A DNA stretch of 64,000 nucleotides from Podarcis erhardii (lineage: Eukaryota), in the NCBI GenBank assembly GCA_964252035.1, contig OZ176200.1. The stretch is one strand, 5' to 3'. The position numbers and the translations under genes were made by a program. Below, piece after piece: positions 1 to 64,000 of the stretch (its first letter is position 1; the number at the start of each line of letters is the position of its first letter). The notes beneath the pieces are model-generated. The model saw only the letters and a list, made by a program, of their open reading frames with translations, did not search any database and had not been told where the DNA came from.

Positions 1-1240
1 AAGCGCAAGAGGCTGGCAAGAACAAATAAACTCTACTCGCAGCCTGTGAAAACTTGCACACCGTTTTATGATCCATTTGCTCATGACAGTCCATCTGTGG
101 GTTCTCATTTTCTCTCCTCAGCCTATCACCTATGCAGCTGGTTTCCAGAGGAGCCTTCGTCTCCTTCAGAGACTCCAACATCTCTCCTCCTCCTTCCAGA
201 CAGCAGATGAGACAGGGGTTTGTAATTGCCAGAAAGGCTAGGCTCTCAACATTCTTCTGCATAACATATCGGCAGCCAGAGACTTTGCTCATCTCTGAAT
301 ACACAACCATTTCCATGAAGGTCACTGTGAGAAGAAACCCTGAAATTCAGTCATAGTTGTCTGAAAGGTCCTGCTTCGGATAGATTTTCCTCCCCTCTCC
401 TAATTCTTACCACACACTTTGCAGCATCATCAGCCTTCAGTAGGAGCAGACAGTGGCTTGAATCCCACAAGGGAACCCTATTTGTGAAAACAATTGCCAA
501 TACATTCTTTCAGCAATGACTAATGTAAGTATCATCCAATCTAAGAGGGCTTTCGATCATCAGCCAGAGAGTCCTTTTGCACAAACTACCACTGAAACAA
601 AGTAGACAAGTGTTAGACACATTTAGCTGCGGCCTTGGTGTGAACACTTCTCACACTTTGGGTGTTTCCAAGCTGTCACTAATTTTGGGTGGGATTCATA
701 GAATTATAAAATTGTAGTGTTGGAAGGGACCACTAGGATCACCTAGTCCAACCAGAGCCACAGAGCTCCTAATTTTAGGATTCATGTCTAACCAGTGGGT
801 GCATTCTGATGGATCTGAGATGTGGGGTGTTAAAGCAAAGCAGACTTCTCTGATCTGTGGAAGAGATAGAGAACTGGGGGCTGGCCTTCCTCCTCAAGTA
901 AAGCTCACCAGTAAGTCAAGCAAAATGATCCAATAACTTTAAACACAATGTAGCCCCAATGCTGAAAATGATTGTCCTTAGCACTTCCCCTGTTTTCATG
1001 CCTCTGCTGAAAAGGCAAGGGAGCCCCCTCTGAATGCTTCTGTTGGTAGCTTCCTTATGAATACTTCTAGGACAAGTGGAAACAGCTATCCGGTGACGGC
1101 AGACCCAGAGCCCCTCATCCCTCACTGTTCTTCTTTTGTCTTTTGTGAGGCAGAACTGAACCCTTGCTTTCCACAGTGTGTGTGTATGGGGCAGGGCAGG
1201 GGGTACACATACAGAATGAAGAAAAATGAATTATTGCAAA

Positions 1241-1417
1241 GGGCTGTAGCTCAGTGATAGAGCATCTGCCTTGCATGCAGAACATCACAGGTTCAATCCC
1301 TAGCTATTCCAGGCAGGGCTGGGAGAGAACTCTTCTTGAAACCCTGGAGACCATTAACAGTACTAAGCAAAGCAGACCAGTGGCCTGACTCAGCATAAGG
1401 GAGCTTCCTATGTTCCT
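1241..1417 (+). mobile_element. tRNA-derived SINE (Squam3-like)
   Basis: A box TAGCTCAGTG, B box GGTTCAATCC, tail ...CTTCCTATGTTCCT shared with other copies; not a tRNA gene. Confidence 0.75.
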
Positions 1418-3687
1418 GTGCAGCAGTGGGCAGCACAGTTTCTATGCAGCAACCCTTCTGCCTTGACCCTTATGAATGGTTAAAGCAACAGCCATACTCT
1501 GCCATTCTGAAACAGGCAGCTGAAGACTGTAAAAGAGGGATAACATAATCACGGATACTTCAGGTGTCAAGAAGTCTCCAACCAAGACATGGGATTCTGC
1601 TTGCACTAGCTGAAGGAGAAAGGCTGGAGTTTGCTCAAAAGTGCTGGCTTCCACCCATAGCATCCCATGGTGGCCTTATTTGTGATTCACGTACTAAAGG
1701 GTTTTAGTTGATTTTGCCACAGCACAAGCATCTGGGCTTATGTGCCATTTACTTGTGAGTCGGGTTGTTAAGATTGCATCGCCTTTTTCTCATGGTCATG
1801 TCAGATTCCTGTGAAATCTTCCACATGTACCAAGGTTATTTTCCAAGATTGATATCCGAATTGTTAGTGTCTCTGGTTTATTTTTTTAAAGCAACGCAAC
1901 GTGACTTGAATGTGAATTCTGCAATGGTAACAAAATTACTTGCTGCAGATGCATCCAATCACAATCTGTGCTGCATTAGGAGTGCTGCTGAGTCTGCAGA
2001 AATGAGATCTCCCACACCTTATGGACCAGGAGGTGCTTGGCTGTCCACGGCAAGAAGTACTGAAGTTAAACTCTGCTTGTCTGCCTTTCAACTCAATCGG
2101 AAGCATGTTTACTCACAAGTAAGTCCCACCACTTCCAAGGGTGGTGCTTTGGGCCCCTCTCCATTTGGGTTTTCCAGTGCCTGGTGGTGGATGGCAAATA
2201 GGAAAGACAGCACTGAGCACTGTTCTGCCATTCCTGTATTTCTGCTAGTTTAATGATACATTTCCTATCCTGAGATTTCCAAAGGTCTCTGGACTGAAAC
2301 CTGTGAGATACAGATATTATACGGACGATAATAATGCTACCATTGAAGCAAGATCTGAGTGCCAAGCCACAGGTATTTTGAAACCATCTAATCAAATGAA
2401 AACTAACGATCTCTTCTGAGCAAACAGAGAGAATGTTTTGGAATGCCAAATGACCTGTTTGTTGTTTTTTTTTAAAAAAAACCTCACGGAAAGAAGTTTG
2501 CTTTATCATCTGCTACATTTGAGTGGGAGATTTATAACAAACCTCTGCAGTATGATATGATATGGACTACAAATGGGATTATTCACAACCATTTTTTCCC
2601 ATTTGTAACTGTTGTCTGAAGCTCCTGAAGGTCATACATTAAATGGGCCGCCCGTGTCTGTCCTCCTTGAAAAAGAGCAAAAGGGGGGGGGGACGCATTA
2701 CCTTCTGGTGCAGCTGGTTATGCAGGGAAACAATAAATGGGAGAAGTGTTGGGTTGTCCTAAATGGTACAAATTGAATCGCGCTGACATTTTACAGAGCG
2801 GCAAATTGCTTATCTTATTCAAGTGCCTGATTTGTTTGCTTCTTGATGAGTTTTGCACCGTCCTTTGAAAGCAAAAGATAAATCTGGAGGAGGCCGCTGA
2901 GGCTTGCATTTGAAAACAGAAAAGGGGCAGGGAAGGAATCGGTGGATGTATTTCAAAGCATCGGCATTCAAACGGGGTGGGGAGAAGTTTCCTATGAGCC
3001 CCTAATTTTGTGTGGTTTCGGCTTGCGCCGTGCAATAGCAGTTCAAAGCAGGAAGACATGACTGCAAACCAACAGCCGTGTTTCCTATCTACACCCACAA
3101 ATGACTATTTGCCTTCCAGGAATCTTTGTACGATCTGCTACCCCTCCAGTACCTTCCTGCAGGCAATGGCTTGAAACATCTTGAATGACAAACTGCAGGC
3201 ATTCTTTTTTCCCAGTACTGAAAAATGGAGGTGACGTGCCTTCATGACTCTTTCCTTCAGTTTTGCAAACCTGAGGCTATGCTTGCTCTACTTTGGGGAT
3301 GCTGCTGAGCTGCTGAAACTCGGGTGGGGAGAACAGGGGGGTGGAGCATGAAAGGAAGCCCCTTGCAAGTCGAGCCCCAGCTGGTCTCAACAAGGCTCAA
3401 AGGAGCAGTCCTTTAAGTGATGCTTGATAGGTAGAAGGAAGGCTCATGGAGAGGTCTATCTGCTCCAGTGCTCCATTCAAAGTAGACCCATTGTGTGTAG
3501 TGGAGGACATGCACAGTAGATTTCACTCTAAGACTGCAGTTCTATGCATATCCCCTTGGGAGCAATGCACACTGAACCCCATAACGGTTGCTTCTGAACT
3601 GCATTGAAATGGGCTGCAGGAGTTTTTTTTTTCTTGATAGCCCTCAATCCCTGCACCCTATATTTAGACCTATGGACTTCAATTATT

Positions 3688-4080
3688 TGTCAGGGACTGG
3701 CAGGCCTTCAAATAGTCTGTGGCAGAGGCAGGGGACCAGGGGAGTGACCCAGGAGAGGGGACCAGCAATTTATGGGGTTTGATGCCACCCGCGAGGCAGG
3801 AGACAGAGCAGGGGGAGGAAGGAGAGTCAAGGCAGTCTGAGACGAAGAAAGGTGCACCAGGTGTGGTAGAAAAGGAGGCTGGTCAGCTGATAGACAGGTC
3901 AGGATGGGTGCACAACCTGTCAAGGGAGGGTATATAAGCCTGTTGCTGCAACTGCTCTGCAGAGCCTACACCTGGGGACAGCTGCCTAGAGGCTAGAGGC
4001 ATGTGTGCATGTGTATCCAATGTGGATGCACTGAGTGGCCTTTGGCAAGTTTCTGCCTCCGTTCCCAGTCTGTGAACTGG
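3688..4080 (+). mobile_element. LTR-like relic
   Basis: Starts TGTCAGGGACTGG like the 30184 element; GTATATAAG TATA-like at ~3930; right end uncertain. Confidence 0.4.
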
Positions 4081-6710
4081 GAGTACGTACCACACTGCAC
4101 TTTAATGGTTTTCAGGTCATCAGGGCTAGGCAGCATGATGCGTTCCATATGTTGATGAACTGCAGCTCCCATCATCACTGACCACTGGCCATTCTAGCTA
4201 TGGCTGGTGACAGATGGGATGCAATAACATCTGGAGGGCACCAAGTTGCCCACTTCCAAACACTTAGGAGTTCTCATGCATGGATATGCATATAGATTTA
4301 GCACACATTAATCTAGAATAAACGTGAAACATGTGCCAAAAGCAATGTGGATTTAGGTAAGCTTGCCATTTTAGAACACTTTTCTGCTTTGATAGAGCTC
4401 TCAGTTTCATTCCAAATTCCATTTTGGGAAGAATTTACTGACAACTTCCTCATAAGTTAACTTGTAATTCAGGAACTGTGTAGCTTTTCACCTGCAACCT
4501 GTGAAAACTACCAGATTTGATGAACATGTGCAGCCCCATTCTATGCGTGTCTCCTTGGATGTAAGAAACCTGCTGAGTTCTGTGGGACTTACTCTCGGCT
4601 GCAGTTTTATTCCTGTGACTCAAGAGGCCATTGGGAAGACTGTTTCTTGACCCCACTGGACGCCAACCTACTGTACAAATCATCTAACAGCTATTAAAAA
4701 ATGTAAATATTCTCCTTGTGCCACTGAGGTTTCATGAAGTCATGAATTATGAATTGTGAAGTCATGAATTATGAAGACAAGAACTGCCAATTAGCCAGTG
4801 CAAATTATGCATTGTGAATTAGCAAGATGCAGTAGTGAAGATCTCCAGTGTGAATCCTTTGAATGCAATCGCATCTGACTCTCATGTAATGCATTCCTAT
4901 ATATACTGAAGTATATTTTTATCGTAAACTGCTGAGAGATTTTCATTACGTGGTTGCCCCTGTTCCGTGGAGCAGCATTCATGTGGAGATACAGCAGGTG
5001 CTTGCTATCTGTACTTTTCGGAAACAGTTGAAGGCATTTTCATTTTGAAAAGCTTTTTCCAGCTGCATGAAAAGGTTTATCTCCCTTAGATGTTCATTTT
5101 GGATTGTTTTTAAACCCTGTGCCATTTCTAGAAAAAGAGGTGCTGGAACTCACCATGAATGCCTCCCTTGTTCTCTTACAATGGCAATGGCGCCCACCTG
5201 ATAGGTGCCAGAACTGATTTAAGGTGATTTCCAGCTGAAAGAAAGAGAGAGCCCTGTAGAAACCTATCTTCCATTACTTTTTGTACATTATTTTTAGGTG
5301 TTTTGTATGGTATGCTTGAAAATCCCATTGACACACATGTAAAAGGTGATTCAATATATAATACGCTGGGTGGGATTCAACGTGACATTAATAAAATGGG
5401 TCTGTCACTGAAAGCATTTCTGATTGACAGAAGACACAAACTGTCCTCCATGATACCTGCACACTGTTCTGGAGGTTCCTCTGCCCCCACCCCAGAGCTG
5501 ATGTTAGTGTGTGTTCTCGGAGCTTATGGGGGGAGGGTGGGGGGAAGTCTTGTTGCGCTAGGTATAGAATTGAAGCCTAAGGCTATAATCTTATATCCAG
5601 TTTCTTGGGAGTAGGTCCCATCGACTTCTTCTGAAGAGAAACATATAAGATTGTGATGTTAGAGGTAAGAACCTGACATGGCTAACATGTAGTGATTTCA
5701 CTCCGGGCTATCACTGTTTCCTGTCCTTGCAATATACCTGCAGAAACCACCCTGAAAAGATGGGTTGTCCTAAACATCTCAGTCAGTTTCTTTCCATTAA
5801 ATAAACATGATTTTGGAGATTCTTCTGGTGGCTTCCCTATATGGATATTTGCAGAGCTCTGTGTGTTGACCCAATAAAAATGAAGTTTTATTGATTTTTC
5901 TGTCTTCTGCTCATTGTATCTATTTCTGTCGGGTCATGCGTGCCACACAATGGTAGATCATCAATGACAGCCAGGGATGTGATGCCATGTGGCACTAAAT
6001 GTCTGGAAGCAACTTAGTGAAAACGTAGGAAGTGTTATTTTTACATATTCTAATGCAAACGGTGGAAAGTCATTGAGCCTTGCAGGCCCATCAGAAGAAT
6101 AGTCATGAGCCTAAAAGGAAGTGGGGGGGGGAGTGAGTTCTAATACACTGGTACAAATTGTCTCAGCTGCATCCCAAATAATGGACAACAATAATTTTTA
6201 TTTTCCTTGTTATGTAACAAAATGCAGAGTTGTTCTGCCACATCTCTCTCCTGATCTCCTTCTTGCCCTCCTCCCTCCCTCCCTCCCTCCCTCCAGACCT
6301 CATGTAAGTTGATATTTCATATTTATAGTTCCACTGAAATAAACAACATCCTCCAGCCTTTGACTGGGTCCTCCCCTAGCCTCCCTGCAGGAGCCTATCT
6401 TTGTGTATTATAGAGGAAGTTTCCGAGTACTTTGTGGAAGATGAACCGTTTATAGCTATGCCCGGAAAACCTGCCGTTCCTGTGATCCTTACCGAGATAA
6501 ATGATTGATCCTTACCACACAATAGTATAACTGGGGCTGAGCAGCGAAGGTTCTTGTCTTTAGAGAGAATGTGTGTAAGATGAACTGGAATGTGGTCCAC
6601 AACGGGTGGGCACAGAAACTTGGCTCCTCCCAGGGAACAAAACATGCTGCTTGTTGTTCTGAATAAGCTAGTCCAGGGCTATTTTATGACTTGCTTTAGT
6701 TACAGCCTTA

Positions 6711-7078
6711 AAGGTAAAGGTAAAGGTACCCCTGCCCATACGGGCCAGTCGTGTCCGACTCTAGGGTTGTGCGCCCATCTCACTTAAGAGGCTGGGGGCC
6801 AGCGCTGTCCGGAGACACTTCCGGGTCACGTGGCCAGCGTGACGAAGCTGCTCTGGCGAGCCAGCACCAGCACAGCACACGGAAACGCCGTTTACCTTCC
6901 CGCTATAAAGCGGTACCTATTTATCTACTTGCACTTAGGGGTGCTTTCGAACTGCTAGGTGGGCAGGAGGTGGGACTGAACGATGGGAGCTCACCCCGCC
7001 GCGGGGATTCAAACCGCCGACCATACGATCGGCAAGTCCTAGGCACTGCGGTTTTACCCACAGCACCACCCGTGTCCC
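6711..7078 (-). mobile_element. Sauria SINE, full length
   Basis: tRNA-like head at right end, (ACCTTT)n tail, 13-bp TSD AGTTACAGCCTTA (6698-6710, 7079-7091). Confidence 0.92.
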
Positions 7079-7961
7079 AGTTACAGCCTTATTTACCCAT
7101 TATTAGGGATGGAAGGATCTGTCATTTTTTGTTCTCTCAGTTTATCATTTACTGAAAGTTAAATTCAGTTCTCCAGATTTCTGCAGCGATTTACATTTTA
7201 AAAAAATAGCCTCGTGAAAATTCATTAGCATTTTAGTTTGAATTTCTGCCAATAAACACATTTTTCTGTGCAGTTCTGACTAACATACTTTTTTGGGTAA
7301 GCAATTTTTCCTAATGCTAAGAATGGTCATATGTAATTTTCATAGATAATGCTTATGTACAATTTTGCCATATATTGACATTTTTGTAAACACTCTTTGA
7401 TTGGAGAATTGCATTGCGAAATTTGAATTAGTGCAAATTTTCAAGGATGACTGTGATTCTGTTGTCATATTGTTTTGGAAAGTGCAAATTTGATAGATTT
7501 GCTTTTAAACTGAATTGAACTGAATTGAATTACTCCTCCACCTCTACCCATTTTACCTATCCATCCATAGCAAAACTCCATCTCTGGTCATGCACAGCAG
7601 CTAAATGGCCCTGGGTCAAAATGATTATCTGCATTAAAAGGCTAGTCTGGCCAGTTCTCTGGGACCCATTTGAACATTCCATTGTAGATGTCGATATGCA
7701 TTCATACAGAGAGCTGCTTTATTTACTTATTTTTAAAGGTATCTCTGTCCTTTCCTTCCAAAAGAGTCCATGGAAGGAAGCACAACAAAAGTGATAAAAC
7801 AATGCAACTAAAAATGCAATATATTTTTTCAAAAAACATTCAAGATAATGAATTGTAGCTGAGGGATCTCCGAAAAAGTCTCAGCACCCTTAACAAACTA
7901 CAGTTCCCAGGATTCTTAGGGAGAAGCCCTGACTGGTACCATAAAAGGAGTTTAAATGTAT

Positions 7962-7967
7962 AACGTG
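7962..7967. repeat. Target-site duplication AACGTG (left)
   Basis: Same hexamer at 15669-15674 directly outside the other LTR; 6-bp TSDs are typical of alpha/betaretroviral integrases. Confidence 0.93.
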
Positions 7968-8561
7968 TGTAGGAATGAAAATCACGGGAGACGAGCAGTG
8001 GGTGTCACGAGAGGCGTCTGCCGGGAAGTCCCGGGAACTCTCTTTTATTGAATATTACAAACATTGCCACAGGTGTGCTTGTGGCTGATTGGTTGATACA
8101 AACACAAAGAAACTCGTTGCTTATTGGTTAATGCAAATGCAAGGCGGGAATTACATGTGAGGGGTGGGAATTACATGTGAACATTAATCACTGGTAGATT
8201 AAAGGCTGGGAGACGAGGTTGGGACTAGACAAGCATGAAACCTCCTAATTAATAATAACTAAAGATTAATATGGCATAAAACAATTACTAATGATTTATC
8301 ATAACATGAAAGAATACAATAATCAAGTTCTATAGATGTGGTCAGTTATGCATGGAGAACGAGTCACCATGAACTTAAGGTGAACTGAGCGATGAGGGAA
8401 TGTCTTGGTGTTTGGAACAGGTTCGTACAGTGTGTGCAGAAACAGAGAAAAGATTATAAGCAAGACTTCCCAAAATGCAAGAGAAAAGAAGCAATGCTTC
8501 CCATAAGGCCACAGTTATGTGCAGAGGGAAAACATATGTGCAGAAGGAAAACTTCCCTTTA
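7968..8561 (-). repeat. 3' LTR of provirus (594 bp)
   Basis: Preceded on minus strand by PPT; AATAAA at 8044-8049 (minus), CCAAT boxes, octamer. Confidence 0.97.
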
Positions 8562-8580
8562 TCTCCCCCTTTCTTTTCTT
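8562..8580 (-). promoter_or_regulatory. Polypurine tract AAGAAAAGAAAGGGGGAGA
   Basis: Purine-only run abutting the 3' LTR. Confidence 0.92.
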
Positions 8581-8743
8581 ATTTGCGAGGCATACTGGGT
8601 AAGGCAAAAATGTTTCGGGATTAGTGGTGTGCCAGCAAATGCCCGAAATAAGTTCGCCAGGGAGGATGGGACAGAAGATACCACGAGATACGTGGTTTGC
8701 CAGCGCATGCTCGAGATAACTCTGCCCATTTCTCCCCTTTGGT

Positions 8744-10218
8744 TTACTGTTGGTGTTGCCATTTCGCAAGATAAGCAGCAAGGATTTTATTGGGTGGCTG
8801 AGGGGGAGAGAGAAGCCGAGAGAAAAGACTTATGAGGCCAGGAATGCATTGGAGGAAGCAGCAAAACAAAATTAATATACATATAATAACAATGGCATAT
8901 TGAAAAAGACTACGAAGCCAAGTAAAATTTGGCAGCCATGCAGTAAGCCACTGGGTGAAAGAATCCCAGAGACCGGAGAATTCAACATCTTGTTTAATGT
9001 GGTGTGTAAGATTTTGTAAATGGGAGATTTGTTTTTGGATGGCCTTAGAATTGTCAGTGATATTAAAGCAGCACATGTTTTCCACTTGTTCGCATCCGTA
9101 ATGATGGAGCATCAACAGATAATCGACAGCAGCGCGATTCTGCAGGAGGCCATGCCGGAGTTCACTCTGCTCCTTATTCAAAAATGAAGGGCTTGTGAAG
9201 TAAAATTCAAAGCTTTTGCTGCGGAGCAAGCTAAAGAGTTAATATTTCTGCTATTCTGGACAGCCAATCCAGGGACTCCTAAGAGAGAGACAGCTAAAGA
9301 AATATATTCAGTTCTGCTAGGGAGGGAGACGGAATCATCGCAATCGTTATTCAATTCTATAGCACGTCGATATCGAGATCGGGATAAATGATGCTTTTTG
9401 GGTAAAATGATGGACAAACGGCTTAAACAGCAGGGTGTACCGTGGCTAATGTTTGCTGGAATATAATTAAACGTATAGCCAGGACACGACCAGAACCAGC
9501 CTTCAGGCAGCTCTGTATATTTATATATATATGAGATATTTACATAATTAGAGCAATTAAAATTATCCTTACCCATCTCCACACAGTTGGTTTTTGTGCA
9601 ATTGACCATACGGGCACAAGTAACATTAAAAGAAGCCACGTACGGGGTTGACAGATCAATGGCCAAAGGTGGGCGTCGGCGCATTTGGTTACCCCAAAGT
9701 TGGTAACCGTCATAACCAAGGGTGCGGAGAGAGTCATTTTGGGGTAGGGACGAGAACCACCAGGTGTCATTTTGTATATCAAAGGGATCGTGACAAACAG
9801 GGATAAGGCAAGAACCAAGGATTTCGCCGATGGATACTTGCTGGGTGAGGCAGAAAGAAGAAACATTAAGGGTTTTTGCAAAAGATTCCCACACATTTAT
9901 TGGTGTGGAATCACCGCCGTTAGGAGCGGAGGCTGAGAGGGGCAAAAACAAAACACTAAAAATGAGCACTATCATGGAATTTATGTTAAGACAGGAGATG
10001 AGACACAAAAGCAAATTATTAGGGGTCGCTTCAAGCTGCTGTTCCTTTCTAAGCTGTTCAGCTTGAAATGAAAGTGATTTTATTTGGCCCCACGTCACTG
10101 GTCCATTACGGTTTCCCCGCTTGCGAGTCCTGGGGGGAGCGGGCGTCGCATCCTGGGTGATCTGCAGCTGACCGTCGAACTGCGGTATTGGATTCTGCAG
10201 AGCCTGTTGCCAAGCCAT
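8744..10218 (-). CDS. env: Retroviral Env (Rec/Rem-like signal peptide, ASLV-type SU and TM), interrupted by a 1-nt break at A5 run 9180-9184; ~491 aa if repaired
   Basis: ATG 10218 in good Kozak context after acceptor TTTCTACTCCACAG (10259); RYRR furin site 9364-9375; Cys-flanked internal fusion peptide; LQNRAAVDYLL ISD; CEQVENMCC (CX6CC); TM anchor AIVIICILILFCC. Confidence 0.95.
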
Positions 10219-12748
10219 GATGGAGGCGGACGCAGCGTGCGGGAACCCAGCGAGCACCCTGTGGAGTAGAAACTGCAGCATAACCCTTTCCCCACGTAAT
10301 CAATTTCACTGGTTCACTCCATTCATTGGAGGGTAATATTTTATAGCGGACCAGTGGGGCTGGGAGTATCTCTGTCTGCTGAAAATGCTTCTGGAGGCGA
10401 GTGTAAGATTGATGATCCTGTATGGAAATATTCAAATGGTTGAGAGTAAAGAGAACACTGGCCAACCAGGCTTCTTTTTCAGAAAGCGAGGCTGGGATTC
10501 CGGCCTTCTTTTCCTGCCGGATTAAAGCAGTTTTTAAAGTGCGGTTAGCACGTTCAACAATGGCTTGGCCTTGAGAATTATAAGGGATGCCAAATAAATG
10601 GTGAATATTCCAAGTCTCACAAAACTGAGCAAAGCTTTTTGCACAATATGCTGGGGCATTGTCAGTTTTTAAAGAATGGGGCTTGCCCATGACTGACATA
10701 GTACGAACAAGGTGATTGCAAACATGCTTAACTTGCTCACCCCTTTGAGGGGTGGCCCAAATATAACCTGAGAAGGTATCAATGCAGACATGTATAAACT
10801 TCCAAGGTGAAAAGGGGGCAAAGTGAGTTACATCCATTTGCCACAACTGGTTGGCTTCCAGCCCACGGGGATTGACACCAGGGCTAGGGTGGCCAATCTG
10901 ATTAGAGCATTGAGGACATTGTTGGATAATTGCACGAGCCGCTTCCAACGGGATGTGGAATTGGCGGCTTAGAGCTTTCGCATTTTGATGGTGGAAAGCG
11001 TGACTTTCAATGGGGGAGACAGGCAAAACCCTGAGCAAAGAGTCTGCTTTTGCATTACCATCATTGAGGAAACCTGGGAAAGGTTGGTGGGAGCGAATGT
11101 GCACCACAAAAAGTGGATGGGAGCGATTGGAAATAAGCAATTGTAAAGACAAAAAAAGGCTCAATAAATTGTCATCCAATGAAGGACTTACATAACTGCC
11201 TTGTAGGCGGGTTATGACATTTGCGACATAAAGACTGTCCACAATCAAATTAAATGGCTGTTTGGAGAAATGGTGCAAGGCCTTGACAGCGGCTGCCAAC
11301 TCAGAACGCTGGGCAGACTTTTGTGGAAGAGTGTAAAGGCTTTGCCATTCCCCATTCTGTTGCCACGCGACTACTCCCCTGGAGGGGGCTCCGTCAGTGA
11401 AGACAGTAGGGGCATCCAAAGGGACAGGAGATAATATGGAAGAAAAAGATAGGGAAATTTGTTTGCTCATTTGCAGGCGAGGGTCGGCTGGGATATGGCA
11501 ACCCACTTGGCCGACAAACTCAGCTAAAGCACACTGCAAATCCATACTATTGGAGAGAGCAGTTTCCCATTGTTCCAGGGGCATGGGCACAATTATTTGG
11601 TTGCAATCAACGCCAAAGAGGCTTTTGCAGCGACGGCGTCCCTTGCTGATGAGCTGAGCAAGGAGATCCACTAAAGGAGTTACCGTGTTCTTTGGTGTAT
11701 GATGTAAATACAGCCATTCAATTATATGAACTTTTGATGGGCCTAACTGAATAATGGCTGCAAAGGGTTGGACAGAGTCCGTCATTATGACCACACCGGG
11801 CAAAACATTAAGGATTGCTCGATCAACCCAGTGGAGGCGCATAAGTTCCTTTAACTGGGCAACAGTCTGCTGTTGAGAAGAGGTCAAGATAATTTTAGCA
11901 CCAGGAGAATGGTGGCCTTTTAAGGCTGAAAAAAGTGGCCGTAAAACTTCAAGAGGGATTTTAAAATAGGGTCTTATCCAGTTGATGTTGCCCAGCAATT
12001 GCTGCAGCTGGACATATTTCATTGTTTTTGGGATATGTAATTCGGGGACTATAGGAATGGAATAGCTAGCTATCATTTTGTGCCCCAAATAATGAAAGGG
12101 GGAGGATTCCTGGACTTTCTCTGGGGCGATATGCAAACCATAAAGTGACAAACAAGTTATCAAATCCTGTTTCCATTGAGGGGGGAGGCTTGGCCCGCTG
12201 ATGAGCAGGTCATCAGTATAATGATAAATCAGGAGATGTGGATACCGAAGGCGAAAGGGCTGGAGGGCTTGATTCACATAATATTGGCACATGGTAGGGG
12301 AGTTCAACATTCCTTGCGGCAAAACCTTCCATTGGAATCTTTCTGTTGGCTGGCTATTATTTAATACAGGAACAGTGAAGGCAAAAAATTTACGATCCTT
12401 CTCCTGTAGGGGAATGGAGAAGAAGCAATCTTGCAAATCTATAATAGCCAATTGATAGGAATGTGGAATCGCATTTGGATTAGGCAGACCACACTGCAAA
12501 GGCCCCATGGGTTCAAGGATCTGGTTTATTTTCCGGAGGTCTTGGAGAAATCTCCACTTTCCGCTTTTCTTTCGTATGACAAAGACAGGGGTATTAAAGG
12601 GGCTTACAGAAGGCTCTATGTGGTCAGCCAATAATTGTTGATTCACCAGATTCTTTAAAGCAATGAGTTTCTCGCCCGTGATGGGCCATTGTTCCACCCA
12701 TATCGGACTGGTAGATTTCCAGGTAAGGGGAAGCGCAAGCTTACTCAT
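10106..12748 (-). CDS. pol: Retroviral Pol (RT-RNase H-integrase), uninterrupted 880 aa
   Basis: PLTWK, LQDLR, LPQG, YTDD; RNase H FTDGA/SELAA/VDSLY; IN H-H-C-C, WQMD, KTDN, IVER, WGKGYA. Confidence 0.97.
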   Translation of the reverse strand: MSKLALPLTWKSTSPIWVEQWPITGEKLIALKNLVNQQLLADHIEPSVSPFNTPVFVIRKKSGKWRFLQDLRKINQILEPMGPLQCGLPNPNAIPHSYQLAIIDLQDCFFSIPLQEKDRKFFAFTVPVLNNSQPTERFQWKVLPQGMLNSPTMCQYYVNQALQPFRLRYPHLLIYHYTDDLLISGPSLPPQWKQDLITCLSLYGLHIAPEKVQESSPFHYLGHKMIASYSIPIVPELHIPKTMKYVQLQQLLGNINWIRPYFKIPLEVLRPLFSALKGHHSPGAKIILTSSQQQTVAQLKELMRLHWVDRAILNVLPGVVIMTDSVQPFAAIIQLGPSKVHIIEWLYLHHTPKNTVTPLVDLLAQLISKGRRRCKSLFGVDCNQIIVPMPLEQWETALSNSMDLQCALAEFVGQVGCHIPADPRLQMSKQISLSFSSILSPVPLDAPTVFTDGAPSRGVVAWQQNGEWQSLYTLPQKSAQRSELAAAVKALHHFSKQPFNLIVDSLYVANVITRLQGSYVSPSLDDNLLSLFLSLQLLISNRSHPLFVVHIRSHQPFPGFLNDGNAKADSLLRVLPVSPIESHAFHHQNAKALSRQFHIPLEAARAIIQQCPQCSNQIGHPSPGVNPRGLEANQLWQMDVTHFAPFSPWKFIHVCIDTFSGYIWATPQRGEQVKHVCNHLVRTMSVMGKPHSLKTDNAPAYCAKSFAQFCETWNIHHLFGIPYNSQGQAIVERANRTLKTALIRQEKKAGIPASLSEKEAWLASVLFTLNHLNISIQDHQSYTRLQKHFQQTEILPAPLVRYKILPSNEWSEPVKLITWGKGYAAVSTPQGARWVPARCVRLHHGLATGSAESNTAVRRSAADHPGCDARSPQDSQAGKP

Positions 12749-13523
12749 TAAATTGAATGGAAGCTTGTAATTGTTGCAATAAATCTCTTCCCCACAGATT
12801 GAGGTGGATTTTTAGCACACAGGGCTGAATAAATGCAATGGTATCAGAGCTATCAGGCAGAGAAACAGGCAGCCATTGTACGCTTTTGGAAGAATTTTGT
12901 GGGCCACCCACACCCCAGACTGCAGAGGCAGGCTCAAGGGGCCACGTGGGGTCCCAACAATTACTGGAAATTACAGAAATGTCCGCGCCAGTATCAATCA
13001 AGCCCTCCAGAACTTTGCCATTAATTTTATACTTACGAAGAATTTTTTGGTCACCGATCCTCTGGATTACAGCTAATAACTGTGGAGAGAGAGAAGAGAG
13101 CTGGTGCAAATTACTATCCATAATAGAAGCAGTAGGAGGGGTAGGAAGCACTACCAAATGTGCCCAGGAGTCACCCTTTTTTAACTGCATGGGCATATGG
13201 CTCCAAAGTTGAAGCATTATTGTGCCCACATAGTCAGGATCCAAGGCTGCAGGAATAACCATGATTCCTTCTTTGGCTGCAGAAGATTTCGGCAAAATCA
13301 AACCTGCGACCTTGGGAGGTAGTGGACCTGCAAGTTGGGTGGGCATGAGCACGATTTCACCAGGCAAAACAGAGTCTTTGGATTCCTGATTAATTAAATC
13401 AATGGTGAAATCTGAGGGTATCTCCTTAGGAAAAGCATCAATGGTGGTAGCCGATGGCAATGGGCCCTCTAATTCTCGTGGCCCGAGGGCGGGGCCAGCA
13501 TGGAGTTTCCCGAACTCCTGCAC
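12741..13523 (-). CDS. pro: Retroviral Pro: degenerate dUTPase-like domain plus aspartyl protease (entered by -1 frameshift at ~13505)
   Basis: GLILPKSS / LDPDYVGTI dUTPase-like motifs; LIDTGAD active site and LWGRDLL; no G-patch. Confidence 0.94.
   Translation of the reverse strand: MQEFGKLHAGPALGPRELEGPLPSATTIDAFPKEIPSDFTIDLINQESKDSVLPGEIVLMPTQLAGPLPPKVAGLILPKSSAAKEGIMVIPAALDPDYVGTIMLQLWSHMPMQLKKGDSWAHLVVLPTPPTASIMDSNLHQLSSLSPQLLAVIQRIGDQKILRKYKINGKVLEGLIDTGADISVISSNCWDPTWPLEPASAVWGVGGPQNSSKSVQWLPVSLPDSSDTIAFIQPCVLKIHLNLWGRDLLQQLQASIQFNE
13464..13511 (-). promoter_or_regulatory. gag-pro -1 ribosomal frameshift signal: G GGA AAC + 7-nt spacer + H-type pseudoknot
   Basis: Slippery heptamer 13505-13511 in gag frame; stem1 TGGCCC/GGGCCA, stem2 GCCCTC/GAGGGC, loops 1 and 9 nt; pro frame is -1 to gag. 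Confidence 0.9.
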
Positions 13524-14943
13524 TGATTAGCCCAATGATAGCCTTTACCGCACTTTGGGCATTTCTTGGAGGGTTTAGCCTTATTGGCAGTACCATCCCT
13601 GTGCGCCCCACCGCCAGGTGCCCTGCATTCTTTTGCAAAATGACCAGGGCGCTTGCAATTAAAACAGTTACCAGTTGGTTTATTGCCAGCCTGGATGGCA
13701 CCGGCAAGCAAGGACATGGCATGGCTCTGGCTTCCAATGTCCGCACAGGCTTGAATCATCTGCGCCAGATCATATTTTGGGCGATTAGTGATCGACTGCA
13801 AAGCCTTCTTACAGTCAATGTTCGCATTTTCAAACGCCAATTTTTTCATCAATTCATTCTGGGCTGTAGTATTATCAACCTGCCTGGTCACTGCTTCTTT
13901 CAATCTATCTATAAATTGGTGGTAGGGCTCTGAATTAAGTTGTTTAATATTAACAAAAGAGCTCAGCGGCTGCCCTGAGACAGGGACTTTTCGAAAGGCG
14001 CGCTGTACGCAAGTCGCGGTGCGGCTAAAATGTGCAGGCGTCAGCGTCGCCTGGGCTGTTATATTATCAAAAAGACCGGCACCATAAAGTTCATTAGCTG
14101 TATGCTGGGCATCAGACAGGGCTGAAGCACTAAGCCGAAATTCACTATCAAAGACAACATACTGGGCTGGTGAGAGCAACATGCGCATTAAATCCTTCCA
14201 ATCTTGGGGCAGCATGGTATAACCAGACGCAATCCCCTCCAGCATCCCTGTGACATAGGAGGATTTTAAGCCAGAATCAGCAATGGCCCTCCTCAATTCT
14301 CTCAATACAGAATAAGGAAGGGTTTCATAAAACACCTGTTGTTGAGCATTTCCTGCGTTTGCATAGGTGATAGGGAAGGCAGATGGCATTTCCCCCGCCC
14401 ACTCAGATTCTTCCTGCAAGGACAAAAGCCCCTTCTGTCTTGCCTGAGAAAGTGCAGCACGCACGGCTCCAGTAGGAGCAGGCAAAGAAGGAGGGGGGGA
14501 AAGGGGGATGGGGGGGTGGAAGCAGGTTGAGATGGAGGAGAAGCAGGGGGGGGTTTGCCGGGCTGCAAAGGAGAAGGAGGCAGGAGCTGTGGAGAAGTGG
14601 GATAAGGGGGGGGATTGTCTGCTGCAGGCAGGAGAGCAGGGGCCGAAGGAGACGCCTGGGGGACCTGGGGTCCAAACTTTGCAACGGCCTCTGCACATTT
14701 CTGCCAGGTAAGCAGACAATGAATCGGAGCCCTCGGTTCTGCAAAGAGGGTCTTTCCGATCTTTTGCCAAGTCTCCACATCGAGAGAGCCAGTCTCAGGA
14801 TAGAAAAGACATTGGCGATTAATTTCACAAATGAGGTGTTCAATTTCTTTTAAGGAAACATGAGCACCCACAACCCGCTGTCTAACTAAAGAGAACAATT
14901 CCCTAGCATGTTTTTTCTGCAATTTAGTTAAATCGCCGCCCAT
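13469..14943 (-). CDS. gag: Retroviral Gag (MA-late domains-CA-NC), interrupted by one 1-nt frame break in G-runs at ~14493-14553; ~491 aa if repaired
   Basis: MGGDL start (Gly2), PSAP and PPPY, MHR-like QLNSEPYHQFIDRL, two CCHC knuckles CFNCKRPGHFAKEC and CPKCGKGYHWANQC; pieces in track ORFs 14302-15051 and 13469-14770. Confidence 0.95.
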
Positions 14944-14949
14944 ACTCAC
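14944..14949 (-). promoter_or_regulatory. Candidate major splice donor GTGAGT immediately 5' of gag ATG
   Basis: Consensus intronic hexamer; exon side (TTC) is weak; would pair with env acceptor at 10259. Confidence 0.55.
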
Positions 14950-15054
14950 GAAGTAGCGCGCTTTGACTTTTCCAGTCGAGTGAAGTACAGGGGCTGGGCT
15001 GCGTAAGGGATCTGGCACGTCCGGGGTCACCAGATGCACGTCCGGGGTCACCAG

Positions 15055-15072
15055 ATCACGTCGGGGTCACCA
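15055..15072 (-). promoter_or_regulatory. Primer binding site, tRNA-Trp (TGGTGACCCCGACGTGAT)
   Basis: 18 nt, 2 nt after LTR end (CA-TC-TGG); matches the known ASLV/RSV tRNA-Trp PBS sequence; two variant copies follow (15015-15053). Confidence 0.93.
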
Positions 15073-15074
15073 GA

Positions 15075-15668
15075 TGTAGGAATGAAAATCACGGGAGACG
15101 AGCAGTGGGTGTCACGAGAGGCGTCTGCCGGGAAGTCCCGGGAACTCTCTTTTATTGAATATTACAAACATTGCCACAGGTGTGCTTGTGGCTGATTGGT
15201 TGATACAAACACAAAGAAACTCGTTGCTTATTGGTTAATGCAAATGCAAGGCGGGAATTACATGTGAGGGGTGGGAATTACATGTGAACATTAATCACTG
15301 GTAGATTAAAGGCTGGGAGACGAGGTTGGGACTAGACAAGCATGAAACCTCCTAATTAATAATAACTAAAGATTAATATGGCATAAAACAATTACTAATG
15401 ATTGATCATAACATGAAAGAATACAATAATCAAGTTCTATAGATGTGGTCAGTTATGCATGGAGAACGAGTCACCATGAACTTAAGGTGAACTGAGCGAT
15501 GAGGGAATGTCTTGGTGTTTGGAACAGGTTCGTACAGTGTGTGCAGAAACAGAGAAAAGATTATAAGCAAGACTTCCCAAAATGCAAGAGAAAAGAAGCA
15601 ATGCTTCCCATAAGGCCACAGTTATGTGCAGAGGGAAAACATATGTGCAGAAGGAAAACTTCCCTTTA
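15075..15668 (-). repeat. 5' LTR of provirus (594 bp)
   Basis: Identical by eye to 7968-8561 except G15404 vs T8297; adjacent to PBS; minus-strand termini TA...CA. Confidence 0.97.
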
Positions 15669-15674
15669 AACGTG
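15669..15674. repeat. Target-site duplication AACGTG (right)
   Basis: Matches 7962-7967. Confidence 0.93.
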
Positions 15675-15767
15675 GATGTGACTTTAGTGCCCCCAGTCTC
15701 AAACTTGTTGTTCAGAGGCAACTGTACCACATCCAGATTGCACATTTCCCACAATCCACCACAGAGA

Positions 15768-16148
15768 TGTTGTTGTTGTTTAGTCGTTTAGTCACGTCCG
15801 ACTCTTTGTGACCCCATGGACCAGAGCACGCCAGGAACTCCTGTCTTCCGCTGCCTCCCGCAGTTTGGTCAAACTCATGCTGATAGCTTCGAGAATACTG
15901 TCCAACCATCTCGTCCTCTGTTGTCCCCTTCTCCTTGTGCCCTCCATCTTTCCCAACATCCAGGGTCTTTTCCAGGAAGTCTTCTCTTCTCATGAGGTGG
16001 CCAAAGTATTGGAGCCTCAGCTTCAGGATCTGTCCTTCCAGTGAGTACTCAGGGCAGATTTCCTTCAGAATGGATAGGTTTGATCTTCTTGCAGTCCATG
16101 GGACTCTCAAGAGTCTCCTCCAGCACCATAATTCAAAAGCATCAATTC
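15768..16148 (-). mobile_element. Bov-B (RTE) LINE 3' fragment
   Basis: (CAA)n tail; translation RVPWTARRSN...YFGHLMRR typical of Bov-B RT C-terminus. Confidence 0.9.
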
Positions 16149-17973
16149 CTTAGGGTTTTTTTTTCATGTTGAGCTTCAGACCATAACCACAGAGATAGGG
16201 ATGTTTAAAAACCTTATAAGCATTAAAAAAATACTCCCAGAAATGTTGCTGGGGACAATTCCCTACCTCAAGCTAAATTCTAATGCATCTCAGGGTAGTG
16301 CATGTTTTGGTGTCAGGAAAGGCACTTAAGTAAGTCTGCTTCACCAGAGCAGATTTTATGTGGAATACTCTATTCCCATATTTATCCTAATACTTTCCAT
16401 TGGCCCAAACAAAGCACAGCAAACACAGGAGTCAGCAGGGGGATTTCTTGGGACTTTTTCTTTCCCATGTTCTTTTGGGTGTCCCATATTCTGTGTGGGG
16501 TCTGCAGGTCAGATATTTTTTGGGGGGAGGGCAAGTTTACACCATTGTAGTAGCTGGGACAACCCCCCTTCCCAACCCATGCCTCCCTCCAAGATTCAGC
16601 TGTCATTTAGGGTGTGTGTGTTTTTTTAAAGGCTGGAGTATATATATATATATATATGTATAAAAAAAGAAAATATGCTAATCGTTTTCCAACAGCTCAT
16701 TAGCATATTAACTAGGAGGAGCTTTTTACAAGAAGGCAGCAGTAAGCCAAGTAAGATCACAACTTAAAGGTAAGGACTTTTTAAAAAAATAATAATTAAC
16801 ATGCGAAAAAATAATCCTAAGACTGTTGGAGCAATTGCTGCCCCTATGCATTTGATCAGCGCTTCTTGTTTTGCATTGCATGTAACCAAATGGTTGATGA
16901 TGAATGCCAGGTAAATGGGACTTGCAGGTGTTGGGCAGAGCTTTTGTGCCTCGAGGTCCTGGCACCCAAACGGTGTCCTTCAAACTGGAACAGAAAGTTG
17001 AGGCTCTTTGCTACTCTTGTCCTTTCTCAGTTTTGCATGAAAGTTCCGCTGCCCTGCTTTTTCCCTCCCTTCCCTTTCTCTAGTGACAACACCTCGAAAA
17101 GTCAAATACACTTTATAGTTCTGGCCTTTAGTTAATCGCATTTGATGCCTGGTAATTAACGGGAGCATTTTCTTCTTACGTTGGGACATGTACTGCTAAA
17201 ATTCATTTACCAGCTACAAAGGAGAGGGAGAGCTGTTTGTGTTTTTTTCATCTGAACTAGCATTAACCCAAGGCTCAGAAAAGAGAGAGGCAGTCATTGA
17301 ATCACAATGATTATTGGGGGCTCAGATCTAAATAATCTCCGTGCACTTGGATGCATATTTCCTTTTGAGTCATAGCCAAAAGTTATTCGAGTTGCTTACA
17401 AAAACTCTTTCTTCATCTTACACCGAATCCCTTAGCAAATCCTCAAATATCTTTGCAAATCTCAAAGATATTAAGGCATTTAACTCCCTCACCCTACCTC
17501 CTCCCATTCAGACCTTTGATGCCTGGTGTGACTAGAATGATTTTAGAGTTGTAACTCATAGCCTGAATAAGAAATTAAGGGAAGCACTTTGCAAAAAGAT
17601 AAAAAAGGGAGGGGGAAGTAGCTAGTACAATATCTAATTACTTATAGATTTTAAGTCAAATTTGAACAAGATAAATATTTAAATAAAAGGTACAATCATT
17701 TAGAGTTGCTGCTAGCCACCCCCACCCCACCGGCGAGGGTACATTTCTGAATTCAGTAGATAGCCAAGTAAATGAATTTATTAGGGTTACACATGATTTA
17801 CATCAGTCTATCTAAAAGAAGTCTGGTGTGCCATTTCTATAGGAAGTTCCATTTGTGTAATATGGTTGTGTTATCTAGCTCTCCATGCTATACTTACTGT
17901 TGATAGAAATTCCTGGGTTGTGAGCTAGTGTGATATGATGTGTAGCTGCTTGAGTGACTGACATAAATCTTCT

Positions 17974-18115
17974 AAACAAAACAAATTCCTTCCAGTAGCA
18001 CCTTAAAGACCAACTAAGTCAGTTCTTGGTATGACTTAGTTGGTCTTTAAGGTGCTACTGGAAGGAATTTGTTTTGTTTTGACTATGGCAGACCAACACG
18101 GCTACCTATCTGTAA
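17974..18115. mobile_element. Penelope-like element terminus forming 48-bp perfect inverted repeat
   Basis: Arms 17974-18021 and 18032-18079, 10-nt loop; same family at 45781 and 52735; family assignment from recall. Confidence 0.6.
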
Positions 18116-19511
18116 ATAAATCTTCTAGTATGTGCGGCTGTTTGTCACATGCATTTCAACATGACGACTGTGGCATTCAGTGGTGGTTTGCATATGTGAA
18201 CGAACTATTTCAAATCAATACCAGCCAGATCTTTCATACTAATTCACCTCACCTCACACACATATTAGAATCATGTTACCTATACCATTTTTTGATTTTC
18301 AGTAGGCTCATTTTACATACACCACAGTCTGAAGCTGTCTCGTTTCAGTAAACCTAAGTTAAGACTAACCACAGTTTGTCCAAGTTCAGACATAACACCA
18401 AACCGCTGTTAGCTAAAAATGAAAGCATGTTATATCCTTATGACTGCACTTGAGAAGAAGGGAGGAGACAGTTGACAAACCCAGGGCTCATTCATGTAAT
18501 GCTAAGCTATAGTTTAGCATTATATCCTAATAAAAACTCCCACTATTTGCCAATTTTTACATGGGTGCTCTTTTAAAAGGTCTTATATTTAAGCTGTGAT
18601 CTTGGTTGATTTACTTCATGTAAAATTCATCTTCTTTAATTTGCTAATAAGTTCTTGGAAGAACATCAGCTTAATAAATTAATAAGACAGTCTTTTGAAA
18701 GGAGTAACAACTGAGCTTTCTATCTTTTCTAATATGAGTTACCAGCAACATTGGTAACTAACCTAAGCATGGGGGATGAAACTAACCAGTTTCTTTCATT
18801 TGATGGAGAGATTCTGGGCCGGGTGGGTAGGGGCAGGATTGGGGAAGAAATTGTAGCAACAGTAACACAGATCCATTGTAATGAAGACAGAGAAAAGTTA
18901 TGTTATGGCATATCACTTGAGTAAGCTGAAATATTTTCCTGGAGACAGATAACAACAGGACAAGTGGTGTCAACAGAAAAGTGCACTATGTCCATCAGCT
19001 ACAACCTGATGTGTACCTTCACCATTTAAATAATGTATATCTAAATCTGAATCTCCAGGGCATTATCCAGAAAGCCTTTGGTGGCACTGAAAAACCACCA
19101 GTCACTTATCCATGGGGCTGGCAGATGCCCTTGTTTCTAAACTGACTGCTTATAAGCAAAAACAGAAATGCAGTTGCAGGCATTGGCATGAAATCCAACC
19201 CTGTGAAGAAATGGATTTACTTTTTTAAAAGTAGGACCTTGGTATTTGACGTTTAATACTATAATGATCAGCCTTTAAGCTGGATGCAACACCAGAGATC
19301 ATGCAGCTTGACCATTTTCCACGTGGGAGAAAACTTACGCTCTTATTTCTCTAGTCTAACAGCAGCAATTATACAATCATAAAACTATTGTTTACTCACT
19401 TGGGAAGCTGTTTGCACTGAGTCATACCCTCAGTCCACCTAGCTCAAGATTGTCAGTAATGAATGGCAGTGGCCGGTGCAGGATCCTAAGGCAGGAGCCT
19501 AGCCTGGAGAT

Positions 19512-19560
19512 GGTGGTGGTGGTGGTGGTGGTGGTGTGTGTGTGTGTGTGTGTGTGTGTG
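19512..19560 (+). repeat. (GGT)n(GT)n compound microsatellite
   Basis: Direct reading. Confidence 0.9.
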
Positions 19561-19817
19561 AACCTGGGACCTTTTGCATGCAAAGTGTGTGCTTTGCCTT
19601 TGAGCTAAGATCCCTGGCCTTCAACATATCCTATCAGTGATCCCCTTCACATACTAGAATAATGCAGTGCTGTGAATGCACTATAAAAAGGCCCATGTGA
19701 AGTTATGAATGATTTTCCTTTTGCTTTTTACAAATAATTAATTGAACCAGACACCTCACACATCAACTAATAATAAGTCTGCACTGGAAGGAATAAGCTG
19801 TGAATCCACTGAACCAG

Positions 19818-19982
19818 ATGATGATGATGGTGATGATTTTATTTTATTTGTACCCTGCCCATCTGACTGGGTTGCCCCAGCCACTCTGCATGGCTTCCCA
19901 CAAATATAAAAGCAGAATAAAACATTAAACATCAAAAGCTTTCCTATACAGCGCTGCCTTCAGATGTCTTCTAAAAGTTGTA
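19818..19982 (-). mobile_element. L2-type LINE 3' end with (ATC)n tail
   Basis: Same family as 34359 copy. Confidence 0.6.
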
Positions 19983-22900
19983 TATTGTAGTTACTTATGT
20001 CCTTCACATCTGATGGAAATAGAGTGGACAGCTAGCTAAGCGCAAAATGGAACTGTCCCAACAAGATGGGAAAGTCTTAAAAAGGTCAACTGCTCTATGT
20101 TGTCCAGAAACACCTACCACCCCCTTTTGCCTTCAACCCAACAGGTGCCTGCCCAGCCTTTCCTTAGTGTAGATGTGAATAACATTTGGTCCGTAATTCC
20201 TGGTCATTGGCCATGCATGCTGGACCTGATTAGAGTTGTAGTGCAGCAACATCTGGAGGGCCCAAATTTCCTACACCTGCTGTAACACCTCCTATTTGTA
20301 GCCTTCTATAGGTGATTGCTAAGATTACTGAACTTCGTGGTCTACAAAGCCAGGCATCTGGGAGATAAAGGGAAGCTTGTCCAACACTTTCTCATATAAT
20401 ATTGAGGGGAGAGACAGAGGACAAAGTCGACATTATGGGAAATCATTTTCTCTCCCTAAAACGCCAACAACTTAGTCCTTCTTTGTAATCAATCGGTCCA
20501 TGTTCTCAAAAAGCTTAGCCTCACATCATTAAAAAAAAAAGGATCAAGGGTGGAGAAGGGAAAACAGCTGGAAATAATAACCATTCCTAAGGGCAAATAT
20601 TCATTTTTAATTACTGGTATCCCTTTTATCCATGACAATGTAATTGCATTCTGTTTAACTAAATCTTAATTGGGGCTGTGAAGTAATGATAACCATAGCT
20701 GTACAATTCTTTACTAGCTATCTTATACATACAATCGTTCAGAGGACACAATGGTGCACATCAGAGTAACAGTCACAGCAATATGGTGTGATTTTAAGGG
20801 AATCCAGTCCATGTTTTATGTGTTCCTGTACACCAGAGTCTGGAGCAGTTCCAGTCCAGGTTTTACTCAAAGCTCAGGGGCCCAGTGTAGAGACTAGGCT
20901 TTGATACAGCCAATGAGATAGAACATAAGAAGATCCTGCTGGATCAGGCCAAAGGCCCATCTAGTCCAGCATCCAGTGGCCAACCAGGTGCCCCAATCAG
21001 AAGCCTGCAAACGGAATCTAAGCACAACAGCAATCTCTCCACTTGGATTTTATTACCATTTTTCCTGTGGTGGTCTGGCTCCTGGAAATTGATGCTGCCA
21101 CTGAGGCCAGGACCCCACATAGGTGGTGGTGGTGGGGCTGTGGGGGGCGTGGCCAGGGGAGGAGGGATATTCCTGTTTTGCCTCAGGCAGTGAACACCCG
21201 GTCCAACCCGGTTCCCAGTCCTGCCTGGAAGTGCTGGGAATTGGACCTGGGACCTTTTGCCAAGCAGATGCCCTACTGCCAAATGGTCCTTACGTCTGTT
21301 CTACGCTGACAGCAATGGAACACAAATTTTCCACTATCTCTACCATGCAATTTGTAGCAATGTCTTAAAAACTTTTTGAAGCCCTGATTGGATTGCGGAG
21401 ATGAGAAGCCTGATGATCAGTCACAAAGATGTACAATAAACTTGAAATGCCTTCGGTTACAAGAGGACAATGTTTCCTGCTTTTGCCAAAGTCTTCTCTT
21501 AGTCCCTGGACAACTTCAGATATTTCTGTGCCACAATGGATGATGGGAATGTCAGGATTTTCAGGAGAGTGGGCCATGCAAAGAAGACATCAGGGCCCCC
21601 TACCCTCCTTCAGGATCATCTACCTCCAATTGTCCTATGAGGAAGATCCAGGTGAATAGTTACAGTTTACTATTATCGTTATTTTCGTCAGTGTATCCTT
21701 ATGTTACTTGTAAACTGCCTTGGACATAGGCAGCGGAAAGAAGGAATTTCACGTTGCACTCTGGCAGACCTAGAAAAATCGGAGTACTACGTTCCCCCTT
21801 TTCTCAGATTCAGGTAGGAATTGGGGAGAAATTCGATTCAGTTTGCATTTAGAGACGAACCTCTGAAATTCAGGCAAATTATGTTCCTTTTTAACCAGGC
21901 CTTTGGTTGCTTTGCTTTGACTGACATCCTATGCCTTTTTAAAATAGGTATGTGTGGGGGTTTTTTTGGGGGGGGGGGTAATTGGGTTGTTGTTTTTATT
22001 TTGATTATATATTTTGTGGTTTTATATTCTGACATTGTTCTGTGCACCGCCCTGAGACCTTCGGGCATAGGGTGGTATATAAATAAATAAATAAAATAAA
22101 TAAATATATAAAAAGCAAATTAAAACGCAGTCATCCTTTGAAAGTTGCACCTCTCTGAATTCTGCCATGCAGTACTCCAGACAAGGAATGTGTAAAAAAT
22201 TATAATGTACGTACTAGGGTAAGGTATGCACAGAAATGCACTTACTGGTGAAAATACGATAACATATGAAATACATTATATTGGGGTGATCATTTTGCAA
22301 GAATGTGCATAATATGCAGAAGTGCATACCAAAATGTGCACATTAAGAAAAAGTTGCACGAAATTGCAAAGTGGTGTGGAAATATGGCGAACGGCACCTA
22401 TGACTGGATAAAGGAGAAACTGGGAGAAATTTGAATTGATGGATTCACCCGTTGCTAGATAGAGAGTTAAAGAGGGAGGGAGCAGCCATCAGATCCTTCT
22501 CAGATACATAGCCAATTTGCTGCTAATGGATAGTTGTCAGGCACAGCCATGCAAATTCTGAAGGTGAAAAGAGGCAAGGTTTTTCTCTTTTTTAAAAAAT
22601 ATGAGAGATCTTTTGTTTATGTGAAATCTAAACATTGCTAAAATGACTGGAAATTATCAAGTAGCCTATCTGCCTAGGCACACACCTGGAGTAAGACGGT
22701 TTCTATTTCAACGCAATGTCCTAGACTCACTGATTACTTTTGTCAGTGACTCCTTGCTATATTTCTCTCGTGACACTGGACTACATCTTTATTCTAAATG
22801 GGGATGAGGACCTTGAGCTCCACCTAGCGCTGGGAAGGAGCAATTTGTCAAAAGATCTGAAAGGAGACAAAACACCTAGAAGAAGCAACAAGGTTGTCTG

Positions 22901-23585
22901 TTTCTATTGTGGATTGTGTTGTCTTTCGTCACACAATAAGAAAAAAGTTGATTCACTGTAAGGGTTTCAGCTGATAAATCAATTAAGTCTCTATGCATTT
23001 GCATGTGGCTAAAACAGACCTGTGGAAGGAAAAAACAAAGGACATTTATCTTGTTTTTGAATGATGTGTATGTCCCAACAGCCAATGTGTCTCCAATGTG
23101 GCAAAGGAGGAGAAATGGTGCTTCTAAGGAAGTGCATGTTTTAAAAACAATTAAGCTTTTTTTTAAAAAAATCAAAAAGCAACAGCAATAGCAACTGCTG
23201 CTCACAAAAGAGAGAGGGCACTATTTTAAAGCCATTTTTTAAATGTTTGATTTGTGCTCAATTAATTAATCTAACTGATGAATGGACTATACATTGATGC
23301 CCTAGGCTTTGGACCAATGCCTGACACAGCAAACAAAGTTTATCCACATTAAGAAATATGTTAAGGTGTTTCTTTTCAGCAAACGGTGGAGGGGTGCAAA
23401 TCATTCTGCTGTTCTGCAGAATGTTTAGAAGGGGTAGTCCCTGTTTTCTAGTATTGCTCTCTAGGTAAGTTGCTGTCCTTTCCCCATCTTTTTTGTCATT
23501 CCAGGGATGCCTTGTTAAAATTGTGCTTGTGTGAGCTGCTAGAGCAGGGATCAGTTCCTTTGCCAGGGTCGCCAGAACAGATATA

Positions 23586-23811
23586 CAGTGGTACCTTGGG
23601 TTACATACGCTTCAGGTTACACACTCCGGTAACCTAGAAATAGTGCTTCAGGTTAAGAACTTTGCTTCAGGATAAGAACAGAAATCGTGCTCCGGCGGCG
23701 TGGCGGCAGCAGGAGGCCCCATTAGCTAAAGTGGTGCTTCATGTTAAGAACAGTTTCAGGTTAAGTACGGACCTCCAGAACGAATTAAGTACTTAACCCG
23801 AGGTACCACTG
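23586..23811. mobile_element. Tc1/mariner-pogo-type MITE
   Basis: TIR CAGTGGTACCTyGGGTTA, TA TSD on both sides. Confidence 0.88.
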
Positions 23812-26800
23812 TATTTGGAACCCAAGACTCTCCAGACATTGCTAGACCTATCTCCCACCATCTCCAGTCAGCATGGACGATGATCAGGGATGATGACAGC
23901 TGGAGTCCAACAATCTCAAAGGTCCTCCCTACCTGTTCTAGATGTTAAATCTGCAAATGAGGGGTTTGTGGATGTCTCTCTGTAGCAAGGCACCACACAG
24001 CGTGTTGCCTGAATGATGTGGATGTGGGGCTTTCTTCTGAAATGTCAGTGTTATATTCTAGGGCAGGGGTGCTCAGACTTCCAGCTTTATTTATGATTAT
24101 ATTTCCGCTGCCAGAGCAGAGGAAAAGGCTTCTGTGATAACTTGGCCAGCCCTGGGTAGTAAGCATCTTGAGCTGGAGTGGGGAAGGGGACACACCATTC
24201 ACTGTTCTGCATTTAAGTAGCAAACCCCCTTGGCCCAGCCCTGCTAGCCAGGCTGCTGGGTTCATGCACACAAGCTTCCCATAGCTGTTCTAATGTATTG
24301 TTGATCCAGAGACTCCTTCTTCTAGTTCTTCCTGAATGCCAGTGCTTTCCCAGGGATCCCTTTGCACACAGCAACAGGCTACATTGATGCAGTGAAGATT
24401 CTTGGCTGCTGGTAGGTCGGGTGGCTCGGAAGGTGGGACAAGTTTGGAAAAGATATGGACTTATTGGCTTAAGTCAATTTTGTTCATCTGACTTCAGCTG
24501 CGTTGGCACTCCAAACCTGGGACCACGGTCATACATTGCCTTTTAAGTGTACACATAAGATAACCATTAAAGCAGCACATATCACGAGAGGTGAAAATAT
24601 ATTTTTTAATTGACCCTCCGTATCTTCTCTTCCAGATCTGATTGTATCCATAAAGGAAGCTTCATCTGATGCTTAGTGACAGACTCCAGGATTCTGAGTT
24701 GAAGCTTGAAGGCATTCCCAGGACTCGTGTCTTAAAGCAGAGAGTGGTGAGGGATGAGTAGTATAGGGCTGCCATACATTACGGGGGGTGGGGGAATTGA
24801 CATCCGGAGGGGGGGGGGATTTCCAAAAGGTGTGGATCCTAGACAAGTCAATTGAAAATTTGTGGGGGTTTTGGGGGGGGTGTTGTTGGGAATCTGAATA
24901 CGTGCAGCTTCACACAGAGTCGATTAGGGTTTGGCCGACAGCCAAGGCAATGTAAAGGAGTGAAGTCTGCCTGGTGATACAGAAGCATGGAGACAGTTCC
25001 ATGATTGGTCAAGCTCTCTCGCGGGAATAATGATTAATAGCCTACTAACTGGAATGGGTTCAGTGTCAGTGAGTGTAGGAGTTGGAGGTTGAGAGTTGTG
25101 AGTCATGTCAGAGAGAGCTAGTTAAAGATCCATGTTCTGTTCTGTTCCTGTAAACAGTTCACTGTATATAATAAACACCTTAACTACAAGTCCCTGGTTC
25201 CTGCTTCATCCATCCTGTCTGCAGCTGAGTTGCCAATTGCTTTCGTGAACTCTGCATATACTCTGTTAGGTCTGGCTATTATGGTGTGCACATTGTGTTT
25301 TATGCCCACTCTTCTATATTTCTTGTGCAAAGGACAAAGTATTACAAGACTCTGTGCCACTGTATTTCTTCAGACAGAAATGCCTTCAGGTCAGCATTTG
25401 CTAGGCTGGCAGTTCAACTAAAATGACATGCGCTTTAGAAGAAATAATAAATTCTGCATAAAAACAATGGTCTAAAAATATAGTACTTAGCATTCAATTA
25501 TATTCAACATTGAAATAGCAATTTCAATGATTTTTTTCCCCCTTGAGTGTTTGGCCAAATACCAAATATTGGCATGCCTGGGCATAAGTAGGGGAAATAT
25601 AGGAGAGACATCAGCTGGCAGTGCTGATTTTGGAAATTCCTGAATTGCTCAGCTAGGTACATCATGATTTTCTCCTGCCCAATAGAGACACCTCATTCAT
25701 TCAATCCTTAAGAGAAACTCAAAAATGGCAGCACAGTGCATGCATATTCTGCTCTTTTATTCTGCACTGTAATCTAGATTTAGGTCCCAACCTGCTGCTA
25801 GAAATCAGCTTTCATCATTCATCAAGTCATTTAGGAACTTCCAGAATCCTTTCTTTCCCTCTACATGTGTGGCCTGGCCCATTTTCAGCATGACTTTTCT
25901 AGGTGTCTGTTTAAATCCCCCAACCTTTGCCTAAGGCTAGCTGTAGGGTGTAAAATGGGTTTCCCAAGCCCCTTTCCATGTCTGACATGCATGTGCACTG
26001 TTGCAATGCTAGTTATTTCTGTGGGGAAGATGGTGAGCACAACGTTTTGACTATTGAATGTAAAGATAACTGAAATTTCTCATAACCAGGATTCATTTTC
26101 TTTTCTTACGTATGAATAGATTTCTACCATTTGCAGAGGTACCCTATTAATTTTGGTGCCTCATGAGAATGAGACCCAAGAATCTTTATACAGTCACTAA
26201 AACTTAGGACAAATCCATACCCTACAAATAAAGGCCACCCAATCCACATTTAAAGCACATGACTTCCCCAAGATTCCTGGGAACTGTAGTTTTCCCACTA
26301 CAGGACTACATTTCCCAGTATCCTTAAGAAACTACATATCCCAGGATTCTTTGGGGAAATCGTGCTTTAAATGTAGGGTGTGAATCTTTCCTTAGTGTCA
26401 CACATTCATGGATGTACGCCAATTAACTGGAATAACAGGGCACATCTGCACTATATATTTAAACTAGATGACATTTGAGTTAACTGCTATGATTTCCCCC
26501 AAAGAATCCTGGGAATTTTAATTTTGTGAGATGGTTGAGAAGTTTTTGTCAGAGATCCTTTATAACTACAGTCCCCAAGACCACTTAAAATATTTGAAAT
26601 GGGTTTAAAGGTGTAGCGCAGACATGACCTTAGTTCTGAATTGATCAGTCATGTATTTTGGCTCTCCCAGGAAGTGACTATGATAGGCTTTTGCTTATGT
26701 CACCCACCTTTTCTGTTGGGCACTATGAGTTTGCCTTTAGACATTTGGTATAGGAGAGGTATTATTTAGTAAAGTATATGTAAGGTTTATTCATCAGTGA

Positions 26801-27825
26801 ATGCAAGCCTAAGTATTTAATTAAAACCTGCACATTCTGAAATTTGCATGATATCATTATTAAACAAGCAGAAAGTTAATCATGTAAACCTTGTTGGCTC
26901 CAAATGCAAGTACTCAGCACTTAAAATAAAATAAAATAATGCACGGCTATGTTGTTTGCAGGAATGTTTTCACCAGTATACAGACGGACAAACGCATGGA
27001 GAATAAGGCTATCAATTGCTATTAGCCATGATGGTTATGTATTACCTCCAGTGCTGAAGCAAATATGCTTCTGTATACCAACTGCTGGGAATTGCCAGTG
27101 GGGAGACTGACACAGGCATCTAGTTGGCCCCTGTGAGAATAGGATGCTGGACTAGATGGGTCTTTAGCCTGATGCAGCAGGGTTCTCATTATACAGACTG
27201 GAAATCTGGAGAAATCACTCCACAGTTCATTTGCCCTTTCCCCGCCTCCCTCTCTCCATTGGCTATCTTTTCAATATCACCGCCATCCAATCAGGCAGCA
27301 AAACCAATGCCCACAGTCCAAAGGAATGCCATGACCATAAAAACATTGGTACAGTGGAGCAGGGACATAGGGGAGTGCAGCACCAGAGTTTTTACTCACA
27401 GGAGGAGGGATGATGTGAACTGCTGGATTGGTTATTTGCCTGTGTTGCAAGCTTGGGAGTTTGGAGGATAGTTCTAGTCCGGCACATGATGCCCTTGTTA
27501 TGGAGGCTAGGCTCAGACAATGACTGGTCCAAGGTCAACCAGTGAAGTTCATAGCAGATCAGGAATATGAACCCAGTTCTCACAAGTCAAAGTTTAACAT
27601 GGTACTCACTACACTTACTATTACAGGACTGGCAGCTGATCCTAATATGGTAATGCCTATTGGTGCCGTATGGCAGGGGAGACCAATGTGGTGTCCTTCC
27701 ATTTATTGTTGGACTACCAACTCCTTTTAGCTCCAACCAGCATGGTCAATGGTCAGGGGTGATGGGAGTTGAAGTCCAGCACATTTGGAAGGCACCATCT
27801 GCTATGTGCTTTTTGGTATGTATCT

Positions 27826-28073
27826 ATAAGAAGAAGAAGAGTTTGGATTTGATATCCCGCCTTTCACTCCCCTTCAGGAGTCTCAAAGCGGCTAACATTC
27901 TCCTTTCCCTTCCTCCCCCACAACAAACACTCTGTGGGGTGAGTGGGGCTGAGAGACTTCAGAGAAGTGTGACTAGTCCAAGGTCACCCAGCAGCTGCAT
28001 GTGGAGGAGCGGGGAATCGAACCCGGTTCACCAGATTACGAGTCCACCGCTCTTAACCACTACACCGTGCTGG
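27826..28073 (-). mobile_element. MIR/CORE-like tRNA-derived SINE with (CTT)n tail
   Basis: Minus-strand head GGTGTAGTGGTTAAG...GGTTCGATTCCC, core-like GGGTGACCTTGG. Confidence 0.7.
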
Positions 28074-29026
28074 CTGGCTGCATTGAGTCTAGGGACTCCC
28101 CTTGTAAATCATGGCTATGCAAGCCATTGTGAGCGTTGACATTTCAACATTTATCACGGCATCGAGAAATAAATCAGCACATTGATTTGGAGAGCTTTGC
28201 TTCTTTTTTCACTACAGCAGCCCCCAGCAATAGGAGCAAGTCACTGCTCTCTCTCTCTCTCTCTAAAGGAGAAGCTTGCCTCTTTGGCAATAGAAACAGT
28301 TTCATTTCTCTCCTCCACACTCAGATCCTTCCTTGGGATCATGGACAGTGTCATGTGACTTCAGCCAAACACTGCTAGAGCTCTAAGAGGAAAATAGTGA
28401 AATGAAGAAATTATGAACAAGGCACAGAAAGGTAGACTAAATAAACATGGGCATTATCTTTCATAAGGTTCAGGGAGACAAAGGCTGTAAATGTTGCCTC
28501 AAGTCTCATCTGCTTTCGGAAGTGTTTCTGTGATGTATGTTTCAATGGGTTTATGGACAATATCCAGCTGAAGACACCTGGAAAATGATTTGGCATGTTT
28601 GAATTACAAAAGCCAGCTGCACATATTTTTCAAGTCACCCTCCTCTATCTGGATCCTCTGCATCCTTACTCAGAAGTCAGCATCCCTGAGTTCAATGGGT
28701 CCATCATTTCTTGATTTATATGGGGGCCCTTTACAAGGAAAAACTCTCTCAAGGCAGCTTCCACAAAAACGGAACAACATACAAGCATCAAACTTCCCCA
28801 ATGCAAACCATGAACAAACCTATCAGTTATAAAAACACATCCAGCTCTCCCAGGCCAAATAAAATGGGACTACAGCCAAAACCATCAACAGCAAAAGAGC
28901 ATGATAAATCATTACACAAGAGAAGGCTACTGAAAACAGTCAAGATTGTAGGCCTTTCTAAAGACCCTACTCCCAAGTTAATGTGATTTGGATGTAGTTC
29001 CTGTTTAAATGTTCAGTGTCATGATT

Positions 29027-29222
29027 AGGAACACAGGGAGTGCCCTTATACTAAGTTAAACTTTAGGTCGATCTAGCTCAGCATTGCCCACGCTTGGCTG
29101 GCAGTGACTTTCCAGGGTTTCAGACAGGGATATTTCCCAGCCATACCTGGAGATTGCAGGGATTGAACCGGGAACCTTCCACATGCAAGGCAGATGCTCT
29201 TACCACTGAGCTACATCCCTTC
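29027..29222 (-). mobile_element. tRNA-derived SINE (Squam3-like)
   Basis: Reverse-strand head GTAGCTCAGTGGTAAG...GGTTCAATCC and same tail. Confidence 0.72.
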
Positions 29223-29494
29223 CCCTGCAATAATAGTTCAGTTACTGGTCTTCTAATAAAGTGAGCCCAGTTACTGATGTTGATTCCTCACATACCCCAT
29301 TAGAATAGCCTTGATCAGCAAAGGAGAATGTAGAGATGTGTTGGTACAGTGGAATTAAAGGACTAAAGCAAAATTAATCCATTCTCTAATTAGCCAAGAG
29401 ATACACTCTGAAGGACAGTGCCATGCACGCTTCTTTGTGGAATCATCAGTATTAAGGTATTGCTTCTCAGACATCGGAGCAGAACTGTTTTCCA

Positions 29495-29625
29495 TTAGGC
29501 ACACTCTACGCCAGCATCTTCATTATGATTGCAGTTGTTTACACCCCAGTCAGGTTTTTTACATGAATAAATGGATAATTCTGTTCCGGTACATCCCACG
29601 TCATCCAACCAGATTTGTCCAGAGC
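29495..29625 (-). CDS. MARCO: MARCO SRCR exon 2 (terminal)
   Basis: [12 protein letters not shown]...[15 protein letters not shown]. Confidence 0.95.
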
Positions 29626-32600
29626 CTGATGTCAAGCAGACATGTAACGAGTTAGCACGGGGAGGAAAAGGGTGAAAAATAACAAAGCAACAATCCATCG
29701 TGTGACTCACATGCTAATATCTCATTATGCCTAAGTACCAGGAAAGTGGGGGTGGGGGTGGGGAGGCTGCTTTAGGAAATGCTTCTGTAGCTGCATAACA
29801 ACTGCATAATTACTCCAGAATGAAATTTGCTTGGGAAGAGAATCTCAGTCTTCTTTTCTTTTCTACCATCCTATTGTCCAGCAAACAATTTTAGACAGCA
29901 GCAACTTCAAAAGCAACTTCCTTAGCCATAAAGGAAGCATGCAGACTTTGTTGTTGTTTAGTCGTGTCCGACTTTTTGTGACCAGAGCACGCCAGGCACT
30001 CCTGTCTTCCACTGCCTCCAGCAGATTTTGGTATACTTTAATACACTTTGGACACTGGGCTCCAGTGGTGAAACACCTTCCTGGTTGGACCTGGGACTTT
30101 TGGCATGCAAAGCAAATACTCTACGACTAAGCTATGGCCCTTCCCCTATTAGGTGAACACTCCACATTCTTCTGAGAAGAAGCTGTCAGGGAACTGCTAT
30201 CAGAACAAGAGTCGGAGGCAGGGCTCCAGAGCGATGCCGGAGAGGGGACTAGCAGGGGGGAAGGATTTCAGCGTAACACCCATAGAGAAGAGAGGGAGAT
30301 GGAGGAATTGGTGACAGGGCTCCAAGACCCTTCACCTGAAACTAGTGGAGAGAGCGCTGGGACGCCCCTGCCGTCCCCTTACTTGCGCAGACGCGTTCCG
30401 CGCAGGGAACATAGGAGGAGACTCGGGGTCAAACAGCTTTTATGCTGGAAGAGGTTCAAGAAACGCCCACTCTCGGATTCTGCAAGTGACTAACAGGTCA
30501 CGGAGGGCGAGCTCCGACCCTAAGCATGGTTGGGCAAGCAAACTAACTGGACTGAAGTAAATTTACGCACAAGTAACCCCTCACAACCATCACAGCAGCC
30601 AAGGCTGTCAGAGCCTTCTGTGAGCAGGCAGTGCCTGTTGAGGTTCTGATCACACCTCCACTGCTTGCTACCCCATCTCCCAAGGAGCAAAGAACTTGAT
30701 TTGTGGGTCTGGGATGGGGTACCAGGTACTAGATGGCTCCTCAAAGTGAAGGGATCCCTACTCAGCCTCTCATCATTTCCCCAACTATTTGGAAAGTGAA
30801 GATCCTGCCAGTCTCTTTTTCAACCAGGGGTCATGGGAACTGTACTTCAACTATAACTCCCATGACCCCCAGCAATAAAAGATCCTGACAACAGAGTCTT
30901 CTCTTTACAAACAATCTGGGAAGGATGAGAGTCCCAGCAGGCATTTACCAACTGCAAGGGAGTTTCTACCCCATCACATTGGCCAACCTTTCCCCCCCCC
31001 TCTTGGAGTGGCAGAGTCTTTCAAGCACTTGAAAACTCCCTTTAAAGGGTCTCAAGGATTCAAACTGAATATTCAGAGGGGAGCAGCATAAGGCTGCTTG
31101 CCTAGCTCTACTCTAGGGACATGTTTTGGATGTTCCCTGCTATTTTTGAACACAGTCAGATTACACACAACTGAATCTTTTGCGACTTGATTAAATCAGC
31201 CAGGGAATGAACTGATAAATTACCTGCAGTTGCAGTGAAGGTTTCAACTACTCGGCTAAATCCCAGCATACGACAAATCACAGCTCCATCATTAGTGTCC
31301 CAGCTGTCGTCACATATGGTACCCCATACTCTTGAATACAGAACCTCAACTCGACCACGTCGATGTCCTCCAACAAGTCTTACAACAGAACTGCTCCCTG
31401 TTGGATGTTTTTGAAAGGCAACATTTATGCACATCAGGAGGCAGAGGCAACACATTGAGATTTGGGGCAGGGTGTGAGTAAATGATGGGAGAGGTGGTCT
31501 CTACACATCCCCTCCTTTTTGGTTGCTGAAATATGTGTTGTACATTCCAAGAATGAGACCCAGCCTATTTCTTTGTAAGCTTCCAAATCAACTCTGATGG
31601 GGGTTTGAAGGGAAGCTGTTCCTGAGTAGCTGCCAACTCACAGTGTAACACAAGGACACATGACATCACTTGGGACTTGAAGCCTAATCCTGTGATAAAC
31701 ATATAAAAATGATAATGTGCACATATGTGTTTACTAGTAGCATTGCTGCACTTTAGAGTACTGTTTCCTTGACCCTACTGACTGGTGTGCATGGAAATGA
31801 ATCACGGATGGTGGAAGCTTCCAATGGAAACAGAAACATAAATGGCCAAAGTTGATTTGTTGGGTGTTCACTGTTGTTTTCAGTCCACAAATAATGTGTA
31901 ATTGATGGCTCCCCCCCCCATACCTTGCATTGTGTTCTTTTGCATTGAAATTAATGGTGCAGAATAATGTAATGATAACGGAATTAACAATGTAAAATTC
32001 CACCATGGCAGACAGCGAGATAAGTAATGTAGTTTTTGTCAGAATATGAAGTGCAGTGGGACAGAAACAGCAATGAAGGTGGGTTGGAACAGAAGTGGAA
32101 CAGATGCCTTCTTACAAGCCTAATAGGACTCCCTACACAAGGAGAAGCTGTCCCACATTTGCTTCACTAACAGAGAAAGCTTGATAAGCAAGTTATTGTG
32201 CCTCTAGTGTTCTTCTTCTCAGACACCAAACGAAACAGAGAAGCCTCACTTCATGTGGGGCTCCATATGTACAATAAAAAGGTAAAAAGGTAAAGGACCC
32301 CTGGATGATTAAGTCCAGTCAAAGGCGACTATGGGGTGCGGTGCTCATCTTGCTTCAGGCCAAGAGAGCCAGCGTTTGTCCACAGACAGCTTTCCGGGTC
32401 ATGTGGCCAGCATGACTAAACCGCTTCTGGTGCAACGAGACACTGTGATGGAAACCAGAGCGCTCGGAAACGCCATTTACCTTCCCGCCACAGTGGTACC
32501 TATTTATCTACTTGCACTGGTATGCTATTGAACTGCTAGGTTAGCAGAAACTGGGATAGAGCAATGGGAGCTCACTCTGTCGTGGAAATTCAAACCGCTG

Positions 32601-35600
32601 ACCTTCTGATCGGCAAGCCCAAGAAGCACAGTGGTTTAGATCACAGCGCCACCCATGTCTAATGTAATCCATATGTACAATGAAGCTCCACGGAACATTG
32701 GATTGGGAAAAGTTTATATACTTGTAGAGAAAAAGACCATACTTGCCTGAATCCCCCTTTTCACCTTTAATCCCTTGTGCTCCTGATGCTCCTGATTTAA
32801 CACAAAAGGAACAAATGATTGATGGCACATCTAGATAATTTTAATTAGGTTCAAATGAATTTTTTTTGAGTTTCCCTTAACTGCATAAGATATCAGTATT
32901 TCTGGTTTTTGCCTAGTGCAAAAGCTGCCAAGTTTCCTAATCATATTCAGGAGATGGGGAACGCCCCCCCCCCGACTCAGACATGCCATCTTCCTCTGCC
33001 TTCTCCTGCCTTCTCATGTTCAATTTCACTCTAAGCACAGTGCAACATTGCTAACCATGGTTAGGTCAAACCACAGGTTGAAAACCAAGTGTAATGATCA
33101 TTGCAAACTGTGGCTTGGAGCTAACTGCTGGAATATAGTGGCTAAGAAACTGGACTATGAATAAGAAAAATCCCAGTTCAGAAGTAATCTCTGCCATGAA
33201 CTTGGTGCCAATATAAAGCACATCAGATAGTAATCAGTCGTCTTTTTCTGTCTTGCCTTCTTTCTTTTACCTGTATATCCCTGAATGCCTCTGTCTCCTT
33301 TTCTTCCTGGTTCCCCTTTCACCCCATTAGATCCGGCACTTCCTTTACTTCCTTTTTCACCAGGCATGCCTTTGCTCCCTAAGTAAGAAAGGTGGGTGTC
33401 TCGATTTCACAGGGACAAGACAACAGCAAATGGCACAAGAGGCATTACCTGCAGAAGCCATGAAACCATTATTGTGCAATAACCAAATGGATCCTGCCAT
33501 TCCTCTGCCTTTTCCACAGAAATGAAAGTTAAGGGTTGTGGTCCTAAACACAGAGTAAGCCCTGGGGAACACAGTGGGCTTTATTTATTTATTATGTAAA
33601 TCTGTAGGCCACTTTCCCCATTAAAACATGCTCAGAGTGGCTCACAACAGAACGGCAAAACTGCAAATCACTACATCATTACAATAGAAGTCAAAGGTCG
33701 AATAATTTTAGAACGTAACACAGCAATCCATCAAATTTCTGGCATGTGGCCCCTGGAAAGTTGCAGGGAAAGGAATGTGGCCCTCAGATAAAACTCAGCG
33801 GAGCAAGGAATGTGAATTTGTACTGTAGGCTAATTTCTGCACACAGTCACATATTCCTCTCTATCCTCCATTCAGTCAAAAAAGAGGCATTATCAGAGTT
33901 GATGTTCACCAGGTAGCAACCGGGACAGATCCTTTTCAGTAGCGCTTCCCCGATCTCATGATTGCTCTCTCTAGGGAGGCTCAAACTATTTTTATTTCCC
34001 CAAGCTTTTAAAGCAACTTTTTAAGTAATTGGGGTACTGGTTTTTGCTTCGTCCTCTTGAGAGTTTATATGCCCATGTCACTATTATAGCTTTGCTGCAT
34101 TTTAATACTGCATTGCATTGTATTTTTGCATTATGTTTTAACTGTNNNNNNNNNNNNNNNNNNNNNNNNNNNNNNNNNNNNNNNNNNNNNNNNNNNNNNN
34201 NNNNNNNNNNNNNNNNNNNNNNNNNNNNNNNNNNNNNNNNNNNNNNNNNNNNNNNNNNNNNNNNNNNNNNNNNNNNNNNNNNNNNNNNNNNNNNNNNNNN
34301 NNNNNNNNNNNNNNNNNNNNNNNNNNNNNNNNNNNNNNNNNNNNNNNNNNNNNNNNNNGGCCATCTGACTGGGTTTCCCCAGCCACTCTGGGTGGCTTCC
34401 AACAGAACATTAAAAACAGAATAAACCTTCAAACATTAAAAACTTCCCTAAACAGGGCAACCTTCAGATGTCTTCTAAAAGTCAGATAGTTGTTTATTTC
34501 CTTGACATCTGATGGGAGGGCATTCCACAGGGCGGGCTCCACCACAGAGAAGGCCCTCTGCTTGGTTCCCTGTAACCTCACTTCTCACAGTGAGGGAACC
34601 GCCAGAAGGCCCTCAGCGCTGGACCGCAGTGTCCGGGCTGAACAATGGGGGTGGAGATGCTCCTTCAAGTATACTGGGCCAAAGGTATGGAGTATACAGC
34701 TTTGATTCTACTGAGTCGTCACTTTCATTTAAGAACTCCAGCAAATGCCTTACCTGTCATTCCCTGATCTCCCTTCGACCCTTTACTTCCTGGTATGCCT
34801 AAAATAATGGGGGCGGAGGGAGGGGGAAAGAATATAAAGTGGCAAATCCAAAGACAATGGGAATTTCAAACTTTTGCTTAATATTCAAAATTCTACTACA
34901 TGTATGTATTTAGATAAAGTTTTAACTATGCGGAGGCAAAAGAGCCCTGCCACTTCCATCTAGACAGCTGTGATGCATGGGGAGTGGGGAGGTGGATTGG
35001 GAGCTGCTCACCAGAATGGGGCAGGGTGAGAGACAACAAAGAGGTCAGGGGAATGCTGGGTTACGTAGGTGCCAACTCCCTGGGGTCCTGGGTGCTTGAG
35101 CAGCCACAAAATTTCCCCTTGAAAGGACTGAGCACCCACAAATTTTGGTACCAGGGCCAGGCACGCTGCATGGTACCCACAGCCCCAGGCACCCATGGTC
35201 GCAGGGCCAAGTTGGGTTAGCAGTGCACACCTGTGGCATACCAACACCACCCATCACTGCTGCCTTGCCTTACCCCGGCCTCCTCCTGTCCCAGTGAGTG
35301 GCAGCAGGGTGCTGGGGCCATAGAGGAGTGCCCCTTCTCATGCACTGCTGCTGCAGGTAGAAGTGGGAGAAATCCCATCTAAATCTAGAGAGCAGCTGCC
35401 AGTCATCATAGGCCAATGTAGCCAACATGGTACACTCCAAACACTGCTCGATTCAAACTCACAACAGCCCCAGCCAACGTGAATCATGATCAGAGATTAC
35501 TGGAGCTGTAGTCCACATTGGATACTGAGTTAGATGGACCAGTGGTCTGATTTATTTCCACACACACAAAAAAGGACAGGAGATCCATGCTAGGAATGAG

Positions 35601-38600
35601 TATTGCACCACTCCATGGCTATTTTCCTCAGGGAATTTTCACAGGAGAGACTATGTCCCATTGATTTCTGTAAAGCAGCTTAGAATCCTGAATTAGCTAG
35701 AACTGGGGTGGGGAGAAGGTGGACCAGAACCTACCAGCAGATCTCTGGGTAATTTTTCCGGAACTGGAAATGCCAACTATACCTTGATCAGCTTTTGACC
35801 AACCAGGCTGCCAGAGGTCAGATAGCTCTGAAGCTAGATTCAGCCTGGGGAATGTTGGAGAACTAACAGACCGACTTTGAATAAAAACTCTTTTCCATTG
35901 GTGATACATCTCTGTAAAACACTTAGATACTACAGCAAAGGATTTGTCCTGGCCTTATGGCATCTCACATCTCTCTGAATGAGATGTCTTTTGCTCACAC
36001 ACTGGGTTCTTCCACTTCCATTTATATTTTTACCTGGATCGCCTTTGTAACCCCTTTCCCCCCGATCGCCTTTCACTCCTGGTACTCCTGAAAGAATAAA
36101 GGGGAAGGTCAGGTCAGAAACTTCTTGGGAATCAGTATTTCAACAGATTGAGCAACATTACCGTTTGTATACCTGGAAAGGTGCTTGCTTCTCCTTTCTG
36201 TCCTTTCTCCCCTTGCGCTCCCTTTGGGCCAGGACTTCCTGGTGGTGCCATCCTGCCTGCAGGACCTTGTAAGTGAACCAAAGAAGCTTGGTCAAAGCCA
36301 GAATGACACTGAGAGAGCAATCAAGCACTGAAGTATATTTTATATTTGGTGGACGAGGGAAGGTTTAGAAGGACTGCAGCCTAGTGCTGGCAGTGCTCCT
36401 GCCTTGTATGCAGAAATAAAGTTCCAGGTTCGATCCCTGGCAACTGGGATTGCCCCTTGCCTGAAACCCAAGAGACCTGCTGCCAATCGGTGTTGACAAC
36501 ACTGAGCTAAATAGTCCAATTGGTCTGACTCAGAATCAGGAAGCTTCCTTTGTTCCGCATCCTTTCAAAGGCTCAGGACAAGACATCCCTTGACAACAAC
36601 ACAGTATCAGAACAACACAGCACTTGCATTCCACAGATTCCTCTCTCTTAAATATTGCCTTCCAACAAGGGGAAATTGTCTTCTTTAGTCATTTCACACC
36701 AGCTTCCTGTTGATTTATCATTTTGCGTTTGTGTGTATAACCACAGACTTTGGCTGCAAATCTATAGAGTAGCATGATAGTTAGAATGGACAAAGCCAGA
36801 GAGTCAGAATTCATTTCTATTATTAAGTCACCACCAAACTTATTGACAAGCCTGAGGAAAACAAAAGCCTTTTAATGATCGTAGAGGCATCTGTTGATCA
36901 ACCAATGGCAGCCGATCAGCATTTACTTTTTTGCTGTTGTAGCAAGTGATGCACAAGTTAATCCTGAACCTCTTGCCCCAAAACCCACTGAAGAAAGCAA
37001 AACAGCAACTTCCCAGCAGTATTTCACTAGATAGGTCAGTCATAGTTTGCCTTAGGACCCCAGAATGGAACTGTTTCAATGAATATTTGTCTTTTTAAAT
37101 AATTCTTAGGAGTTAGTTCCAAGTTGGTTAAATCAGAAGCAGTTTACTAGTAAAATTCTAGGCATGTTTACTCAGAGGTAGGTACCACTGGGTAAGTATT
37201 ATTAGTGTGCAATCCATATCACATTTACTTCAGAGTAAGCCCCACTGAACAGAGTTACACTTCTGGGTAAACATGTATAAAAGGTAAAGGTACCCCTGCC
37301 CGTACGGGCCAGTCTTGACAGACTCTAGGGTTGTGTGCTCATCTCACTCTAGAGGCCGGGAGCCAGCGCTGTCCGCAGACACTTCCGGGTCACGTGGCCA
37401 GCTTGACAAGCTGCATCTGGCGAGCCAGCGCAGCACACGGAACGCGGTCCCTATTTATCTACTTGCACCCGGGGGTGCTTTCGAACTGCTAGGTTGGCAG
37501 GCGCTGGGACTGAGCAACGGGAGCGCACCCCACCGCGGGGATTCGAACCGCTGACCATGCGACCGGCAAGTCCTAGGCGCTGAGGTTTTACCCACAGCGC
37601 CACCCGCGTCCCTAAACATGTATAGGATTACACAGTTAGAGAAATTTGTGTTGATTAACTGTTCAATCCTAGGCATATCTGCTGAGAAATAAGCTCTGCT
37701 GGATTCAGTTGATTTACAGTCTTGTAAGTGTGTACAACATTGCAGTCTAAATAGAACCTTAAATGAAGCACAAATGGTAGGAAGTATTTGTGTTAAATTG
37801 CATTTAACCTGGATGTCCAGGAGGTTAATTGCAATATACCTGGTTGTCCAGGAGGTCCTTGGGGACCACGTGTACCTGAAATAGAACATAAATGAACATA
37901 AGAGAACATAAATGAACACAAAAGAACATAAATTGCTAGTATATGGGATGCTTCTATCTTTATTTTGCAGCTAAGTTACAAATGGCTAACAGAATATAAG
38001 GAGGCATGAGAATAGAAACGGGAACAGAGTCTTGGACTGGGACATAGGGGGTGTTGCTAGCAGGGGTAATGTTGTTGCTGCTGCTATTGATATTAATTTT
38101 TGATCTTATAATTTATGTGGAAATTGTTCAATTTGGTTGTGTACTTTTCATTGTGTTTTATTTATTGTTTATTACTTCTTTTGCTATGTTTGTAATCATG
38201 TAAATCTTTTCCTGCTGTAAGCCTCCTTGAACATAGTTTTAACTATAGAAAGGCGGCATACAAAAAATGATGATGATGATGATCAGACATCTGAACTTTC
38301 AATATAAGATGAAAAGAGAAAAGCAGCAGCTATTTGTGCATGCCTGCATGTAACTGTGGCAAACAGTATCACTGAGTTCCAAGAAGATTAACAGAAATAC
38401 GCAGAAGGAAGAACTATTCAGTTTGTGTGGTCTTGATAAACCATAGTTTAGCTTCCCCTGTTGCGCAAACCAGGCCTTAGAATGCCTGTCTGTCTTTACC
38501 CTTAAGAGTGACAAGATCCAGGCATGGTTTTCTCTGGTTATATTCTTCCCTTACGGTTTCTGAAACCAGCACGGACAAGATGAAGATTCAGGGAGTGTTG

Positions 38601-41600
38601 GGCTAAGTCAGTAAGGCTAGTCTCAAGCCTAAAAACATGGCAGATGTTGTTTAGGTTTGGCACTTTGCTGTGTCCACTCACCTGGCAGACCTCGTTCTCC
38701 CTGCACACCCTTTTCTCCTGTGAGACCAACTGGTCCTCTTGGGCCCAGATCCCCCTTTCCACCAGCTGGTCCTTGGAGTCCTGGAAGACCTACAGAACAA
38801 GCTTGTTTCAGTCGTTAACACATACAATATATTATATATTAGATTCCTTATCTGCCCATAAACTCCCAAGTTAGAACAATGTGTAAGTGTTGCCAAAGGA
38901 AACAATAAAACTCTTAATAACCTCTCCCCTAACCACTCCAAACACTGAAGAAGCTTTCAATGCATGTTGATTTTATGCGGCTTTTGTTTTAAAGCTCCTG
39001 GAAGAGACGGGGTCAATATTTTGTTGCTTGGTGACCAACACAAACCCTGAGGGCTAAACTGTATAGAGCTGCACTAGGCTGCCCAACCTAACTGATATTC
39101 AACCTGAGAGTACCAGGCGGGCAGTGTCCTTTCCAGGTCCCAGTCAAACAACCCATGGGCTTCCCCTTTACAAGTATGGCGATAAAAGTTTTCAGGCTGA
39201 GCTTAGGCTTGGGAGAGACAATGCTGAGTCTTGAGTCTGTCTGCCAGTATTGTCTCTACTGCTGCTCCCTATTTAACTGTTTCAGCTACTTTAAACATTC
39301 ATGTAATGTTGCTGAACAAGCTGACAGCACAGTAATTTTTCCTGGCTTGCAACTCCCTCTCTCCTCCAGTCCTCATTTCCTGTGCGCGATAGTCAGTGGC
39401 GTAGCGTGGCGGGTGCAGGGGGGGCCCGGCCGCACCCGGCGCAACATCTGGGGTTAGGGTTAGGGGGCGCAAATCCACGGGTTAGGGGGCGCAAATTACT
39501 TGCCTTGCCCCGGGTGCTGACAACCCATGCTACGCCACTGGCGATAGTTGCCTTCTCTTACGGACACACTTTCAGAACAATGAACTTCCACTTTTTAAGA
39601 CAGGTTCCTCACCCTTATTCATAAGATGGAGCATAAAGCCCTCCTTTAACTGTGTGTTATGTGTGTGCATTTTGCTATTTCTCAGACCTTCCAAGTGTCC
39701 CTATTTTCCAGCGATAGCCCTGAGTTAGAGAAGCCATCCTGGTTTCTGATTTGATCCCAGAATGTCCCACTTTTTCTTTGGATGTCCCTATTTTCATTGG
39801 AGGAATGTTGGAGGGTATGGAGTTATCCACCTCCTGAGCTGTCTGAAAGCAATCCTCTATAGGGAAGGTTTTTTTAAATGTTTAATGTTTTGTTATGTTT
39901 TTATACATGTTGGAAGCTGCCCAGAGTGCGGGGGCAACCTAATAAAATGAGTGGGGTATAAACAGTAAAATTATCATTATGGAATGGGATGCCCCTATTT
40001 TCATTGGAGAAATGTTGGAGGGTATGAACTCTGCCTTTCTTCTCTCTCTTAGGTTTCAGGAAGCAAGGAAGCAAGAAAGCCAGGGCTCCAATGGAAGAAG
40101 GAACTTGGTCTGCTATAACTTAAACAGGACAAGAAAAGCTATGCCTGCTGGATTTTCCATTCTACACAACTGCTGAAGATAAAGAGGGTCTTCTAGTGCC
40201 AGGGATGCAGAGGGAGGGGGACGGCCTTGAATAATAAATCAATAATAATAAAAAAATTCCTTTGTATTCCTGTAAAGTACATTACATAAAATGGAAACAT
40301 TAATTAATAAATGCCAATTCACTAGAGAGGCTAATGGTTTCATACCTAGCTTTTAGCTGGCGTGCACTTTTAAGAAATGTTACTGTCAAGAAAAGTATAC
40401 TGAAAATTTGATCCATTTCTCAATCTTCTATGCATTATCTTGGCTCTTTTCTGCATTGGTGATGCTCTGGTTTTTTGGGGGAGGGTTTTGCCTTCTCTTT
40501 TTAGCATGCATGCCCCTGTTAAGGCTTGCAAATGCCAATTTAATGGAAGTTACACGTTGCATAATTCTTCTGTTTAACTAAGACAAAACTCTGGCTTATA
40601 CATGATACAAACAACTCAGAAATCGACTTCACAATATCTCCAACTAGCCAAACACACACATGCTTATGCATATAAATTACACTGTATTAGTTTGTACCAG
40701 ATAAATCCTACTATAAACACCTTTGCATTAATCAGAGACAGAAAGATAATTAAATACTCATTGCCTGTATTGCATACACATATGCCCAAAATGAAATATT
40801 AGACTGTACAGAGTTAAATTTGCTCTCTCCCTTTTCCAGTGCCTGATTCTGTGATGCAGTGTATAAAGAAAATAGGACATTATACATATTGTTGGCCTCC
40901 TTCAAAGACATGCATAGAGTTGACACGTTGGCATGGGGCTGTTTGAGGCCAATTTAATGATGTTTGCAAGAACATCATTATCAGTTCTGGAAAATGAATC
41001 TAGAAGTATATAACCTTGGCTACCACAAGCAACCCAATACCTCGTTATGTCTATAAAAACAGCTAGTCTAGCTGGTTGCCTCCCCAGATCAACTCCATCA
41101 TCCAAACCAGCATGATGGGAAACTGTGGGTGTATGTCTGACCTACCATGCTAAACACCCCCTACTGTTCATTGTTCAGCAGGTATCACATGCCAGGCCCC
41201 AAGAGCACCAAACCAAGGAGCCTACACAAGTTGGTCAACAATAGGAGGTTAGTGAAGTGCCCTGCTCCCAACATGCATTAGGGTGCTGACCTTCCTCTAA
41301 GTCACTTACCTGGTCAGCAGCTGGTCCACATTGCTAGCGATCATTTCAAAGGGGGAAAGGTGACTCCACCGCCTGTTTAGTTTCTGAGATATACAGGACA
41401 GTCTACAGGCAGTAGTTCAGAAAAACACAATTCTGCTCCTGCCTCCCAGTATCTTAGGGAAGTCAGTATAATGATTAATAATATGGGCAACAGTGATAAT
41501 CTTCATACTATTCCACACCATTGCATGCAGTGACCAACTGATACAAGCTGGATCAACTCAAGCAAGCAGGAGAACAGTCCTATCTAGAAATGGGTGAATC

Positions 41601-44600
41601 TGTCCATTTCTCCAGTCTGAAGTTCAAGTCTCCACATTTCCATATCAGTTTGCAATTATTCTTATTTTTAAGTCCTCATGAAAATCATCAGCATTTTAGT
41701 GCAAATTTCTCCAAATATTAAATATCATAAAGATTATTAACACTCTTGGCAAAGTCTTACCTTGAGGTCCCCTGTCTCCTATTTCCCCTTTTGTTCCTGG
41801 TTCACCTTTTGGACCAGCCGGCCCAAGATTTCCTTCAGATCCCTTTTCACCATCAAGTCCATTTAAACCTGTATTTTTTAAAAACACACACGAAAAAATT
41901 TGTGATTTATTTATTTGTTTGTTTTAAAGCAACACAGTTGCTACACTAGTCATTCCACTGCCTTCTTTTGGAAGCACGGTGGTACCTTGGTTCTCGAATG
42001 GCTTAGTTGACGAACAAATCAGCTCCTGAATACCGCAAACCATTAAGTGTTCCAGTTTGCGAACTTTTTTGGGAAGCCAAACGTCCGACGTGGCTTCCGC
42101 TTGAGTGCAGGAAGCTCCCGCAGCCAATTGGAAGCTGTGCCTTGGTTTTCAAATGGTTTCGAACGGACTCCTGGAACAAATTAAGTTTGAAAACCAAGGT
42201 TCCACTGTAATTTGATGTAAGTGGTTTCAGGTCTTAAAACAATTCTGCCTGTGCATATTGCAGAATGTTTACAATGGTCACAGGATGCCTTGCCATCAGA
42301 AATGTACATGCTAATTCTTCCCAGGATGCATGAAAGCTGCAATTTGAGGAAACTGGCTTACTTGTGATGGCATCTTATGACATACTGATTGTCAGAAGCC
42401 AGACCTTTTATTGGGTCCTCACATAGCCATTGAGTCTTCTAAATCATCTGAAATTTGTACTGTTAGTTTCCAGTCATTGCTTTCTCCTAGTTTAAGCAGC
42501 TGTGTGTTTTGTTCTATCACCTTGGTTGAGTTGTCTGAATCCTCGCTCAAAGCAGGACTGCCAGCTGGGTGGTTGTAAATATGCCTTACTGGTTTCTAGC
42601 TTGGCCTTAATTCTTGAAAAACTGACACTCTCAACTTGACATGCATTTGGATAAACGTGCACATGGAAGGTAGATCTAGGAATGGCTGTTAGCTCTGGAA
42701 GCCAGAGGGGACTTATATGTTCAGAGACAATCGTAGCTACCTCTGATTACGAAAGGTGAGGACAAAGCACAGGGGATATCTATCATTTCCATGCCAAATC
42801 TGTGAATTTCATAGGGACATATGGCTTGTTACAGCTGAAAACAGAATGCTGGACTAGGTGGACCTCTGGGCTGATCCAGCAAAGTTCTTATGCGCATATA
42901 CAAAACTGGGGGGGGGGGGTTTATTTTAAGAAAAAACAATAAGAATGGCACATTCTACCAGCGGTGGAGCAAGCTGATCGGGCTCCTGGGGCGGTTGCAG
43001 GGTGGGGCCCAGGGGTGGGGCCAACTGTCCATGGGGGTGGGGAAAGCCAGGGCAGGATGCTCCATGGGGCCTCTAAGGAATCTGCCTGCCTCCTCAGCCA
43101 CCCTACAGCTGAGGGGAAGGTGGTAGGTGGACCGTTTGGGCAGTGGGGAGCTTGCAGTCACATAAGCCACTATGTCACTCCCAGGAGAGACGCATGGCTC
43201 AGGCACACTGCAGGCCCTGTGGTGAGTGCCGCCTGGCATTTTGTCACCCCCCTCAGGGGTGACACTCAGGGTGGCCTGCCCCCACTGCCCCCCTTTCCCG
43301 CCCCTGCATTCTACAACTGGGTAGATTGCTGTAAATCAGCCTCCCCCCAGTCTGGTGACCTCCAGATGTTTTGGACTACAAATCCCGCCAGCCTAGTCAG
43401 CATAGCCAAATGGTCAGGAATGCAGGGAATGATAGTGAAAAACATCTGGAGGTCACCAAGTTTGGGAAGGCTGGTGTAAATCAATATCAGGGATAGATGC
43501 TGTTGACCTACAACTTCCATCATCCCAGATCATTGGCAAAAGTGGCTGGGACTGACGAACGTTGTAGTCTGGCAAAACCTGGAGGGCACCACATTGGCTA
43601 CCCTGATCTGGATTATTGCCATAATGCTGGTTCAGTTACTCTGGTAGTGCCAGTGGTGTAATGCAAAGAAGATTTCTCAGTGTGTATCAGAATGCTGCTG
43701 ACATTACATCTAATATGCCTTCATCCATTGCAAGCCAGTGGAAGGGGCCTTACCTTGCAGTCCTTGCTCTCCTTTTGAACCCTTTGGCCCCATGGTTCCT
43801 GAAATAAAAATATAGAGAAATAATAATAAAGTGGAGAAGAAAGGAAATTATCAACTGCCTTTTTTGATATGGTGTCCAGTTTTGACTTAACTGACATATG
43901 GTGACTTAAGCATCCATTAGATTCCCAATTTACTTTTTTCAAATGCAAACAATTCTTCAAGCACTTGTTTCTGTGTTGTTGAATGCCGAATTTAGTTTCT
44001 CTCATATCAGTTGCTTTTGTGGTTTTTAAATTTTATGATTGTAATTGTACATTCTTTTTTTGGCTTTGGAAAAATTAACAAGTATGGTAAAAGGGGTAGA
44101 CATTCAACCCAAGACATTATCTGACCACAATGCCATCTTGATAACAGTATTAACAGGTGAGAAATGTTCTTCGTTTAGGTGGAGGTTAAATTATATGGTA
44201 TTACAAAATGCGGAAAAAAGGAGTTGAATATATGGAAAATAACTATACAGCTGAAAATGCTGGCAACACTAAGATCAATTCAGCAGAGTAATCAATTTTT
44301 GAGGGATGTAAAAGTGGAAAACTGATTTGAATGATTATAGTAAAATAAGCAGGAATGTATGATACGTAAAATGAAACATGAAAAAAGAAGAATGGATATT
44401 TTAAAGTTTGTAAAATGTTTATTTTGAAATGTAAAATTGAAAACTTAATAAAAATTATTATAAATAATAGTAAGCTTGAAAAGCAAATGAGGTGGAATTT
44501 CCCCTGCTTTTCAACATTTGTTTCTACAGCTCTTCTTTCATTACCTGTATCGCCCTTCTCTCCCTGGGTACCTGGAGGTCCTCTCATCCCTGGAGATCCT

Positions 44601-47600
44601 AAAATATAAATACATTGAGGTTGCAGTCCTCTTTGCAACTACCTCGAAGTGAGTCCCATTGACTACAGTAGTATTTACTTACCAAAAAACTTATATAGAA
44701 AATGGGATATGAAGACCCTTTCCAAATATCACTAAGGACACGTCACTATATAAACACACACCTAGAACTCTGAAGAGAGAAACATGGATGGGAGAAACGA
44801 GGATTGCAGTAGAACAGTGGAGGAGTTAGCAAAGTATCAATATTCCCTGACTCTTTTCTCCAATTCAATCCAATTTTCTCCTACCCTTTAAAAGAAGGGC
44901 TCCTATCTTGAGTTTAACATCTCTATCCAGAATGAGGTGTGGCCATGCACTTCCCATCGCTTTCCCTCCTAAACTCAAAGGAACTGCGCCCTCTACTCTC
45001 ATTGGATTCTGCTGGAGCATATGGGAAGTACGGTTGATTCATTTTAAAATGTATGTCCTCCTTACAGGCTTGCAAAGGCGCTACATCTCCATTATAGGGG
45101 CACAGAAGAGCTGCTCATCCCCTTTGACAATTCCTGCCATAGACCCAGTGCCTCCGTTCAATTGTGGGTTCAAGGGAATTGCCCAAATGTTTACAGGTAT
45201 TATAGTGACAGAAGTGGGCAAGCAACATTACCAATTTCTCCTTTTGGTCCAGGCAATCCTGCACCTGAAAACAACAACAGCATGTCAAAAATGTTAAATA
45301 TTGATCCCCATCCCCCTCCACTCCTTGAAGATTTGAGATTTCATGTTCTTTGCTTGTCCTTTGGTCCTGGCTCTCCTTGGCTTCCTCTTAAGCTGATGCC
45401 TCCTTTCTCACCTTTACTTCCTGAAAGATGTCCAGAACATGTGTGTGTTGCAACTCGAATACAATGCACTTATTGCAAATGGCTGAAGCTCCTACCTTAC
45501 CTTTCCTCACTTAAAGTCACATATTAGCCACATAATTTTATGGGGTTCACATTGAACCCTGTTTGCCTGCCTTCCTGCCTGCCTGCCTGCCTGTTATTTC
45601 ATTTTATTGAAGATGTAAATTTTCACTCATCAAGATGTGACATCAAATATATTTCTGCATCTTTCGGTGGTCCCATTCAGGCACCACAATCTTAACACAA
45701 GATTGTACAGTAGAAAAAAATGAGCCATGTGCTCATTCCTAGCCTGGTTTGGATTTCATAATCTGGTTTGGAAGTTCCAGTTACAGATAGGTAGCCGTGT
45801 TGGTCTGCCATGGTCAAAACAAAATAAAAAAATTCCTTCCAGTAGCACCTTAAAGACCAACTGAGTTAGTTCTAGGTATGAGCTTTCGTGTGCATGCACA
45901 CTTCTTCAGATACACTGAACTAACTCAGTTGGTCTTTAAGGTGCTACTGGAAGGAATTTTTTTATTTTGGTTTGGAAGTTGTCCTTAAACCAGAGTTTCC
46001 TGGTTTGAATGTCACATGAAACTGTGTTGTGCATATGAATTTGCAATCCTATTGGGTACTTGTTTCTGTGTTGGTGAATGCCGAATTTAGTTACTCTCAT
46101 AGCAGTTGCTTTTGTGGTTTGTAAATTTTATGATTGTAATTGCACATTCTGTTTATGTTATTTGTCATATATTTGTCTGAGAGTAAATAATAAAATATGA
46201 AAATAAAATAAATGAGAGCAATCAAATAGGGCTGTTGGGTCATCTGCAGCTGCTTCATAGGACTTGGGCAAGAGCTGTAGATGGAGAGATTCAAAACTAT
46301 CCGTTTCCACCCACCTGGAGGTCCCGGAGGCCCTTGAAGTGCACGGCTTTCCAGTTGTTCTGAAACAGATATTGATAGCTACTAGAAATCTCCTACCAAT
46401 GGCGGAAGAAGTCTACAGTTAAAATGTAACCTTTAATCTCGTGAGATGACCACTTTTTCTTCAAAAAGAACAAACTCTAGGCAGAATTCCACCAGCTCAT
46501 TAGTTTCAGTGAAAACTGTAGCAAAAGAGGACAATTGTTTTAATGGGGAGTCCAAAAAATGTTTTCCCCTCCCCCAAATTTACTCTGATCATGCTTGTCC
46601 TCAGGATGCTGTACAGGCTTAGAGTAAGTGAGCTGGACTTTCTCATGAAACTGCTTAATGCTGCAGTTCATACCTTGGACAGTAGCAGGCTATTGTTATT
46701 GACAAGCTCAGCTTTAGAAACGGGACTGGGCTCCTGACAATGGGCTGGGCTGCATCAGAGCACTGCTCTTTCTTTGTTTCAGCATACATACCTTCACTGT
46801 GAAGCCAGAGAGCCATGCAGTGCAAAGGTACCATTTGGAGAAAGCTTCAGCTTTATTGAATGAGAAGTTAATGCATTTCTCTTCACTACAAATTGTCTTA
46901 GAGAGACTGGCTCCTTTCTCCAAGAGGCTCAAACACCGATTATAGATTGCATTAATGACTTATTCAATAAGACGGAAGGCCTAATTGCCAGCCAAGGCAG
47001 TAGCTCCTGTAATGGACTCAATAACCACTGGTGATTAGTTTTATTGGCTTTACCTTCCCATTGTGTGTGTGTATATACTGTTTCCTCACATCTTGATTCC
47101 TCCTCTCTTTCCCTTCCCTTGCTTTTTTGTTAAAAAAACCAACACCCTATCTTTTGTGTAGTTCATGTGAAACATGTAAGATTGGATGGGAAGGTTACTG
47201 AAATGCCTATTCACACATTAACTGCCCCCCAAAATGATGTCCAGCCAAGGAGAAGCAAGAAAATACCTGTAAAATTGGTCATTCTCCATTGTAAATGTTG
47301 GTTGCTTAGTTTGATTATGTGAATTTCTTCCTTTAGATTTCTGATCCAATTGTCTCCTTGTCTTTGTGAGCTTGCCTCCATTTGCTCAATATCATTGGCA
47401 AGCATGCTGTCATTGACAAAATAGCTTGCCAGTTTTTCTGCTAAAGGTAAGTTGACTTTGTTCTTTTCCAAGTCTTTGTTCATCTCATAGACTGAAAGTA
47501 GAGGAGAAGAAATCATGACATAGGTAAAGTACAATGTTTTGTGTTATGTACTGAGCTTGGATCCTAGAACAATAGGCAAGTAGGATCCTAGAAGGCAGCA

Positions 47601-50600
47601 TCCAGATTAGTCTGCAGGAGCCGCCCAATCCGGCTCCAGGAGGAAGTGAATCATGTGCATTGCCTCTTTCTTAACAGCTGCCAATCAAATGTTAACCTTC
47701 TACACTCATTTTGTTATTTTCCCAATATGGTAATGCAATACTAAGACTGCAGCCCAATCGCCAAGGAACATACTGCTAAGCAGACATGTATAGGATTGCA
47801 TTTTAAAGTGAAGAACTTCCCCCTTTATCCAAATCTAAGAGTCACAAGGTCTTCTCAAGAGCCAGGTTTTAGTGCAGCAAATGTGCAACGGGAAAGGGCC
47901 ATAACTCAGAGGCAGAACCCCTGTCCTGTATGCAGAATGTCCCAGGCTCCATCTCCTGGTAGGGTTGGGAATGTTCCCTGTCTTAAACCCTGGAGACCAG
48001 TTGCACGTCAGGGTAGACAATACTGAGCAAGAATGTTCTGACTCGTTATAAGTCAGGTTCCTATGTGTCTAGATGTATTTTCTAGTGATTGCAAAGATAC
48101 TACATTTTGTGAGCCTCGGTGTCATAGTGTTTTGTACCTGGGAGAATGTGGTTCCACCCCACTCTCCAGCAGCACATCTATTATTGTTACTACTGTCATG
48201 TAAAATATGGTTGTGCAACTGTTTGCCTATTGCTTATAGTGTGAACGATGACGGACGGCACAAATTCCCCCACTTCTTGTGTCCACACAGTAGTAGGGCT
48301 AGCACACCACAACAAGGCCACTTCCCCTTCCTTAATCCATTTGCTATTGACTGGCTATGACTTCATTAACTTAGGAGGGGGCGATCATGCAAAAGCTATA
48401 ACGTAGTTGGGGGCAGGTATTCTCTGATTGTTCAGACCTATAAAATAACCAGATAGTGGCAGCCCAAAGCCACTTGTTCCACAGCTGGGGCCAAGTGCAT
48501 CCCTTGAGGAACAGAGCATCCAGTGATGGATTCCATCTGTGCTCTATCCAGAACCATGGACAGAACTTGCATAGCACCCCATGCACAATGCTTTCGGACC
48601 ATGAATCACCTCACACACTCTGGCCCACTGCAGTGCAAAGGTAACATTTGAAGGTCAACAATCTTGTGGTCAGATTTGGCAATTTGGTTGTCTCTCTCTC
48701 ACACACACACACCAGCATTTTCAGTTCCCTCAAGTACCAGATGCTGGCATGGTAGAAAACCACATGGTCACCCCCATCACACACATGATAGATTTGTTCC
48801 ACACATTTACCCACAGCAATATTGGAGCAGCCACATTGCTGTTGCAAGCGACGGATACTCCAGGCCTCAGCCGTGAGGCATTAAGTGGTAAGGAATCAAA
48901 TGAAGCACATGCAGCTGGGGCTGGCTCTTGTTTGTGTGGCTTTATGGACATTTACAATGTCCCCGAGGTAAGCAGCCTTCAACCTTTTGAGTCCCGTGAC
49001 CCAACTTTAACCTCAACCCACAGTATGGGGTCCTCTTTGACTATTTTACCATATACGGCAAGACAGGCATGTTCTGTTCATCATCATTTTTACTCCTTGC
49101 TCCTTTCTCCCTCTTCCCCATGTTCTTTTCTCTCTCGCCCTCTTTCTATTTCAAAAAAGTCAAGCAAAAAGAAAGAAAAATTGGTGATATCACTACCATG
49201 ACACACTTTATACCCAGAACTGGTCACAGAAGCCACCAGTTCAAGACCAGTGCCTAATGCCATTTGGATGAATAGGCTTGTACAATATTGTAATTCCTAA
49301 TTACCCCAGCAGTATATTCTGAACAGCTCTGCATTAGAATGAAGAAGTCACTAGCAACCTGTAGGATAAGAAGCACTTGAAAGCACTTCTACCCAATCTG
49401 TCACCAGGGTCCTCAAGATGACAAATTTGTCTAACGTGAGGCTGGATGGGAGAACATCTGAGGAAATAGCGTGGGAGGCAAAAGGTCTGAGGGTTATTTA
49501 CTCGCATGTACGGAATTTGGCCTCTGTGAATTGAGCAGCCTTTGTGTTTGTTTTTCACAAACACGTTACATGCTTGGGACTTTTAGAGTTGTAATACAGT
49601 GGTGCCCCGCAAGACGAACGCCTCGGAAGACGAAAAACTCGCTAGACGAAGGAGTTTTTCGTTTTCTTAGCCGCTTCGCAAGACGCATCTCCCTATGGGC
49701 TTGCTTTGCAAAAGAAGCTTGTCCCGCAAGCTCCGGGGATAGCGGGGAAGCGCAGCGTGTCTTCCCCGCTGTCCCCAGACCTCTTTTGAAGCAAGGGGCG
49801 GCGGGGAGAAGATCGCTTCTCCCCGTTGCCAGCCCCGCAATCTCCGGGGACAGAGGGGAAGGCGCGCACCTTCCCCTCTGTCCCCGGACCTGGTAAAAGC
49901 AAGGGGCGGCGGGGAGAAGAATGCTTCCCCTCTGTCCCCGGAGATTGCGGGGCAGGCAACGGGGAGAAGCAATCTTCTCCCCGCCACCCCTTGCTTTAAA
50001 CAGGTCCGGGGACAGAGGGGAAGGCGCACGCCTTCCCCTTTGTCCCCGGACGGTCTCCATAGGAACGCATTGATTGATTTTCAATGCATTCCTATGGGAA
50101 ACCGTGCTTCGCAAGACAAAAAACTCGCAAGAAGAAAAAACTTGCGGAACAAATTAATTTCGTCTTGCGGGGCACCACTGTATATTGTTACAGATCTGGG
50201 GTAACAAGAGTTTGCGGTTGGAAGGGAACCCATAACTGCTAGAGTTAGTGAATGTTAGAAATTAATTAAGGGGTAAGAATTAGTTGGTTTATGAAGTATT
50301 GAAGGGAAGATGCAGGCCAGTGGAAAAATACAAGGTAAGCTCCCTTTCTAGGCCAGGGCCTCATCTGGGATGGAAGCCATTAAGCATGACAAAAGGTGTT
50401 GATGGGTCTTTGTCAACCGATCACATAGGATACAGGGAAATCATCACCTTTTAAAACTAGGCTTGGAACAGCAGGGAAAGGGGGATGAGTTGCTTGGCAA
50501 GAGGTTTTCTGGGAAGGAGAAGCAGGAGGTGGGGACAACTCTATGTTGGGGAGGGAGCTGAAAGGCCATAGGGGCTGGCTGGAGACAAGCTGGGGCAGAG

Positions 50601-52373
50601 GCACAGAGGTGGTGCTTAGAAAGCCTCTGGATGCAATGCCCAGCTGCTGTGAAGGACAAGCCCTTCTTGGGATGTGAATGCTGTTAACTCTGCACTCCAT
50701 CCACCTGTACCCTTGTTGTAAATATGTATTAATAAACTGTATCTCTTAAAGACATGACAGTCTCCACTGTGTTTTGATTCCCAGTGGAAACATGACTCTG
50801 GGTGAGTGCCTGGAACCCCCTGGAATCTTGCTGCCACGGCAGAGATTGGGGGTGGCTTGCAACCCTTGTAGCAACTCTTTTGTGTGTGTGTTTGTGTTTT
50901 ATACTGCCATTCTTTCTGAGTTTTTAAAGGTTTGACTAAAACTCTTTTTAAAAATGAGAACACACATTTTAGGTCTTCAGCAAATGATGCAGCTTTCATC
51001 CCCATCTAACCTCTTGTCCTGGTGGTTGTTTCCTTTCTGGAAACAAATTTACTTATTGGATATTTAAAATATAACCAGTGCACAATCTTTTATCTTTAGA
51101 TTCAGGACAGGAAATAGCTTTTAAAATCAATTACCTTTATAGGCCAACAGTCCGAAGCCTGCAGTGAGCAGAATCAGGTATATTGTAACCAGAGCCGAAA
51201 TGTACCTTTTGCAAGTCTTTTTCTGGCCTTTGGGTTCTAAAGTTTTGGAGAGGAAAGAACACACTAAGAATTGATATTCCATCCTTTTGGCTTGCAAACA
51301 AGTGACCAATGTGCTGTGTTACTGTTTAAGGCTGCAGCCCTACGCACAAGTACTGAGAGTTAAAATCAATGACTTGCTTCTGAATAAATAGGGATCCTAT
51401 CAAGCTGCATGGCTGAAGCTGACAGTGAATTCATGCAGAAGCAGGCTGTGATATAGTACTTTTTAATAACTTTGTTCAACTTGGTTGTATTTCCAGACAA
51501 ACTTTCCATTTGCTGGGTTCTCAGAACGGCAAATAGGGCTGTGCAGAGTGAAAAGCATGTTTCACTGAATGTTTAGCTAATGTTTACACCCAAACAAAAA
51601 AACCATTGTGTGAACTCAAGTCCTTCGCCTCTTTCCCTTTGCTGGTCACAGAAATACAACAAAGGCAACTAAAAGCTTGTTTTGTGGAAGCATCCATCTT
51701 CATATAGCCTTCATTGTATATTCTGAAATGTAAGACAAATTAATTCTTCTTTTAAAGCACAGTGAAACATCTGCTTGTAGGCAGGCATACCCCAGTATAA
51801 AATATATACACAGCTTGTGTCAGTTGGCATGCTGTGTAATCACATTTAACTTGACACTTTTTTTAGTGAAATATTCAGAAATAGCATAAGTGTGATTTTT
51901 GTGTGTTATGCTGTGGGGAAGGGCGGATTAAAATACGTGTATGCTATTCTTAACTAATGTGAAGCACATAGACATTAATAAAGTGAGTAGTGGTCCCTAG
52001 GAATCCTCTAACCTCACTTACCTGGAAGTAAGGGCTACTGAATTCAATAGGGCTTACTGAGTATACATGGTTAGGGTTGTGCTGTTAAACCATTCAGTGC
52101 CATATTCTGCTAAATTTGTCAATGGCACAAATTTGAATAAGACAATGGTTTTAATGCAATTGAATCCCAATTAAACCTTTAAAAAGAAAAGCACCTTTGA
52201 ACACTAGTAAAATGCCTTGAGATATTGTGCTTTTAAAAGTCTCTATCATTATGAAACAGTGAAAATACTTTACCATCTATTTCAAAGGGTGTAAATCCAG
52301 ATGCTGAAAACTTCATCTTGTCCGAAAATGTAAAGGATCCAGTATCTTTGTCACTTCCAGCAAGGTTGTCCAT
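29495..52373 (-). CDS. MARCO: MARCO (macrophage receptor with collagenous structure), 17 coding exons, 1506 nt, ~501 aa
   Basis: Type II TM exon [15 protein letters not shown], 225-bp spacer exon, phase-1 Gly-X-Y exons, two-exon SRCR with RRGR and WGTICDD...DAGVEC; all exons join in frame. Confidence 0.95.
29947..30021 (-). mobile_element. Bov-B 3' tail fragment
   Basis: Matches the tail of the 15768 copy. Confidence 0.7.
30184..30594 (+). mobile_element. Solo LTR-like element in last MARCO intron
   Basis: Starts TGTCAGGG, ends ...CACA; possible TSD GAAGC/GCAGC; CpG-rich; 64-aa Arg-rich ORF 30299-30493. Confidence 0.5.
31224..31397 (-). CDS. MARCO: MARCO SRCR exon 1
   Basis: 174 bp; [14 protein letters not shown]...WGTICDD...VICRMLG. 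Confidence 0.95.
32276..32667 (-). mobile_element. Sauria SINE (different subfamily), MARCO intron
   Basis: ACCTTT tail, conserved body, 14-bp TSD TCCATATGTACAAT. Confidence 0.9.
32747..32791 (-). CDS. MARCO: MARCO last collagen exon ([15 protein letters not shown]), GC donor
   Basis: 45 bp; donor CAG/GCAAGT; resembles human GSSGEQGVKGEKGER. Confidence 0.88.
33271..33378 (-). CDS. MARCO: MARCO collagen exon (GSKGMP...GIQGYT)
   Basis: 108 bp, 12 triplets, AG/GT. Confidence 0.93.
34146..34358. other. Assembly gap (213 N) in MARCO intron
   Basis: N run; could hide a small exon. Confidence 0.99.
34359..34684 (-). mobile_element. L2-type LINE 3' fragment next to gap
   Basis: Shares 3' sequence (CCCAGCCACTCTG...CTTCAGATGTCTTCTAAAAG) with 19818-19982. 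Confidence 0.6.
34754..34798 (-). CDS. MARCO: MARCO collagen exon ([15 protein letters not shown])
   Basis: 45 bp, TAG/ ... G/GTAAGG. Confidence 0.92.
36034..36087 (-). CDS. MARCO: MARCO collagen exon ([18 protein letters not shown])
   Basis: 54 bp, AG/GT. Confidence 0.92.
36173..36265 (-). CDS. MARCO: MARCO collagen exon ([12 protein letters not shown]...GEASTFP)
   Basis: 93 bp with AAG acceptor (or 84 bp from CAG at 36257), donor CAG/GTATAC; contains helix interruptions. Confidence 0.85.
36371..36556 (+). mobile_element. tRNA-derived SINE (Squam3-like), diverged
   Basis: GGTTCGATCCC B box, body and tail like 1241 copy. Confidence 0.65.
37280..37612 (-). mobile_element. Sauria SINE, MARCO intron
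   Basis: Close to the 6711 copy with an internal deletion; 12-bp TSD TAAACATGTATA. Confidence 0.92.
37840..37875 (-). CDS. MARCO: MARCO collagen exon ([12 protein letters not shown])
   Basis: 36 bp, TTTCAG/ ... G/GTATAT. Confidence 0.88.
38682..38789 (-). CDS. MARCO: MARCO collagen exon (GLPGLQ...GERGLP)
   Basis: 108 bp, 12 triplets, G/GTGAGT. Confidence 0.93.
39394..39540. mobile_element. hAT-type MITE containing TTAGGG motifs
   Basis: TIR CAGTGGCGTAGC; perfect 8-bp TSD GCGATAGT. Confidence 0.9.
41761..41868 (-). CDS. MARCO: MARCO collagen exon (GLNGLD...GDRGPQ)
   Basis: 108 bp, 12 Gly-X-Y triplets, G/GTAAGA. Confidence 0.93.
41976..42207. mobile_element. Related Tc1/pogo-type MITE
   Basis: Degenerate TIR CRGTGGTACCTTGGTT / AACCAAGGTTCCACTG-TA. 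Confidence 0.75.
42959..43306. mobile_element. hAT-type MITE
   Basis: Imperfect TIR CAGcGG.../...CCCCTG; 8-bp TSD CATTCTAC. Confidence 0.75.
43754..43798 (-). CDS. MARCO: MARCO collagen exon ([15 protein letters not shown])
   Basis: 45 bp, CAG/ ... G/GTAAGG. Confidence 0.92.
43975..44465 (+). mobile_element. L1-like LINE fragments (endonuclease remnant plus A-rich 3' end)
   Basis: LSDHNAI...WRLN resembles L1/Tx1 APE endonuclease C-terminus; AATAAA A-rich end. Confidence 0.6.
44545..44598 (-). CDS. MARCO: MARCO collagen exon ([18 protein letters not shown])
   Basis: 54 bp, AG/GT, phase 1-1. Confidence 0.92.
45232..45264 (-). CDS. MARCO: MARCO collagen exon ([11 protein letters not shown]; alternative acceptor at 45258 gives 27 bp)
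   Basis: TTTTCAG/GTGCAG/GA tandem acceptors, donor G/GTAATG. Confidence 0.82.
45341..45420 (-). pseudogene. Decayed extra MARCO collagen exon ([21 protein letters not shown]...)
   Basis: Good acceptor CTTTCAG and Gly-X-Y codons, but Gly-to-Ser change, apparent 1-nt loss, no terminal donor, in-frame TGA at 45341-45343. Confidence 0.65.
45781..45972. mobile_element. Penelope-like element terminus with ~50-bp inverted arms
   Basis: TTCCTTCCAGTAGCACCTTAAAGACCAAC and its reverse complement. Confidence 0.6.
46315..46359 (-). CDS. MARCO: MARCO exon 4 ([15 protein letters not shown])
   Basis: 45 bp, CAG/ ... G/GTGGGT; start of collagen domain. Confidence 0.85.
47267..47491 (-). CDS. MARCO: MARCO exon 3 (spacer/coiled region)
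   Basis: 225 bp, CAG/ ... G/GTATTT; YFVNDS and MTNFT sequons resemble mammalian YFLNDT and DNFT. Confidence 0.92.
47896..48069 (+). mobile_element. tRNA-derived SINE (Squam3-like), diverged
   Basis: Same body (AAACCCTGGAGA...GTAGACAATACTGAG) and tail. Confidence 0.65.
49597..50180. mobile_element. Tc1/pogo-type MITE with nested palindromic interior
   Basis: TIR CAGTGGTGCCCCGCAAGACGAA, TA TSDs, GC-rich hairpin array. Confidence 0.9.
50186..50862 (+). mobile_element. Possible solo LTR
   Basis: TGTTAC start, purine-rich body, TGTAAATATGTATTAATAAA poly(A)-like motif; boundaries and TSD not confirmed. Confidence 0.35.
51135..51236 (-). CDS. MARCO: MARCO exon 2 (transmembrane)
   Basis: 102 bp, TAG/ ... 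G/GTAATT; EPK...[22 protein letters not shown]. Confidence 0.93.
52274..52373 (-). CDS. MARCO: MARCO exon 1 coding part (MDNLAGSDK...FTPFEID)
   Basis: ATC-ATG-G Kozak, PFEI motif like human MEPFEIN, donor G/GTAAAG. Confidence 0.85.
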
Positions 52374-52439
52374 GATCAAATTTTGACAGCCACACTACAA
52401 TCTTGCCAGGATAACCTTAGGCACTGAAGAAGGAGAGGT

Positions 52440-52600
52440 TTCTGAGCTTTATCTGCTGGGAATGTGTGCTATTAAGCAAACCTTTTCTGTTGGCTTCGGG
52501 TTATTTTGTACTAGACTTGCAAAAAACAAAACAAAACAAAACAAAAAAACACCCAGCAACTTTCTGATGTGGCCTCTTCAGCACTTCCTCCAAAACTTCT
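52440..52600 (-). promoter_or_regulatory. Candidate MARCO proximal promoter with PU.1/ETS-like GGAGGAAGTG (52581-52591)
   Basis: Motif ~210 bp upstream of ATG, consistent with a macrophage gene; TSS not determined. Confidence 0.35.
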
Positions 52601-52734
52601 AAGGAGGTTGGTCAATGCATGTCTTAATACAGAAAGTAAAAAAGATGTGCGTTAAAAATGACGATGATGTGAATTTGATTTTTCAGTGTGAATAGCATTT
52701 TATAAAACTTTCAGGTAACAAATGCATTATTCCA

Positions 52735-53096
52735 GATCGAAGTAGGTAGCCGCGTTGGNNNNNNNNNNNNNNNNNNNNNNNNNNNNNNNNNNNNNNNNNN
52801 NNNNNNNNNNNNNNNNNNNNNNNNNNNNNNNNNNNNNNNNNNNNNNNNNNNNNNNNNNNNNNNNNNNNNNNNNNNNNNNNNNNNNNNNNNNNNNNNNNNN
52901 NNNNNNNNNNNNNNNNNNNNNNNNNNNNNNNNNNNNNNNNNNNNNNNNNNNNNTTGTCCAGTAGCAGTTTAGAAACCAAGTTTGTTCTGGGTATAAGCTT
53001 TCGTGTGCATGCACACTTCTTCAGATACACAGTGTGCATGCACATGAAATCTTATACCCAGAACAAACTTAGTTGGTCTTTAAGGTGCTACTGGAC
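52735..53096. mobile_element. Penelope-like element with inverted arms, spanning a gap
   Basis: Same family sequence on both sides of N-run. Confidence 0.55.
52759..52953. other. Assembly gap (195 N)
   Basis: N run inside inverted-repeat element. Confidence 0.99.
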
Positions 53097-53509
53097 AATT
53101 TATATATCATATTTCAAAAGGCATTATTGTTGGAATGGCCTAACTTGCAGGTTTCACATAATTAATGTAGCATAACAGAGACTTTGCAGACAGGCTGGTA
53201 TTTATGCTCCCTCTGGATCAGCCCACCTACCCTTTGAACTAATAGTAAAATACTATTAGTTGAAATTAGCATAAATAAATAAATAAATGGGCTTTGTTTG
53301 GGGCAGGCAAAAACTTTCAGGGTGCAAAACTAGGCCATACCTCCCCCACCCCCAACTTGAGGCTCCCCATTTATGTGAAGGGATCTCCACATGTAGAAGA
53401 GGGAGCTGAGGGGGGAGCTGCACTGTTGTGCCTGCTTCACCCCCACCCCCACCCCCACCCCCACCCCCACCCCCACCCTCCATGCATTTTGTGTGGCAGC
53501 CTGCTTGCC

Positions 53510-53826
53510 CAGGGCTGGATTTAGGTTTGATGAGGCCCTAAGCTACTGAAGGTAATGGGGCCCTTCATATGTCCAGCTGTCCTTTGTCAACAACAAATTG
53601 TCGCTGTTTTTTTGTGTTGAATATATGGTATTTATGGACCTAATAGGTATCTAAAGCCATTTGCACATAACAAAATATGTATTTTATCAAAGTTAATTGT
53701 TGAACTGAAATACAATTGGAAATGTACACCCAGTTTTTTCCCCTTTAAATTTTTTTGGGGCCCCCAAGAGAGTGGGGCCCTAACCTATACCTTAGCTTGT
53801 TTGGCTTATACGTAAATCTGGCACTG
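53510..53826. mobile_element. hAT-type non-autonomous element
   Basis: TIR CAGGGCTGGATT / AATCTGGCACTG; TSD TGCTTGCC vs TGCCTGCC (7/8). Confidence 0.75.
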
Positions 53827-55250
53827 TGCCTGCCCCTTTCTATACTTAGAACCGCATTCATGTAACTAATGTGTGAAAGATTTTAGTACTCAATGGCTAG
53901 AGCAAAAGGTTACTCTCAGACAATGATCCATTTCTTGTAAAATGACTGAGCTGATGATAGAATTGGTGAGGATTTGAAAGAACGGAATCATGGGACTGGG
54001 CTTCTCACATAGCCCATAATTGAAAACGTATCCTTTACTTCTGAATTTGTGACATTACCTCCAAATTTCAGGGTGTGCCAAACTAGCCCCACAGCACTTA
54101 ATGAAGACTGTGAACTAACAACAGCTTACACAGCTGATTTAGCATTTTAGTGCTAAAGCAGAAGGGGAGAAAGAGGTACCAGCTAGCATCATCCGTTTGT
54201 GCTATAGACATTCTTTGGGGAATTTCTGTACAACTGTGGGGAATTCTGCAACCTTTTTACCTCCTTGTCTCATCCTATAAATGGCACAAGAAGACTAAAC
54301 CTCTGCAAAATAGTAAAAATTTGCAGAACCAGTTATTCAAAATAAGAATTCATACCAAAATTGTATAGGTCATATGGGCCAACTTTTCCTGCCACTGAAA
54401 CTGGACTAGCTTCCTATGGAATTTTTATATTTTTCCTCCATTATTATTTTTTAAATGCAGCCCACATTCAACTCTTCCTGAAGGCCAAAGCTCTACGAGG
54501 CAGAAGGTTCCCTGCTCTGATTTCTCTTTTTCCATGGGGGCATTTGGCAGGGCTCCCCAAGTCAAACCAGATTGCTTTCAACCTCTGCTGTCTGATACCT
54601 CTGCCTATTATTTCTGATGGAGTTCAGGTAATTGTGTCCATGTTGCCTTTTGTAATTTGGTGTCCTGGCAGCAACAGATGTTGCTCCCCTAATAAGTACC
54701 ACCTTGCCTGATTTCTCTTCCTCTCTGCGGCTCTAACAGATTAGTTTCTGAACATTTCGACCAATACTGCTCTAAATTAATTGCTTAACTAACTAATGAC
54801 AATTAGAAGAGGGCCTTTGGAGAATAAACCAAATCAATCAGTTCCACAGAGGAGAAGGCTGATCAAACCTGGCTGTTATGTGGACAGTGATGGAGAAATG
54901 CAATAAGAAAGTGATTTGTGGAAGCCCCTTTCCTCATCCCGCGCCACAACCCTTCCTGCCACTTCCCCATTTTTCAAGCGAGCTTTGCAGAATTTAACAA
55001 AGTGGATTTTGAATGAAACCCAATGAAAAGCAGCACAACAGGAGGTCTCACTGCCATAGAAAACAATGAAAGCAATGCAGAAACCCAGCTGGTACCCTGG
55101 GCACTGGAGCTGACTCTGGATTCTATTAAAAAAAAAGCAGCAACATGTATTTTAATTAATTAACTGTTGTTTTATGTAAATTGTGCTATTTTTGCTGCTG
55201 TTAGCCGCTCTGAGCCCCACTTTGGCTGGGGAGGGTGGGATATAAATAAA

Positions 55251-55253
<3 letters not shown>

Positions 55254-55292
<39 letters not shown>
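55254..55292 (+). repeat. (TAT)n microsatellite, SINE/L2 tail
   Basis: Direct reading. Confidence 0.9.
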
Positions 55293-55293
<1 letters not shown>

Positions 55294-56313
55294 ACATTCA
55301 CAAAACTTAATGCATAAACAGTGTTCATTGGCAACAGTTCTGGTTTCATTTATCAAATCCCCACCTTATAGGAAAGGATAAATGTCGATTAAATAAGGGA
55401 AAGGGTTAGCATTTTGACAGCAATGGTGTCATGTGGGCACTGAAAAGAAGAAGAAGAAAAACCATGCATGAGGATCACTTATCTCACAAGGAACACCATC
55501 TGGAAGCACCCAGTTGTTGTTTACATTGCGTCTGACGAAGGGGTTTAGTGGAAGAAATAAGGCTTGTATGTGGCTTTTGCGTGGCTTGAAGCAGATGGAG
55601 TTCTGTTGCCAGAACTGAAGGAATCTCTCTCTATGTGTGCTTGGACAACTAAGAAATGCATACTGAAGTTGTAATACTACGGCAAGCTGCTTGAATAATA
55701 CGCCAACCTTTATGTTCAATTACTAAGAAGATGTAACCAAAGAAACAACCTTGCTCAGCTAAGAGAGAGAAGGAAGAGATCAGCAGATGAATCTCACATT
55801 CAAGTTGCATGTGGAGTCTTTCCTCTGCAGCACGGTTTGACAATCTGTTTTCTCGTAAGCATTCGCAGCAACTCATTGACTGCTGTTGTGAAATGGGTTG
55901 CTAAATAAAGGAAGAAAATGTGCTGACTCAGGTTGAGATTTTAGGCGTAGGGTTTTGTGGAAGCAGAAAGCTTATTAATAGCATCATAGCTTCCTGCATG
56001 TTCTGTGAGTACCAAAAACCAGCCCCTGGGAGGAAGTATCCATGGTAGGGAGCAGTCCATGGGAAATCCAAAAATGTGTAAACCAAGAACATGGCGTACA
56101 CACAATATAAACAGTATGAACATATTATACATATTATACACTTACAAAGTGTGAATGTTTCTGCATGCAATATCTCTCTTTTCATCTCTGGTGTGTGTAT
56201 GTTTGTTTATCTGGCAAAGTGGGAGAAAAGTGACCAAGGTGGTGGCACTGATGTTACTTACTCAGAAGTCCAAATGTGCTACACAGCCCAACAAGACCAA
56301 TCTGCCAACATTA

Positions 56314-57028
56314 CAGGGGTCAGCAAACTTTTTCAGCAGAGGGCCGGTCCACTGTCCCACAGACCTTAAAGGGGGCCGGATTTTATTGGGGGGGGGGGGG
56401 GTTGAACGAATTCCTATGCCCCACAAATAACCCAGAGATGCATTTTAAATAAAAGGACACATTCTACACATGTAAAAACATGCTGATTCCCGGACCGTCC
56501 GCAGGCTGGATTTAAAAGGCGATTGAGCTGGATGCGGGCCCCGGGCTTTAGGTTGCCTACCCATGGCCAAAAACATACAAATCAATCTGGCTAACCTGAT
56601 CCAAACACACACACACACCCCACTCACACACAAAAACAAATTTCACTACAGCCAATCAAAGACAACCAACCACACCCTAGGCCACCCCCAACCTCTCTCA
56701 CCACCAAAGAAATACAAGTGAATAGTAAGAAAACCCACACAAGTGACGCTGACACAAAACCCCACACATACACTAATTAGAAGAATAGAAGCATTGCCAC
56801 CTCACCCTACTCGCCATTCCCTCCTCCCCCTCTTCTTCCTAACCTAACACTGTATGTGACACTAATGTCTCACAACAAATGTAACATCTGTAGAAAACAC
56901 AACTTGAAAAAAGAGACAATGCACGTATTTTTGTAAACTAATGAATCTTTAATAAAAATATTTTTTTAAAAAAGAAAAGAAAAGAAATCCAAATGTGCCA
57001 TGGTCCTTAAAAAAGTTGGTGACCCCAG
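56314..57028. mobile_element. hAT (Charlie-like) non-autonomous element, possibly composite
   Basis: Ends CAGGGGTCAGCAAACTTTTT / AAAAAGTTGGTGACCCCAG; no clear TSD. Confidence 0.55.
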
Positions 57029-57523
57029 ACTTAGCATGTCACACATTGTTTAGGCTTGTATGAGAAATTCACCAACCTTCTTACAGAATGTTAATTACCG
57101 GGGTCATTAGGTTTTTACTTGCTTTTGAAGCTCACATTGATTTTTCGGGAGATGTGTGCATTCCCATTTCCTTAGCTTGTTTATTTGTGCACACAGTATA
57201 GTCAGCTTGACATTTCCAAGATTAGAGAGAGGGGCTGCGTGATGCTTTGATGGAGGAACACTATGAGACACTTTCCATATTCCCTGCAGATGGATCTGAG
57301 TACAGTAATTGTATAACCCACTTTGTACTGGGTTGAAACATGCCCTTTCGGAGGAAAAGCTCAACTAAATTTGTGGGGAGCCTTGGCAAGTATCTTTTCC
57401 AATGAATCAGGTGGTCAAGCTCAGAAGGTTATGAATTTTAGAGATAAAACCAGGGGCTGTATAAGATACTTTGGGGCCCTTCATTCTCATGTTAAAAAGT
57501 ATGACTTTGGATATTGATTAGGG

Positions 57524-57659
57524 CAGGCATAGGCAAACTCCGCTCCTCCAGATGTTTGGGACTACAATTCCCATCATCCCTAGCTAACAGGACCAGTGGT
57601 CAGGGATGATGGGAATTGTAGGCCCAAACATCTGGAGGGCTGGAGTTTGCGTATGCCTG
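57524..57659. mobile_element. Palindromic squamate MITE (many diverged copies, e.g. ~4150, 26240, 27620, 43320)
   Basis: CAGGCATAGGCAAACTC...GAGTTTGCGTATGCCTG ends with internal GGACTACAATTCCCATCATCCCT / AGGGATGATGGGAATTGTAG hairpin. Confidence 0.75.
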
Positions 57660-59492
57660 GATTAGGGTGTCCACTTAGGCATTATCAATTAATGAGGAAA
57701 TGCATAACCATAAAAAGAAGACACCAGCTTGCATGTGCTAATTCATATTCACAGGTGCTAATTCAAAAATGCTTACTGTAACTCTACCATTATGATCAGA
57801 TCTATTGACCAGCTGGCCTGTGTGCCTGCTCAGGTCCAGATGCTTCCTTCTGATGTTTCTTTATACCAGGCTTGGATAGGACTGCCCTTCGAAAGCAGGA
57901 CTTCTTGATGGAAAGACACAGCCCTTTCTACAACAGAAAAATGGCTGATAAAACTATTGGACCTGCTTGAGACAGCCAAGTTAACATGTTTAATTGGAGA
58001 AAAAAATCATTACTGACATTGGTTAAGGATTGGAAATTTCTTATAGACTTTTTGTATGAAAGAGAATTTGATATTGTCATACTTGGATTTGAAGGTAGAA
58101 CAAATTATGGGTTATAGAAGGCAGAATGGTTGTATTTTAAGGAATTAATATTATATGTAGCTGCAGCCATGAGGCGGGAAAGCAGTACTTCTTCAGACAG
58201 GTGACTGTTCTCAATAAAGCAGCACACACAGCCACACTATGTTTGCTAGTCCTAAGAAAGGGGGAGGACTTGCCACAAGGATAATAGTACTTGATCAGAA
58301 ACTGCACTCTCTTCCCTGTGCAGCCCCCTCTGTTGCAGTGGTGGCCAGAGGCCTAATTCAGCCTGCCAGGGCTCCCACTTTGGTGTTTTGGGCAAGCAAC
58401 ATCCACGGATAAAGCCGTGGTTGCAAAGGAACAACCAAGAGCCTTTGAATGCACTCTTGATTGAGTATCTATACTTCTTCAAGCTCACTGATCTTTAGTA
58501 TTTTGATTCCCAAGGCTCCTGGGACTGGACACGATTTGTAATCCAGGAACAGGCCTGGGGCGCAAGGATCCCTGTCTCAGTTGATTCCCCATAATAGAAT
58601 CATAGAACTGTAGAGCTGGAAGGGACACAAAAGGTTGTCTGGTCCAACTCCCTGCAATGCAAAATAGATACATGCATTAACTTGGCCTCGGTGAATACAT
58701 CCTTGCTGAAAAGCAGTAAAAACACAGATGGTGAATAGTTGACATATCTCCATCCAGTCCTGACAAGTTGCTTGGCTTTATCACACAAAATGAAGCCAAG
58801 CTCTGAGTTATGATCATTTCTGTATCATTAGGACTTTTTGGTGCTTTATATCCCAATCCCAACTGTGCTACCGATACAAAAAACCACCTGGAAAATGTTT
58901 TGAAGACTCCAGCCCAGAAACTGAACTGAAATTGGGGTGGCCTGGTAAAATAATCAGTGGGGTGGGAAGGGGCCCCACTAGGGAGAGGAAGGGAGAGGAA
59001 GAGAAGAAATTATCTGCATCAAAGCAGGCACGCCTGACAGAAATGATTCTCTGAGTCATCTTCCCCATATCATATGGGCTTAAGAGAGATAATATTATTT
59101 CCCTCAGCCAATCTAGAATATGATGCATAGAGAGAATAGATGTGTATAGAGAGACACCTTCCAAATCCACCATTCTCTGTTCACAATAATGCTACAGGAA
59201 GACATAGGAGAGATATGGTGCTGTTCATATCAAGGTTGTGTTCTGACGGATTGTCAGGACTAGAAGGTGCTTTTAGTTCTGGGATTCAAATGTGGTGTTA
59301 AGACCCCATGTTCCCCCCCACACACTTTTGTTGCACTAGAGCACAAGAGCGTTTCTCAAGACAGCAATAACTTGATGACACTGGGGGTGCAGAAGAATGA
59401 ATAAAGTGGAATGACGTGTGGGCAGTCTAGCATCAATTCACCATTAATGCACTATTTATTCACCAGTGACATGTTGCAGAATGTATCAGCAA

Positions 59493-59502
59493 AACAACAA
59501 CA

Positions 59503-59533
<31 letters not shown>

Positions 59534-59543
59534 CAACAACAAA
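59493..59543 (+). repeat. (CAA/CAG)n microsatellite
   Basis: Direct reading; no splice or domain context for a polyQ exon. Confidence 0.85.
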
Positions 59544-60255
59544 CACCACCACCACCAGTCTGCAGGGTCCCCTATTCTTCCAGACTCACACAAGAATTGA
59601 CGAGAATTGCCAATTCAGAAGTTGTGCTACTGAGGAAAATGGGGAAATCCTTGCAAACCTACCACGCCTTTATATGACTCTTGCAGTTTCAAGTTATCAG
59701 CAATTGTACATGATGGTGCAACTGCCTCTTGACTTCCAGTTTTTGCTTATTAGGCCCCTTGTCCTCCCTTCCTTTCTCCTAATTCAGGCAAGGATCATGA
59801 GATTGTGATGACCTCCAGGGCATGGATATTCTCCATTGCAGATTTTAGACTTTCATTTCACAAAATGTTCTCATTTCCTATTAGGCTGGAAGAGAGTTTT
59901 AAAACTTTGTTGCTCAATCTGAGGCCAGGATGGGTGGGGTCTTGCTAGAATCAACCCCAAGAAATACTTCCCTTCAGCAGCTTTATTCTGTTGACACTCT
60001 ATACCGGCATGCAGAAACTACAAGAATTATCCGGGTATTTTTATGTTCTGTCCCTCAATTCTTTGCCACATCCTATTTGTGGTTAGGACCAGTGTTTCAG
60101 CTAAGTGTGGTGGTGGTGATCACAATATAACATAGATCCATCCATACTAGATAACTGTGCTTGGCTAGTTAAAGAATCTCATGCTGATTTTCTAACACAC
60201 ATTGTGGAGTCACCTGAAGATCTCAGGGCAGTTCACAAAATAAAAACACAAAATA

Positions 60256-60470
60256 CAGTGGTACCTCAGGTTAAGTACTTAATTCGTTCCGGAGGTCTGT
60301 TCTTAACCTGAAACTGTTCTTAACCTGAAGCTAATGGGGCCTCCCGCTGCCGCCGCACCACCGGAGCACGATTTCTGTTCTCATCCTGAAGCAAAGTTCT
60401 TAACCTGAAGCACTATTTCTGCGTTAGTGGAGTCTGTAACCTGAAGCATATGTAACCCGAGGTACCACTG
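60256..60470. mobile_element. Same MITE family, opposite orientation, abutting gap
   Basis: TIRs CAGTGGTACCTC; body is reverse complement of 23586 copy. Confidence 0.88.
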
Positions 60471-60471
60471 T

Positions 60472-60602
60472 NNNNNNNNNNNNNNNNNNNNNNNNNNNNN
60501 NNNNNNNNNNNNNNNNNNNNNNNNNNNNNNNNNNNNNNNNNNNNNNNNNNNNNNNNNNNNNNNNNNNNNNNNNNNNNNNNNNNNNNNNNNNNNNNNNNNN
60601 NN
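60472..60602. other. Assembly gap (131 N)
   Basis: N run next to MITE. Confidence 0.99.
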
Positions 60603-61499
60603 CCTAAAGTCGGAGAATAATTCTAAACACATGCACATTCTAATCACTTCATCTTTTCTGTATGTGGGCACCATCTACACATGCAGCTGAATCAGCTGAA
60701 AATGAAGTTCTGAGGTGGACAAATGGAGTGTTACCTTTTAGGCTGCAGTTTTAGGATGGGGGGGGTATTACTTTTACAGGCATTAAGAAAACTAGCCCAG
60801 CAGGTAAAAGGCTGGTTTTCATCCAGGAATTCCCCTAATAAAATGCATTTTTGAATGTTATTTTCACTAGCATAGGCACTTTAGGCAAATTACTTGACTG
60901 GAGAACTGCATTGCAAAAATTGGAGAAGTACAGATTTCAAAGGATGGCTACAATTTGGTTCACATATTGTTTTAGAAAGAGGTTCGCCTTTGAATGTGAG
61001 TTGAATGAAATTTCTCCCTGCTCTCTGTGCAGAAAAAACATGGAGCTCCCAACTCCATGTTGTGTCTTCTCATAACACTAATGTGGAAGAAGTGATGCAC
61101 TTGTGAGAGGGATTTTTATTACTGCTGTGGGATGGATATATATATATATATATATGTTTGTATATGGACTCAAAGACACATCTGATATGGTAGGTGATCC
61201 ACTGATCATGGAGATAGGTTTCTAGTCAACTCACTGAATCAGCAATATCCTTATCCTTTATCCAATCATTGCTTTGTTAGCAAATGTATTTTGCTCGTCT
61301 ATTAAAAATAAAATAAAATCATACTAATACTACATCTTTACCATGGTTTTTTTTTTTACAAGTTAAAGCTTTTTATTTTCTGTGACCCACCTCTTTTGCT
61401 GAATTTATTCCCCTCCTCCTGCTAGGAATTGTGGGTAATGAAATCCCAAAAAAGTTCAGGGGAGTCTTTATGTATGTTACAGTTGCTGCCAGAATGCTA

Positions 61500-62135
61500 A
61501 TCGCAGAAGGCTGCAAGGGAGAGGATATTCCATCTAAATTAGAATGCCGAAGCAAAGTAAGAGAGTACGCTGAGCTGCCAAGATTATCTGCAAGGTTAAG
61601 ATAATCACTTTACAGATGAAAAATTTATCAGAGAGTGGGATATATACAGAGTATATGTAAAAGAACACTGTCAAAAGATCAATCTGTTGGCAGGTCTTGA
61701 TTAAGCTTCAGTGTGTAAGTAGGATAATTTTATAAAATAAAATTTATAGTAAGTCAAATAACATAGAGAAAGTAAAGCAGAATTGGACAAAATGACAGAA
61801 AGGATTCGAAACCTGCGGGACCAGAGATTTACAGAAGATTGGAAGAAGTATATGAATTATTTGAAGAGCAACTGTAATCAACAAATTACGCTAGTAGGAC
61901 AACAAGAAGTTTTGTAAGGAGAAATATACGAAGTGTTACAAAGTAGAAAAAGATAGAGATATTGGTTATGAGTTTGAAATGTAATAGGGAAGATAAGAAA
62001 TGCATACTGAGAGATTAGATTGGAAAATTTTCAGACAGGATTGATGGAAGTCAAAAAAATTGAATAAGATGTAAAAGTATGTTTAATTACTGTTGAAAAT
62101 GATATGTTAAAAAACTAATAAAAAATTATATATAT
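61500..62135 (+). mobile_element. L1-like LINE 3' fragment
   Basis: A-rich strand-biased sequence ending AATAAAAAA then (TA)n/(GA)n. Confidence 0.5.
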
Positions 62136-62155
62136 AGATTGCTGAATATCCAAGA

Positions 62156-62162
<7 letters not shown>

Positions 62163-62196
<34 letters not shown>
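62163..62196 (+). repeat. (GA)n microsatellite
   Basis: Direct reading. Confidence 0.9.
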
Positions 62197-62199
<3 letters not shown>

Positions 62200-64000
62200 T
62201 AAAGCTTAAGTGTGTATTTAAGGAACTTATTTCAGGAACGCAAGGGGAAGCTTGGAGGTTTTGTCAAATCTAAGCACAAATGGATGTACAAAGCAAGTAT
62301 TAGTTAAAGAATGAATAATTGTTTATTTTGTATTTCCTATTTTGCCTGTAACATCTATTGCATATTTCTGTTATAAAGTTTTCAACCAATAAAACATTTT
62401 TTAAAAAAGAATTTATACCCCCCCATTCCATTTGGAATAGCTTTGCTTGTTTTATAACGGTTTCATATGTTTTTATAATTCTATATTCTGTTGCTGTAAT
62501 CCACCCCGGGATTTTACGGTGAAAAGTGGGTAAGAAATCTTACAAATAAATTGCCTCTTAAGGGTAATGCAGATGGATTGTCATGAATGAGAACAAATGA
62601 TGGGATACTCAGAAGCCTTTATATCTTACCTGTATGTGTCTTACTGCTGGAATGAAAACCAAAGTTGAACAAAGCATACATATGGGGATGAGATGGGGGG
62701 ATGGGGACAGGGACAATGTGGTCTCTTTCTTTAAACAGCCAATAAAGTTTGATAGGAATGGATTTAAAAGGCATGAAAATGAAATAGTGGAAAAGGGGAA
62801 CACATTCTGGAAAGCAAATGTGCAGCTTATTAGTAAAATGTTTGAACTCTAGGCAATTATTCTAGACTGTCATTGTTTACCTTTATTAATCAGCATCTAA
62901 TATTTGCAAATCACTGCAATAATCTTAATGGAATGAAGAGGCCTTGCATGAAGGAAGGCGATTTATAGCCATGCCTTTGTTTAAATTAGCTTAGCAGATG
63001 TTCACAGAGACTCCCGTGTGGAATGCTGCCTTTCCGAGACAAATTTGGGGCTTGATGCAGAGTCTTTGAAGTCAGTATGATCTTTTCTGTCAGATTCCCG
63101 ATAATAACAGTCCTCAAGTCACTTACGCCACAGACATTCTGGGAAATTTAGGACTTTCAGAGCGCTCACAATGGAGTAATGCTTGGAAATTTCACATTGA
63201 AACGAAATGAATTCTAGTGCAGCTTTGTCTTGTCCAAAAGGGAACAGGTTCCAGTGCACATGTGTCCTTTTACAAAAATAAAATATTATATATATATATA
63301 TATATATCTGAAAGCTTAAATTCTGAATTCAGAATGCTGTGAGCGGCTATGCAGAAGTATAGGGTCCAAAAATAAGCCAGGGGCCACACAGAAGTAATAC
63401 GATGTCTTATTTGGATTCAGATCGAAGTTGGGTCAAATGAGGTCTGGATCAGTCCAGGCCGGATCAGGTCTGATCTGTATTTACAAATGCGGGCCACAGA
63501 TCGGATCAGGGGAATTGGTTGGCCTTTCTGGAAATATTTGCACATTGCCATTTCATATGGTTAGTACCTCGTCCTCCTGTCCCTGACTATTATTCTCTTT
63601 CAACGACTTTTAGCTACCTCAAGTGGTCCCTCAGGGTAGAAAGTCTGGGAACCACCGCTCTATGAGGAAGGCATTGGCAAGAGCCTTCCTCTTAAGTAAG
63701 GGGGAAATGAAGTAAACGAAGCACTTCTCTATGCAGCTAGTCAAAGGGTCATTCGTGTTCACAGTCAGCCTCAAGGGAAAGAAGATCTGGAAAGTTACAT
63801 TCATTTGTGGCCTAGAACATATAATTTGCCTAAATGACAAAAATGAAAAACAGACTTAGGAAAGTAGGCTTAGTGTGCTTTACTTTGCTATTGTGTCCAC
63901 TATCAAGGAAGGATCTCATTCCCCCCGAAATTGGTTGTGAAGTCTGGAGAAATCTTTCAGAACTCTTCATAGACTCCTTTGGACTTACCCTGAATCTATT

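Follow-up and report, generated by a model that had tools for sequence, protein, structure and literature searches.

A 64,000-nt stretch of the genome of the lizard Podarcis erhardii (contig OZ176200.1; this whole stretch is called the window) carries a minus-strand provirus at positions 7968-15668. This endogenous retrovirus of reptiles was inserted recently and belongs, as a young copy, to a class II family. Its pol lies in the +1 register relative to pro, not -1, and opens with an AUG that overlaps the pro stop codon (AUG-nn-STOP). From this layout we infer that Pol is likely, if only just, to be translated as a free protein by termination-reinitiation and not as a Gag-Pro-Pol fusion. A broader proposal is made more tentatively: the family may belong to a widespread, recently infectious orthoretrovirus lineage of lizards, snakes and turtles that has no Gag-Pro-Pol fusion. 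Its free RT-integrase would be made by reinitiation at AUG-nn-STOP and packaged in trans, and its alpha-type envelope would carry a Rec/Rem-type signal peptide. The combination of alpha and beta features is largely in print already and, alone, is only moderately interesting. The +1 pro-pol register with the AUG-nn-STOP overlap looks new, and the main novelty lies at this junction.

Structure of the provirus

The features of the provirus are listed below.

7962..7967, no strand: target-site duplication, left, 6 bp, identical to 15669-15674
7968..8561, minus: 3' LTR, 594 nt, termini TA...CA
8562..8580, minus: polypurine tract
8744..9238, minus: env 3' frame, alpha-type TM (ISD, CX6CC, membrane anchor), assigned by the PDB match to ASLV TM and the TM tree
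9178..9924, minus: env 5' frame, alpha-type SU without CXXC, furin site, Cys-flanked internal fusion peptide
9184..9220, minus: env frame change in the window copy
9925..10218, minus: Env signal peptide of about 98 aa, probable Rec/Rem-type homologue, partly overlapping the end of pol
10106..12748, minus: pol (RT-RNaseH-IN), open, 880 aa from the AUG, RT motif YTDD
12741..12748, minus: AUG-nn-STOP overlap (pol AUG 12748-12746, pro stop 12743-12741), pol +1 to pro
12741..13511, minus: pro frame, dUTPase about 13379-13140, protease about 13034-12756, no G-patch
13465..13511, minus: gag-pro -1 frameshift signal (GGGAAAC, 7-nt spacer, H-type pseudoknot)
13469..14943, minus: gag, beta-type MA with N-terminal Gly, PSAP, PPPY, CA, two zinc knuckles
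15015..15072, minus: tRNA-Trp PBS (PBS proper 15055-15072) and two imperfect repeats
15075..15668, minus: 5' LTR
15669..15674, no strand: target-site duplication, right, 6 bp

The two LTRs differ by 1 mismatch in 594 nt, and protein identity to Podarcis lilfordi entries is 90%, which points to a lizard host. An earlier note on this DNA, made from the sequence alone, had named features of the PBS, Gag, pro and Env, all of which are present on the minus strand, and had taken the element to be recently active, which is supported. It had also called the provirus near-intact. This holds for pro and pol, which are open, but is overstated for gag (about 14494-14647) and env (about 9184-9220), each of which changes frame. 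The family includes many non-autonomous deletion copies mobilised in trans. A scan of viral contigs with the window RT gave no match.

At 18 of 18 positions the PBS is complementary to the 3' terminus of the tRNA-Trp(CCA) encoded by a host gene, once CCA is appended, in agreement with the tRNA-Trp primer proposed earlier (the tRNA pattern used for the host genes gave three matches, two of them called tRNA-Trp). The ALV-type references (L024 and L025) have the identical PBS, and the 10 beta-type references a different one. The tripling of the PBS by the two imperfect repeats is found in the window copy only. The U3 end is TA, not TG. Both the TA end and the RT motif YTDD were considered as defects of the window copy and rejected, being family traits. 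The earlier note mentions neither of these, nor the tripled PBS, nor the +1 pro-pol register.

Gag and Pro have the betaretroviral traits of a separate pro with N-terminal dUTPase and -1 entry, two knuckles, and a beta MA (PF02337, E 1.4e-8). The alpharetroviral trait of Gag-Pro in one frame without dUTPase is absent. The dUTPase at the start of pro (PF00692, E 3.2e-10), the beta-type second knuckle (PF14787, E 1.1e-10) and the late domains PSAP at 14649 and PPPY at 14613, which had all been noticed before, were found; the protease was matched by PF00077. Entry into pro through GGGAAAC (13511-13505) and a pseudoknot was likewise borne out, with a compensatory change in stem 2 among family copies, and the plain MFE fold of the signal is unremarkable (z +1.2).

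The pro-pol junction

Two -1 frameshifts had been assumed. The second, the betaretroviral pro-pol frameshift, is absent from the provirus: the register is +1 and there is no heptamer. Of the family copies with a retained protease, 21 of 21 have the +1 register with AUG-nn-STOP (drawn from the 30 best loci, with RT N-termini 77-100% identical). The overlap is also found in two more distant families of this genome, in the L083 family (RT 59%; AUG in frame with RT) and in the L080/L090 family (RT 57-63%; microsatellite after the AUG), where the stop codon and nn differ from those of the window family while the AUG-stop spacing is invariant. These AUG-bearing families are related by ancestry and are not independent instances. 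A -1 slippery heptamer was found at none of the 24 AUG-overlap junctions. In sister families the canonical -1 site, A-AAT-TTA, is retained and the AUG is lacking. Only 1.6-2.6% of the codon junctions of these genes hold an ATG in the overlap register.

Pol proteins of the reptile clade from other datasets start with M-[ST]-[KDNR] at the AUG position in 5 of 11 cases (two of the five from one cluster), as an AUG-nn-STOP overlap would encode, and the other six do not fit. Gene-calling programs put an M first whatever the start codon. The pattern fits 1 of 62 non-clade control proteins, and that one is a misplaced motif. A search of representative proteins gave only two additions nearest the reptile clade, neither with the AUG pattern.

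Pol is under purifying selection, with dN/dS of 0.07-0.11 against six siblings at dS 0.03-1.1, indicating that Pol worked in the +1/AUG-overlap layout. Among siblings sharing the junction, dN/dS is about 0.1 over the full gene up to dS 0.58. This signal largely refutes the explanation that the +1 junction is a lesion of a master copy whose Pol is supplied by another family. Such an explanation would suit the deletion copies, but families whose RT diverges by about 40% have this layout too, as does the Podarcis lilfordi protein P0149, which reads through the same pol-frame residues. A lesion is very improbable.

Expression of Pol

The routes described for Pol in orthoretroviruses are frameshifting and readthrough, which tie its packaging to Gag and fix the ratio. 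A conserved and selected junction that is unable to use the canonical -1 shift means that this lineage does something else. The +1 register of pol, the lack of a slippery heptamer and the conserved AUG over the pro stop make a separate Pol by re-initiation likely. Gag would be translated, and a fraction of ribosomes would shift -1 at GGGAAAC and the pseudoknot to give Gag-dUTPase-PR. Some of these ribosomes would then re-initiate at the AUG, 5 nt ahead of the pro stop, and produce free Pol. An AUG within a few nucleotides of the upstream stop is present at 24 junctions. A review gives this arrangement for caliciviruses, as AUGnnUGA, and for Gag/Pol of victoriviruses, as AUGnnUAG (PMC3542737). 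The UGGGA (TURBS) motif, which in such reinitiation is expected 40-90 nt upstream, has no exact match in the 110 nt upstream of the overlap in 21 of 21 copies. Only UGGGG is found at -45 in 20 of 21 copies, because of the WG codons of the protease. The RNA upstream of the overlap folds no better than shuffles (z +0.6).

Free Pol forfeits the Gag packaging handle that frameshifting gives (PMC3542737) and would need to be packaged in trans, through RNA or Gag. This problem is solved if ribosomes shift by +1 or -2 in a non-canonical way shortly before pro ends, making an ordinary Gag-Pro-Pol fusion, with the AUG incidental. Upstream of the AUG the pol frame stays open for 17-21 codons in 23 of 24 junctions, a UUU-A candidate for +1 slippage lies just upstream of the AUG in 21 of 24, and most of the 24 have a GGGG candidate for -2 slippage. 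A stem downstream of the junction has z -2.1. The D-type-like reference genomes L016 and L021 also have a +1 pro-pol register, with AAAUUUA and no AUG, so that a +1 register can accompany slippage or record errors. However, no slip site is common to all three families, and copy L068 has a pol-frame stop immediately ahead of the AUG. The constant AUG-stop spacing amid varying flanking bases and stop codons also speaks against slippage, and slipping by -2 at the WG codons would truncate the end of the protease. Such a frameshift is, on the whole, rather unlikely. Junctions without a slip candidate belong to old or damaged copies.

Foamy viruses make Pol from a spliced pol mRNA. Translation of Pol from its own AUG on such an mRNA would account for both the AUG and the missing slip site, and in the window family an acceptor-like stretch is seen by eye some 75 nt upstream of the AUG. 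The acceptor AG is, however, missing at that place in L080/L090. The Kozak context of the AUG is weak, with T at -3 in 24 of 24 junctions, and fits poorly with scanning on a spliced mRNA. A stop fixed 2 nt past the AUG is unnecessary for splicing, and we consider this route improbable. If reinitiation at the AUG is true, it joins frameshifting, readthrough and splicing as a route of retroviral Pol expression. The 8-nt overlap is directly testable in a simple reporter.

Envelope and its leader

The resemblance of SU and TM to those of ASLV, proposed in the earlier note, is confirmed. The best PDB match of TM is ASLV TM (E 3e-14), with the next family at 5e-4. In the TM tree, which that note had suggested as a check, the provirus groups with ALV at 100/99 and not with gamma. 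Its nearest relatives are turtle Envs, caecilian (Rhinatrema) Envs fall in the same clade, and avian TMs form a separate one. SU alone has no match in PDB or Pfam. A profile of reptile and caecilian SU matches ALV SU at E 1.6e-8, and gamma and D-type Envs at E of at least 0.02. The CX6CC motif, the Cys-flanked internal fusion peptide and the lack of an SU CXXC fit the avian gamma-type Env of Alpharetrovirus, as defined in PMC3758190. The dN/dS of Env (0.12-0.28) points to spread by reinfection.

The long leader, previously described as Rec-like, has a basic cluster followed by a TWGQ...TP motif. Its match to PF15695 is below the cut-off (E 0.015). A profile of reptile leaders matches beta Env leaders (L028, E 5e-9; MMTV, E 0.003) and matched no ALV Env, which supports homology with the Rec/Rem-type leaders of betaretroviruses. 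The leader occurs on alpha-type Env in lizards and turtles, and Rhinatrema Env P0137 is without it. This combination looks new; with it, the Rec/Rem-type signal peptide would also be a feature of reptile elements and of an Env of alpha type. It suggests an env swap inside env, behind the leader that overlaps integrase. The signal peptide was likely retained from a beta-like ancestor, with SU and TM replaced by alpha-type ones. It may act like Rem/Rej on unspliced RNA.

Phylogenetic position

Pol groups with alpha- and betaretroviruses and is separate from delta and gamma (RT tree 99/97; whole Pol 100/100), and it lies in its own clade of lizard, snake and turtle sequences (97/80 and 96/98). 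The avian class II Pols sampled fall outside this clade in both trees. The 114-row RT tree is a quick search only, and the tree references left out LPDV, EAV, HERV-K, PyERV and ERV-AB-Mun as named sequences. The base of the IN tree is without resolution. The provirus is a member of a distinct reptile class II clade, and any account of the alpha/beta split must place this clade.

The earlier note saw the element as an intermediate or a recombinant between the genera. The mosaic is real, with beta-like Gag, Pro and Pol and an alpha-type Env, but we regard the status of an intermediate toward alpharetroviruses as unlikely. In its favor are the PBS identical to that of ALV, the alpha-type Env, and a weak match in RT to the Rfam RSV stability element (40 bits; cut-off 105). 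A grouping of the reptile clade with ALV is absent from the tree, yet it is not rejected (p-AU 0.28). Against an intermediate, a sister pairing of the provirus with ALV is rejected (p-AU 0.002), and the RT tree places ALV with the avian/mammalian group (96/87). MA, CA, PR and IN each score higher against beta than against ALV, and the nearest TMs are from turtles, with avian TMs apart. Alpha-like envs are also found on gamma, epsilon and ERV-L backbones, so that env tells little about descent.

Comparison with known systems

Caliciviruses and victoriviruses share the AUG-nn-STOP arrangement, in which a long ORF overlaps the one downstream of it, the victorivirus pair being Gag/Pol (PMC3542737); the lizard element differs in missing the exact UGGGA motif. 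The reinitiation table of that review, as excerpted, has no retrovirus among its entries (PMC3542737).

Like Alpharetrovirus (ALV/RSV; L025), the provirus has the 18-nt tRNA-Trp PBS, alpha-type SU/TM and a 6-bp target-site duplication. ALV differs in that its Gag and Pro share one frame, its MA is of another family, its pol is -1, and both the dUTPase and the Rec-like leader are lacking. With Betaretrovirus (MMTV, JSRV, HERV-K) it shares MA, CA, the second knuckle, dUTPase-PR, the gag-pro -1 pseudoknot and, probably, a long regulatory-type Env signal peptide. Betaretroviruses have a Lys-type PBS, a beta- or gamma-type TM and a -1 pro-pol frameshift.

Chicken alpha-beta ERVs with dUTPase are in print (PMC1224870). 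Avian alphabeta ERVs are similar in their separate pro without G-patch, with a Pro dUTPase in 21 of 67 chicken ones (PMC3482500, PMC1224870), but are described as commonly -1/-1, with 1 of 9 scored pro-pol junctions being +1 (PMC1224870 Table 1). PyERV and beta-related squamate and turtle ERVs are likewise class II elements of reptiles, placed close to the base of the beta branch (PMC6001957). Compared by description, PyERV, unlike the provirus, is reported to be -1/-1, without dUTPase and with a murine gamma-type env (PMC3482500, PMC1224870, PMC3758190).

Alpha-like envs are called "ubiquitous in reptiles" (PMC13568524). A beta-like, class II pol with an alpha env is published for the caecilian ERV-AB-Mun (Chen et al. 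2021, as described in PMC12690878), which also has a separate pro ORF and is very recent. No sequence named as ERV-AB-Mun stood among the matches listed for the provirus. Compared by that description, ERV-AB-Mun differs in being reported nearest to alpharetrovirus and in having YMDD and 325-bp LTRs (PMC12690878).

Structure of the provirus and its family

The provirus lies on the minus strand. Its two LTRs have a single mismatch over 594 bases, and a 6-bp target duplication flanks the insertion. At an assumed rate, this single difference would loosely suggest an age of less than a few million years.

Features of the provirus and its flanks (window coordinates)
6724-7100 and 15712-16149: flanking retroposon fragments, presumably RTE/Sauria-SINE-like
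7968-15668 (-): provirus
7968-8561 and 15075-15668 (-): LTRs
within about 9184-9220 (-): frame change in env
12375-12663 (-): low-scoring Rfam hit for the RSV RNA stability element
within about 14494-14647 (-): frame change in gag
15015-15072 (-): tripled primer binding site (PBS)

Six ORFs are found: one each for pro (261 aa) and pol (901 aa stop to stop), and a 5' and a 3' frame for both gag and env. The pro and pol frames are open, but the frame changes leave gag and env defective in this copy, which the earlier note called near-intact. In Gag, Pfam identifies a beta-type MA, CA, and two knuckles, of which the second is beta-type; the other domains are dUTPase, protease, RT, RNase H, and IN. 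The gag-pro signal, GGGAAAC with a pseudoknot, is found in 19 of 22 copies, with 5-6 of 6 and 5 of 5 positions paired and a compensatory change in stem 2. The PBS is complementary at 18/18 positions to a tRNA-Trp gene of the host, where a tRNA pattern search gave 3 hits and 2 of them were called tRNA-Trp. It is identical to the PBS of the ALV-type references and differs from that of all 10 beta-type references. One perfect copy is followed by two imperfect repeats, which among 10 LTR loci with adjoining PBS occur only in the window insertion, perhaps from slippage during strand transfer. The features named in the earlier note are real.

Searches of the genome gave at least 54 stretches matching the internal region (from 34 of 159 scored candidates) and at least 42 LTR matches (from 40 of 513). 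Among seven LTR pairs examined, all but the window pair are identical; five of the insertions have clean 6-bp duplications and two are tandem arrays. By simple Nei-Gojobori estimates against six siblings (one gag value was saturated), dN/dS is 0.07-0.11 for pol, 0.11-0.21 for pro, and 0.12-0.28 for env 5', indicating purifying selection on all three. The LTR identities and the pol values bear out the suspected recent activity. Six of the seven LTR-pair loci are short elements without pro and pol. Many such non-autonomous elements of 2.7-3.2 kb (L096-L110) have identical LTR pairs, some in tandem arrays with a common LTR.

The nearest named proteins are from Podarcis lilfordi (90%), followed by turtles, snakes, and Varanus. 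The RT active site reads YTDD in 8 of 12 loci (two have other motifs and in two none was found), and this motif is fixed in the young subfamily; nearly all relatives have YMDD. U3 starts with TA, not TG, in 19 of 20 LTR loci (15667-15668 and 8560-8561 in the window; L093-L112), a trait of the young subfamily. Insertions with TA have exact 6-bp duplications where tested, and this non-canonical end is evidently used by the integrase; the older siblings L009 and L010 have TG. The older and more divergent copies cluster on a 30-Mb contig (G000:C19) that may be a sex chromosome rich in repeats. The genome also has a sister class II family (L070, L075, L087, L091) that retains the canonical -1 site and in which tblastn gave no match to dUTPase.

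Phylogeny of Pol and Env

Reference sequences for the trees were viral contigs. PDB integrase matches identify L025 as ASLV and L017 as MMTV; for JSRV-like, MPMV-like, SMRV-like, delta, and gamma we assume the label from genome length and layout. In the RT tree (38 rows) the window falls inside a 12-row clade (97/80), whose six other named members are all reptile. Its sister is ALV, on a long branch, with avian and mammalian class II (96/87). Whole Pol (24 rows) recovers the reptile clade (96/98) and leaves ALV without a resolved position, as the IN tree leaves its base. AU tests reject window plus ALV (p 0.002) but not reptile clade plus ALV (p 0.28). An intermediate position between the genera, which the earlier note had proposed, is not shown.

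The TM tree (34 rows; one sequence lacking the anchor motif was left out) places the window with ALV and alpha-like Envs at 100/99, with Mauremys Envs nearest and avian TMs in a separate subclade. The SU profile finds ALV at E 1.6e-8 versus at least 0.02 for gamma and D-type Envs, and for MA, CA, and PR the scores against beta exceed those against ALV. Trees and profiles therefore give a beta-like backbone that forms its own clade and carries alpha-type SU/TM. P0138, a rabbit protein annotated as syncytin-2, also has an alpha-like Env, which shares 47% identity with the family's. The Rfam match to the RSV stability element just 3' of the pro stop (40 bits against a cut-off of 105; E 4e-9) may be no more than homology of RT coding sequence.

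The pro-pol junction

The pol frame is +1 relative to pro. Of 83 RT matches in the same genome, the best 30 include 21 family copies; all of these have the +1 register and an AUG in the pol frame, separated from the pro stop by 2 nt. Automated ERV tables contain +1 pro-pol calls in 27% of beta ERVs, ascribed to post-integration damage (PMC3482500, PMC1224870); that the shared junction here is a lesion is very improbable. The six sister-family copies have a -1 frame with A-AAT-TTA, as does one locus whose frame was miscalled; one locus lacks protease, and L080 has AUG-UC-UGA. Another twelve stretches, of which three overlap loci already counted, yielded L083 (RT 59%), which also has AUG-UC-UGA with the AUG in the RT frame, a further family copy, more slippery-type copies, and two without protease. 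On the RT tree the AUG type occupies two branches and the slippery type a third.

None of the 24 AUG junctions has a -1 heptamer, all have T at -3 of the pol AUG, and one has a pol-frame stop directly 5' of it. The background frequency of ATG in such a register is 1.6-2.6%. In other datasets, 5 of 11 Pol proteins of the clade begin in the way the overlap predicts, versus 1 of 62 controls. On balance, these sequences suggest that Pol may be translated by reinitiation at the AUG overlapping the pro stop. Translation of Pol from a spliced mRNA, beginning at the same conserved AUG, seems distinctly unlikely. A +1/-2 frameshift into pol is a somewhat better alternative, if still an unlikely one. 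Several observations count against reinitiation: UGGGA is absent in 21/21 family copies, a UUU-A +1 slip candidate is present in 21 of 24 junctions, and in two D-type-like references (L016 about 4480-4500; L021 about 3620-3640) pol lies at +1 after AAAUUUA without an AUG, which could be either a -2 slip or a record error.

The Env leader

A leader of roughly 98 aa is conserved in lizard and turtle Envs. Pfam Rec matches it weakly, with E values of 5e-4 to 0.19 for 4 of 11 scanned proteins and of 0.015 for the window leader. When 2185 ORFs were searched with a profile of seven leaders, the top matches were two beta Env leaders, L028 (E 5e-9), itself a Pfam Rec match above cut-off, and MMTV (E 0.003); no ALV or caecilian Env matched, and the JSRV-like leader was missed. 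The leader-coding region overlaps the integrase end, and we infer that the env swap occurred behind the leader. Since the HERV-K signal peptide itself has been shown to lack the export activity of Rec (PMC2649029), leader function should not be assumed.

Comparison with known retroviruses

AUGnnUGA is described in caliciviruses and AUGnnUAG in victorivirus Gag/Pol, while beta and delta retroviruses are placed under double -1 frameshifting (PMC3542737). The signal peptides of ALV and MLV are short, and those of betaretroviruses are long and have several functions (PMC9967133). Among the papers listed by searches of a literature short of most subscription titles, none describes reinitiation for retroviral pol or a Rec-type leader on an alpha Env, and earlier accounts of either may exist. 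PMC5009743 has no passage on the subject.

In ERV-AB-Mun, an alpha-like env accompanies a class II pol and a separate pro (PMC12690878). Alpha-like envs are ubiquitous in reptiles (PMC13568524, whose main text mentions neither Podarcis nor dUTPase) and occur on other backbones (bioRxiv 2024.07.05.601823, 2024.03.17.585361). Avian alphabeta ERVs have dUTPase in 21 of 67 (PMC3482500, PMC1224870), beta-related ERVs occur in squamates and turtles (PMC6001957), and PyERV env is gamma where TM types are defined (PMC3758190). The alpha/beta mosaic stands, as a reptile example of something already known in part. Two features look new and make the provirus worth testing: a pol junction under selection, with its conserved +1 register and overlapping AUG, and a leader of Rec type on an alpha Env.

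Follow-up and report, generated by a model that had tools for sequence, protein, structure and literature searches.

An Env leader apparently related to Rec/Rem signal peptides precedes an alpha-type envelope in a betaretrovirus-like provirus of Podarcis erhardii

Introduction

Regulators of viral RNA that derive from the Env signal peptide are described, in the literature cited here, for three mammalian betaretroviruses carrying a beta-type Env. For MMTV and JSRV it was reported that the cleaved peptide acts on unspliced RNA (PMC9694287, PMC3185594, PMC12724133). The cleaved signal peptide of HML-2 was described as nucleolar, with neither shuttling nor RNA export (PMC2649029). Macaque sRec was likewise described as lacking export activity, its virus using a constitutive transport element (CTE) (PMC11379458). 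Short signal peptides are taken as a mark of gamma-family Envs in a review of these proteins (PMC9967133). Alpha-type envelopes have been described as ubiquitous in reptiles (PMC13568524), so that an ectodomain of this type in a reptile is not in itself new. A literature search, conducted mostly outside subscription papers and supplements, found no account of a Rec/Rem-like leader from reptiles or joined to an alpha-type Env; members of the leader lineage discussed below may be among the sequences listed in the supplements of the alpha-type Env papers.

Here a provirus in the genome of Podarcis erhardii (GCA_964252035.1, contig OZ176200.1) is compared with these systems. All coordinates refer to the window, the whole stretch of 64,000 nucleotides that was analysed, and amino acid positions refer to Env unless stated otherwise.

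The provirus and its backbone

The window harbours an endogenous retrovirus of class II on the minus strand, extending from 15668 to 7968. Its features outside env are the following.

15669-15674 and 7962-7967: target-site duplication, 6 bp, identical six bases in both flanks
15075..15668, minus strand: 5' LTR, 594 nt, aligned to the 3' LTR
15015..15076, minus strand: primer-binding site (PBS) of the tRNA-Trp type (15072-15055), then two degenerate tandem copies
13469..14943, minus strand: gag, with MA (Gag_p10, beta-type), CA and two zinc knuckles, in two overlapping frames
12741..13526, minus strand: dUTPase-protease open reading frame, in its own frame
10106..12811, minus strand: pol, with RT, RNase H and IN, open
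8562..8581, minus strand: polypurine tract
7968..8561, minus strand: 3' LTR, from the LTR alignment, with AATAAA at 8049

The 5' and 3' LTRs differ by one mismatch in 594 nt (columns of the pairwise alignment) and the insertion is therefore considered very recent. On the proviral strand both LTRs start (window 8561 and 15668) with TA and not with the usual TG. While pol is open, gag and env have one frame change each, that of env lying in TM near 9220-9180. Homopolymer runs occur in both frame-change regions, so that an assembly error is possible. Among named proteins, the closest comes from Podarcis lilfordi (91%). A fragment at 15712-16149 (minus strand), immediately beyond the 5' LTR, resembles the tail of a LINE reverse transcriptase, presumably of the BovB type. 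Elsewhere in the window ARAGORN reported a tRNA-Ala(TGC) at 29148-29220 (minus strand) and a tRNA-Thr(TGT) at 36374-36447 (plus strand), which may be SINE-derived.

Judged solely by domain content and similarity scores, the backbone is beta-like: MA is of the beta-type, dUTPase and protease share a separate frame, and Pol is nearer to MMTV and HERV-K than to ASLV. The IN domain scored 233 bits against MMTV versus 155 bits against RSV, and the best PDB match of Pol was the HERV-K polymerase. The dUTPase match of the window stops at profile position 104 of 129, that of a sea-turtle relative (P0016) spanning positions 9-128; the dUTPase of the lizard lineage may be inactive. The PBS lies in a tandem array with a period of 21 and 3.0 copies, one perfect and two degenerate, and its 18-mer equals the ALV/EAV-HP PBS given in Table 2 of PMC4635179. 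A tRNA-Trp primer is an alpha-like trait on a beta-like backbone, and a basal alpha/beta placement of the backbone is thus possible.

The Env leader

The end of pol and the beginning of env share 113 nt, the pol stop at 10106 corresponding to env aa 38. Env consists of the following parts.

9925..10218, minus strand: Env leader, 98 aa, of the Rec/Rem/Rej signal-peptide kind
10137-10108, minus strand: PPRTRKRGNR, basic patch, aa 28-37
10101-10072, minus strand: PVTWGQIKSL, aa 40-49
10026-10000, minus strand: TPNNLLLCL, aa 65-73
9364..9924, minus strand: SU, 187 aa, alpha-type, no CxxC, furin site at its end
8744..9363, minus strand: TM, alpha-type, with Cys-flanked internal fusion peptide, ISD, CX6CC and membrane anchor

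The three leader motifs had been noted in the original prediction and were recovered at the same places, downstream of an env ATG at 10218 on the minus strand. The leader is composed of an N-terminal motif, the basic patch (4 Arg and 1 Lys in 8 residues), a helix of aa 43-59 and a second helix running from aa 66 into the hydrophobic core. Its AlphaFold model has helices at 43-59 and 66-91 and a disordered N-terminus, and an NES-like pattern is present in the first helix (43-51). Hydrophobicity is maximal in an 11-residue window from about aa 83, with a core at about aa 80-94, which would place the signal peptidase site at aa 96-98; in a relative that is 91% identical, the SU anchor motif lies at aa 108. 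Given this predicted cleavage site, the 98-aa leader is a long tripartite leader (84-98 aa) at the env 5' end. The IN match stops at residue 265 of the query, shortly before the env ATG, so the N-terminal motif of the leader is not explained by the IN fold.

The only Pfam match of the window leader was HERV-K_REC (PF15695; E 0.013, 16 bits), with the profile match spanning aa 37-84. The same family was matched by 7 of 9 aligned leaders of the protein family (best E 3e-6) and by five of nine short reptile models. Scans of whole proteins detected it in 9 of 16 leader-bearing proteins, the misses being six sea-turtle-type proteins and P0065, and in none of 13 Env relatives without the leader; P0155, with a degenerate leader, was excluded from both counts and had no match either. 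A further 28 proteins all lacked the match, including P0045, whose leader is of the same kind but more distant. The profile similarity on which the original prediction had been made to depend thus exists at the family level, but every score shown stays below the Pfam gathering cut-off of 27.5 bits (best 27.3, in a relative), and some circularity through Pfam seed membership is possible. A fold search of BFVD with the leader model is a partly independent test of homology, with weak E-values. It ranked HERV-K Env first (E 0.042, prob 0.99) and MMTV Rem second (E 0.31, prob 0.97). Two word-indexed profile searches with the leader returned no mammalian sequence, be it Rec, Rem or Rej. The ESM Atlas returned only TLV_coat clusters below 0.9 for the leader and no usable match for P0008. 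We take helix 43-59 to align with the NES-holding helix of Rec and TPNN to correspond to the point where the hydrophobic domain of Rec begins; the basic motif of Rec presumably sits much further upstream than the basic patch of the leader.

On these sequence and model comparisons the leader is a distant homologue of the HERV-K and MMTV signal peptides. The relationship to Rec/Rem-type signal peptides proposed earlier is supported by the HERV-K_REC matches across the family and by the first two ranks in BFVD. Convergence of amphipathic helices before a signal anchor would account for Pfam scores that all lie below the cut-off, for the modest E of the window leader, for fold-search E-values of 0.04-0.3, and for word-indexed searches returning no mammalian Rec, Rem or Rej. 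It is nevertheless very improbable, as many members match one single family, over the same stretch of the profile and down to E 3e-6, 41 other proteins are without any such match, the fold search places precisely HERV-K Env and MMTV Rem at the top, and the leader occupies the same gene position on a beta-like backbone.

The alpha-type ectodomain

If Env is cleaved after aa 98, SU comprises aa 99-285, or 187 aa, with the furin site RSRYRR at aa 280-285, and the earlier description of a short, ASLV-like SU agrees with its alpha-type features. In TM, Cys 293 and Cys 331 flank the internal fusion peptide and a CX6CC motif is present. As read from the sequence, the ectodomain corresponds to the avian gamma-type (alpha-type) Env as defined in the available descriptions (PMC3758190, PMC13568524). 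An Env profile searched against the PDB matched the ASLV TM best (67 bits), followed by Marburg GP2 (47 bits); the corresponding search with the single Env sequence gave nothing meaningful. The SU fold had middling matches to Syncytin-2 and filovirus GP1 (Z 5.4-6.8), and the Env model retrieved echidna ERV, ALV ev/J and EAV-HP from BFVD with TM-scores of about 0.2; these model-based matches are only consistent with a gamma-family SU. Domain content, the IN scores and the ASLV TM match together uphold the original prediction of a beta-like backbone combined with an alpha-type SU and TM.

Distribution and modularity of the leader

Profile searches located the leader in lizards (lacertid, cordylid, phrynosomatid and teiid), elapid snakes, pond and sea turtles, a tortoise and a caecilian. 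No Env relatives were detected when viral and metagenome contigs were scanned. The leader core (aa 42-81) shows 30-62% identity in nine distant relatives, compared to only 5-35% for aa 82-98, and the N-region is conserved from the caecilian through snakes and turtles. This degree of core conservation appears to exceed the needs of ER targeting. Overlap with pol was rejected as its cause, as the core helix 43-59 lies outside the overlap. Sea-turtle models have a matching MA as well as the leader, so the leader appears tied to the same backbone type.

Several proteins indicate that leader and SU are separable. P0005 has an SU (aa 108-285) that is 81-82% identical and an unrelated leader. The caecilian protein P0137 has a leader core that is 62% identical, placed on a CxxC gamma-type SU. 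P0045 has an Ig domain and an alpha-type Env behind a leader of this kind that is more distantly related (hhalign 74.5%, E 2.7e-5). By description, P0045 resembles the SIRP-like RBD class outlined in 10.1101/2024.03.17.585361. At the N-terminus of P0033, an alpha-type Env, lies a chemokine-like (IL8) domain that scores under the Pfam cut-off (E 0.0011) and possibly represents host-domain capture.

In an SU/TM tree of 43 proteins, picked for coverage from 211, all nine leader-bearing alpha-type Envs fell in one 16-row clade (100/99), with P0005 nested among the leader-bearing rows (99/97 and 100/99). The clade's other six rows, counted as non-leader, are gene models whose N-termini are short or truncated. 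Short leaders are carried by many alpha-type Envs of the set. The single clade and the nested position of P0005 argue that the pairing of leader and SU is old and lineage-wide, and on these grounds a recent swap in this provirus was rejected. Of the env swap at the signal-peptidase site that had been proposed, the module boundary stood, in view of P0005 and P0137; that the swap is this virus's own was not supported. Sequence comparison indicates that the junction of signal peptide and SU is a real module boundary. The simplest reading makes the combination of leader and alpha-type SU old in the lineage and places the swap in P0005. A tree of the leaders themselves was poorly supported (only 3 of 15 branches starred) and no direction of transfer is drawn from it.

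A twin-hairpin element behind env

8603..8737, minus strand: twin-hairpin RNA element, between the env stop and the polypurine tract, identified by fold z-scores and repeat

The twin hairpin is new and was absent from the original prediction. The element (135 nt) is built on a 43-nt direct repeat (8684-8726 and 8616-8658, 74% identity). The fold of 8737-8603 has a z-score of -6.07 in the sense orientation, with 0 of 200 shuffles as low, and of -4.16 in antisense; the single hairpins, with z -5.5 and -4.1, are each significant alone. A scan of env and the 3' LTR in 22 windows had one outlier, 8800-8601 (z -5.37), the next value being -1.72, and among 24 control windows from gag-pol three had z <= -2, with a minimum of -3.30. 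In a scan with 150-nt windows, the best window reached z -5.94 sense and -2.47 antisense, compared to a minimum of -2.29 in 35 background windows. U3/R windows are not unusually structured (z -1.7 or higher). Between the two hairpin copies 4 of 13 shared pairs differ, three on both sides and one on one side, and none is broken; this comparison involves two sequences only, and the structure was predicted from the same two. The element is known from one provirus only. No Rfam family matched it, the one match, in the LTR, being due to chance (E=1). For 119 metagenome loci with the hairpin motif, neither blastn nor tblastn showed similarity to the end of the provirus, and these loci were dismissed as chance.

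Modelled as such, the twin hairpin is a candidate structure that could be a response element for the leader or a constitutive transport element. A composite of CTE and Rej-binding element is described at the env 3' end of JSRV (PMC3185594), so the position of the hairpin fits either role. The end of env, the hairpin and part of U3 are spanned by a stop-free frame of 104 codons (8515-8829, minus strand), and a pyrimidine-rich acceptor lies at 8797; the frame may be due to chance or may represent a second exon of the rec type.

Splicing and export motifs

10258..10278, minus strand: likely env splice acceptor, predicted from sequence context, 40 nt before the env ATG

The putative env acceptor was not retained under strict pyrimidine filtering; in gene models from turtles, the leader exon is entered at a similar distance. 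For a second splice of the rec type, no strong donor was found in the leader or at the beginning of SU, the best site agreeing with 4 of 7 consensus positions. In two predicted Caretta gene models (P0166 and P0180) the leader end is joined to a position just before the furin site, a junction resembling that of a doubly spliced rem-type RNA.

The basic patch was counted in 62 leader-hit proteins, from which 6 without the core were dropped, the remaining 56 collapsing to 16 non-redundant leaders; five of the 16 have at least five basic residues in 8. With six permissive NES patterns, a match in either helix occurred in 1 of 15 leaders, that of the window itself (P0210 left out). TPNNLLLCL, with NES pattern matches in only 1 of 15 leaders, was discarded as a conserved NES and is better read as the start of the membrane helix.

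Since the Arg patch and NES are poorly kept, the HML-2 signal peptide and sRec are described as inactive in export and a strong second donor is missing, homology leaves the function of the leader unsettled. Moreover, as a structured 3' element is present, a viral export protein could be unnecessary. That the leader regulates unspliced RNA is, by analogy, nearly an even call. The arrangement is built like the Rem/Rej system, and the leader is homologous to it; with scores below the Pfam cut-off, it is not filed here as a functional member.

Possible roles of the leader and the twin hairpin

The explanation put forward here, to which we give slightly less than an even chance, is an arrangement like that of JSRV and MMTV, with the leader, once cleaved, acting via the twin hairpin on unspliced RNA. 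A non-mammalian betaretrovirus-like lineage would have inserted recently, having kept a long betaretroviral Env signal peptide together with its gag-pol backbone, with an alpha-type SU and TM behind it. A singly spliced env mRNA would be translated from the ATG at 10218, and the leader would send Env to the ER and, as hydrophobicity suggests, be cleaved at aa 96-98. Judging from its homologues, the released leader may enter the nucleus or nucleolus by means of the basic patch. There it would bind the computed fold at 8737-8603, which both genomic and env RNA would contain, and boost export or translation of unspliced RNA. It is a tentative proposal, possible but on balance doubtful, that a widespread class II lineage of reptiles and amphibians regulates its unspliced RNA by this analogy, with a Rem/Rej-homologous leader binding the twin hairpin. 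The module would stay with gag-pol and the ectodomain would be exchanged behind the leader, the candidates being alpha-type, gamma-type and IgV-bearing alpha-type ectodomains.

The twin hairpin may instead be a CTE to which a host factor binds, as is the case in MPMV or SERV-K/MER11, with the leader export-dead or repurposed for a nucleolar role or for Env folding; the virus would then be 'simple' for RNA export. This is a real contender, though we consider it rather doubtful. The twofold repeat between env and the polypurine tract resembles a two-site host-factor element, the comparison being with the position and symmetry of the MPMV CTE. The poor conservation of basic patch and NES points the same way, as do the precedents of the HML-2 signal peptide (PMC2649029) and sRec (PMC11379458) and the association of env swaps with gain of a neighbouring CTE, as reported in the latter source. 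However, Rfam has no match for the twin hairpin, the conservation of the leader N-region from the caecilian to snakes and turtles speaks against a relic, and JSRV is described as having a CTE and yet needing Rej (PMC3185594). It is unlikely that the leader serves in ER targeting only, with the hairpin acting in packaging, reverse transcription or 3' end formation. The leader would then stay with the backbone since it overlaps the pol tail and lies behind the env acceptor. The 113-nt overlap and the nearby acceptor would favour breakpoints downstream of the leader whatever its role, and in P0005 an unrelated leader precedes an SU that is almost the same. However, helix 43-59 is conserved outside the overlap, and more so than the hydrophobic core, and short leaders occur in many alpha-type Envs of the set.

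Comparison with known systems

The system of JSRV Rej and JREE, by its published description, shares with the lizard provirus a long cleaved Env signal peptide, a beta backbone and a structured element at the env 3' end (PMC3185594), the function of the lizard leader being putative. JSRV differs in its beta-type Env and 84-aa peptide (PMC9694287); the lizard virus is alpha-type and its lineage has reptile hosts. MMTV Rem-SP (p14) is likewise a signal peptide of 98 aa, with 29% identity to the leader over 48 columns in the fold search. Unlike the lizard provirus, MMTV has a beta-type Env; in the lizard provirus there is no evident rem-like RNA with a double splice, and the basic patch of the lizard family is weaker and variable. 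HERV-K(HML-2) Rec and Env signal peptide (PF15695) gave the profile match over aa 37-84 and the top fold match. Rec, however, is described as needing a second exon and a response element in the LTR (PMC2649029, PMC11379458), whereas in the lizard provirus the leader is below the Pfam cut-off, no strong rec-like donor was found and U3/R is at z >= -1.7.

ASLV and the AREs (Mabuya Mab3/4, CHIRalphaEnv) resemble the lizard provirus in the lack of CxxC in SU, the Cys-flanked fusion peptide, CX6CC and the tRNA-Trp PBS. They differ in backbone, that of the lizard being beta-like (Gag_p10, dUTPase, a separate pro frame and an IN nearer to MMTV). The signal peptide of CHIRalphaEnv is given as short, 16-32 aa (PMC13568524), and those of MLV, ALV and HTLV as about 21-64 aa (PMC9967133). 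The lizard lineage thus breaks the pairing of a short signal peptide with a gamma-family Env. MPMV, PyERV and TgERV-F are also of class II in gag-pol and obtained their covalently linked gamma-family Env through recombination (PMC3758190); their Env is of the gamma-type proper, and the description consulted in that source makes no mention of a retained beta-type leader.

Compared with all of these, the present analysis widens the range of a homologous leader to lizards, snakes, turtles and a caecilian. It suggests that the signal-peptidase boundary can be respected when env is exchanged, in which case regulator and entry machinery would evolve separately. If the proposed role is true, the betaretroviral export module would be old, would occur beyond mammals and would be independent of a beta-type Env. 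The 98-aa peptide and the 135-nt element form a compact pair that bears on the question whether the betaretroviral export function is ancestral.
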